A stretch of 64,000 bases of DNA from Octopus vulgaris. Lineage: Eukaryota. The DNA lies in the NCBI GenBank assembly GCA_951406725.2, contig OX597822.1:92628001-92692000 (forward strand), in the 5' to 3' direction. How positions within the stretch are numbered: position 1 is the first letter of the stretch; each line of letters starts with the position of its first letter. Position numbers and translations under genes: made by a program. Below are positions 1 to 64,000 of this stretch, piece by piece. The notes below the pieces were generated by a model. That model was not told the origin of the DNA. It worked only from the letters and a program-made list of their open reading frames with translations, and ran no database searches.

Positions 1-156
1 TTTCTCATTTTGTTCATATTTTTTTATGCCCTGTACCCATATATGCATGTATATATACATATATATGTAGGTATGTACATATATGTATGTATATATGCAT
101 ATATTTATATATTATACATATATATATTCCTTTCTCTGGATCTTTCCTTCTCCTAT

Positions 157-191
157 GTTTCCGACGAAGAGCTCCGCTCGAAACGTTAAAC
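157..191 (+). ncRNA. Hammerhead ribozyme-like motif with U4C core change
   Basis: GTTT CCGACGA A GAGC-TCC-GCTC GAAACGTT AAAC. Confidence 0.5.
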
Positions 192-317
192 CCTCCTTCT
201 TCCCTTCCTTCCTGAGCGTCCAATAATACTATATTTGTTCCACGTCCTCGCGTTGTTTGTTGTGTTTTCTCTTTGTGTTTTCATGTGTTTTCTCTTTGTG
301 TTTTCATGTTTGGATTA

Positions 318-352
<35 letters not shown>

Positions 353-1176
353 TTTATTGTTTTTGTGTTAAGGATTGAACAGAGTGTTAAGTAACAGTCC
401 GATTATGTAACCCTGTGCTCATCAGAGATGACAGTTATAGAATGAAGTATGGTGACTGCTCTCTATTGTTGGAGGTGAACAAACACATCTGGTTTGTGGT
501 TGCTGTGGAAATAACAATGAAATGAACCAAGAAAGGGTTGAGTTATGAGTTGTGTCCCTTGGTGCCAAAAACAGCATCTCTTAGGGTGTTGCAAGTCAAC
601 AAGAGTTTTTTGAAAGAGTTTATGGGAAATGTGTGTGTGAGTGTGTTTGTGTTTTATGTATATAAACACACATATATGTCTGTGTATGTGTATGCATGAA
701 TTACTAAATGAATATATATAAACATGCATGCATGCATACATACATACATATGTACGTACATACATACATGCATACATACATACATACATACACATACATA
801 TACATATATACATATACATACATACATACATACGTACATACACACATACATATATGCATACATGGTTAACCAGACTATCAGATGTCATTATACATCACTG
901 GTCACAATGCACTTTGTATCATTTTAGCTTTTGAGTGATGCCACCCTGCTGGCCATCTAACATTCTCCCTGATTGGAAGTTCAGTCCATCGCAGGGTTAT
1001 CCATTTACAGCTGAATGGACTGGTGCAATGTGAAATGCACTGTTCGATCTGAGAACTGAACCCACAATCTAGCAATTGTGAGTACAACATTCTAACCACC
1101 AGTCCACACCTAGTGTTTAGGATGTTGCACATATTATATAGGAGTTTACATTGACGCTTCGTGCAATTCTCTCCCT

Positions 1177-1363
1177 CAGTGATTCCCAACCTTTTCACAG
1201 CAGTTCCTAACCCTTTTATTGAAATGAGTTCCCCATGGATCCCTTTTAATATGCCTATCCTCATGTACATATTTAGGTATAAAATTTTGAATTTAGTTCA
1301 CAAACCCCCAGTACTTCTTTTTCAGACCACTAGGGTCCTGTGACCCCAGGCTGGGAACCACTG
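1177..1363. mobile_element. hAT-like MITE
   Basis: TIRs CAGTGATTCCCAACCT / AGGCTGGGAACCACTG; no TSD visible. Confidence 0.55.
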
Positions 1364-1841
1364 TTCCAGCTTGTCAACCTTTGTTAAACCAGCCAACACA
1401 TACCAGCATGAAATAAAAGATTTATGTTAAGTGATGACAATGATATATATGTGTGTGTGGGATGGGTGGAGGGTGTTTAAACCATCCTCTGATGACCGTT
1501 TAGGAGTGGCTGTGTGGTTAGAATCTTGCTTCCCAACCACATGGTTCCGGGTTCAGTCCCACTGCGTGGCACCTTGGGCAAGTGCCTTCTATTATAGCCT
1601 TAGGCCGACCAAAGCCTTGTGAGTGGATTCAGTAGATGGAAACTGGAAGAAGCCCATAATATGTGTGTGTGTGTGTTTAAGTCATCGTTTGATGGTATTT
1701 AGGAGTGGCTGTGTGGTAAGAAGCTTGCTTCCCAACCACATGACTCCAGGTTCAGTCCCACTGCATGGCAATTTCGGCAAGTATCTTCTACTATGAGTGG
1801 ATTTGGTAGACAGAAACTGAAAGAAGCCTGTTGTGTGTGTG

Positions 1842-1877
<36 letters not shown>

Positions 1878-1928
1878 TGTATGTATGTATGTATGTATGT
1901 ATGTATGTATGTATGTATGTATGTATGT

Positions 1929-1996
<68 letters not shown>

Positions 1997-2227
1997 TTGT
2001 CCCCATTGCTTGACAGCCGATGTTGGTGTGTTTACGTCCCCATAACTTAGTGGTTTGGCAAAAGAGACTGACAGAATAAGTACTAGGCTTACAAAGAATA
2101 ATAAATCAAATCCTGGGGTTGATTTGTTCAATTAAAGGTGGTGATCCAGCATGGCCACAGTCAAATGACGGAAAAAAATAAAAGAATAAAAGAACAACAG
2201 AATATTTATGCAGGGAGAGAGAGAGGT

Positions 2228-2297
<70 letters not shown>

Positions 2298-2326
2298 GGT
2301 AAATGACTGAAAGAAGATTTACTTAC

Positions 2327-2425
2327 CATGACGAAGTAGACACTTAACCACTTTGTAGTTCCCCTTACTTGCGGCTCGGTGTAAAGGTGTGTATCCCTTA
2401 TTGTTCTGTCTGTTCACATCACATC
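2327..2425 (-). CDS. Ankyrin gene exon (GCDVNRQNNKGYTPLHRAASKGNYKVVKCLLRHG); gene continues beyond window start
   Basis: Canonical 99-bp phase 1/1 ankyrin exon with TPLH motif; cag acceptor, gtaagt donor. Confidence 0.92.
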
Positions 2426-2924
2426 CTGACCAAAAGGAGCAAACATGACATTTAAGGCTTACCATAAATATTTCATGCGTTATACATAGAAATATATTCC
2501 CATCCATCCATCCATCCATCCACCTATCTATATATGTGTGTGTCAGGATGTTGACAGCGATGGCTCTATTTTATGTCTGAGAAATTATTTTCGTCTCTGT
2601 TGAACATTTTCTTTATGGTGATGCCATTGATGACACAGTAGAGCACAGGTTCTCAAAGTGGGCATTGGGAGGGTCCAGATGGTTGCTGGTGTCTAAGGGG
2701 GTGGTGTAGGGGGTAGAGAAACGGGATGCATTGGGAGGAAGGCAGTTAATAGGGGGACACTATGAATTTATTATAATATTATTATAGTATTGTATACAAT
2801 ATTCACATCATTTACAATTGACGGATATTTGTCCTCATCTTGTTTGTTGTTAACACGTTTCCAGCCTTCATCCTGGGCTCTCATTCCTAAGCTATTTTTT
2901 GAAGTTATTATTATTATTATTATT

Positions 2925-3583
<659 letters not shown>

Positions 3584-3585
3584 GT

Positions 3586-3660
3586 CCGTGGGCATATGAC
3601 ATAGTGGTTAAGAGTGCGGGCTACTAACCCCAAGATTCTGAGTTCGATTTCAGTCAGTGA

Positions 3661-3698
<38 letters not shown>

Positions 3699-3865
3699 TC
3701 GAAAAATACCATAGGAATGAGAACCCAGGTTTGAAATTTCCCCAAGATACCTGATGAAGGGTGGAGGGTATATCAGCCGAAACGTGTTAACAATAAAGAC
3801 GAGGACAAATATCGTCAATTGTAAATAATGTAATTAATGTGCATAATTCTTCATATAGAACTGTA
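3586..3865 (+). mobile_element. tRNA-headed element with hammerhead ribozyme (family D); other copies 2790-2922(-), 8281-8556(-), 8557-8653(+), 23088-23378(+), 29308-29605(+)
   Basis: A-box-like TAGTGGTTAAG, GGG-CTACTAA-CCC arm, B-box-like GTTCGATT, (AAT)n, then CTGATGA-stem-GAAACG. Confidence 0.8.
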
Positions 3866-4139
3866 TTGTGTACAAATTATATAATATTATATTATATATC
3901 AAATGATTCATAGTATATATAAATTAGTAAAATATAAAATATTTATTTATACATAAAAATTGGGGTGGGGACACTGAGGGTATCATGTGGCCATGATGGG
4001 GAGCAGTGTCCCAAAATGGCCATGATGGGGAGCAGTGTCCCAAAGAACCTCTGGTTTAGAGTGAACAAAATTACTACAACAACCAAGAACTGAACTTGGG
4101 GGATGCTTATGAATTTTTAATATTATTATAGCATTTTTT

Positions 4140-4385
4140 TTTTACTATAGTTTCAGCTCAGAGCTGTGGCCATGGCCATGCTGATGCACCGCTGTTTTGC
4201 TACACTGTCATTACTGAGAGCCTCCTCCAATATGTGGTGCTTGGTGAAGAATGGAGTTTGGTGTAGCTACCCTCATTTGCACCTCTTGGTGAGAGGTAGG
4301 TTCATCTGGGACTCTCAACAGGAAGAGGTCCAGCCTTGATTTAAAAATGTCTACATCTACTTTGTGCAGGTTCCTCAGGCTCAGT
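4140..4385 (-). mobile_element. CR1-like LINE 3' end fragment
   Basis: LRNLHKVDVDIFKSRLDLFLLRVPDEP motif. Confidence 0.6.
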
Positions 4386-4966
4386 ATATATAAATTAGTA
4401 AAATGTAAAATATTCATTTATACACAAAAATAGGAATGGGGCCACTGAGGGTATTATGTGGCAATGAGGGGGACAGTGGCCCCAAAAGTTTAAGAATTTC
4501 TGCTGTAGACCAATTTTTGTATAAAAGAGTCGATAGCTTTGACTGCATGACAATGTTGGTGAAGGATGAAGTTGATTTTGTTGAGCCTTTCCCACCTGTT
4601 ATTTGATTTCCTTTTTCTTTTCTGATGGCATCAGAGTTTTTGGTCCTAATGGTGATGGAACATTGCCACTTGGTAGTCTTGGGTTTGTGTTTCAAACAAT
4701 ATGGGCTCAGTTCCAATGGCTTTCGGTGTTGCTTTGAGTTGGCCCTTGAATCTTCAAAGAGGGCAACCCCATGGTCTTTTCCCTGAAGTGAGCTCACCGA
4801 ATACAACTTGGCGTGGGAACCTTACATATTAAATCCCCATCTGTAATCATCTGTCATATTCTTTTCACACTCTTGTGAACTTACCCACCCACCCATTCTA
4901 TCTCTCCATCCCTTTTTCTTGCTCTAGCTGCATTTTGTCAATGCTAGAATGTTGCAACATATTAAT

Positions 4967-5360
4967 CATCATCATCATCATCATCATTTAACGTCCATTC
5001 TTCATGCTAGCATGGGTTGGACGGTTCAACTGGGGTCTGGGAAGCCAGAAGGCTGCACCAGGCTCCGGTCTTATCTGGCAATGTTTCTACAGCTGGATGC
5101 CCTTCCTAACGCCAACCACTCCGTGAGTGTAGTGGGTACTTTTTACGTGCCACCTGCACTGGTGCCAGGCGAGGCTGGCATCGGCCACGGTCGGATTGGT
5201 GCATTTTACGTGCCACCTGCATGGAAGCCAGTCGAGGTGGCACTGGCTTCGGCCACGATTCGGATGATGCTTTTTACATGCCACCGACACGGAAGCCAGT
5301 TGAGGCGGTGCTGGCATCGGCCACGATTCGGATAGTGCTTTTTACGTATCTCCAGTCCAG
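4967..5360 (-). mobile_element. SINE family C with (GAT)n tail; other copies about 9882-10310, 13520-13715, 16400-17200, 18840-19260, 24008-24340, 24867-25190, 32486-32830, 37716-37967, 40463-40855
   Basis: Repeated ggcacgtaaaaagcacc..gttggcgttaggaagggcatccagctgtagaaac..ggacgttaaac(gat)n. Confidence 0.88.
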
Positions 5361-6712
5361 GGGTCCTGGCATCTGCTGGGACTCCTGGACTGGAGATGAT
5401 ATGCTTCAAAAATATTCAGTGTTTAACTGCAAAAGAATATTGCTGTTACATTTCATTCTAAATAGTGTGGGCAAAGTAGACAATGCCTACATTGAATAAA
5501 ATAGATTGATAGCAATATTTTTCTTTCATGGCAAAATATGCACCTAATTCAACAAGATTATGAAGGTTACTCTGATTACTATGCATAAAATGCAAAATAT
5601 TTAATTTTTTTGTAGATAAGGCAGGCATAATTCACCCCTGCCTTTCAATCTCAGTATTTAATCTATACATAGAACTGCTGTAGGGCACGTGCCGCGTGTA
5701 CAACGTTTTCTTGGTGTGCTATAAAGGCAGAAGTAAATCTACCTACGACTCAGTCGCGTGCCTGTGTTTCGCTTATTTTTCTGTGTTTTACTATATAAAA
5801 CTCACCAGCTGCGTACCCTGAGTAACTACTGACGGCACGTGCCGGGTGCAATGGTAACTATATTGTCTGTCTGACAAGAATTTCAAATAAACTCAAAACT
5901 AGCAACAGAGTTATCTCCCTTTGACTTGCAAAAATTGTCATTCCTCCACATCTGAAATTGGTGATGTCTTTCAAAAATTTCTTCACCTCATTTGTCACAT
6001 TTCCTTCCATTTAATCCACTGAAAATATTTCTCTAATTTATCACATTTCCTAATGTGGTGGTTAAATTTCTGTCAGTAAATTCTTCATTTTTCTGTCTTA
6101 GTAAAATTGTAATAAATATACATAAATTAATAAACTAATTAATTAATTAATCGATTAATTAATTATTAATTAATCGATTAATTAATTATTAATTAATTAA
6201 TCAACTAATTATTAATTATTAATCAATTGAGTGATAATAATAATGATAATAATTTCTATTACAGGCACAAGGTCTGAAATTTTGTTGGAAGGGGAGAGGT
6301 GATTACCTCAACCCCTGTGCTTCAATGGCCCTTATTTGATGAATCTTGAAAGGACCAAATGCAAAGAAGATATCATCATCATCATTATCATAGTTTAACA
6401 TCTGCCTTCCATGCTGGCATGGCTGGGATGGTTTGACAGGAGCTGGCCAGGCAGAAGCCTGCACTAGATTTCGGTGACTGCTTTGGCAGGATCTTTATAG
6501 CGCAGCCTCTTGGCTTGCAATTCCTCAGTCAAACTGTCCAACCCATGCCAGCATGGAAAGCGGACGTTAAACGACGACGACGATGATGATAATTGCACTT
6601 CCTAACACCAACTACTCAACAGAGTGGACTTGGTGCTTTTCACATGGCACAAGCACAGGCAAGGTCAGTTTTGGCAAGGCCTGTGCTTGTGTCACGTAAA
6701 AAAAACACAGTG

Positions 6713-6761
<49 letters not shown>

Positions 6762-7580
6762 TATTATTATTATTATTATTATTTCTACTCTAGGCACAAG
6801 GCCTCGAAAATTTTTGGTGGGGATGGGGATTAGTCGATTACATCAGCCCCAGTGCGTAACATGTACTTATTTCAGCGATCTTGAAAGGATGAAAGGCAAA
6901 GTTGACCTCGGCAGAATTTTAACTCAGAACGTAGTGGCAGACAAATACCGCTAAGCATTTTGCCTGGTGTGCTAACATTTCTGCCAGCTGAACTGGTATA
7001 TATTTTATTCGTAGCACTCCATTAGTTATGATGACGAGGGTTCCAGTTGATCCGATCAACAGAAAGTGCAAGTGGCTGAGCATTCCAAAGACACGTGTAC
7101 CCTTAATGTAGTTCTTGGGGAGATTCAGTATGACACACTGTGTGACAAGGCTGGCCCTTTGAAATACAGGTACAACAGAAACATGACGAAAGAGGGAGAG
7201 AAAGTTGTGGTGAAATAGTACAGCAAGGTTCAATACTACCCCCTGCCAGAGCCTTGTGGAGCTTTAGGTGTTTTTGCTCAATAAACACTCACAACGCCTG
7301 GTCTGGGAATCAAAATCACAATCCTATGACTGCGAGTCCACTGCCCTAACTACTGGGCCATTGCACCTCTGCTTATATTTTATTAACCATGAAAGAAACC
7401 AAAAGCCAATTTCAACTTTAGCAGAATTTAAACTTGGAATCAAAAGTGATGTTGGTGCATATAATAAATCAATCACAACTACTAGGAATATTGACTTTAA
7501 ATTTTGGCACAAGGCCAGCAATTTTGGGATTGTGGGTAAGTTGATTATATCTACCCCAGTGCCCAACTGTAACTTATTTT

Positions 7581-7937
7581 CAAACCTGGGCACCAAACCG
7601 TTAATCCGTTGATCGTTAATTAACAAAGTTAGCTTTTTTGTTAACAATTCAACTTTTAAGTTAACTGTGGAAATCATTATTAGAATAATTAACTTCTGTT
7701 TACTCAATTCAATTAAAGTTAACAGATTTTAGAGTTTTGGCACTTTTTAAAGGTGGTTTTAGAGCCAAAGCTGATTTAAAAAATTTTTCTATAATAAAAA
7801 TCAATGTTAACATTTTACGATAACTTCCGTTATATTTTTAAAGAATTAACTGATTGATGGTTATCAAAGTTAACTGTTTGGTTAACAGATTAATGGTTAA
7901 AGAAGTTAACTTTTCGATTAACGGTGCCCAAATTTTG
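7581..7937. mobile_element. MITE with 8-bp TSD (hAT/P-like) inserted in a SINE
   Basis: Imperfect TIRs caaacctgggcacc / ggtgcccaaattttg; TSD cttatttt at 7573-7580 and 7938-7945. Confidence 0.75.
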
Positions 7938-8358
7938 CTTATTTTTATCAACCACAAGAGGATGAAAGGTAACTTTGATCTTGGTCGAATTTCAACCCAG
8001 AATATTAAGATGGACAAAATGATAGTTAAGTATCTTGCTAACAATTCTTCCAGCTTGTCACCTTGCAGTTATTAGGAATATTGATTATAAAAATACTTTA
8101 AAATAGGTCAACGAAAGTGCAGATGGCAACACCAGTTACAACATCATCAACAACAGAAATAACAAGCCAATAAAGGATAGAAAATGTGACGTTTTGACCA
8201 GCTAGAAACTGCTGTTAAATAACACCTTTAGGAAAAAAAGAAGATAAAACAGATCATATAATGTATCTCTAAATACATTCTACAGTTCTATATTTAAGAG
8301 ATGAGGAATTATGTACATTATTTACATTTGATAGATATTTGTCATCTTGTTTGTTGTT

Positions 8359-8404
8359 AACACAACGTTTCGGCTGATATACTCTCCAGCCTTCATCAGT
8401 TGTC
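8359..8404 (-). ncRNA. Minimal type I hammerhead ribozyme motif (Penelope-type)
   Basis: Reads GACAA CTGATGA A GGCTG-loop-CAGCC GAAAC GTT GTGTT; catalytic core intact, palindromic ACGT helix III. Confidence 0.7.
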
Positions 8405-9397
8405 TTGGGGAAATTTTGAATCTGGGTTCTCATTCCTAAGGTATTTTTCAATGTTGTTGTTATTATTATTATTATTATTATTCAGGTCACTGCCTGGAAT
8501 CGAACTTGGAATCTTGGGGTTAGTAGCCTGCACTCTTAACCGCAACACCATATGCTCCAAGACACCCGATAAAGGCTGGAGGGTATATCAGCTGAAATGT
8601 TGTGTTAACAACAAACAAGATGAGGACAAATATCTGTCAAATGTAAATAATGTAATTACATTCTTATTTCTTTATTGCCCTCAAGTGGTGAAACATAGAG
8701 GGGACAAACAAGGACAGACAAAGGAATTAAGTCGATTACATTGACCCCAGTGCGTAATTGGTACTTAATTTATCGACCCCGAACGAATGAAAGACAAAGT
8801 CGACCTCCGTGGAATTTGAACTCAAAACGTAACGGCAGACGAAATGCCTATTTCTTTACTACCCACAATGGGCTAAACACAGAGAGGACAAACAAGAACA
8901 GACAAATGGATTAAGTTGATTATATCGACCCAGTGCGTAACTGGTACTTTATTTATCGACCCCGAAAAGATGAAAGGCAAAGTCGACCTTGGCGGAATTT
9001 GAACTCAGAATGTAACAGCAAACGAAATACTGCTAAGCATTTCGCCCGGCGTGCTAACGTTTCTGCTAGATTGCCGCTGTCTGAAAAAAGAAAAGATGCT
9101 GTGATCCTATCTGGAACACCTTTGACCATATGGTTGCTTGACAGGAGATGACCTTGGGCTAAACACTAACGTTAGGTGATGTAATCTCAGGTATCCTTTC
9201 TAAAAAAAGACAATATGATCATGGCTGGTATATCTTTGATCATAAATCTTACTTTGCAATAGTGTTCGTGGGAGGCGGGGATGCTAAACAACAACAATAG
9301 CATACACGTACAGTCATTATCATCCATTCTTGTTAATATCCTCATGTCACTCTTCAGAAACAAAAAAAAATTGAGAGAGTTTTCCTGAAATTCTTAC

Positions 9398-9514
9398 CAT
9401 ATGTAATGAGCAAATCCAGAGTGGTAACATCTGTTTCTGGAGAATTAAGAGCAGCATACGTGGCTAAATACAAAGGTCCATCGCCATCTTTGGTGATGCT
9501 CATAAGGTCAGCCC
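9398..9514 (-). CDS. Ankyrin gene exon (GADLMSITKDGDGPLYLATYAALNSPETDVTTLDLLITYG)
   Basis: AG acceptor, gtaag donor, 117 bp phase 1/1; GAD...GDGPLYLA ankyrin motif. Confidence 0.88.
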
Positions 9515-9845
9515 CTTTAAGAGAAATGTAAATAAATAAACATAAGCTAACAAATATTAAAAAAAACCCCTCAAAAGTACATTTAGAGGCAATCACATTA
9601 TTCTGATTTCATATGAGAAGCTCCTTCCCCCCACCCCATTTATCTTATTTGACTTTTTATTTTTTACATGTTTCAGTCATTGCACTGTGGCCATACTTGA
9701 GCACCACCTCAAAGATTAACCCTGGTACTTCTTGTCTTTTTAAAGTCTGGTACTTATTCTATCAGTCTCTTTTGTTGAAATGCTAAGTTATTGGCATGTA
9801 AACAAACCAACATCAATTGTGAAGCAAACACAAAGACGACACCCA

Positions 9846-9883
<38 letters not shown>

Positions 9884-10310
9884 CATCATCATCATCATTT
9901 AACGTCCATTGTCCATGCTGGTATGAGGTGGATGGTTTGACCAGGCTGGTTTGCTGGAAGGCTATACCAGACTCCAGTCTGATTTGGCACGGTTTTCTAC
10001 AGCTGGATGCTCTTCCTAATGCCAAACACTCCGAGAGTGTAATGGGTGCTTTTATGTGCCACCAACATGGTTGACATTTGTGTGATACCAAGGTGCTTTT
10101 ATGTACCACCAGCACAGGTTCCAATTCACGTGACACTATTATCTGCCACAACTGTGATGTTGCTTGGCTTGATGGGTCTTCTCCTCAAGTATGACATAAT
10201 GCCAAAGGTCTCAGTCATTGTCTCAGTGAGGACCAGTGCTCAAAAGGTGATATTTACGTGCCACCAGCACAGGTGCACTTGGCTTGATGGGTCCTCTCAA
10301 GCACAGCACA

Positions 10311-10374
<64 letters not shown>

Positions 10375-10631
10375 GTAACAAGGTAAAAGTTTTTATTTTT
10401 ATTTTCCTTCAAAAATTTATATTAATTGTGGTTTTGGTCATTTTGGCTGCTTCTTCTAGCAAGTAAAAATTACTTGTTAGAGGTTAGTTTTCTCTTGTGT
10501 TTAAATGTACACTATTTTATATTAAGAATATGTTGTCCATTGACTATTTATACATGCTAGGCCACTGGTGGTGATATTTCTAAGGAATATTCGCTACCCT
10601 ACATATGTATGTATATATGTATATATATATC

Positions 10632-11345
10632 AAAGGAAGGCTAACTGGGAGGATAGTTTTTGTATGTGGCAGATGCTTGGGAGCAATAAATAACACTGAA
10701 AATGTGCAGAGAACAACTGCCACAGTCCAGGGAGAAAAACTAGAAGTAGTTGATAGCTTCTGTTACCTAGGTGACCAAGTCAGTAGCAGGGAAGGGTGCA
10801 CTGAAAGTGTAGCTGCTAGAATAAGAATAGCCAAGGCTAAGTTCAGAGAGCTCTTACCTCTGCTGGTGACAAAGGGCCTCCCGCTCAGAGTAAAAGGTAG
10901 ACTGTATGACGCTTGTGTATGAACAGCCATGCTACATGGCAGTGAAACATGGGCCGTGACTGCTGAGGACATGCGTAAGCTCACAAGGAATGAAGCCAGC
11001 ATGCTCCGATGGATGTGTAATGTCAGTGTGCATACTCGACAGAGTGTTAGTGGCTTGAGAGAAAGGTTGGACCTAAGAAGCATCAGATATGGTGTGCAAG
11101 AGAGATGACTGCATTGGTATGGTCATGTGGTGAGAATGGATGTGGATAGCTGAGTGAAAAAGTGCCACACCCTAGCAGTTGATGGAACCTGTGGAAGAGG
11201 TAGACCCAGGAAGACCTGGGATGAGGTGGTGAAGCATGACTTTCGATCATTGGGCCTCACCAAGGCAATGACTAGTGAACGGACCCTCTGGAAATATGCT
11301 GTGCTTGAGAAGACTTGGCAAGCGCAAGTGAGACCATAACCTTGT
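10632..11345 (+). mobile_element. RTE-clade LINE 3' fragment (degenerate ORF2 end)
   Basis: LEVVDSFCYLGD..AKFRELLPLL..KGRLYDACV*TAMLHGSETW..GRPRKTW; internal stops. Confidence 0.85.
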
Positions 11346-11986
11346 GGTTTATGCCAGGGGTCCACTTATGCATGCCTTTCCTTCATTGGACACTAAACTC
11401 TGCTTGCGAAGACCTGCTGAGGCAAGTGAAATCAAAATCAAATTCGATGACTGGCATCCGTGCTAGTGGAGCGCTAAGAGTACCATATGAGTGAGATCGT
11501 TGCGAGAGCAACAAGCTGGCCTCTGTGAAATGGCATGTTATTTTGAAATCCCTGCTCTGTGGATGGAAGTTAATGGGGGAACAGGGGATGCAGAGAGGTA
11601 GTGAATGTGGTGGAGAGGTGGGTGAAGGCTGTGGGGAAACATGGTAGGTGTGAGGAAGGGAAAAAAGGAGAGAAGTATATTCTTTTCTACTCTAGGCACA
11701 AGGCCCGAAATTTGGGGGCTGGGCCAGTAGATTAGATCGACCCTAGTATGAAACTGGTACTTAATTTATCGACTCTGGAAGGATGAAAAGCAAAGTCAAC
11801 CACGGTGGAATTTGAACTCAGAACATAAAGACAGACGAAATACTGCTAAGCATTTCACCTGGCATGCTAACGTTTCTGCCAGTTCGCTGCCTTGGAGAGA
11901 AGTATATTAAGAAATTAACTGAGCTCACTTGTCTCTTACCTTCTATTAATGACACTTGAATCATCCTGTACAAGCATGTGTGTGAG

Positions 11987-12108
<122 letters not shown>

Positions 12109-12371
12109 TGTGTGTTGCAGCAAGGCTGTGACACTGTACCTTACAAAGTCCAGAAGTCTGGTCTATCCATTGGCATAGCTCCAGGGTCATTTGAGACCCT
12201 GGGAACTTTTGATAGGGATCTGTCATGCTAGACAGGTCTGTGGATAGAGGCCAATCTAATATGTATCACCTCTTTGTCAACCCCAAAATGGGTTTGTGTA
12301 GGGCCAGCACCCCAACCCAGAGAAAAGCAAAGTTACAGACACATCAGTGTCAATTTAAAACCAACAATGCC

Positions 12372-12480
<109 letters not shown>

Positions 12481-12796
12481 CCTTCTCTCAGTGAAACATA
12501 ACATTGTGCAGCAAAACCTGAAAGGAAAAGCAGAGATACAAGTGGAGAAAAGCAGAAAGACAGCCCAGATTGTAGAAGAGTGGAGAGTCATAGGTGGACT
12601 ACACCCCATAGGGAGCAAAGGCCTTCAGTATGAGTAGAATAAAACTATACCAGCTTTTGAGATTAGGCTAAATGACTGAGACAGTGATCAACCTCATTGC
12701 AAATGGATACCATAGGTCAGTACAGTGACAGATATTGTCAAGGACAATGATACCTATGCTATGAAGTAAAATAATAAGGAAACAAAAGAAATTTAC

Positions 12797-12848
12797 CTTT
12801 TAGCAGTAAATAAAGAATCAATTTCTTGGATCCACTGAGGCAGGCACA
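12797..12848 (-). CDS. Ankyrin gene exon (CACLSGSKKLILYLLLKG)
   Basis: Acceptor cccattacag, donor AAG|gtaaat; phase 0/1; completes an ankyrin repeat helix pair. Confidence 0.82.
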
Positions 12849-13139
12849 CTGTAATGGGAAAACAATGGACATATATCATTATCAACATCATTGTCATTTT
12901 AAAGTGCATTTTTTCAAGCTTGGAGAGGTCAGATGGAATTTGTTGAGGTAGATTTTTCTACAGCCAGATGCCTTTCCAGTCACCAATTCTCAGCTATTTC
13001 CGAGCAAGGTAACATTTCTGTATGGCCAGACATGTTTTCACTGAACATTGGAAATGAAGGACACCACATGTATGATGGTAACACTCATTTGCAACTATTA
13101 CATCACTTGAAGACAAAGTAGCACAAACACACACAAACA

Positions 13140-13211
<72 letters not shown>

Positions 13212-13445
13212 TTCCCTCGACTATCATGGGCGTTACATTCCAAAATCCCCAGCAAAAGGTGAAAATCCACAAAGTAGAAACAGTACTGTACTGTATATTT
13301 TTTTAAAATTAATTTTTAATAATTTGTATATATTCATTTTATTATAAATGCAAAACAACACCATGGAAGAAATGGTATAAGCTTAAATAATAAACCGTAA
13401 TAGGTGAACCATAACACGGTAAGAGATTACTGTATGACTGTGTGA

Positions 13446-13480
<35 letters not shown>

Positions 13481-13492
13481 TACATACATACA

Positions 13493-13523
<31 letters not shown>

Positions 13524-14159
13524 CCCTGACAGTCACATATAAAAAGCACCCAGCACATTCTGTTAAGTGGTTGGCATTAGGAAGGACATCTAGCTGTAGA
13601 AACCATATCACAACAGACAGTGGGAGTCCAGACAGCTTCCTGCTAGCCAGATCCATGTCAAACTGTCAAATCCATGTCAGCATGGAGACCAGACGGTAAA
13701 CAATGATGATGATGATGAGATATATTAATACATGTCAAATACCATACAACATAAATTCTAGAACTCTTAAAATTATCTCCACCTCTAGAGATTATATCAT
13801 AATTAACAGATGATATTTAAGACTGGAGCCTCTGGAAAAAGAGGAGATAATCTCAAGAATAAAATGTTCTCCAAAACCAACACTCCATGAAAGAAAAGGA
13901 CGGGCTTATTGTCTGGAGATAAGAGGACAGTCATAGACACTGGCTCAGTAGCTGTTATCAGCATGACAGTTGTCTGATCTTAGAAGACTTAGATATATTC
14001 AAATAAAAGTAGAAAGAATTTATGGCCCAGATGATATAAACAAAAATGAGCCAAGAGAAATAACTCAGGGTGACTAGTGGCATGTACATGAATAATGTTG
14101 ATTTTCTCTCTCTCTCTCATTTATATGAGTGTGTTGTATATCCTTGTGCCAACCAATTC

Positions 14160-14205
<46 letters not shown>

Positions 14206-15121
14206 ACATATTCTTTTATTCTTTTACTTATTTCAGTCATCTAACCGTGGCCATGCTGGAGCACCATCTTCAGTTGAACAAATCGACCCCAGGACTTACT
14301 CTTTGCAAGCCTAGTACTTATTCTATTGGTATCTTTTGCTGAAGCACCAATTTTGCAGGGATATAAGCACACCAACATCGGTTGCCAAGCGATGGTGGGA
14401 GGGACAAACACAGACACACACACACATGTACGTCAGTCTTCTTTCAGTTCCTATCTACCAAATCCACTCACAAGGCTTTGGTTGACCTGAGGACTGAACC
14501 CAGAACGATGTGGTTGGTAAGCAAGCTACTTACCACACAGCCACTCCTGCCCCTATACATACATAACATTCAAAAATAGAAGAGAGAGACATACATACAT
14601 ACATACAGATAGACATACACACACACACATATACACACACACACATATATATATACATACATATATATATGTATATATACATACATATATATATGTATAT
14701 ATACATATACAAGATAAGAAAATGGAGAAACACATCTAAATCAAATATCAATTACGAGATAATACTCAATCACATACTTTATCAAACCACCACATAAGAG
14801 ACTGCAGGGTTAAATATAAAAAGCAGAACAAATCAGTGTACATAAAGGAATGTACATAAAAAAGTTTACATAAAAGAGTAATGTTGTATAATAATTAGAA
14901 TATATACAAAAAAGAATATAAATACAAGTAAATATAAATATAAATATAAGCATACATTAGATCTTACAGCTGTTTTGGCCATGTCGATAATTATGTCTCA
15001 TTTTACCAATATTAGCCCTTTATGTGCATTTACAACCCCTATCTCAATTTGTATATATACATATATATATATATGTATATATACATATACATGTATATAT
15101 ATGTATATATATATATATATG

Positions 15122-15213
<92 letters not shown>

Positions 15214-15855
15214 TAAGAGAGAGAGAAAAAAACATACTTTTTCATCCACATTCACACACACTTCCTAATCTGTCGTTGGGCCGATAGTGGCAAATTGTCT
15301 TTATATATGTGTGTGTGTGTGTGTATGTCTATATATGTATGTATGTATTTATGTATGTATTTATATATGTAGTTATGCATTTATTTATGTATGTGTGTGT
15401 GTATGTATGTATATATTTATGTATGTATGTATGTATATATTTATGTATGTATGTATGTATATATTTATGTCTGTATTTATGTATGTATTTATGAATGTAT
15501 GTATGTATGTATGTATTTATGTATGTATGTATGTAAGTATATACACACAAGGAGTGTCCATGCAGTTCCATCCACCAAATTTACTCATAAAGTATTGGTG
15601 ATCGCAGGGTTAAAGTAGAAGTCACTTACCCAAGGTGTTGTATAGTGGGACTGAACCCCAAAGCACATGGTTGGAAAGCAAGCTTCTAAACCACACAGCC
15701 ATGCCTGAGCTTGTACATACATCCCCTACACATCTTCAAAAGTACCAGCTTTTTTAAGTCTTCCATACTTAGTGATCCTATACACACATATACACAGAAA
15801 TTTACATATATCTGAGTTACAGAGTTCAGAATATTTTAGATGAAAGAGAACTTAC

Positions 15856-15960
15856 TGAAAATAGAGTTAAGCCATTGGATGGTAATGGTGCATTGATGTC
15901 ATAGTGCAAACGTTCTATTAGATCAATAACAGCCTCAGTGTGTCCTGGACGGTAAGCTGT
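15856..15960 (-). CDS. Ankyrin gene exon (TAYRPGHTEAVIDLIERLHYDINAPLPSNGLTLFS)
   Basis: Acceptor tctctccacag, donor gtaagt; 105 bp, phase 0/0; ankyrin-like DIN..NG.TL motif. Confidence 0.8.
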
Positions 15961-17868
15961 CTGTGGAGAGATTAAACCATCTGTTAGAAATATGTTAATT
16001 ACTATGCATGTGTTTGTGTATGAGTATGTGTTTGTGTGTGTGTGTGTGTGAGTATGTGTTTGTGTGTGTGTGTGTTTGTGTTTGTTTATGGCTGTATGTG
16101 AGAGTGTATGTATACATGTATATATGCGTGAATGTACATATGTATACATAGATGTATGCCATCATCATCATCATCCTCACCGCCACCACCACCACCACCA
16201 CCACCACCACCACCACCACCACCACCACCACCACCACCACCACCACCACCACCACCACCACCATCATCATTTTAGCCTTCACTTTTCCATGGCAGTTTTT
16301 CTATAGCCAAATACCATATACATACACACACATATATACTAAATAATGATTAGGAGAAGAAGTACTCAATATAAAAGTAATATGCAGTAAAAAGCACATA
16401 AAAGCATCCATGCAGGTGTCATGTCAAGAGCACCCAGTACACTCTGTAAAGTGGTTGGCATTAGGAAGGGCATCCAACCAGAGAAAAATATCTAAAACAG
16501 ACAACTGTAGCCCGGTGAAGCTCTCCAGCCTTGCCAGCTCCTGTCAAACCACCCAACCCATGCATGAAAACAGACATTAAATGATGGTGGTAATGATGGT
16601 GATGATGATGCGAGCAGTAGTTTGTTTAGGTTGGGGTAGTGGTATGTGTGTAGGGTAGGGAGAAGACTCATCAGGCCAAGTGAAATCATAGTTGTGGCTG
16701 TACCAATGTCGTGTAAATGGCACCCATGTGTCATGGTCGTTGCCGGTGCCATGTAAATGGTACCTATGAATCATCAGGCTTGCTGGCAGTGCCATGCAAG
16801 TGGCACCCATCCATGAATTGTAGTTGGGGGTCATTGCTGGTGTCATGTAAATGGCTTGGTAAAGCATGCGTTACACTCCTGAAGAGGTTGGTGTTAGGAA
16901 GGGCATCCAGCTGTAGAAATTACGCCAAATCAGACTTGAACCTGGTGCAGCTCTCCAGCTCATCAGCTCCAGTCAAACTGTCTAACCCATGCCAGCATGG
17001 AGAACAGAAGTTAAATGATGATAATGATGATGATGATATGGCACGTAAAAAGCACCATCCGAATTGTGGCCGAAGCCAGTGCCGCTTCGACTGGCTTCCG
17101 TGCAGGTGGCACGTAAAATGCACCAATCCGAACGTGGCCGATGCCAGCCTCGCCTGGCACCAGTGCAGGTGGCACGTAAAAAGCACCCACTACACTCACG
17201 GAGTGTATATACACTCACAAACACACATATATATTGACATATATATCTCTTTATATATAATTCAACTCCAGTCTTGTTTTCAACTAAATCATATTTATAT
17301 AAAAGATATGAACTTTCTATAAGAAACCGTTCATGATGAATCCCTGAAAGGGACGAAAGCGCTAAATAAATAGCTTTTATACAGATCCTGACTACCTTAT
17401 TTTTCTTAATAATATATATATATATATATTCTTTTTCTTTGTTTCCTTAGGAGAGGTAAGTCTAGACTGTTGTTCTTTGCTTTCTCTTCTTCCTGTAAAA
17501 ATATATTGTTAACTAAAAACGAATTACATTGAAAAGCAAAATCAAAAAAGAAATCAGTAAATGTCTTGTTTGTTGATTTCTAAAGAGAAACAAAGATTCC
17601 AACTTGGATCAGAATATCTGGGGCTGTTCCTCACTGAGGAGATCAAATCAAGTTGAAACATCAGTGTCTGTTGATCTGCTGAAGACATTCTGAATGAGCT
17701 CAGTGTTTTTAATACACAAACTGTCCCAAGTGAATTTCTCTGTGACAAAACACTACAGTTAATGCTGTTCTACATTTGTATAGATTTTATGTTATTTGTA
17801 TCATTTATACACCCACACACACACATACATACATACATATATATATTATTATATACATACACACATAC

Positions 17869-18085
<217 letters not shown>

Positions 18086-18866
18086 TGTGTGTGTGTTGTG
18101 TTATATATATATACACAGACACAGACACCCATAAGTATGTTTTTTTTAGATTTATTGATTTGTGTATTGTGCTTCTGTGTTAGTATGTGAGTGTATGTGT
18201 GCATGTAATTATAGCCCTGTGATATTTCTATTCATGGCTAAAATGTTTTTTGGCCGATATACTGCTTACAATTTACTTCATACTCTTAGCAGTATTGTTG
18301 TAGCTTTTAGATCGTAGCATTTAATTAACAATACTTCAGGAAAAGCTACCAACACCAACAGCAAAGGTAACAGTGCTTTCACAAACAGCTGCAGCTGTCT
18401 CTGTCTCAGCTACAAGACCAGATTTCTTTGGACATGTAGAAGCTTTCCCTGAGCCCTTTCATTTCCTAGTATTAGAGGGTAACTAAAATTGCAGGGTTTG
18501 TGTAGGAGGAGCCAACACAAGAAGGGTATGTAAGAGATTCACAAATCTGCTCAGATGTTTTCAATTGTCTAATTTATCTTCTATCTTTTTGCTTTTTACT
18601 TGTGTCAGTCATTAGAGTGTGGCCATGCTGGGGCAATGCTTTGAAGAATTTTTAGTTGAATGAATCGACCTCAGTGCATTTTCTTATTTTAATCCTGGTG
18701 CTCATTCTATCAGTCTCTTTTACTGAACCACTAAGTTACGGTGATGTAAATACACCAATACTAACTGTCAAGCAGTGCCGGGGGGGGCTTAAACACAGAC
18801 ACACAGAGAAATATATGTGTGTGTGTGTGTGAGAGAGTATCATCATCATCATCATCATCATCGTCG

Positions 18867-18906
<40 letters not shown>

Positions 18907-20166
18907 TTAACGTCCACTTTCCATGCTGGCATGGGTTGGATGGCTTGTCCGAGGACTGGCAAGCTGGAGAGCTGCGTTAGGATCCAGTTTGACTTTGGAT
19001 TTGTTTCTATGGCTGGATGCCCTTCTTAATGCCAACCACTCTGAGAGTGTGGTGGGTGCCTTTTACTTGTCACCAGCACAGGTTCTTTTACACATCACCA
19101 GCACTGGTGTTTTTGTGTGTCACTGGCACAAATGCTGTTATGTGTCACCAACATTGGCCACAACTATGAATTCATTTGACTTGATGAGTCTTCTCAAACA
19201 CAGCAAATTGTCAAAGGTCATGATCACTCATCATTGCCTCCATGAGACCCCACATTTGAAGATCATGCTTTATCATCTTGTCCCATGTCTTCCTGGGTCT
19301 ACCTCTTCCATAGGTTCCCTTCACAGTTTGAGATTGGCGTGTCTTTATGCAGCTATCCTCATCTATATGCTATGCATCATATAGTTGTCTCTTTTGCACA
19401 CCATATCCGATGCCTCTTATGCCCAATTTTTCTCTCAAGCTTCATTACTATGGCAACAGTACAGATACTTATTGATCAGACTACATAAATATGTGAGTTG
19501 ATAGATTTCTGAGATTAGATAACAGACCACAAATATCAAGCTAACAGTAATTTGGATTTATTAATTCTCATCGGAGAATTCTCTTATTTCCATTGCTGTA
19601 ATATCAAAAGAATACACCAACACAACATGAATATTTAAAAATTCAATATATCTAAAAATATTTATATGTCTAAAGCTTAGTTTTGCTGTGGTATGTGGCC
19701 TGGAGGATTTCTTAACAGATGTCAAACAATGTAAAGTAACTTATGAATATACGTAGGTGCAGGAGTGGCTGTGTGGTAAGTAGCTTGCTTACCAACCACA
19801 TGGTTCCGGGTTCAGTCCCACCGTGTGGCATCATGGGCAAGTGTCTTTTTCTATAGCCTCGGGCCGACCAAAGCCTTGTGGATTTGGTAGACAGAAACTG
19901 AGAGAAGTCCGTTGTGTATATATATATATATATATGTATGTGTGTATATATGTTTGTGTGTCTGTGTTTGACAACCAATGGTGGTGTGTTTATGTCCCCA
20001 TAACTTAGTGGTTCGGCAAAAGAGTCTGATAGGATAAGTACTAGGCTTACAAAGAATTAGTCCTGGGGTCGATTTGCTCAACTAAAGGCGGTGCTCCTGT
20101 TTATTCTGTTCATGGTATATTATTAGCATTATCCTGTGTTTGAGAATAAAATTATTTCCTTATCTG

Positions 20167-20285
<119 letters not shown>

Positions 20286-20688
20286 TAGTCATTTGACTTC
20301 GGCCATGCTGGAGCACCGCCTTTAATCGAGCAAATCGACCCCGGGACTTATTCTTTTGTAAGCCCAGTACTTATTCTATCGGTCTTTTTTGCCGAACCGC
20401 TAAGTAACGGGGACATAAACACATCAGCATCGGTTGTCAAGCAATGCTAGGGGGACAAACACAGACACACAAACACACGCACGCATATATATATGTACAT
20501 ATATACGACGGGCTTCTTTCAGTTTCCGTCTACCAAATCTACTCACAAGGCTTTGGTTGGCCCGAGGCTATAGTAGAAGACACTTGCCCAAGGTGCCACG
20601 CAGTGGACTGAACCCGGAACCATGTGGTTGGTAAACAAGCTACTTACCACACAGCCACTCCTGTATATATATTTGTATATATATATTT

Positions 20689-20993
20689 GAGGCGTAATGG
20701 CCCAGTGGATAGGGCAGCGAACTCATGGTTGTAGGATTGCAGTTTCTATTCCCAGACAGGGCATTGTGAATGTTTATTGAGTAAAAACACCTAAAGCTCC
20801 ATGTGACTCTGGCAGGGGGTGGTGGCGATCCCTCCTGTACTCTTTCGCCACAACTTTCTCTCACTCTCTCTTCTGTTGGCCTGCTCGCTTAGCCAGCGGT
20901 GTGGCATCATTTGAAGGCTAAAACAATGCGAAGCGCATTGTAACCAGCGATGTGTAGCAACATTTGGTAGCCTGGTCGGTCATGGTGATCACG

Positions 20994-20996
<3 letters not shown>
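20689..20996 (+). mobile_element. tRNA-derived SINE family E (related copy 7020-7345, minus)
   Basis: A-box-like TGGCCCAGTGG head and shared aacacctaaagctcca..caactttctctc body. Confidence 0.65.
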
Positions 20997-21029
<33 letters not shown>

Positions 21030-21062
21030 TTGCAAGATTTTTGATGTGAAATCGTGTGTTAG

Positions 21063-21094
<32 letters not shown>

Positions 21095-21678
21095 TAATAA
21101 TAATAATGATGATGATAATAATAATAATAATAATAATAATAAGTGGGTGTAAACACATGAACAAAATAAGAATAAACAAAAACAAATTACACGAACGTAT
21201 ATAAACAGGAGATACAAATATTACAGGCATTCCCCCCCCCCACTAACTAAACATAGACGCACATAGAGATATACGCATGCGCAAATGAATACAATAGAAA
21301 TACAAAATGGCTGACGGTTAGTAAGGAGAGACACACAAATAAGAAAGATGAAAGTAAAGGACCACTGATGCCGTCACAGGAGTGCGACGAAAGAACTCTG
21401 GCCGAAATAAGATTAAGATTAATGTAAAAAATAAATAACACTGAAGCAAAGTAACACCAAATATATAGTGTGTGTGTTTTTATTGGCTAAACTGGCAAAA
21501 TGACCATTCCTAAATACAACAATATATATATATATATCATCATCATCATCATCATCGTCGTTTAACGTCCGTTCTCCATGCTAGCATGGGTTGGACGGTT
21601 CGACCGGGATCTGGAAAGCCAGAAGGCTGCACCAGGCTCCAGTCTTATCTGGCAGTGTTTCTACAGCTGGATGCCCTT

Positions 21679-21724
<46 letters not shown>

Positions 21725-22254
21725 CATGTATGAATACATACACACACACACACATATATAAATGTATACATACATATACATATATACATGCATACATACA
21801 TACATATACACACATATAAATATGTGTATATATATACATATACATTTAACATACAAATATGTTTGAATGTGTTTGATTTTTGAAGGTTTTTATGTTTAGT
21901 GATAGACAGAGATGCACTCAAAAACCATTATTCTGACTTTCTTCATTGTAAGGACAGATTCATAGATTTATTGGTAAATAATTAATTGGCTTGCTGGCTT
22001 GTTGACAAGCTGGGTAGAACTGTAAGCTATGTGTTAGAGACAATGAAGTCATGTTAAGTCAATGACGATAGTGAAGATGATATTGATGCCAACCAAGATG
22101 ATGATGAATGTGATAATGGTAGAAGAACCACAAGTACTTTATGCTCTGTTCCAATGATGGGCACATTGCCAAGTAGTTAGCATGTCGTACTCATTATCCC
22201 CAGGTCATGGGTTAGATTCCTGGACCAGGCAGCATGTTTTGTTCTTGAGCAAAA

Positions 22255-22800
22255 CGTTTGTATCAGCAGTCTGGAACCCCTATCTATTTCAGGACATTGA
22301 CCTCCTGGAAACTGTTCAGAGACATGCAGCCAAGCGAATACCCTCCATCAGGCATCTACCATACTCTGAACTCCTTGCTTTCCTGGACATAGCTACATTG
22401 AAGTGCTGACGTCTGGCGTCTGACTTGGTAAACACCCACAAAATTACTAACCATTGCGCCAACAACCACTTTGAGTACCTTTTTGTGTTCCATGTGTCTA
22501 ACACATGTGGGTATACCTACAAAGTCAGAAAACAGCACAGCTCCCATGAAGCATGGAACAAACTACTTGCATCTGTTGTTAATTGATGAGACATTGCATC
22601 CTTTAAAACCTCCATGCTTCCTGAAATTCACCAACACTACACCTGATATCCCCCCTCCATACACATGTATACCATGACTCATACACTTCTGACTTTCCTG
22701 ACCTTTGTACATAGTTCTATGTACTGTACATGCACCTTTGATGAGTTGCAGTGCACCTTTGATGAGTTGCAGTGCACCTGAGCACTGTACACAATAATTT
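22255..22800 (+). mobile_element. CR1/L2-like LINE 3' fragment
   Basis: VWNPYLFQDIDLLETVQRHAAKRIPSIRHLPYSE motif typical of the CR1-group ORF2 C-terminus. Confidence 0.75.
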
Positions 22801-23138
22801 CATCATTATTATTTTATTTTTATTTCATTTCATGTTGTTCTAGTGCTGTATGGAGACCAACATGTCAAACAATAGACCCAACATTTCTTCTGCATGTCAT
22901 AAACAGGGGCTAAAAATAAACTATAAAAGCCCTCACCACCAAAGACTACCTGAACAGATCCATGGGCTGGAGGGCTGTCGTCTTAGGGATGCAAAGGTAT
23001 CATCTGCCAAGAGTAGAAGGGAATCGCCAACAAATGGTGGATGCAACAATGCACTGTTACAGTACACCTCCCCATACTACTACTCTTGGGCTACTAACCC
23101 CAAGATTCCGAGTTAGATTCCAAGTAGTGACCTGAACT

Positions 23139-23187
<49 letters not shown>

Positions 23188-23581
23188 TAATAACAATGAT
23201 AATAACATCGAAAAATACCTTAGGAATGAGAACCCAGGTTCGAAATTTCCCCAAGACACCTGATGAAAGCTGGAGGGTATATCAACCGAAACGTGTTAAC
23301 AACAAACAAGATGAGAATAAATATCCGTTGAATGTAAATAATGTACATAATTCCTCATCTCTTAAATATAGAACTGTAAAAAGAAATATGTCCACACACA
23401 TAAACAGGAGGAAGGAAGGGAGAAGGAGAGAAACATTAAAATGTCTGATGTTAAATAAGTCAACATTGAATCAGTAACACCAAATAGACAGCACCAAAAC
23501 GATTGTACTGAAACATCTCACATCCACCAATCTGTATTGTTACACCTCCCAAAAATGATAAAAAAAAGGTGTTTTACATAC

Positions 23582-23670
23582 CTTACACAGATCGTATATG
23601 TTCAGTTTATATGGGTTCTTAAAATCGTCTTTTTTCTTTGTCAGTTCAGTATAGAAAGATTTTTTAGCTT
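23582..23670 (-). CDS. Ankyrin gene exon (KAKKSFYTELTKKKDDFKNPYKLNIYDLCK)
   Basis: Acceptor ttttttacag, donor AAG|gtatgt; phase 1 start and phase 0 end match both neighbouring exons; open frame. Confidence 0.75.
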
Positions 23671-25418
23671 CTGTAAAAAATGATCACTTAATTACAAATT
23701 AAAATATTTTCCAAATAGAAATAGATCTCATGTAGAATTGCTCAACTTTCTCAGATATTTTGCATAAGAGAAATTTCTTCTGTTAAATGTTAAGAAAGCT
23801 CAATTTAGTACAAGTAAGGTGAAGATAGTGATCAAAATAAATGTGATTTTTTATTAGGACCTGAATGTTATCTGTCTGTCACATGAACTGTGATGCAAAT
23901 ATATCTTCTAGCACTTGGTTTAACACACATGCACAACTGATTCAAACAATAACATATAATCAAATAACGAAATATTAGCCTGTAAACATTCAGATTACCT
24001 TACCAAATCATCATCATCATCATCACTGTTTAACATCCGTTTTCCATGCTGGCATGGGTTGGATGGTTTGACTGGGGGACTGGCAAGCCAAGAGGCTGCA
24101 CCAGGCTCCAATCTGATCTGGCAAGGTTTCTACAGCTGGATGCCCTTCCTAATGTCAACCACTCTGAGAGTGTAGCAGGTGCTTTTTATGTGCTACCAGC
24201 ACATGGGCCAGTCAGGTGTACTGGAATCGACCATGCTTGAATGGTGCTTTTTGCATACCACCAGTGAGGTGGCACTGGCAATGACCACACTCAAATAGTG
24301 CTTTTTATGTGCCACTGGCACATGAAGCCAGTCAGGTAGTCAGTCGTAATACTTATTCACATTGTTTTCAATTAATCATGTTTTATCTTGTAGCTTCAAG
24401 ATTTCAGTAATATGACTGTATATTTTTAGAATGACATTGTAGGGTAGTTGCATGAGACCAGAACTGACCAGTTTGAACATAGAACAGGTAGAACGTTTAG
24501 ACCGGATATGACTGGTTTAAATGCTAATCAGTAACTGTTCTCAAATGAGCACAACTCCTTTTGTCTAACACAGTGGTTCTCAACCATCTTTTTGTCTATG
24601 AACCCCATTTGATTCCTATTTTATTCTGATTGGCACCCATATCAAAAGAATCCCCTTATATTTTTATAATTAGTTATTATTAGGGATTGTATTAAAAAAA
24701 TTATTAAAATATTTTGTGTATTGTAGATGTATAACTAATCTATTACTCTTAAACTTTAACAACAAACTCTTATATGGATCCGCATGGGCCACAGAGATCC
24801 CCAAGGCTAGGTCCTGGTCTAACTTGAAAAATTGTCCTTACTATCCTTTCTTCTCCACTCTATCACTCATCATCATCATTTAACGTCCATTGTCCATGCT
24901 GGCATGGGTTGGATGGTTTCACGAGGGCTGGCAAGCTGGAAGGCTGCACCAGACACCAGTCTGATTTGGCATGGTTCTCAATGGCTGGATGACTTTCCTA
25001 ACACCAACCACTCTGAGAGTGTAATGGGAGATTTTACATGCCACCAGCATGGGTGCAATTTGCGTGACACCAGTATCTGCTATGACTACGATTTTACTTG
25101 GCTTGATGGGTCTTCTTCTCAAGCATGACATAATGCCAAAGGTCTCAGTCTTTGCCTCTACGAGGCCCAACACTTGAAAGGAACTCAGCCGCTATTTTTT
25201 TCTCCCTTTCCTTTTCTATTCCATTGCCTTACACAATCACTTCCCTTTTCTCTTGACAAACTCATTTTTACACCACACTAAATTTGTATATACTCTGCTC
25301 CATCCACAAATAATACTAAATTAAGTTGGCAAACAAGCTGAAACTTTGAAGTCACTGTCTACATTTTGCTTATAAAAATAAATAAATATATATATATATA
25401 ATGTAGACACATATTTAA

Positions 25419-25635
25419 CCCGTTAGTATTTAAACTGGCCATATCTGACCCAAATATTCTACTTTTAAGTTTAAACTAAGCAGATCCAGCCTCTCATGCC
25501 TATCCTACAATGTCATTCTTAAAATGAACAATCACATCATTGAAATCTCAAAGCTATGAGATAATCCATGATTAATTCAAAACAATGTGAATAAATAAAG
25601 ATTACATTTGATAGAGTAATCTGAATTTTAAAGGA
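25419..25635. mobile_element. TTAA-flanked piggyBac-like MITE (partial inverse copy about 24350-24527)
   Basis: TTAA on both sides; degenerate CCC.TTAG / TAAAGGA termini. Confidence 0.6.
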
Positions 25636-25965
25636 TTAAATATGGGGTTGTCAGATAAATTCATTTGCTTTTTTCTATTTATTTTAATGCTTTAAAATGT
25701 TATTCAAATTAACATCATAATTAGTGTTTCATGTATGTTTTTTCATTCATAGCTCAATTCTTCCTCTACAACTTATGTTTATTACATTCTATTAAGACAA
25801 CAAGCTGGCAGAAACATTAGCACTCCAGACGAAATGCTTAGTGGTATTTCTTCTGTCTTTATGTTCTGAGTTCAAATTCCACCAAGGTCGACTTTGCCTC
25901 TCATCCTTTCGGGGCCGATTAAATAAGTACCAGTTACAAACTGGAGTCGATGTAATCAACTTAAG

Positions 25966-26295
25966 CCTTAATGTAGGTGGAGGTATTGTTTTCAGTTGTG
26001 CCATGGACAATATATCTCAAGAACTGCTGGATGAATTCGGATGAAACTTTCAGGGATGTTTGGCCTTGTGATTGGCACAAACTGATTAGATTTTGGGATT
26101 GATACAGTACCAGGCAAGGATTCTGGATTATTTTTCCATTTTTAAAATTTAACTTTTGAGAGCAGTTGGGTTCATTTTTGGTATTCTCGTTTGTGAGAGC
26201 ATTTGAGATATTCTCATTTTAAAAATCCTCCCTTGCTAATCATTGAAAGGATGTTGGTGTTACCTTGGTGGAGGTTTGCACTCTCTGAGTGCTTT
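25966..26295 (+). mobile_element. Helentron-like non-autonomous element
   Basis: ggaggtattgttttc start; cttggtggaggt followed by 3' hairpin gcactc-tct-gagtgc and a T run. Confidence 0.45.
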
Positions 26296-26968
26296 TGTTG
26301 ATTTTGAATTTGAATAAATTTGGCATTTTTTCAGACATATGGTGATGGAGTGCCAAGCAGAAAAAAATGAATATGAACAAATTTATCTGACAAACCAATA
26401 CATATAAAAAGAGACATTCATATGTAGATACATATGAAAGATAACATAAGTATGAAATAATTCTTAGTTTTTATTAAAATTTTTTTTGGTGGGGTGGAGA
26501 CAGTGTATTTTGAAGTAAATACAGCTACAAATGATAGAATGTAAATATTTATTTCTTTATTGCCCATAGGGGGCTAAACATAGAGGAGACAAACAAGGAC
26601 AGACAAAAGGATTAAGTTGATTACATCGACTCCAGTGTGTAACTGGTACTTATTTAATCGGCCCTGAAAGGATGAGAGGCAAAGTCGACCTTGGTGGAAT
26701 TTGAACTCAGAACATAAAGACAGAAATACTGCTAAGCATTTCATCTGGAGTGCTAATGTTTCTGCCAGCTTGTTGTCTTAATAGAATGTAAATATTGATA
26801 GTATGTAAAAGAAGATAATTAGCTGTGTGGTAAGAAGCTTGCATACCAACCACATGGTTCTGGGTTCAGTCCCACTGCATGGGCACCTTGGGCAAGTGTC
26901 TTCTACTATAGCCTAGTGCCAACCAAAGCCCTGTGAGTAGATTTGTTAGGCAGAAACTAAAAGAAGCC

Positions 26969-27010
<42 letters not shown>

Positions 27011-27172
27011 GGGCACAGGAGTGGCTGGGTGGTAAGTAGCTTGCTTACCAACCACATGGTTCCAGGTTCAGTCCCGCTGCATGGCACCTTGATCAAGTGT
27101 CTTCTACTATAGCCTTGGGCTGACCAAAGCCTTGTGAGTGGATTCGGTAGACGGAAACTGAAAGAAGCCTGT

Positions 27173-27210
<38 letters not shown>

Positions 27211-28118
27211 TCCCCCCCCGACATTGCTTGACAACCAATGCTGGTGCATTCATGTCCTTGTAACTTAGTGGTTCAGCAAAAGAGATCGATAGAATAAGTA
27301 CTAGGCTAACAAAGAATAAGTCCTGGTATCGATTTGTTCGACTAAAGGTGGTGCTCCAGCATGGCCGCAGTTAAATGACTGAAACACGTAAAAGAATGTA
27401 AACATTATATGTAAACACAATATAAATGATTGTATGTAAATACAATGTCGAAACCCTTCTGCATAGAAAAAAATCAAAGGCTGCCCCCAACTATCATTAT
27501 CTATACCTTTATTTGCTTCAAGATAAACCAGTAAAAGAGAAAAAATATTTCACATTCACTGAAAGTTTATGAATTTTTATGATGTCAACAACAAAGATAT
27601 CCTTTTTACTCTAGGCACAAGGCCTGAAATTTTTGGGGAAGGGGCATGTCGATTAGATTACCCCCCCCCCCCCAGTGCAACTGCTACTTGATTTATCAGC
27701 CCTGAATGGATGAAACGTAAAGTTGACCTTGGCAGAATTTGAACTTAGAACATAGTAGTAGAAGAAATACCACTAAGCATTTCGCTTGGTATGTTAACGA
27801 TTCTGCCAGTTGCTGCCTTTCAACAATGCTGATATATGACAGTCAAAGCACACAGATAATTCATGTATGTGTGTGTGTGTGTGTGTGTATGCATGCGCGC
27901 ATGTACATGTGTGTGTGTGTGGGTGTGCTTATGTGCATGCGTGTATGTATATATGGATGAATGTGTGTTAGTGTATATGTGAGCAAAAATATGTCACCTG
28001 AAAATAATTATTAGAATAACAAGGAAAATTAAGCGAAATCAAATCAACTGAAGACTTTTAAAACTTTAAATTGTCAAAAACAGAACAGAAAGAGGAATGA
28101 AGTATGAAGAACACTTAC

Positions 28119-28271
28119 TGCTACGTTTGTTCCTGAGAATCATTGTCACAATTATTATTGCCAGAATGCTCCAAGACCAAAATTGGTTTATAGACAGAAC
28201 ATTATTCATTACATTGTCCATGATCTGCTTAAGTTGCAGCTGTTTCCAATACGATGACATAACAGACATGA
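28119..28271 (-). CDS. Ankyrin gene exon with hydrophobic TM/signal-anchor segment (MSVMSSYWKQ...FWSWSILAIIIVTMILRNKRS)
   Basis: Acceptor ctttctattgccag, donor gtaagt at 28113-28118, phase 1/1; hydrophobic stretch followed by basic residues. Confidence 0.75.
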
Positions 28272-28297
28272 CTGGCAATAGAAAGTAATTAACAATG

Positions 28298-29250
28298 TTA
28301 CATCATCATCATCATCATCATCATCGTCGTCGTCATCGTCGTCGTCGTTGTCGTCGTCATTGTCGTCATCTTCATTGTCATCACAACCATTATGACTACC
28401 ACCATAGACATTGTTGTTGTTGTCATCACCACCATCACCACCATTCTCACCACCATCACAACTACTATCACCACCACCACCACCATCACCACCACCACCA
28501 CAACTACCATCGCCACTACCACTGCTGCTATCACCCACCACCCACCATCACCACCATCAGCATTGTCGTCGTTGTTGCTATCATCATTGTAGCTGTCATC
28601 GTCATCATTATCATCATAATCACAACCATAACTATCTTCACCACCGCCACTTCTGTCACCAGCACCTCCATCGTCATTGTTGCCATTCTCCTGCTTCTCC
28701 TTTTCTTCCTCCTCTTCCTCTTCCTCCTCTTTATTATATATCCTTAGCATCTTAATCGTAGTAGTCGTCACTAATGACTTCCCTTTATAATTTAATCCAT
28801 GCCAACATCAGCATGATGAAATTAATTTAGCAATATTTTATCATCATCATCATTATCTTAACAACACCATCAACACTACCATTGTCAGCTCAAAGTCCTC
28901 TTCGTTTGCATAACCGTCATTGTGATTATGATAATTGTCATCATTCTTGTTGCTATTATCATCAACATCACCATCATGATTATGATAACGTTATCTTCAT
29001 CACATCATTTACCTGGTATCATATCCAACTCTGTAATTATAGCCATCTTAACAATCACAATTGTTGTAATCGTCAGTCAAACCATCCAACCTATGCCAGC
29101 ATGGAAAGCAGACATGAAACAATGATCATGATGAAGATGATGAAAATCATTATTATCCTCAACATCATCTTTATCACCATTGCCATCATCATCATCATCA
29201 TTATCATTGTTCTTGTAATCGTTGTCATTATCACAAATGTCATTGTCATA
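28298..29250. repeat. Compound trinucleotide low-complexity tract (CAT/CGT/CAC)
   Basis: Mixed degenerate triplet repeats directly next to the acceptor of the 28271 exon. Confidence 0.9.
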
Positions 29251-29397
29251 CTTTGTCTTCTTCAAATCTGATGCAATCTAATACATGCACTCTTAACCAC
29301 TACGCTACGGGCATAGTGGTTAAGAGAGCGGGCTATTAACCCCAAGATTATGAGTACGATTCCAAGCAGTGACCAGAATAATAATAATAATAATAAT

Positions 29398-29450
<53 letters not shown>

Positions 29451-32400
29451 TAACAACATCGAAAAATACCTTAGGAATGAGAACCGAGGTTTGAAATTTC
29501 CTCAAGACACCTGATGAAGGCTGGAGGGTATATCAGCTGAAATGGTGTGTTAATGACAAACAAGATGAGGACAAATATTCGTTGAATGTAAATAATGTAA
29601 ATAATGATGCAATCTATATTTGTAACAATACAATACAAGAAAAAAAAGTTATATTTCCATGTAACATTAATGGAAATTTCAAAATCAATCATAAAATTCC
29701 CAATGAATTCCGACTGAACAATTTCGCTAACTTTAAAACTTGCATTAGTCAAATTATTTTCTGTGTAGGTTGATGTCATTGTCGTTGTCTCCATCATTTA
29801 ACATCCATTTTCCATGCTGGCATGGGTTGGCTGGTTTGATAGGAGCTGCACCAAGTTCCATTACCTGTTTTGGAATGGTTTCTATGGCTGGAGGCCCTTT
29901 CTTATAGCAACCACTTTACAGAATGTATTGGGTGCTTTTTTACATGGCACCAACACAAGTGCTTTTCACATGGCACCAGCACCAACAGGATCCCCTATTG
30001 TTGGAATCATTGAGTGCTCAACTGGTATTTATTTTATCGACCCCTGAGTGGACGAAAGGCAAAGTTGACCTTGTGTTGTAACCTAGTTACTCGTTGCCAT
30101 TTATTGCAGTATTGTCACAATTAATGACGATACTTGTTTACACTATACCCATGTAGTAACAATAAAACATATAACAAAGCAGGTTAATAACAATGTAATA
30201 ATGCAACAAACTCTCCATGAATTATACATGAACCAACAAACGATATTCCGACAAACTACCAAAACGACACCTTACGACTTCCTGCGATTAATGCCTACTC
30301 TCTCTCTGTCTCTCACTCAGACCACTACTATTTATAGTTGTTTGGTTAAGTTTATTCTCACTGGGGGTGTCTTGACTCTTGCTACAACACCTTGGGAGAT
30401 TTTGAACTCAGAATGTAAAGACAGGCAAATTGCTGCTAACCTTTTTGCCGAGGCAATGCTAACACTTCTGCCAGCTCACTACCTTCATTCAGTGAAAAAT
30501 ATTAATCTTAGTTTATTGAGGAAAAAATATAGAGGCTAATCTGCATTGCAGAGGTATGGTAATCTCAGTGACTAGGAATTTTTAAACTTTACAATGAAAA
30601 GGAATGCCATACAACATTTTAAACTTGTTGATAATTCTTAATTAAAGTTAAATATAGGCATAGGAGTGGCTGTGTGGTAAGTGGCTTGCTTACCAACCAC
30701 ATAGTTCAGGGTTCAGTCCCACTGCATGGCACCTTGGGCAAGTGTCTTCTACAAGGCTTTGGTCGGCCCGAGGCTATAGTAGAAGACACTTACCCAAGGT
30801 ACGACGCAGTGGGACTGAACCTGGAACCATGTGGTTCGTAAGCAAGCTACATACCACACAGCTACGCCTATGCCTAATAAAAACAAAAAAATCCAGGATG
30901 GTCACAGCTGGAACAGTTTTGATCCTTTATTTATCCAATCAGAGCTGGTCTGAGGCTAAACAAACTCTGCAACAACATTAGATTGTCCCATTTTCTCCCA
31001 TGCTTGCTTGCTTACTCCACTGATAGAATGTCAGTTCTGGTATTTCAAAAATTAACTGCACAAGCCTTGGAAATTGAAGCATTTTTTAACAATGGTCACA
31101 AAGCAAAATAAATATTAAAACAGTTTTTTGAAAATAATGTATTTTAAACAAATCATTTAGTTATTAAGTATGCAGCTTATGTCTATCAACAAGGCATACA
31201 CTGGGTGGTATTTGGGTTGTATTTAAATTGAAATCATTTATATGAAGTAAAAAATGCAATAGAAATATGTCCATACAATAACAGGAACATAGCAACACTA
31301 CTTATTTCTCATGTTGGGGGCAATAACAGAAATAGTGTAGCTGGTAGTGGATGAAAGAATTCAGATGGCTCAAAGTGATGATTTTCTGGGGGAGTGCCTT
31401 TGAGTCTGCTGTATAAGTGTGTACAGGCTGTGGAGCTGAGTGGTAAACTCAAGGGCTGCCCCAGGTAGCACACTCTCTAGCTACATCACTGTAAAAAGCA
31501 CCTGTGCTGGTGCCACGTAAAAAGTGGCTGTGCTGGTGCCATGGAAAAAGTGGCTGTGCTGGTGCCATGGAAAAAACACTGGTCTGGTGCCACATCAAAA
31601 ACACCCAGTACACTCTCTAAAGTGGTTAGTATTTTGAAAGGCATCCAGCCATAGAAAGCATGCTAAAACAGACAAGTGGAAGCTGATGCAGCTCTCCAGC
31701 TTGCCAGCTCCAGTTAAACTGTCCATCCCAAGCCAGCATGGAAAACAAGCAGTAAATGATGGCAATGATAAAAATAATAATAATTATGCAATACTAGTTC
31801 TAAATACCTTCAAATGCTGATCATATATTTTTGTTCTTTTATTGGTTTCAGTTATTTGACTGTGGCCATTCTGGGGCACTACCTTCAAGGACTTAGTTGT
31901 TTATATTAATGCCATTATTTTGTTTGGTATATATTTTATTGATTTCATAAGAGGCAAAGGGTAAAGTTGCTTAGGTGTGAAACAAGGTAACTGAGATGGA
32001 AACAAAAATCCTGCAAATTCTATTTTATTCAACACACCAATTCCATCAGCATGGCAATAAGCAGAAACACAATGCATATGTAAGTAGATGTACATGCATA
32101 TGCACTCACAGAAGTACGTGAGATTTTGCACAATTTCTGTTCACCAAAATTCACTTAGAAGTCTTTGATCAAACTAAGCTACGATAGAGGACATTTACTG
32201 AATGTGGTGCCCAGAGCGATCATACTGCAAACCTTATGCCTTCAAGGTTGATGAATATATGCATGTTGTTAAAATATGAGGCCTACCTTCCAGAGTAGGG
32301 AAAATAACATTTTTTATCTGCTAACTGGAAATTTCTCAATAAACAACAATGGCAGTATGTGCAAGAATTCACCAATTTTGATATTTTGTTCAAAGTTACA

Positions 32401-34123
32401 AATAGCTACAATAGAATGTTATACTTCTCTGGTAGACAGGGAACACAGCTTCTGGAACCAATGACAGGGTTTCTAATAGCAAACTCATCATCATCATCAT
32501 CATCATCATTTAACGTCCATTTTCCATGCTGGCATGGGTTGGACGGTTTTACTGGCATCCGGGAAGCCAGGAGGCCACACCAGGTGCCAATCTGATCTGG
32601 CAGTGTTTCTACAGCTGGATGCCCTTCCTAACACCAACCACTCCAAGGGTGTAGTGGGTACTTTTTACATGCAACAGGCTCAAGGGACCAGAGGAGCTGG
32701 CATTGACCATGACTGGATGGTGCTTTTTACATGCCACCGGCATGGAAGCCAGTCAAAGCGGCACTGGTATCGGCTACATTCAGATGGTGCTTTTTACATG
32801 CTACTGGCACAGGGTACAACTACAATTTCCATTTAATTTGATTTTCATATTGCTGATGTTGATGTACTTGTCTCAATAGGTCTCCTCAAGCATGGCATGT
32901 CACCCTATGATCCAAGGTACTTTTGAGTGAGGCTGATTTGCTGGTATAAAGGTATTACACTTAGTCAAACTGATTTTATAATTTTTACTCTATCATTTAG
33001 ATCCCACATATATTTCAATAGTGAAGTAATAAGAAATCATTCTGTATATCTGAATGTGTGCATATATTACAAGCACATTTTTTAAAAAAGATTCTTCAGC
33101 CCTATATGCTTTATTTGTTTCAGAGCCATTGCCAAAAGAGACCTTAATTTGATAAACTTATCCTGTAGAAAGTTACACATCATCAAGAGAGAAGCTATTA
33201 GGATTGTTACAATTGCATAGACAGAGTTTTACATATTTATACTAGAAAGGTTCCTAGTGTTTATACTGGCTATGGAAGCAGTGAAGCTTTTAAGGCAACT
33301 ACAACTCACTGTAACACAACTTTTATCGACAGACTTATGACATTTAAAGTCTATGGGAAATTCTTAAACAAATTATATATGCATTCTACTCTATGCATCA
33401 AGTACTTTTTTACCATCTTGTAAATGCATCAATATGCACACACACACACACACATTTACGTTCATTCATTTATTCATTTTGTCCATTTTCCAGCATTGAA
33501 TTTTGTCTATTTTCTAGCATAGGTTAACTAAAAATTTTGTGGTACTGTTTTACAGCCAGATGCCCTCCCAATCATTAAGTCTTATCCGTTTTTCAAGTAA
33601 GGGGTCCCTTATTTCATATGTCTTTAAAGGGGCAAAGCCAGCAGATGACTCGCTGACAGGATAGGGGGAATGACATCACTGGTTGTAGCTGAGTGATTTT
33701 TAGAGAAGTGCTGATGTCAGCAAATACTTACACACACTCATACATATATGCGCCTATTTACTCATATACTTACACCCACCCCCACACATCATGTGATTGT
33801 GCAGATTATCAGATGTTGTTATACCATGCTGGTCACAATGTGACTTGCATCATTTTAGCTTTCAAATGATACCACCACACTGGCTAGGCAAGCAGGCTAA
33901 TGTTCCCCCAAGATCGGAAGGCTATTCAGTTACAGGGGTGACCCATTTACAGCTGAGTGGACTAGGACAACATGAAATAAAGTGTTTTGCTCAAGAACAC
34001 AATGTGCAGCTGGTTTGGGAGTGAAAACCACAATCTGATGATCGTGAGTGCAATGCACCTAATCACTAGGCCATGTGCCTTCTCACACACACACACACAT
34101 AGGGAGAAAGAATGAGAGAGTGG

Positions 34124-34264
<141 letters not shown>

Positions 34265-34992
34265 CGAGAGAGAGAGAGAGAGAGCGAAAGGCCTGACTGC
34301 TTGAATAAAAAGTTCACTTCCCAACCACATGGTTCCAGGTTCAGTCCTACTTCTTGTCCCATTGAGTATGTGTCGTCTACTATAGTACTATTGCCCTGGG
34401 CCAATCAAAGCCTTGTGATGACAGAAACTGAAAGAAGCCCATTCAGTTTTCTATCTACCAAATCCACTGACAACTCACAAGTTTTTGGTTGGCTAAGGGG
34501 TTTAGTGGAAACTTACTGGAAGTGCTGCACAGTGGGACCGATACCTAAGTTGGAGTGATTTTTACTAATTTAAATTTATTTATATAATGATAGTTATTTA
34601 TATTTTGTTTTGTTGTATGTTTGGACTAAAATAGATGTGTAACCTTTTGTTCACCAGGCAGGTTAAGACAAGCTGAGGGTGAAATATTAGTCATCATTCT
34701 TTCAATGGATGTGATTTAAATGAAGGCTTTCTTTGCACAAATCAGACAATGCAGCAAAATGTCCACTGTTTCATTTCTACTCTCCAAGTGTTTTCATATC
34801 CCACAATGCTTTTCTATCACTTCAGAACATCAGACAATATTGGCATCAAAGAATATGGTTTTTTTTTATTGTAATTTATAAAGGAAAACAATTTTTATTT
34901 TTATTTTTCACTTTACGAATAATCTCAAGCCAATTAGAGAGCTTGAGAAATGGTGAGCAGTGGGGGAGAGGCAGAGACAGAAAAACAGAGTG

Positions 34993-35045
<53 letters not shown>

Positions 35046-35305
35046 AAGAGGGGAGAGAGAAGGAGAAGGAAAGAGAGGGATGAGAGAGAGGGGGAGGGAA
35101 GGAGAAGGAGGGAGATGGATGAGAGAGGGAGAGAGGAAGAGAATCATGCAAAGAGAAGAGAGAGAAAAAGACAGGTAAAAACAGTGAGAGACAGGGAGCA
35201 AATAAATTGAGAAAGATAAAGAGAGAGAGGAGGGAGAGAGGGGGAGAGAGAAAGGAAGAGATTATAAAGAGACTGACAAACAGAGAAAGAGAGAGAAAGT
35301 GATAC

Positions 35306-35372
35306 CTCTTTTAACTGATGAAATATAAACTGTCTGGATATTTTCAAGACTGTCATCTGTCAAAGATTCCAT
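35306..35372 (-). CDS. Putative first coding exon of TM-ankyrin repeat gene (MESLTDDSLENIQTVYISSVKR)
   Basis: Acceptor cttttctatttctcatag (exon starts 35393), in-frame upstream TAA, aacATGG start, donor AGAG|gtatca; phase 1 end joins in frame to the exon starting at 28271 (G+TC = Val). Confidence 0.55.
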
Positions 35373-35736
35373 GTTGCTTAATTAAACCAATCTCTATGAG
35401 AAATAGAAAAGAAGCAGACTTCTTTATAAATTACGCACAACTTTTCCACAAACAAACACACACACACACACACATTTAGCTATATGTTCTTTATACAGAA
35501 GACACGCTTGGAAAATTTTCATATGTATGTTTCCCTGGTTATCATCATCATCATCATTATCATCATCAATGTGATCTGGCAAACTTTCTACAGCTGGATG
35601 CCCTTGCTAACCCCAACCACTCAAAGAGTGTAGTGGGTGCTTTTACATGCCCAAGGTGCCACACAGTGGGAGTGAACTCAGAACCATATAGTTGGTAAGC
35701 AAGCTACTTATCACACAGCCACTCTTGCACACACAG

Positions 35737-35801
<65 letters not shown>

Positions 35802-37339
35802 TATATATAATTTTTGTCTCTTTTTATGGAAACAAAAGGGTTTGTAGGACTGCAAGAAAGAAGTGCTCAAATGTAATTGAGACAGATGTATATATGATCA
35901 TATATTTGGAGGTATGTTGTTCACTCAAATTTGATGCTTGTTCTATGATCAATGTTTCTTTATATCATCATCATCATTGTCGTTTAAATGGATGTTAAAC
36001 GATGATGATGATGATGATGATATACACACACACACACATATGTATGTGTATATGTTTGTGTGTCTGTGTTTGCCCCACTGTCACTTGACAACCAATGTTG
36101 GCGTGTTTATGTCCCCGTAACTTATCGATTCTGCAAAAGTGACCGATAGAATAAGTACTAGGCTTACAAAGTATAAGTCGTGGGGTTGATTTGTTTGACT
36201 AAAATGGTGGTGCTCCAGCATGGCCGCAGTCAAAATGACTGAAACCACTAAAAGATTAAAAGAACCTCTCTATTTAAGACCTGTTGCTGGAAAATTGTGC
36301 AGTTCCTTTTGGATTAATATCCCTGGTCCTTAGTAACGAAATACTTTCTGAGAAGTTTCTTTCTAACTCATGATGTCATCAGCCTCACATGTATTTTATC
36401 TTTTATCTTTTACTTGTTTCAGTCATGAGACTGCGGTCACTTTTGCCAAATCTCTAAGTTACTGGTTGTCAAGTGGTGGTGATGGAGAACAAACAAAGAC
36501 ATGAATACACACACACACACATTCAGGTTTTGTCAAGTAAATTCACTTACAAGGTTTTTGTTGGCCCAAGACTATAGTAGAAGACACTGACCCAAGTTGC
36601 CATGCAGTGGGACTGAACCATGTGGTTTGGAAGTAAACTTCTTAACCATACAACCATGCTTGCCCCTCGGAAGATTTAGTCTATGGATGGACTTCAACAT
36701 TTGGGGGTTAGGAGATGTTGTCGAAAGGATATGCTGCAACTTTCAACACACCGTTTCAATTGCTACTGTGTTTTTATCTTACATAGAGACAACTAATATC
36801 ATTATTGATGAAGAAATTTCTGGAATGGTTTAACAACTTTAGCATCAACAGGTCAGATCTCTCATCTATCACCCAATCAATCAGACCAAATTGCAGTATA
36901 AGTGTTTATTGATACAATAAACACATTGTGGGTTATTGATATGTATGCATGTCATTGTTCAATTTTATTTCAAGATTTCTTGCCAATAGAGAAAGAGCTG
37001 GTTTCTAATCTAGATCCAAGGCTCCTTCATTGGAATTTCAACATCAAAAACAGGGTATTTTTGTATGTATGTATCTATTTTTCAATTATGATAAATCTTC
37101 CACTGAGGAGGGAGCCGGTTTCCAACAAAGATACAAGGCTCCATTTTTGGGATGTAGTTAAGACAGACAAATTCACATTTGGAACTTGAAAAAAGTTTTG
37201 CATATTTTTACTGTTCCACTCACAAATTGGACTTGTAGTGTACGAATCAGCCGGTCAATTTCTCTTTCTGAAAATCCCAATTTATCTAGATTCTCCTTTA
37301 AGCATTTACTAACAAAATCTAGTGCTCTAATTATTATTG

Positions 37340-37784
<445 letters not shown>

Positions 37785-37978
37785 TAAAAAGCACCCACTA
37801 CACTCATGGAGTGGTTGGTGTTAGGAGGGGCATCCAGCTGTAGAAACACTGCCAGATCAGACTGGAGCCTGGTGCAGCCTCCTGGCTTCCCAGACCCCAG
37901 TTGAACCATCCAACCCATTCTGGCATGGAAAACGGACGTTAAACGATGAAGATGATGATGATGATGATATATATATAT

Positions 37979-38302
<324 letters not shown>

Positions 38303-38315
38303 GATAGATAGATAG

Positions 38316-38348
<33 letters not shown>

Positions 38349-38384
38349 TGTATGTATGTATGTATGTATGTATGTATGTATGCA

Positions 38385-38415
<31 letters not shown>

Positions 38416-38617
38416 TTGGATGGATGGATTGCCAGATAGATGGATGGATATGCTTGTATATTGATGCGAAAGCTAGAGTGTGTGTGTGTGTTGAAGGCAC
38501 GAATCGACTCCAGTGCTTATTTTTATTCCTGTTTCTAATTTTAACGACTCCTTTTTGTTGAACCGCTAAGTCTCAGGAACGTAAACAAATCAACACTGGT
38601 TGTCAAGCGGTGTTAGG

Positions 38618-38667
<50 letters not shown>

Positions 38668-38810
38668 TATACATACACATTATACACACACATGTATTAT
38701 ACTATATATACACTCACGCATGCACGCACACACATATAGACATGCATAAATGTAAGGTATACACGTTGCATTATTTAGGCATAACGAACACAACCGAGTA
38801 AAGAGATAAA

Positions 38811-39180
38811 TCTCTCTCTATATAAAGCTGAAGTTGTCTGTGTATGACAAGTTTGGTAGCCTTCAACTAACACTATCTCCTCCGAGACCCTGCGGCGCAA
38901 GCTGACCAAACTTGAGAGTATGATAGAAGAAGGCTTGTTCTTCCTTCCGGATAAGAAAAAAAGAAAAAATTCAAATCGGACCATGTTAACACCAAAAATT
39001 ATTTACATCAAAAAGGTGCTTTTTTTTTATGAAAATCCCTGCCATTTTTCAGTGTATTTCAACCAGAAAAAATTCATTTAAAGAGAATAATAAGCTACAT
39101 AATGCAAAACTTTTACTTTTCAAAAATTCCAATTCCAAAGGGTCGAAACAAACCCGAGCAACGCCGGGCGATACTGCAAG
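38811..39180 (+). mobile_element. Non-autonomous Helitron
   Basis: A|TC 5' end, subterminal hairpin cccgagcaacgccggg, CAAG (CTAG-like) end followed by T. Confidence 0.65.
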
Positions 39181-39400
39181 TTAGCTTTAAAGTGTGTTTT
39201 CTTTTTCCTGTGAAGAAATACTTGGTAAAATAACTGAAAATTATGACTCTCTTATAACAGAGAAAATATGAATGAAAAGTTAAATATTTCATTAGAAATA
39301 CTTAAATTTTCATTCAAATTTTCCCAGACAAATAGTACCTAATATTAATAATAGTGAATTTCCGACATCAGAAGTCCGATGTACGTAGCTCATAATGTTA

Positions 39401-39620
39401 ACTTACAACATGCATTATAGTCTTTCATATCGGGACAAATAATCAGAAATAAGATAAACAATTTGCTATGAGATAAAGATACGTGACCTTGGGATACTCT
39501 AAACGAAATCTGTGGACGGAGAAAATGTTTGAAGTTAGAAGAAATCTGAGCGATTCAATCAATGTGTTAATGGCAGGCAGGACTGTTGGTTAAAATGGTT
39601 GAATAGCAGACGACAGTTGT
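39401..39620 (-). promoter_or_regulatory. Candidate non-coding first exon / TSS region of the ankyrin gene
   Basis: gtaagt donor at 39401-39406 (minus), unique CpG-containing sequence, TGTCGTCTGC motif near 39605-39614, close to the CpG-poor to CpG-retaining transition. Confidence 0.3.
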
Positions 39621-39919
39621 GTGGGATAGATAAAGAGGGAGAAAGAATAGAAAGAGAGAAAAAGAGAAAGGGGATAGAGAGATAGAAGGAGGGGGAGATA
39701 TATACATATAAGGGGAGAGTTAGATAGATAGATAGATAGATAGATACAGAGCGAGAGAGAGAGAGAGAGAGAGTGAGAGAAAATAGAGTAAAGGTTAGAA
39801 GGATAAACAGGGAGAGTTAACAACGAGTAGGACAAATAGATATAAATATAGATATAGATGCAAACGTACACATAGATACGAATATACATACACAACATAT
39901 GCATACACATACGCACGTC

Positions 39920-39957
<38 letters not shown>

Positions 39958-40087
39958 TTTCTCTCACACACGAACACATTTGTATGTCTGGCTATCTCTA
40001 TATCTCTAAGTATGTACGTATCTAAGTGTGTGTACATGCGTATATACACATATATTATATAATATGACATTATATACATACATGCAT

Positions 40088-40131
<44 letters not shown>

Positions 40132-40218
40132 CGACTGATATGAAATATCATTAATGTCTTTTCCAGGTGGTGCTATTTATTTAGACATGGACTAGGTAAA
40201 TTCTACCCGAAACTTAAG

Positions 40219-40254
<36 letters not shown>

Positions 40255-40282
40255 TGTATGTATGTATGTATGTATGTATGTA

Positions 40283-40369
<87 letters not shown>

Positions 40370-40851
40370 GTATATATATGTATATATATATATGTATATA
40401 TATCTATATATATATATATATGTGTGTATATATATGTATACATATATATATATATATATATATCATCACCATCATCGTTTAACGTCCGTTTTCCATGCTA
40501 GCATGGGTTGGACGGTTCGACTGGCGTCTGGGAAGCCAGGAGGCTGCTCTAGGCTCCAATCTGATCTGGCAGTGTTTGTACAGCTGGATGCCCTTCCTAA
40601 CGCCAACCACATTTTCTAATAAAATTTTCTACAAATACCTTTTAGGTTACAATTATAGCGAAATTTTGCATTGGAAAAAAAAAAATTGGGGCTCTCACAC
40701 AAACGTACTGGTACATCACACACACACATTTCTATAAAATGATACACGGGATTTTGAAAGAAAATGTTATGTGTCGCAGTATGTATATGTGCATGCTTTT
40801 TACGTGCCACCGGCACAGGGGCCAGAGGAGGCTGGCAATGGTCAAGAGGTT

Positions 40852-40975
<124 letters not shown>

Positions 40976-41299
40976 TAGATAAACGCATATGTACACAACT
41001 GTGCCTCTAGATTTTGTTTCCTCACAACTTTCAGAAAATTTTTTTAATGAAATTTTCTAGAAATATCTTTCGGATGGTGTAGAGTTCGATTATATTGGAA
41101 TTTAATGTGAATTTTTTTTTTCCGAGGACGGGGAGAAGTGTTTAAAAAAATTCACACGGACTGGCTTTGTTTTCTCATAATTTTCATAAAAATAAATATT
41201 TTCTAATTAAATTTTCTACAAATACCTTTTAGGTTATAATTATAGCGAAATTTTGAATTGGAAAAAAAATTTGGGCTTGCACACAAACGTACTGGTACA

Positions 41300-41393
<94 letters not shown>

Positions 41394-43162
41394 ACACACA
41401 CACACATACACACACACACATAAAATGATACACGGGATTTTGAAAGAAAATGTTATGTGTCTCAGTATGTATATGTGCATGCTAGATGTGGAGGTCTTCA
41501 AAGAACGTTTGGACAAATCTTTATCTAATAATAATAATATAATTGTAGTGGATTTTGCAAGCATGAAGTGGATTCGATCCACCACAGCCAAATTTAAATT
41601 AACACTGCAACAGAACGTTTCCCACGATGGAACAATGGTTTTTCTCTGACAGCAGTTTTACATTTTCCAGATGCCTTCACCACTTGACTCTTTCTAACCT
41701 CTTCTACTTCACCAAAAGCTAGAATATAGATAACAAGACCACCAACTAAATCTATTGTTCTCAATGATATATCTATCCTCCTGGATAGTTATATAAACCA
41801 GCACATCCCAAGCAAAAATGAGCTCGTCACAGTCGTGACGACTTAACGGAGTTAGTCACCTTGGTGACAAACTCGTGAGTTGAGAGAGAGCTAACATCAG
41901 TTTGTGAACCGACCACTATAATAATGGAAGCAGGCAGACAAAACAGCCAGAGAGAAAAAAGGAAGACAACGTCCCACACTCTCTCACTCTCTCTAGCTCT
42001 AATTCTGTTCTCTTACAACATCATCCTATTACTAGGATTATTACTACTAAACAATGAAGAGGACACAAACACAAACTTTACTTCGCATGCTTTTGGATTT
42101 ATTACAACCTGCCCGTCGAGGTATGGTGTTTTTCAACGTAACGGTAAATAAATATTTCTTTAAAACTTCATGCATTGTTCATCTTTCTCATCCTACAGTA
42201 AACAACAACAAAACTTTTATCATTACAACTGCAATTCTCTGGATATGACCAGGAAGATATGGTTCGAGTATATAGCAAAACAAATACAAATAACAAAAAG
42301 CAACAAAAGTACAAGGAACGTTTATACTTAATGCAATTAGGATGAAGAAATAACAGTTATAAAGTTATAGGTATAACGTTTCGGACATAGTCCTTTTTCG
42401 AAACGAAAAAGATAACACCCAAAACATGTAGTTGGAGTGACATACTGTTGTGTTTGTGTGTGTGTGTGAACTTTTAGAAGGTTCGGCTTGATCACCTTCA
42501 TGAGATGGTCACTGTCATTGAAACCCTTTCCATGTGAAAATGACTAAACACGTACTGAGTAATCCTTTATACTAATGCTTTCGTAATACGCATGAGAAAC
42601 CACTTCAGTGTAGAAGCTTTCAAAAAAACAAACAGAAAAAAGATCGGATCTGGTGTGCGAAACCGAAAAGAACCGCAATAAAGACAATAAAAGGAAAAGA
42701 AGAGAAAAAAAATGAAGCCAACAATGCTTGAAAGAACAAGTTCGTCGAACAACCTGTTCCAGTCATAAAGTAATAGAAAAAAATTGACAGAAAAGACAAA
42801 TAAAACAGCAACAGCAAAAAGATTTTCAGTTCCTGATGGTAAATACACTTTTGGTATTAGCAGGCATGGTAAATCAAAGGCAGTTTTGAGCCCTTTTTAA
42901 ACCTATGTCTCTTGGGGATCTTCCTCTTTCGCCTCCTTACTCTGTCACTGACACCCCACTCACACACATAAATATTTTAAATAGAACGTTGTGGTATTTA
43001 AGTGTTGCCATTACAGAAATTGTATCAACGTCACGAATTGTCAAATATTTGTTTTATTATGTGAATTATTATTATTTATGGTATTTAAACAACGTGGGAC
43101 ATTGTTTACTGAGCCAAAATGATGACTTTTCCTGCGACAGATTTCCGGTCACGTACATGCGC

Positions 43163-43197
<35 letters not shown>

Positions 43198-43393
43198 CGT
43201 GTGTGAGTGTGTGTTTGGTCGGTCATGCGTGCTGTTGGTAACATGTAATCTGTTATATGGTCAGGTGATCGGCGACTAAACTGGCCATCCTGATTAGTGT
43301 AAGATGAGTTCTAGACATCCTGGCGGATAAAAAAGGAGGTCCGTCAAAGGACAGGTGAATTAAAGAGAGTCAGCGACCATCCAATTGCCTGTT

Positions 43394-43452
<59 letters not shown>

Positions 43453-43718
43453 CATACATACGTACGTCTGAGTTTTCCAGCAGCGGAGTGGTTACGCTGG
43501 TTTTTTAAAATCTTTTCCAAGTTATTTCGCATCAAAATCACGTGTAAACGGTTCCTTTCCCCAGAAAAGGAAATATTTGGCTGCTATTTCTTGCACGCCC
43601 TGCTACCACGTAACAGGTATTTCGGGTCCTTTATCACAAATAGCTGTTACGTACGTACGCACGTACGTATACAGAGAGTAAAAGCGACTAATGTACTTTC
43701 TCCAAATCCAATCTGTTA

Positions 43719-44261
43719 GCTTTTGCTAAGCTGGGTACGATCAGATGGACGGGAGGACAGGTGGACGAGTACGCGGCAGAAGTTCGAAGGTTAGCGACGC
43801 TGGCTGTGTTTATAGGAGAAGGGCTGGAGAGAGCAGCGCGACTGGCGTTTGTAAATGGGTTCCCCGACGATGTAGGGATTCACCTACAACGATTGCCCGG
43901 GATTAAAAAGATGGCGCTGAGCGAACTTGTGACTCAAACCCGCGTGTTGACGCGACACTCTGGGCGGAAGGCGATAGCGATGGCGGTGACGGAGGTGCGT
44001 AAAGACGGACGACGACCGGAGAAAGACGTACAGAAGCCTACCATGCAACGACAGCGGCCGTTCTCAGGTCGGTGTTTTAGATGTCAGGGGTCGCATATGG
44101 CGCGGGACTGTACGCAACCGGGGCTCGTTTGCTATCGATGCAGGCAGACAGGGCACATCGCCCGTGATTGCGACCAGGGAAACGACCGCGGGGAAGTTTC
44201 TGCTCTCGAACTTTCCCCGCAAACGAGTAGAGGCGCTATTGGAGACGCTGCCATTAATTGA
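43719..44261 (+). pseudogene. gag: Gypsy gag C-terminal part with two CCHC zinc knuckles
   Basis: CFRCQGSHMARDC and CYRCRQTGHIARDC; N-terminus missing. Confidence 0.9.
44177..44220 (+). promoter_or_regulatory. -1 programmed ribosomal frameshift signal (G GGA AAC plus stem-loop)
   Basis: X XXY YYZ heptamer in gag phase at 44177-44183; hairpin GCGGGGAAGTT (44188-44198) / AACTTTCCCCGC (44209-44220). Confidence 0.8.
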
Positions 44262-44690
44262 CGTGGAGGCCGAGGGGAAGACGTTCAAGGCCCTCGTGGA
44301 TACGGGCTGTACGACCACCCTTGTGACTTCAAGGGTGACGAAGAAATGGAACGGGGCAAGTGGCGTCCGGGCGGTCGACGGCAGCGAAATCCGTTGCAGA
44401 GGCAGCAGCAAGGTAGAGATAGTGGTGCGCGGCGCGACGTTAAGGTAATTGTGGATGAACGCGTGATAGATGGGGTTGATGTGGTGATGGGGATGGACGC
44501 CATCAACCACCTCGGTGGCGTCAGTATTGTGGGAGATGAGGTCACGTTCGGAAGCGTGGGGGCATCGTGCACTGCGAGTCAGGATCGCCAGAGAGAGCAG
44601 AGCTCCGCGAGGGACTGCGCCGCCTACACCATCGAGGACAAAGACTTTCTGGCGGCGTTCAATGGTCAGCGGTGGACGATAGAGTGGCGA
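44194..44690 (+). pseudogene. Retropepsin aspartic protease, frameshifted
   Basis: ALVDTG catalytic motif in one frame and DVVMGMD in another; frame changes near 44445 and 44690. Confidence 0.88.
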
Positions 44691-46990
44691 TGCTGAAAAA
44701 CAGAGTGAGCTGTTACCAGCATATTCTGAAAGGCCACGCCAGGGTTGAGTTTGAAGACGAGGTGGAGAGGTGGATCGAGGAAGGGGTCCTTGTCTCTTGG
44801 GAGGAGGAGGTAGCGGGCGGAGTGCTACCCCTGATGGCGGTGGTGCAGCCTACGAAGGGAAAAGTCAGACCGGTGCTGGACTTCAGGGAGCTAAACCAGC
44901 ATTTATCGTGTCACACGGAAGGTGAGGCGACAGACGTTTGTGGTGAGACGTTACGTGCGTGGAGACAGTCGACCAAGGCAGCGACGATTGTCGACTTGAA
45001 ATCGGCATACTTGCAGCTCCATGTGAGTGACAAACTGCGGCGATATCAGCTGGTGCGATACAAAGGCCGGACGTACTGTTTAACCAGGCTGGGTTTCGGG
45101 CTGAATTCCGCTCCGAAGATCATGGCGGCAGTGCTTAAGTCCGTCCTAGGGAAAGACGGCAAGATTAGAAAGGCTACCAGCTCCTACATTGACGACATTT
45201 TGGTGGACGAAACTGTAGTGCCAGCCAACGAGGTAGTTAGACATCTGGAGAAGTTCGGACTGATTGCGAAGCCACCGGAGTCGATGGAAGGAGGAGCCGC
45301 GCTGGGGATGAAGCTGCGAAAAGATAGATCGGGTGAATTGGTGTTCCGGAGAGGGAATGAAATCCCAGAGCTGAGTTCCAGCGTCAGCAGGAGAGAGCTG
45401 TTCTCGGTGTGTGGGAAGTTGGTCGGTCACTACCCGATCGCTGGATGGCTGCGCACGGCGTGCAGTTACACCAAGAGACAAGCGGAGGGGGAGAGTTGGG
45501 GCGACAAGGTGGGAGAAGGGACAGTGGCGATGATGCAGGAAATCCTAGAGAGGACGAGAGCGGAAGACCCGGTCAGGGGGAACTGGTACGTGCCCAAGAC
45601 GGACTGCGGGAGCGTCTGGTGTGATGCTAGTAGTATAGCGATAGGGGTTGTGTTGGCAATCGAAGGGGCTGCGGTGGAGGACGCGGCCTGGCTTCGGAAA
45701 GCAGATGACTTCAACCACATCAATGTCGCCGAATTAGATGCGGTGCTGATAGGGGTGAACTTGGCCCTGAAATGGAAGCTGCGCACAATTGAAATCCGGA
45801 CGGATTCGGCCACTGTGCTTGGCTGGGTAGGATCGGTGATCACCGGTGAAAGGAGAATGCGGACGAAAGGTGCCGCGGAGATGTTAGTGAAGCGACGTCT
45901 AGGAGTTCTAGGTGAATTGATCGCCGAGTTCGGACTGAAGCTGAACGTGGTTTTCGTGTCTTCGGAGAAAAACAGGGACGCACTGACCAGGGTGAAAAGA
46001 GCGTGGTTGGAAGAACCGGAGGAGGCCCGGAAAGGGATAGCTGCGGCGTGTCGGTTGGATGACTCTGAACTGAAGAGACTGCATGCTATGCATCACCTGG
46101 GTGTGGACAGGACCCTGTATCTGGCGAAGAAAATTGATGCTGACGTCACTAGGAGAAGCATCCGGAAAGTGGTTGGGAGCTGCGACAGGTGTCAGTCCAT
46201 CGACCCTGCTCCGTTTGGGCATGAGCAGGGAAACCTTTCGGTGGAGCACAACTGGAAAAGGCTAACTGTGGATGTGACGCACTACCGTCAGGGTATGTAT
46301 CTCTCCATGGTCGACTGCGGGCCGGGCCGGCTGGCCATTTGGAGGGAGTTGAGAACGGGCATTGCTGACGAGATCGCGCAGATCTTGAACGAGATATTTT
46401 TAGAGAGAGGTCCCGTGGAAGAACTGCTGATGGACAACGGGGCGGCGTTTCGTTCGGAAGCATTGAGGGTTATGCTTGATCGGTGGAAGGTGCGTCGCTT
46501 GTTCAGAGCAACGTATAGGCCGAGCGGTAACGGGATCGTAGAGAGGCACCATCTGACAGTCAAGGCCATAGCGGAAAGAGGGCACATTTCGCCGCTTGAA
46601 GCAGTTTTTTGGTACAACTTGTCTCTCCGATCCGGACAAGCTGAGTAATCTGTGCCGCAGAGAGCTGTATTTAAATATGAACTGAGGCACCCGAGCAAAG
46701 CGCCGGAGGGCCACGAGGAAGAGAAGGGGCCCGTTTGCGTGAAAATAGGGGAGGAAGTCTGGGTTAAGCCACCAAAGGCGCGCTGTACGTCTCAATGGAG
46801 CAGAGGAACAGTGACGGCGGTCAATTCCAGAAACAACGTCTCTGTGGATGGAATGCCGCGACACGTCTTGGACCTTCGCAGGATTGTCGCTTCGACGGAC
46901 AACCATTGTGGAGAGGGGGAGAATGAGGTGCCCAGCTTGAGAAGATCTCGACGCGCAAGGCGCCCTCCCTGCTGGATGGTGGACTACGAC
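44690..46990 (+). pseudogene. pol: Gypsy pol: reverse transcriptase, RNase H, integrase
   Basis: RPVLDFRELN, LGFGLNSAP, YIDD; VWCDASS; HH..CDRC; VDV/MDNG/IVER integrase triad; in-frame TAA at 46646-46648 followed by in-frame C-terminal domain and RRSRR..PPCWMVDY tail. Confidence 0.93.
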
Positions 46991-47014
46991 ATGATCTTTA
47001 AGATCAGGGTGGCG

Positions 47015-47257
47015 TGTAGGATGACGTCAGCAGCTGGGGAGCTGACCGGGAGGGGCAGCGCGCGGGGGATTCTACCTTTTCGAGTCAGGTCGCCGAGGGG
47101 CTAAGACGGGTCATCACGTTGTTAAGGTTGGGTGAAGCAGCTGCTATCTCTAGCGTTCGGGTCGGGCTGTGTTGAAGGATCCGTTACCGTTGAAGGGTCT
47201 CCATCTGAGCGAAGAGAAGGTAGGTGCCTTTATTTCGAATCTCTCGCATACACCACA
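47015..47257 (+). repeat. 3' LTR of Gypsy element A
   Basis: Starts TGT right after aagatcagggtggcg; ends in CA at 47252 or 47257; integrase-like sequence resumes immediately after. Confidence 0.6.
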
Positions 47258-47863
47258 GGAACAATAACCCCCATCAATTCGAAGAACAACGTCTCTGTCG
47301 ATGGTATGCCACGCCACGTTTTGGATGAACATAAGATTGTCCATGCCTCAGAGGATGGAACCAGCAGCAGTGGGCAAGAAGATGAAGACAACGACAGTAG
47401 GCAAGAAGATGAAGATAACATCAGTAGACAAGATGATGAAGCCAGCAGCAACATGTCAGGAACTCAGGCCAGTCCTAGGGACGCACTGTGACCACAGAGG
47501 GAGCGGCACCTTCCTCCCTGGTTGGCTGATTATGAAACCAGTTAAGGTGTGAGTTCGGGAGCGAGGAGTGAGTTGGAAAGCCGGTTGAGTGATCTGTAGA
47601 TCAGGTGGGGGGGCGTGTGGTGTTAGCGGTGTTATGGGCTGTGATGAGCTATGTGGTGTTGGTGGAGAGGATGACAGATGAGGTGGGCGGAAGTAAGGCT
47701 TGCAGGGGACGGCGGAAGAGTGAAAGGCTCATGCGTGGTCAGGAAGCACGTGTGGTCAGCAAGCTCGTGTGGTCAGTTTCAGCAAAGAGCGCAGGTAAGG
47801 CCTTTTGTATTTCTTTCTCCCGTTGCTTCTTTTTCTGCTGTCCTTTTCCTCCATCACACTACA
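47258..47863 (+). mobile_element. 3' remnant of a second, related Gypsy element B (integrase tail, PPT, LTR 47616-47863)
   Basis: GTITPINSKNNVSVDGMPRHVLD is homologous to the element A tail; PPWLADYE; agatcaggtgggggggcg then TGTGGTG...CACTACA. Confidence 0.8.
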
Positions 47864-48922
47864 CCGTCTAAGCAAATTTTGTTGCTGGGTCACTGCGTGC
47901 ACTTGTACAAAAGTGTGCCCCTCGCCACGTAACTTTGTTTCCTCATAACTCTCCTAAAATGGATATTTTCTAATGAAATTTTCTAAAAATACTTTTGATA
48001 TATTGTAGATAGCGATTATATTGGCATTTGTTATGAATTTAAAAAAACCGATAAGTGAGCACCACACATATCTTCTAAAATGAAACTTGGAATTTTGAAA
48101 AAAAAAACTGTGGTCCGTGTCAGCATGTGTGCGACCACAGATTCTATTTTTCCACATATTTTCCCGATATAATTGTAATATATATCATACGAAATGTATT
48201 TGTATAAAATTTCATTATAAAATGCCCATTTTCTTTACGTAATGAAGAAACAAAATCATTTGTGTGTGGGGCCCATTTGTGTATGTATGCCATGCTTAGC
48301 CGCGTATCACGCTTTGTCATATATATTTCAAACGCTTTTAATAACTAGAGAATACAAGCTGCGGAAATATAAACAGACATAATGGATTTTCACATTTGTA
48401 ATCTTCAGTAAAAACAAATTCTGGTCTTAATTACGTCTACACGACACATTGTAAGACAAATGTTTACATTACACCGGTGTTTAATAATTGTTCCCAATGT
48501 AAATATAGTCCTCTGTTGAAGTTACACATCTAAATTTAGCAAAATGATACATTATTAGTTTACCTACTCATCAAAAGTAATTTTCATTTTTTTTCTTTAA
48601 AAGGAAAATGACAAATGAAAGAATAAATTAAAATATGTTGTCAATCCACTCGTATTGATACATATAAAATTCCCTTTCCACACTTTTTAAACATTATTTA
48701 TTTAAAATTTAAATAATTAATCCAACAAGGATTGCCAAACTAAATACACAACACTAGAAGTTAGTGATTATTTAAATTATGTTTCAAACAAGGAAAGCTG
48801 TTGAAATAAAATTTTCCTTCCTCGGTTTAATTGAAATTTCAGATGTTTTAGTTTTCCATTGTTATTCCATTCATTTTTAAAATATGTTAAAGAAAATTTA
48901 TTCTGCAGGAAATCAATGCAGA

Positions 48923-49020
48923 AAATGTTAATGGTTAAAATGTTAATGGTTAAATGTTAATGGTTAAAATGTTAATGGTTAAATGTTAAATGTTAATGGT
49001 TAAAATGTTAATGGTTAAAT
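48923..49020. repeat. Tandem repeat of about 15 bp (aaaatgttaatggtt)
   Basis: About six adjacent copies visible. Confidence 0.9.
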
Positions 49021-49971
49021 CAAATTAAAATCGTAATTGAAAATGAATTTCTTAAAAATCGCTAAAAGTGTTTATTTTCTTTAAATTGAATTTAGATTCC
49101 AGTTCGAGTTTAAATTTGATTTTCTTCCACGATTTTTGGTTGATGAAAACATATCACTTTTAATGAAATGAAAAGGGCATTCTTCGTTGAAATGTCTAAT
49201 GGGAATACAACCGAAGGAACACAGATGAAAGGAAAAGTTATCATCGAAATTTTCATCACAAGTTTCAAAAATATTTCATTAAGATTTTCCAGTTTTCCTA
49301 GAATGATGATTGACTTAATAATTATTGCGTTTTCTTCAATATTTCTGAGAACTTTCTCTAAAAATAAATCATTAAAGTAGATGTGGTTTAAATTTAGAAT
49401 ATGGAATTTAGTGTCTTCGACAAATATAAACAAAAATCTGTAATACACAACATACGAAAGTAAAGGTGGAAATAATTCTTTCGTTCGGACACGACGAAAG
49501 TAATGATGTGGAAGTTTCTTTTAAGCAGCAGACATGAGCAGTGGTGGGAGGGTGATTGATATACAACTCATACATACACACACACATGCATACACATATA
49601 CGCACACACATACGCTGAAACAGAAACACACACTGATACACGTACGCACGATACACACATACACACAAGCAAATGCAGACAGATTCATACATACACACTC
49701 TTATAGACAACACAAATACACATACACACAGAAAGACAGACATACAAATCTACGTACCCAGACCTGCGATACATATACATAAAAACGCGCGCGCGCACAT
49801 ACACATACGCACGCACACATACACACACGTACAAACATGCTGATACAGGTGCACATCATATACACATGATACACACAGACACAGTGACAAACGCATGCAT
49901 ACTAACACACACGGCAAAACAACACTAACACACACACACACATACATTCACACCCCATAGACATACACACA

Positions 49972-50012
<41 letters not shown>

Positions 50013-50906
50013 ACACACAGAGTCACCATTCACACATACATTCACAAACTGGACCAATGCTAATACACATATACATATGCATTCCCATATAAAATATCTC
50101 AGTTCTTGTTTGTTCCCGCGTCTTAACCTTCTCAAATCACCCGCGGTTACGCCGCGAATATTTTGGGTTGTCTCAACATTTTTAGATGGGAATACCCGTG
50201 TCCCCTGCTGTGATGAATTATTGAGGAAGCGTGCCTGTCTACTGATTTCTTTTATTTTCTTTACCATTTTCGTACTGCTTACTCTTGTAAATCCTGTTCA
50301 TTTTCGAATAATGAATAATGAATATGCTATTTTTTCCTCGTTCAGTGCAATAGAAGTAGCATTAGATTAAAACAGCAATCTGTGTATCATACTCAATGCA
50401 AATACATCACAAAAGGTCAAATTAGCTGCGGTATTCGTCTGGAGGTAATATCTCTGTAATCTGCTGAAAATAGCACATTACTTTGGGTATATATGTTCTC
50501 ACTGAAATGACTGTAGTACCTAACGAAGAACTTATTTAAACAATCACCTGAAGAGGTTCATTTAACACCTTGGATATATGATGTTTACACAACGTCTTAC
50601 CAATGTACTGAAGATGTAAACATGTGTCGAAACAATTGTAGGGATTTTAAACAAAGAATGTCGTTCTTTCCATTTTCTATTATTTACCTATAATCTTTTA
50701 TCTTTTATTTGTTTCAGCCATTTGACTGCGGCCGTGCTGGGGCACCGCCTAAGAGAATTTTTTGTTGAATAAATCGACTCCCAGTATTTATTTTTTCAGC
50801 CTGGTATTTATTCCATCGGTCTCTATTGTCGAACCGCTACGTTATAGGACGTAAACACACCAGCACCGGTTGTCAAGCAGTGCTGAAAGACAAACGCTGT
50901 CACAAA

Positions 50907-50982
<76 letters not shown>

Positions 50983-51094
50983 GGCTTCTTTCAGTTTCTG
51001 TCTACCAATTTCACTCGCAAAACTTTGCACGAATACTGTTTCCGTTGCTAAGAGCGATTTTTTTTTATCCAGCCTGCCGGCTAATTCTTTTATA

Positions 51095-51485
51095 CCCTAG
51101 GTACAAGGCCCGAAATTTTTGGAGAGTGGTGGGGGCAGTCAATTAGATCGACCCCAATACGCAACAGGTACTTAATTTATCGACCACAAAAGGATGAAAG
51201 GCAAAGTCGACCTCCGCGGAATTTGAACTTAGAACGTAGAGACAGATGAAATACCTATTTCTTTACTACCCACAAGGGGCTAAACACAGAGGGGTCAAAC
51301 AAGGACAGACAAACGGATTAAGTTGATTATATCGACCCCAGTGCGTAACTGGTACTTAATTTACCGATTCCGAAAGGATGAAAGGCAAAGTCGACCTCGA
51401 CGGAATTAGAACTCAGAACGTAACGGCAGACGAAATACGGCTAAGCATTTCGCCCGGCGTGCTAACGATTCTGCTGGCTTGCCGT
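51095..51485 (-). mobile_element. SINE family B with Deu/Nin-like domain; other copies about 6783-6990, 8665-9078, 11680-11893, 25795-25964, 26550-26780, 27600-27820, 59940-60085, 61685-62045
   Basis: Repeated gagttcaaattccgccgaggtcgactttgcctttcatcctttcggggtcgat; the copy at 26550-26780 has a 16-bp TSD atagaatgtaaatatt. Confidence 0.88.
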
Positions 51486-51519
51486 CGGGTAATTGCAATA
51501 CTCTTTTACTCACTTTTTT

Positions 51520-51893
51520 ACTCTTTTACTTGTTTCAGTCATTTAACTGCGGCCATGCTGGAGCACCGCCTTTAGTCGAGCAAATCGACCCCAGGACTTA
51601 TTCTTTGTAAGCCTAGTACTTATTCTATCGGTCTTTTGCCGAACCGCTAAGTTACGGGGACGTAAACACACCAGCATCGGTTGTCAAGTGATGTTGGGGG
51701 GAGGGGGACAAACACACACACACTTATATACGACGGGCTTCTTTCAGTTTCCGTCTACCAAATCCACTCTCAAGGCTTTTTGTCGGTCCGAGGCTATAGC
51801 AGAAGACACTTGCCGCAGGTGTCATGCAGTGGGACTGAACCCGGAACTATGTGGTTGGTAAGCAAGCTACTTAACACACAGCCACTCCTGTGC
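51520..51893 (-). mobile_element. tRNA-derived SINE family A (head ggagtggctgtgtggtaag); other copies about 1501-1655, 1701-2190, 14215-14550, 19755-20097, 20288-20662, 26821-27395, 36050-36660, 50700-51020
   Basis: Many dispersed similar copies with B-box-like GGTTCAGTCCC and a CORE-like cttgggcaagtgtctt segment. Confidence 0.9.
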
Positions 51894-51989
51894 CTAGAAT
51901 TTGCAATACCTGTAATTTGTTAATCACTTTTTTTTCTTTATCAATAGTGACTAAATTTATCTTGGCATTCAGTTAATAATGGATGTTTA

Positions 51990-52028
51990 CTACTGACGAT
52001 GCTCAAAAAAGCAGAAATACGTATTTAG
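51990..52028 (+). ncRNA. Hammerhead ribozyme-like motif
   Basis: CTA CTGACGA TGCT-CAAAAA-AGCA GAAA TACGTA TT TAG: full core, 4-bp helix II, palindromic helix III, 3-bp helix I. Confidence 0.55.
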
Positions 52029-52364
52029 CCATTTCATCGCCGCTACTAGACACTTTTCATCCATTACTGATATATTTTTGCGTCGTGACGGTTATCGTAT
52101 TTTCCAGACTTTCAACATATATACGTGAAGTATTCTATGTATGTATGTATGTATGTATGTATGTATGTATGTATGTATGTATGTATGTATGTATGTATGT
52201 ATGTATGTTTCTATCTATATACACAACGGGCTTCTTTCAGTTTCCATTTTCCAAATCCACTTAAAAGGCTTTGTTTGGTCTAGCGCTATAGAAAAGGACA
52301 CTTGCCCAAGATGCTACGCAGATGGGAAATCTCACCGTTTACATACGTATACATACACATATCT

Positions 52365-53600
52365 CATTCAGTGGCTTCTCAGAGCTGTTCATAGTGTCAA
52401 GAACATGAAAGGCCACGAGGATCAGAGATTCATGTGACACAAAAGTAGCAGGAGTTGGCATTGAAGTTCGTACAGGTAGCAAGCGGAATGCTGCAAATAG
52501 CAGAGGAACAGTCGAGGCAGAGGGCTCTAGTCGGAACTGTGGCGATAGCGTACTCAGACCTGAATTATTAAAAAAAAACACCAGATTGGAAGCACCAAAG
52601 AGAAAGAGCGACAGCATCTCCTCCAAGGGGAAGTCCTCACAGATGTAGAAGAAGTAAGGGCGGGCAGGATGAACAAAGAACCCGGACCAGCCGGCCCAAC
52701 ATACAGCAGTGGAAAATTACTTAGTCGTGTCTCCGGTGGACTGACATCCAGCATATCAAATTTCTAATCTAGGTTGTCTGCAACACCATGCCGAGTCTCA
52801 CAAACCTTCACAGTTGGAGTGAAACACCATCCTGTCCTGTATGTAAAAAAATAAAGTAAAAGAGGTGATCTCCTCAGTATCTTCTCAACAGCTGCCCCAG
52901 AGCCTTAGCCGATGGCCGCTACCGCTAGCAGCATGACAAGGTGCCCAGGGCGGTTGAGGATGTAATATCGACAGCTATTCATTCAGTAAATACCACCCCA
53001 GGAAAGAGGCCATAACTTTTTTTCTGAGTTGGAGAGAAATCCAGTTCACAAACGCTCCAACGACAATCGTACCTACTTTCCATAGTCCCAGACTGGCAGG
53101 TGAGAGTGGTTCTCGTGGAACAGTTAAAGTTCCCAGATCATATAGTATCAACAACACTCCGACCAGACATAGCAATCTCCTCAAATTCCACCAAACAGGT
53201 GATCATGTGGTAACCGACCGTTCCTTTATAGGATCACATGGAGGAAGCATGAGATGAAGCTTGCTGAATACCAGGAGCTGGTAGAGTAATTCAGGAATCA
53301 GGTCTGAGAAACACGTTGCGAGGCACTAGAAGTAGCCTGTTGAGATTTGTACGACGAAGCTCTGACTGGGTTTGGAGTTACTGGTGCAGCAAAGAGGAGA
53401 GCTATAAATTTCATCACTGAAGCTGCAGAGAAGGCCATTAGGTGGTTTTGGGATTAAGAGGATTAACTTGTGGTTTGGTTCTATTGGGATGTAAGATGGG
53501 ACTTGATTATCCCTAGCTGGGTCAACTTGGAAAGGAGATCTGATGTTGAAAGTACTGAAACTCTTTGAGACTCCAGAAACATCAATGACGATGCATTCCA
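52365..53600 (+). mobile_element. Degenerate HERO-like RLE non-LTR retrotransposon 3' part
   Basis: Translated pieces GIEVRTG, SCPRALADGRYR*QHDKV, LRPDIAIS, TVP..HMEEA..KLAEYQELV; many stops and frameshifts. Confidence 0.7.
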
Positions 53601-55037
53601 TCTCAAAACTATATGTATATATGCCTATGTGTCTACTTTGTGTTTGTTGCCTTACCGCTTGACAACTGGTGTTGGCTTGTTCACATCCCTCTCAGCATTT
53701 CGGCAAAAGATATCGATAAACACTAGACTTAAGAAATAAATCCTATAGCCAACTTAAGCGACTAATAGGCGGCACTCCAGTATGACTGGTGTCCAATGAC
53801 TGAAATAAGTGAAAGATCAAGGACGACAGATATAAAAGAAAAAAAAAATATTTTCGAAACAACCAAAAAACTTCAGGAAGGGAGAGTGACATCCCCACAA
53901 TACCCCAGTTTTTTTTAGTTTTTTTTATCGCATAATGGTTATCAACGATGCTTAAAGCATTCACATCTGAAGAAATTACGGTTGTCGGCTTGTCACATAA
54001 ATTTCGACTCAGGTCTTTTGGTACTCCTTATTCTTTAGTCACGCGTAGGCACTGATTGAATAGATCTATAATCAAATGCGTTCCAGCCGTGATCGTCATG
54101 TCTTCTGAGGGTAGTCTTCCAACCCCAACCCCGGCTTCGTTATCCAATGTGTCCTCCGTTTTATAAAACTGTAGAAAGAATAATTTGAAGTAGACTTGCC
54201 TACTGTTTCTAGCAGGGCGAGTGACCACAGGGAACATCCCTCGTCGACTCAATTTCGAATATCATTCTTGTTTACATATGTTCAATTGTACACGCTAACA
54301 CACACACACACATTTAACATACATATAGACTCTATCTGACGCATACACATGCACACAAATCACATTCTCTCACATCTACGCACACACATTCAGAGACTTT
54401 CTCTCTCTCTCTCACACACACATACACAGAGAATCTGTCACATCTACACACACACACACAGAATCTGCCACATCCACACACACACGTGCACTCAAATAGA
54501 TTCTTTTTGTTACACACACATACACACATGCAAACAGACAATCTCAGATACAAACTCACTCTTCTCTCTCTCTTTTCTCTTATGCACATACACAGATTCC
54601 CTCGTTCTCCCATTCTCTCTCTCTCTCTCTCTTCCTCACACACACACACACACACCAGTCTTTCCCATCTGTCGCGGCTAAGTGCCAGAGTTTAGGGCTC
54701 TCCGTTAATCATCTCTGCCCCACTTCATTCTTTGATGTCATCCACCTATATTTTCATTTGTCTGTCATTATTTCTTCTTCTCTCCACAGTTCTTCGAAGA
54801 ATGATCTGAGCAGTTATCCTTTCTCACGCGATTATCGTGCATGTGTTTGTATGTGTGTGTGTTTGTGTGTATTTGTATATGCGTATGTATGCATGTGTGT
54901 GTGAGTGTGTGTGTGTGTGTGAATGTCTCGGCAGTGCCCCACGACTCGATTGGGAGATGAGGAGCGAAGAAAGTAAGGAAAGAAAAGGAATTGCCATGCT
55001 CAGAAAGTTAATTGTATTGTGTTGGTGCACGTGTACC

Positions 55038-55097
<60 letters not shown>

Positions 55098-55225
55098 GTG
55101 GAGGTGCGAGTATGTGATTGGAAAAAAAAATAATTTAAAACAAAAGCGAAATCAGAAATTTATCATAGCATTTTCGTCAAAGAAAAGAGTAAAGGATAGT
55201 ATTTCATTTAGTAAGGTATAATTCA

Positions 55226-55280
<55 letters not shown>

Positions 55281-55334
55281 GTATATATGTATATACATTT
55301 TTTACATGTACATGCATATACGATTGTGGTTATA

Positions 55335-55448
<114 letters not shown>

Positions 55449-55552
55449 CACATATGTGTGTTTATGTGTACGCACGTGTGTATTTATATATTATGTGTGT
55501 GTATATCTATTCTTCCAGAGATATTTGAAACATATATATATACACACATACA

Positions 55553-55596
<44 letters not shown>

Positions 55597-55766
55597 CATA
55601 CACACTTACACATGATGTGTTCATGTGTCACAAAATTATACACACAGCCCCATTGATATAAATAAATATATATATACATATTTATGTCTACACACACACG
55701 TACGCACACACACACATGTATATACGTATGTATGTATGTATGTATTTATGTATGTATGCATATGTG

Positions 55767-55801
<35 letters not shown>

Positions 55802-55804
55802 ATA

Positions 55805-55858
<54 letters not shown>

Positions 55859-56126
55859 GTATGTATTGTATTGTATATATATAGCTCGAGCTGCGAGTCT
55901 AAATAACTCTACATCTCCAACACACATATAACCTACATAACAGCTGACTTTAAAGCTACGAAACTACCTCAACTCCCAGCTTTACTTGAAACCCGTCCAT
56001 TTTTTTAATCACTCTCCACAAGCGACATGTCGACCGCTTAAACGTCGCAGAGAGACAAATCAAGTTTATATTAAACTTGACATCATAGTATTATTAATAA
56101 AATAGTGACACAGACTATGGGATACC

Positions 56127-56177
56127 ATGGACGACCAAGCGGAAAGACTCAAGAAATTAAAAGCTGGCAAAGAGAAA
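56127..56177 (+). CDS. AKAP9: First coding exon of an AKAP9/pericentrin-family coiled-coil protein (MDDQAERLKKLKAGKEK)
   Basis: accATGG start, phase 0 donor AAA|gtaagt; peptide resembles the AKAP9 N-terminus MEDEERQKKLEAGKAK. Only 17 codons, so a golgin-type N-terminus is not excluded. No further exons recognised in the window. Confidence 0.6.
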
Positions 56178-56431
56178 GTAAGTGTGTTCATTTGGTGTCC
56201 GTTTCGTTGATTTTTTTTTGTTGTGGTTTTGTCATCGTCTTCGGTTTATAGAATCTTAAACACACGCACATTATATATATTCATATCCACGTTATATATA
56301 CTGCCTGTAGACACACCATATGCATATGTGTGTGTATATATATGTATATATATATACATATATACCTGTATAATATATGCGTGTATGTGTATATATATAT
56401 ATATATAGGTACTACTGTGTGTGTATGTATG

Positions 56432-56464
<33 letters not shown>

Positions 56465-56557
56465 GTACACAGACATATATGTATATATAATGTGTATGTT
56501 TGTATGTGTACATGTCTATACTGAAATATGTTTGTGAAATTATATATTCATACACAC

Positions 56558-56595
<38 letters not shown>

Positions 56596-56667
56596 ATCTG
56601 TCTGTCTGTCTATCCATCTATCTATCTGTCTGTATATCCATCCATCTATCTATCTGTCTGTATATCC

Positions 56668-56723
<56 letters not shown>

Positions 56724-57025
56724 GTCTGTATATCCATCTATCTATCTATCGATGTGTGTGTTGATGGCCGAGTGCACTTACTAATTATATACCGATCTTC
56801 AGTATATGTCTACGTACACGGACACTTTAATCATATTCTATGCACGCATACACCTATACACACACACACACGCACATAAACACTCGCTGTCACTCTATAT
56901 ACGCACATGTATCCATACGGAGGTCTCGTTACGATCAACGTTCAAGTCTTGAGCAAGTCGATATTGTCCTTGAAGGTCTATAAAATACATACCAGTAATA
57001 TATTGATCAATTCAATATCCTGTGC

Positions 57026-57170
57026 CAGTCATGGGAAAAACTGCGGCCCGCTGGACTTTCAGACTGGCACGCCTAACAAAATTACCTTGAGAATTTTTAA
57101 ATAGTGCGGCCCGTCTGATGATGAGCCATGTCTGATGCGGCCCGCTTCTCAAGAAAGGTTGCCCGTGCTG
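57026..57170. mobile_element. hAT-like MITE
   Basis: Ends CAGTCATGGG / GCCCGTGCTG with three internal GCGGCCCG motifs. Confidence 0.55.
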
Positions 57171-60100
57171 GGCCTTATACCCTTTCACTATAACTTTGAA
57201 GCTTTACCGTTGTTTAGCTCTACATCAGGCAAATATTTGATTAAAGGCATTCCAGATATGACCAACGGTTCTTTCCTTTTTTTTAAAGACAAAGTATAAT
57301 CTAGAAGAGATTCGTTTACTATTTCTGGCAAGTCGGGCGACCACGTAGAGTCCTTCCCTGTTGCTTGTTGACGATTTGCTGTCGTCTATTAATTAGACAT
57401 TCTCTTACTCGACGAAGGAGCAGCCTCTACCTGCTAGAACCAGCAGCCAAGTTCCCCTCAAATCACACCGTACCGTCTTAGAAAAAGTCACATCGGATTT
57501 AACAACGTTGTCTTAGATTCTTTGCATGAGGTGGTCACTGTTAGAGTGCCTTTGATCATGTCTGCTGAATCATGGCTAAGTAACAATAGTGACCTATTGT
57601 AATTCTTATTTATAATGTATGTTATCTCTTTCGTCACCTTTATGGCAAGAGAAATATTCATAATCGTTTCCATATTAATGTTATTCTGTTCACCTTTCAC
57701 CCATGTGGTGCTGGTGCTAGAGTTCAGCAGAACAAATATCATTGAAAAACTGTTATCGATTAATTTTATTTATCTCTTCGTGCTCCCTAAATGTTATTTA
57801 ATTTCAATTCGACTCTGATTAAAGAGAAGTCCAAAATGATCTAACATGTCGTTCACATTTACGAAAAAAAAGGAAAAAAAGATAGTGTAATTTGAGGGAG
57901 ATTTGGTTGCTATTTCTATCTGTGAGCCACAAAGTAAGCTCATCTCCTTATGGTGCTGTTTGATAAAAGTAAACATCAGAACGTCACACTTGAATGCCAA
58001 ATAATTTGGCTTCATTTCCTGGTTGTTTGTTGCTGTTTCTGTTTATTCAGGGGAAGATAGTAATTCTAATAACCCTTGCTTAAGGGCGGGGGGTGGAGGA
58101 ATATGCCCCCGTTAAAAAAAAAAAAAAAGATCACCCCCACCTACTAAAACAAAACTTGTTTAATCATATTATTACCCTTAATCATGTTATTGTAATTAGC
58201 AAAGCCATTCTTTATTAAAAAAATAAATCGTGTGAGAAATATTCTGTACATTATTAGGCATGATTGTTTTTGTTCCGTGAGAAAAAAATACTATGCCTTT
58301 CACGATTGTTTGTTTTATCTTTCTTCCCCGTAAAAAAAAAAAAAAAAAAAGTTAATTTTACAAACAGCAAACAATACCTTATTGTTGACTGTATTTAATT
58401 TAAGACGCTATTGTTAATGGTTACCCTTACGCTATTTTGATTGTTGCCAACGTGTCCGTTCACATTGGCTGCCCGTCTTTCTTGGTTGTCACCTTTTCGT
58501 TTTAACAAGGAAATAGTGTTTTCGCTATTGGTGTTTACCTTAAAGCAAGCCCCGCTCGTAGAAGAAAAAAAAAAACTGACCCTAAATAAACCTTAGGGGT
58601 TCCAGCCATGGCCATACCATTTTTTTTCCCAAGAAGGTTGTACCTGGCCTCTCGACCTCCTAGAAATAACAGCCAGGTTTCTTGATTACACCCTCCCGTG
58701 TTTTTTTTAGTCTTTATTTCTTGGAAGGCCAGGCAATGTTTATGTGTCTGGTAGCTACTACGAAAGTATGGTCGACCAGTTTAAAAGGTTTTGGGTTTAG
58801 ATCTTAATTTCTAAGTCCTTTACTTTCCAAACAAAAGTGTGGGTGGCAGAGAGAGAGAGAGAGGGGGGAGGTTCTGACCAAGTAGATTCGAGTTTAAACT
58901 TGGCTCGATGTTTCATTTAGTTGAGTCATTGGGTTTTTCGTGACCAGCTTTGTAGCTATTCCATTTTTTAAGAAATATTTTAATTAGAAGTCATCCTTAT
59001 TGCCACTTCAACAACTATTTTTTATTATAGCTTTTTCTAAAAAATTTTTCTTTAAATTTCGTATCCGTCATTAGACTACGGCCATGCTGAGGCATCGTTC
59101 TTGAAGGGTTTTAGTCGAACAGATCGACACCATTACTCAATTTTAAAGTGTGGTACTTATTCTATCGGTATCTTTTGCCGAACGGCTAAGCTACGGGTAC
59201 GTAACGAACTCATAAAGCATCGGTCAGCGCGAGGCTGTTGTAGAAGATACTTGCCTAAGGTGCTGCGCTGTGGGGCCGAGGCAAGACTTCCGCCCCCCCC
59301 CCCAACCACCCTTTATAAAAATTCCTTTTTTTTTTTTTTGACACAAACCCCGCTTTTCGGCTACGGGGAATACGAATCTGCAAAAAAATTGGCAAAAATC
59401 GACATTTCTAAATTACCACAAATTTTTTCACAATTTAAAAAAAAAAATATGCGGAAAAATACGGAGATTCTGAAAAAAATTTCCAAAGATCTTTGTAAAA
59501 TTTTTTTAAAGAATTTTTTTCTCTAAATATGCGGAAAAATACGGACATCATGAATTGAACAAAAATTTCAAAACATTTCTGTACTTACGGTTACGATTAG
59601 GGTTTTAGGGTTAGCGTTGTGGAAAAAAGTCAAAATTGAAGAAGTTGTGGGGTGGGGGGAAATTTCACAATACCGATTTTTGGCAATTTTCTAGAACCTC
59701 CGTATCCGAAAACGGGGATTTTTGGCAAACAAAAAAAATTACAAAAATAAACAAATTGGGGGAGAAAATAGGGAGTGGGGGACGGGCGAAAGTCTTTCCG
59801 GGACCAAACCCGAAATCATGTATTTGATTGCCAAGCGAATTTCTTAACTACACAATCATACATACCTATCTAATTTTAATATATTTTGTTTTGTATGATA
59901 ATGGAATTGTTCTAATATTTTGCATTCATGCTAATATTTGTACACCTTCAAATTCCGCTGAGGTCGACTTTGCCTTTCAGCCTTTCGAGTCAGTAAATTA
60001 AGTACCAGGTCCATATCGGTGTCGATCTAATCGACTGGCCGCCTCCCGCAAAATTTCGGGCCTTGTGCCTAGAGTAGAAAAGAATATTTGTACACTAATT

Positions 60101-60660
60101 TTCTGGTGTTCGCTCTTGTCGTGAGCCTTGGGCGTTGATGAAATAAAGTGCCAGTGAAGTACTTGGTTCGATACAATCGACTGTTCTCCGTCCTTTAAAT
60201 TCTTGGCCTTGTATCTCTGTAAGAAATTACTAACCAAACCTCGTCGTGGATATTACCATTACAGACATGGTCGCTCGACCTGCTAGAAATAGCAACCACA
60301 CTTCAATAAATCATACGTTAGTGTCTTGGAAAAAAAAATGGGCAAAATGTTTAGCGGCATTTCGTCCGTCTTTAAGTTCTGCGTTGAAATTCCGACGAGA
60401 TCGACTTAGCCTTTTAAGCCTTTCGGCACTGAAGTCGATGTAGTCGGCTTAACCCTTGTCTCGAAGTTGCTGGCCTTGTGCCAAAATTTGAAACCAGTAT
60501 AGTTCTGTAGACGACAGGAATACTTCTGACCAAAGGTGTGCTCCATCTGGGTAGACCTAAGAATTTAAACAACCATCTCCAGAGACTTGCTTCCGATAAA
60601 GACGTTCAGTTCAAAGAGATGTTTTTTTTTTGTAATTTTTTGCGATTGGGGTGGGACTAT

Positions 60661-61121
60661 GGTAAATTTTTTGAGTAACACCTGCACGATTTTCACTAAG
60701 AAAAAACAAAAAAATCCGAGTTTTTTTCCCCTAGTGAAAAGATCAATGGGGGTTGGGATGGGGGTGAAATTTTCGCGGCTTCCACCTCACCCCACCCCGT
60801 TTTTCGGACCCCCAAAGGGTCTTACAGCATATTAAGAGGTCACAGGAGAAAAAAAAATTCCAATGATTCCGGGTGGGGTGGGGTAGGGCTTTTTTTCGGA
60901 ACTAAAATAAGGGTTTTGTAGCATATTAGGAGGTCACAGGAATTCATTAAAAAAAAAAAAAAAAAATTCCAATGAATCCGGGACTTGGTGGGGTGGGGCT
61001 TTTTTTCGGAACCAAAATAAGGGATTTGCAGCATATTAGGTCAGGGTACTTAATTCTACGCAAAAAATCCGAGTTTTTTTTTTTCTTTTTCTTAGTGCGG
61101 GTGTTACTCAAAAAATTTACC
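60661..61121. mobile_element. Merlin-like MITE
   Basis: 22-bp perfect TIR GGTAAATTTTTTGAGTAACACC; 8-bp TSD gggactat/ggaactat; internal repeats cagcatatta.gaggtca. Confidence 0.7.
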
Positions 61122-63660
61122 GGAACTATTAAAGATGAGAGAAATGAAGCCGACGAGAGGGAAAAGTTTATCTGGAACCGTGGGCGGTAGTTTGTGGCGG
61201 GTGAGGGTGGTGTGGTGCTACGCTGGTATCTCCCGCCATCAAATGTATGTGGTGTGCTTTTCGGGAATAAATAGGAAGGCGCTCACTACACGCCTGTAGA
61301 GGATAAGCTGGTGTGTGGAGGCCGGTCTTTCTCTTTTGGGGGGCTCTTAATTCGAAGAATTCTAGTAATATTCTGTAGTGTATTGCTAGTATTAAGGAAA
61401 TTGCGTTGGAACAATATGGATTTAACCACACACACGCACTCGCGCGCGTGTGTGTATATGTGTGTATCTTTCTCTCTTTCTTGTTTCAGTCATTGGACTG
61501 CGGCCATGCTAGAGTACTACCTTGAAGCGTTTTTAGTCGAACAAATCTTCCCCAGTACTTATTTTTTAAAGTCTGGAATTTATTCTATCGTATATCTTAG
61601 CCGAACTGCTAAGTTACATAGTATAAACAAACCAACACCTTTTGACGAGCGATGTCTGATTGGGGTCGGTGGGTGGATAAATGTAATCCTTTCTACTCTA
61701 GGCACAAAGCCTGCAATTTTGGGGGAAGGGACAGGTCGACTTGATTGACCTCAGTACGCAACTGGTACTTAATTCATCGACCCCGAAAGGATAAAAGTCA
61801 AAGTCGACCTCGGCAGTTTTTGAACTTTACTACCCACAAGGGGCTAAACACAGAGAGGACAAACAAGGACAGACAAACGGAATAAGTCGATTATATCGAC
61901 CCCAGTGCGTAACTGGTACTTATTTAATCGACCCCGAAAGGATGAAAGGCACAGTCGACCTCGGCGGTTTTTGAACTCAGAACGTAACGGCAGACGAAAT
62001 ACTGCTAAGCGCTTCGTCCCGCGCGCTAACGTTTCTGCCAGCTCGACATATCTATCCATCCATCGTGAATGTGTAAATTTCTTCTTGACTCTTCGCGCGT
62101 ACACGTTCTTACACTGCTCCTTGTCTTTGAATACAACCATGCCAGAGATCCTTCATCTCTATTTTTTTATCTTTTGAGGCCGATCACATCAATCCAGTTT
62201 CTTACTTTAGTCTACTATTTATTTTATCTATTTCTATTTTTCCTAAATGGGTTAAATCATCCAATGGTTGTCAAACACCTAATACGGGAGAGAGGTAGGC
62301 CGAACTAGGAGGCGCGTGGTTTTGATGCGATGGTCTTAACTACAAAGTAATGCTTGCTGATATCTATGTGTGTATATGACACACCCGTATTGTTTGTATC
62401 ACATCCTGTGTGTGTGTAATATACATCCTTTTCTCTATGTCTATCTCGTCAATGTATCATATATCTGAAAAAGAACACTCTAAGGCAGGGGTCGCCAAAC
62501 TTTTTCGACCATCTACTCCCTTTAGCAATTTTTCCCTCCGCATCGACCACCCTCCTCATTTAAAATATCTTAATACTCTACCCTACCGTACCATATCTTA
62601 AATGCGTACCAGGAACTGATGCTGGCAATTAAAATGTTAGCTAAAATATACATGTACGACAAATTAAGAAATTCTATTGAAGATGACACACGTTTTACAT
62701 ATAAAACTACGTGTATGAGTATACAGTATTAAACTTTTAATTTTTATGAAACTGTTTTCACGGTTAGAAAATGTGAAGAAACGCATCATATTGCTGGAAT
62801 ATCTTTTATTAAAATTGATAACATCAATGAGAGGGATGAGCATGGCGCTGACTAGGAATTTCAGGCAGTTCATCTGGGTGAGCTGGTCTTTCGCATGCCG
62901 ACCCACATTCGACCCCTTGGCTGCCATCGACCCCCTGTAATTCCTCGCCGACTCATAGAGCAGTAATTAATTTAATCTCCAGTCATAGTGACCAGTGGTT
63001 TCGCATCCACGGAGGTCTTAGCCACGCGGACGTTTATAAGCTTAAAGCAATCACCGTGCAAATGGCTAAGGAAAATGGCCCTTTTCCTTAGGCATTTGCA
63101 CGGTGATCGCTATAAGTTTTATGCTTATAAAAATACCATTATTATTATTTACAGAATTGTAAAACTCGGCACCGCTTAGCAAAGCCATTCGCACCGAAAT
63201 ATATATATATTCAGCAAAATTTAGATTCAGATGAATATGGTACCTAAGTTAGAGGCACTAGAATTTGGCATGGTGTTATCCATATAAATCAAATGGGGGT
63301 GATTATAATCAAAATAAGCAACAAGGATAGCCAAGGTAGTGTAGTACAATCGTTTCATGCTACTTCATTTTATTAAACAATGTAAGTATTACATCAGTTT
63401 TAAAATGTAAAGCAATCTTCAGCCACATATAGAATTAAAAAAAATTAAATGGACAATGTATATTTTTATACTTATTTCATTTGCCAACATTACAAAGAGG
63501 GTAGATATATAGACAGAGATGTTAATTTTATCATTAAGAACGTGGTAGTAGAAGGTCCTTCTCCATCTGTAGATTTTTTGATAAAAAAATCTACTTTAAT
63601 AAAATCAAGTAGCATGAAACGATTGTACTACACTACATTGGATATCCTTGTTGCTTATTT

Positions 63661-63706
<46 letters not shown>

Positions 63707-64000
63707 TGCACACACGAGTTAAGAAATGATTTATATAAGCAAACAACGAGAGAGAGAAAAAAGGACAAAAAATAAAACAACGACCCTTCCTCAGTTGTCG
63801 GCTCGAACCAAGTATCAAGCTCGGGACTGGAAGTGGCTCGAATTTCTGGATTTTTCGGTTTCTTGGACACATCCTAAATATACACTTAAAAATATAAAAT
63901 AAATTATTAAGAGCAAAAGAATTTATAGAAATGTCTAAAGCAAGGTCTGTTCGATATTTATCCGTCCACTTGAGATTCCTAAAATCTGTTGTACTGTACC

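Follow-up and report, generated by a model that had tools for sequence, protein, structure and literature searches.

The window, by which we mean the whole 64,000-nucleotide stretch of Octopus vulgaris DNA analysed here, contains several arms of a repeat that consists of a tRNA-like head, a simple-repeat spacer and a body with a hammerhead motif (Table 1). The first-pass annotation had counted six copies within 30 kb. BLAST and re-alignment confirm these as six arms belonging to five insertions between 2805 and 29605, and by the same methods no arm of the tRNA-head/hammerhead repeat was found between 30 and 64 kb. The copy at 3590-3863(+) ends at the long 3' site. Its ribozyme is broken, because a 3-nt deletion takes out the cleavage triplet and mismatches are present at 3748 (helix I) and 3761 (helix II); the hammerhead consensus proposed earlier thus holds for the family majority and fails for this copy. 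The pattern CTGATGA..GAAAC occurs four times in the window against 0.34 expected by chance, three of the four being members of this repeat family, and the core together with the cleavage triplet is kept in at most one of the six arms (8367-8399). The insertion at 8281..8656 is predicted to form a long RNA hairpin.

Other repeats are found in the same window. Positions 3000-3480 hold an abundant repeat with an (ATT)n tail (12 clusters in 560 kb) that often adjoins the tRNA-head family, and the (ATT)n array at 3481..3579 probably represents the tail of another repeat lying upstream and would also have been the insertion target. A further abundant repeat at 8661-8900 (77 clusters in 560 kb) is presumably CORE-SINE-like. 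At 43692-47104(+) lies a GC-rich, LTR-retrotransposon-like stretch with a zinc-knuckle gag, a protease and a 702-aa RT-RNase H-integrase frame, the domains being assigned by eye.

Seven insertions in 56 arbitrary 10-kb stretches (560 kb) correspond to ∼35,000 insertions genome-wide (95% range 14,000-72,000). Copies share ∼94% identity with the majority and show 21% change at CpG positions, and the family is therefore old, with an age of roughly 10-17 million years at the rate quoted in PMC13282606.

Table 1. Coordinates of the repeat arms and their parts in the window, and of the related locus L311.
Feature	Position	Strand	Basis or remark
Body-only arm, internal deletion, short end	2805..2902	-	re-alignment
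(ATT)n array	3481..3579	+	sequence
Fold-back junction remnant at head 5' end	3580..3597	.	8-bp inverted arm, one mismatch, 2-nt loop
tRNA-Arg-derived head, predicted internal Pol III promoter	3590..3664	+	boxes, tRNA match
A box	3597-3607	+	head of 3590-3863 arm
Anticodon-loop-like CTACTAA	3621-3627	+	head of 3590-3863 arm
B box	3642-3651	+	head of 3590-3863 arm
(AAT)n/(AAC)n spacer, length variable	3665..3696	+	sequence
Body = 5' end of Penelope ORF	3697..3863	+	in-frame reading in L158, L161, L295
Upstream in-frame ATG	3717	+	putative true start
Minimal type I hammerhead, broken here	3746..3788	+	core CTGATGA 3751-3757, GAAA 3779-3782
Penelope 'tail'	3823..3863	+	short 3' end site ∼3831, long site 3863
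Head-to-head fold-back insertion	8281..8656	.	flanking 8-bp repeat TACATTCT
Full arm with long end, in 8281..8656	8281-8555	-	re-alignment
Truncated arm with short end, in 8281..8656	8557-about 8656	+	re-alignment
5'-truncated arm, long end, 3-nt-deleted hammerhead	23088..23378	+	re-alignment
Arm and inverted head fragment in target duplication	29269..29616	.	arm 29310-29605(+), short end
12-bp target duplication	29269-29280 / 29605-29616	.	surrounds arm 29310-29605(+)
Inverted head fragment ahead of 29310-29605(+) arm	29287-29305	- relative to arm	re-alignment
L311 tandem Penelope stretches	L311:1459-1730 and 4234-4564		metagenome contig

The tRNA-like head and the hammerhead

The earlier claim of a tRNA-like head is borne out. 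The 75-nt head of the family majority carries a near-canonical A box at +8 and B box at +53, and when aligned to 27 distinct tRNAs of the genome itself (30 loci, a partial set of isotypes) it matched tRNA-Arg(TCT) best, with 51/75 identities and a z of 7.2. The tRNA origin of the head follows from these boxes and this alignment. ARAGORN returned no tRNA at default settings and implausible folds only at lowered thresholds, and found no cloverleaf fold in the head. Rfam gave no tRNA or hammerhead match at the gathering threshold in the window, and for six loci and two narrow stretches none at E ≤ 10, only simple-repeat noise. At four loci (L003, L131, L132 and L139) one common unrelated repeat end is followed by (AAT)n and the body, with no tRNA head, an arrangement that could be due to common targeting of AAT or to a second chimeric source.

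Behind the head and a variable (AAT)n, the family majority has a 174-nt body containing GACAC-CTGATGA-A-GGCTG-loop-CAGCC-GAAA-CGTT-GTGTT. The core, helices I-III, the G10.1-C11.1 pair and the NUH triplet of a minimal type I hammerhead are present both in this majority and in related loci. The 3' half of the intact hammerhead has 4,752 exact matches in the genome against 0 for a reversed-pattern control, and the form with the 3-nt deletion has 593; the share of ∼10% for the deleted variant is taken from exact-match counts and RNA reads, as the first 30 loci were biased toward the deletion by the query. The deletion was also seen in an ORF-bearing copy (L162). An intact ribozyme is found in 10 of 32 full-span arms, and most genomic copies are broken. 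The expectation that the core should be better conserved than its flanks failed, with 7.3% of the core changed against 5-6% of the flanks in 35 arms. Such a flat pattern is expected from the neutral decay of dead copies, and it is consequently uninformative on whether the source element had a working ribozyme. Several of 79 metagenome loci from related Penelopes carry hammerheads after or before the ORF; these have the same core and a CG helix III with no loop, and their helices I and II differ in sequence but are still paired, which supports the ribozyme fold at the level of the family. For cleavage, the hammerhead would need to dimerise or to be assisted by protein. It is probably dispensable for insertion, by analogy with lizard Poseidon, where it is not needed for insertion in vitro (PMC11167929). 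One 47%-identical homolog (P0007) has an N-terminus that, as protein sequence, begins MKAEDMDRPKRRV; its start codon would then lie within the hammerhead core, with the reading frame shifted by one base compared with the present family. Other hammerhead-like motifs with different helices lie near other Penelope families of this genome (L034, L065, L067, L072 and L076).

A Penelope terminal repeat

The head, the AAT spacer, the ribozyme and the tail almost certainly constitute the pseudo-LTR and the tail of a Penelope-like element that has decayed, since the unit follows the stop of the ORF and reads in frame into its start. The order is ORF stop, 27 nt, head, (AAT)n, ATG, hammerhead, tail and ORF. 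The sequence upstream of the head, first found to be common to two loci, encodes in L011 an RT and a C-terminal endonuclease-like region whose stop lies ∼27 nt before the head; we take its C-terminal VYSIP..YKGET stretch to be GIY-YIG-like. The L011 translation displays RT motifs, with a sub-threshold match to PF00078 (E 1.8e-5). The ORF protein has 897 homologs at E ≤ 1e-30; those listed carry PF00078 (RT), PF28514 and PF26215, and 2 of the 120 homologs listed have PF01541 in addition. RT and endonuclease thus share a single ORF, which is broken in every copy seen: the 150 scored of 5,232 candidates included no intact full-length ORF, the longest open frame being 569 aa. In 20 loci chosen by their RT protein alone, the head occupies the same post-ORF position in 7 as a direct arm (one of them, L151, being the query locus) and in 5 more in an inverted arm, and the rest are truncated or rearranged. 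The majority body is an open frame through ribozyme and tail into the N-terminus of the ORF, as read in the three loci given for it in Table 1, and L293 retains the whole tandem junction. The pseudo-LTR arises from a partial tandem and overlaps the ORF start. The protein is 40% identical over 99% to an Anolis sagrei protein and 28% identical to the other Penelope family of the genome. Architecture, identity and the hammerhead over the ORF start would place the element in the Poseidon clade.

These results modify what the first-pass annotation had proposed, namely a separate chimera that borrows a Penelope tail. Homology to a Penelope terminus was found, and the minimal-type hammerhead and the Penelope insertion marks on the copies confirm the link; the separate chimera is not borne out, as the entire unit belongs to the coding element and is its own terminal repeat. 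The unit works like a SINE of the Penelope element but is a member of the Penelope-like elements. A young Penelope family with a 781-aa protein (L061-L066), found through PF01541, was considered as a partner and rejected, since it shares no sequence with the unit and has a TATA-type repeat. That family comprises many frames of identical length (e.g. L061:2745-5087) with an upstream frame of 330-480 aa, and its terminal repeat carries tandem TGACGTC/ATTGG motifs; a hammerhead scan of it found none.

A similar A/B-box head is found in one distant relative. Of the 79 related metagenome loci, 19, which come from a smaller number of independent families, extend 150 nt or more beyond the ORF, and an A/B-box pair was detected in 1 of these 19 (L311, chance about 0.01). 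L311, with 37-44% protein identity, is a tandem in which A box, B box, AAT repeats and hammerhead follow each other in the same order and in the same slot between ORF stop and ORF start. Its head is unlike the present one in sequence and has no Rfam match, so that L311 is a lead for independent capture and not a proof of it.

Insertion marks, the 5' boundary and the proposed Pol III step

We analysed 106 insertions, of which 29 were found by body BLAST, 65 by hammerhead motif, 7 in the unbiased sample and 5 in the window, after L123, L127, L138 and L145 (second arms of counted insertions) and L148 (a near-duplicate of L147) had been dropped. The 3' ends of their 168 arms fall at two sites ∼30 nt apart, 81 at body positions 140-149 and 74 at 170-184. 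These agree with the 30-40-nt tail, which is optional, and with the pair of RT start sites in lizard Poseidon (PMC11167929). Head-to-head arrangements were found in 58 of the 106 insertions and a tail-to-tail arrangement in 1; for two other repeats in the unbiased sample, taken as controls, the clusters containing both strands numbered 5 of 77 and 0 of 12. Picking by motif favours two-arm insertions, and the statement that about half of the insertions are fold-backs therefore rests also on the unbiased sample (3 of 7 head-to-head). One long and one short 3' end are combined in 50 of the 58 head-to-head insertions (p 8e-9), a count left uncorrected although one of the two long+long pairs, window 8281-8656, is long+short on inspection. 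Of the 59 two-strand insertions, 27 are bordered by duplications of 9-14 bp, compared with 1 of the 47 single-arm copies (shuffled control 0.65), and that lone single-arm copy also carries an inverted fragment. Shared non-CpG variants numbered 27 between arms of one insertion versus 6.4 between insertions. The combination expected of LINE-type insertion, a single arm with a simple-repeat 3' tail and a target duplication, was not found in these copies, whose 3' ends lie at two fixed internal sites. Inverted Penelope copies with the tail at one end were already known (PMC8557442, PMC3846280), and our copy-level counts are an addition to them. The Poseidon endonuclease prefers ATT in vitro (PMC11167929).

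The 5' ends are equally uneven. Head-bearing arms number 73; of the 50 that extend as far as +5, 36 stop at -7..+5, where ∼4 would be expected from the truncation rate inside the head; 5 arms run more than 30 nt upstream of it. Exact 5' ends peak at +1 (9/39), many arms start at +1..+5 beside unrelated sequence, and thirty head-picked loci have the same boundary pattern. Ordinary 5' truncation is also common, as 95 of the 168 arms end before reaching the head. Genome counts of 20-mers are 5,148 for the head, 1,027 for the ORF end (∼60 nt upstream) and 76 for the ORF start. Pol III normally starts at a distance from the A box that corresponds to -6..+1. No T4 run is present in the unit or in the ∼2.4 kb majority ORF (2.8 expected, p about 0.03), so that Pol III read-through is permitted; this absence is unspecific, since T4 runs are also missing from L323 and L341, which lack A/B boxes, and two such runs occur near the start of the L311 ORF.

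The pile-up of 5' ends at the start of the head suggests a Pol III transcript that is turned into SINE-sized copies by internal priming. We hypothesize, with a probability of roughly 0.65 and on the strength of the sequence patterns described above, that the head is an internal Pol III promoter in the Penelope terminal repeat, and that most of the dispersed copies are reverse transcripts of RNA begun there. According to this hypothesis transcription by Pol III would begin between about -6 and +1 relative to the head, with neither the unit nor the majority ORF supplying a T4 terminator. The RT would then prime internally, on whichever tail it encounters first, a behaviour observed in vitro for the lizard Poseidon RT. 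A transcript of the upstream repeat would consequently yield a SINE-sized cDNA of 230-265 nt, and ORF-bearing copies would need priming at the downstream tail of a tandem. Both nicked target strands would be primed, one per start site, and the cDNAs would join or snap back, via the 5-bp palindrome at the RNA 5' end or other microhomology, to give the fold-back. Fold-backs within host transcripts would likely form double-stranded RNA and undergo ADAR editing. Several points speak against the Pol III step: the RNA reads described below give no direct sign of it, uncapped Pol III RNA would translate poorly, which leaves the supply of protein unexplained, and the palindrome could by itself set the 5' boundary.

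Sequence of the family is present in RNA runs under three organism labels. Two raw runs of organism B gave 9,246 and 7,554 aligned reads from ∼6% of each run. Depth was equal on both strands and 85-86% of the reads continued into unlike flanks, indicating that the family is mostly a passenger in long transcripts. No place was found in the two runs where many molecules begin or end, a weak result given that the libraries were fragmented, and no go-back joint, as expected of circular RNA, was among the 15 listed (177 further joints) in libraries not made for circles. The fold-back junction and the two 3' sites are recovered in loose read ends. Changes in the raw RNA reads were of the A>G type at 25-26 places and of the T>C type at 18-20, against at most 4 for any transversion type, and against 5 and 3, respectively, in DNA contigs. 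Single A>G/T>C sites reached 13-29% in RNA and 0.2-1.2% in the DNA contigs; some transversion sites also reached 22-26% in RNA, and the DNA compared consists of unmatched contigs, which drop variants. RNA contigs, which likewise drop variants, displayed no editing excess. The excess of A>G/T>C is the A-to-I signature expected of fold-backs, and the RNA is likely edited. Abundant double-stranded RNA and editing have been described for octopus and for lizard Penelope (PMC5625713).

The same observations could be accommodated if the copies were ordinary Penelope fragments with a passenger head, i.e. an old piece of tRNA-SINE residing in a terminal repeat that is transcribed by Pol II or by read-through. 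The 5' pile-up would then result from template switching at the native palindrome (-6..+5), after which the centre of the hairpin was deleted asymmetrically, or from processing of the RNA where its tRNA-like part begins. The 5-bp palindrome does coincide with the 5' boundary, L150 and L220 have deletions across it, and the fold-back junction of the kind found at 3580..3597 (17 of 124 loci at ≤3 mismatches) has 224 exact genome matches versus 227 for the native junction. Rotifer Penelopes, moreover, have palindromes at the 5' ends of their pLTRs together with inverted junctions (PMC3846280), and the RNA has no start pile-up. However, a 5-bp stem with a 2-nt loop would seem a weak cause for ∼70% mid-template stops, the many arms that begin at +1..+5 lie beside unrelated sequence, and there is no cloverleaf for RNase P to act upon. 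The near-canonical majority boxes, and a second lineage with A and B boxes in the same slot, also argue for a functional head, and we consider the passenger explanation unlikely.

The model of the first-pass annotation, an independent non-autonomous SINE whose short copies would themselves be masters, served in trans by the Penelope protein, draws on the excess of heads over ORF ends (∼5 to 1) and ORF starts (∼70 to 1). The 593 matches of the 3-nt-deleted variant, sometimes present on both arms, would fit separate masters as well, but the deletion recurs in the ORF-bearing L162, and the unit is the terminal repeat of a coding element. Short copies reach ORF +154 at most, whereas lizard Poseidon RNA needs the first 172 nt of the ORF in vitro (PMC11167929); if that requirement carries over, the short copies would be dead ends. 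Together with the target duplication around only 1 of 47 single-arm copies, this makes independent masters quite improbable. That multimeric transcripts self-cleave, circularise and are inserted by the Penelope RT, as in a retrozyme, is not supported and in our view very improbable indeed. Animal retrozymes have been proposed to derive from pLTRs (bioRxiv 10.64898/2026.07.22.740005), and one tandem array of 8.5 x 215-bp body units with an inverted tail piece exists (L174:3200-5120), yet this array has no head and a deleted ribozyme, and no tandem units with a complete hammerhead were found. Copies end at head and tail instead of the cleavage site, 5 of 106 insertions contain same-strand repeats, and the RNA has neither an end pile-up nor a listed go-back joint.

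Known relatives and significance

The octopus element resembles EN+ Penelope/Poseidon elements such as Anolis carolinensis Poseidon (PMC11167929, PMC8557442, PMC3846280) in several respects. RT and C-terminal endonuclease lie in a single ORF, the pLTR overlaps the beginning of this ORF, where the hammerhead is also located, and a tail of 30-40 nt is delimited by two 3' end sites. A 5'-truncated copy occurs in inverted orientation, the tail is present at one end, target duplications are short and the targets are AT-rich. Unlike these elements, most head-bearing octopus copies stop at the head, and no intact copy was seen; unlike the rotifer pLTRs, which have TATA/Inr signals, the octopus slot between ORF stop and ORF start holds the tRNA-Arg-derived A/B-box head. 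The predicted ribozyme resembles the minimal hammerheads of metazoan PLEs (PMC4209133) in its CUGAUGA/GAAA core, the unpaired base before helix II, G10.1-C11.1, a palindromic 2-bp loopless helix III and a short helix I, and differs from them in a helix II of 5 bp with a 10-nt loop and in that most genomic copies are broken.

A small-RNA-derived, Pol III-type promoter in a retrotransposon terminal repeat is also found in the TRIMp3 elements Helenus, Ajax and Cassandra, whose promoters have been proposed to arise by SINE insertion (PMC10886601). TRIMp3 are non-autonomous LTR elements with PBS, PPT and 4-5-bp duplications, whereas the octopus host is a coding Penelope-like element with pseudo-LTR and hammerhead; the octopus repeat lies outside this group, belonging to a Penelope ORF and having duplications of 9-14 bp. 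Schistosome Sm-alpha/Sj-alpha are likewise SINE-like, tRNA-related, high-copy repeats with a hammerhead (PMC2770079), which is canonical in them (PMC4209133) and minimal in octopus; the available parts of these two papers contain no report of Sm-alpha/Sj-alpha as the terminal repeat of a coding element. Animal non-LTR retrozymes (bioRxiv 10.64898/2026.07.22.740005) share the type I hammerhead in a short non-coding pLTR-related repeat, but consist of tandem units, whereas the octopus family is mostly single or inverted with ends off the cleavage site. The tRNA head, the length of ∼265 nt and the tens of thousands of copies are shared with tRNA SINEs, including OK, OR1 and OR2 of octopus (PMC4758252, PMC4824008), OR2 (PMC4758252) and OR1 (PMC4824008) each being called a CORE-SINE. 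Unlike tRNA SINEs, the octopus repeat has no LINE-type tail, no duplication around single arms, and a fold-back insertion. The family may nevertheless be identical with OK, OR1 or OR2, which are octopus SINE families of 1994, or with 'Twitch', a further possible match. It may also reside in repeat databases as an unclassified SINE or a Penelope fragment. Our search of openly accessible papers found no description of a tRNA- or Pol III-headed Penelope.

Taken together, we tentatively propose, at somewhat less than even odds, that a Penelope lineage swapped the Pol II promoter of its terminal repeat for a tRNA-derived Pol III one. Because the Penelope RT primes internally, its own transcript would be both coding RNA and SINE, one master giving tens of thousands of fold-backs whose hairpins would be ADAR substrates. 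Capture would have occurred independently in at least one other lineage (L311), making this a recurring class and a route to Penelope-dependent SINEs. If true, the element would be the Penelope counterpart of LTR elements with Pol III promoters, and a SINE-like family could arise from a coding retroelement without a separate chimera. The combination of long and short ends and the duplications found almost only at two-arm copies fit both-strand priming at two start sites known in vitro, and the family thereby supplies copy-level numbers on the mechanism of Penelope insertion. Roughly every second insertion is a hairpin from the outset, and this connects the family with the abundant double-stranded RNA and editing reported for octopus and lizard Penelope (PMC5625713).
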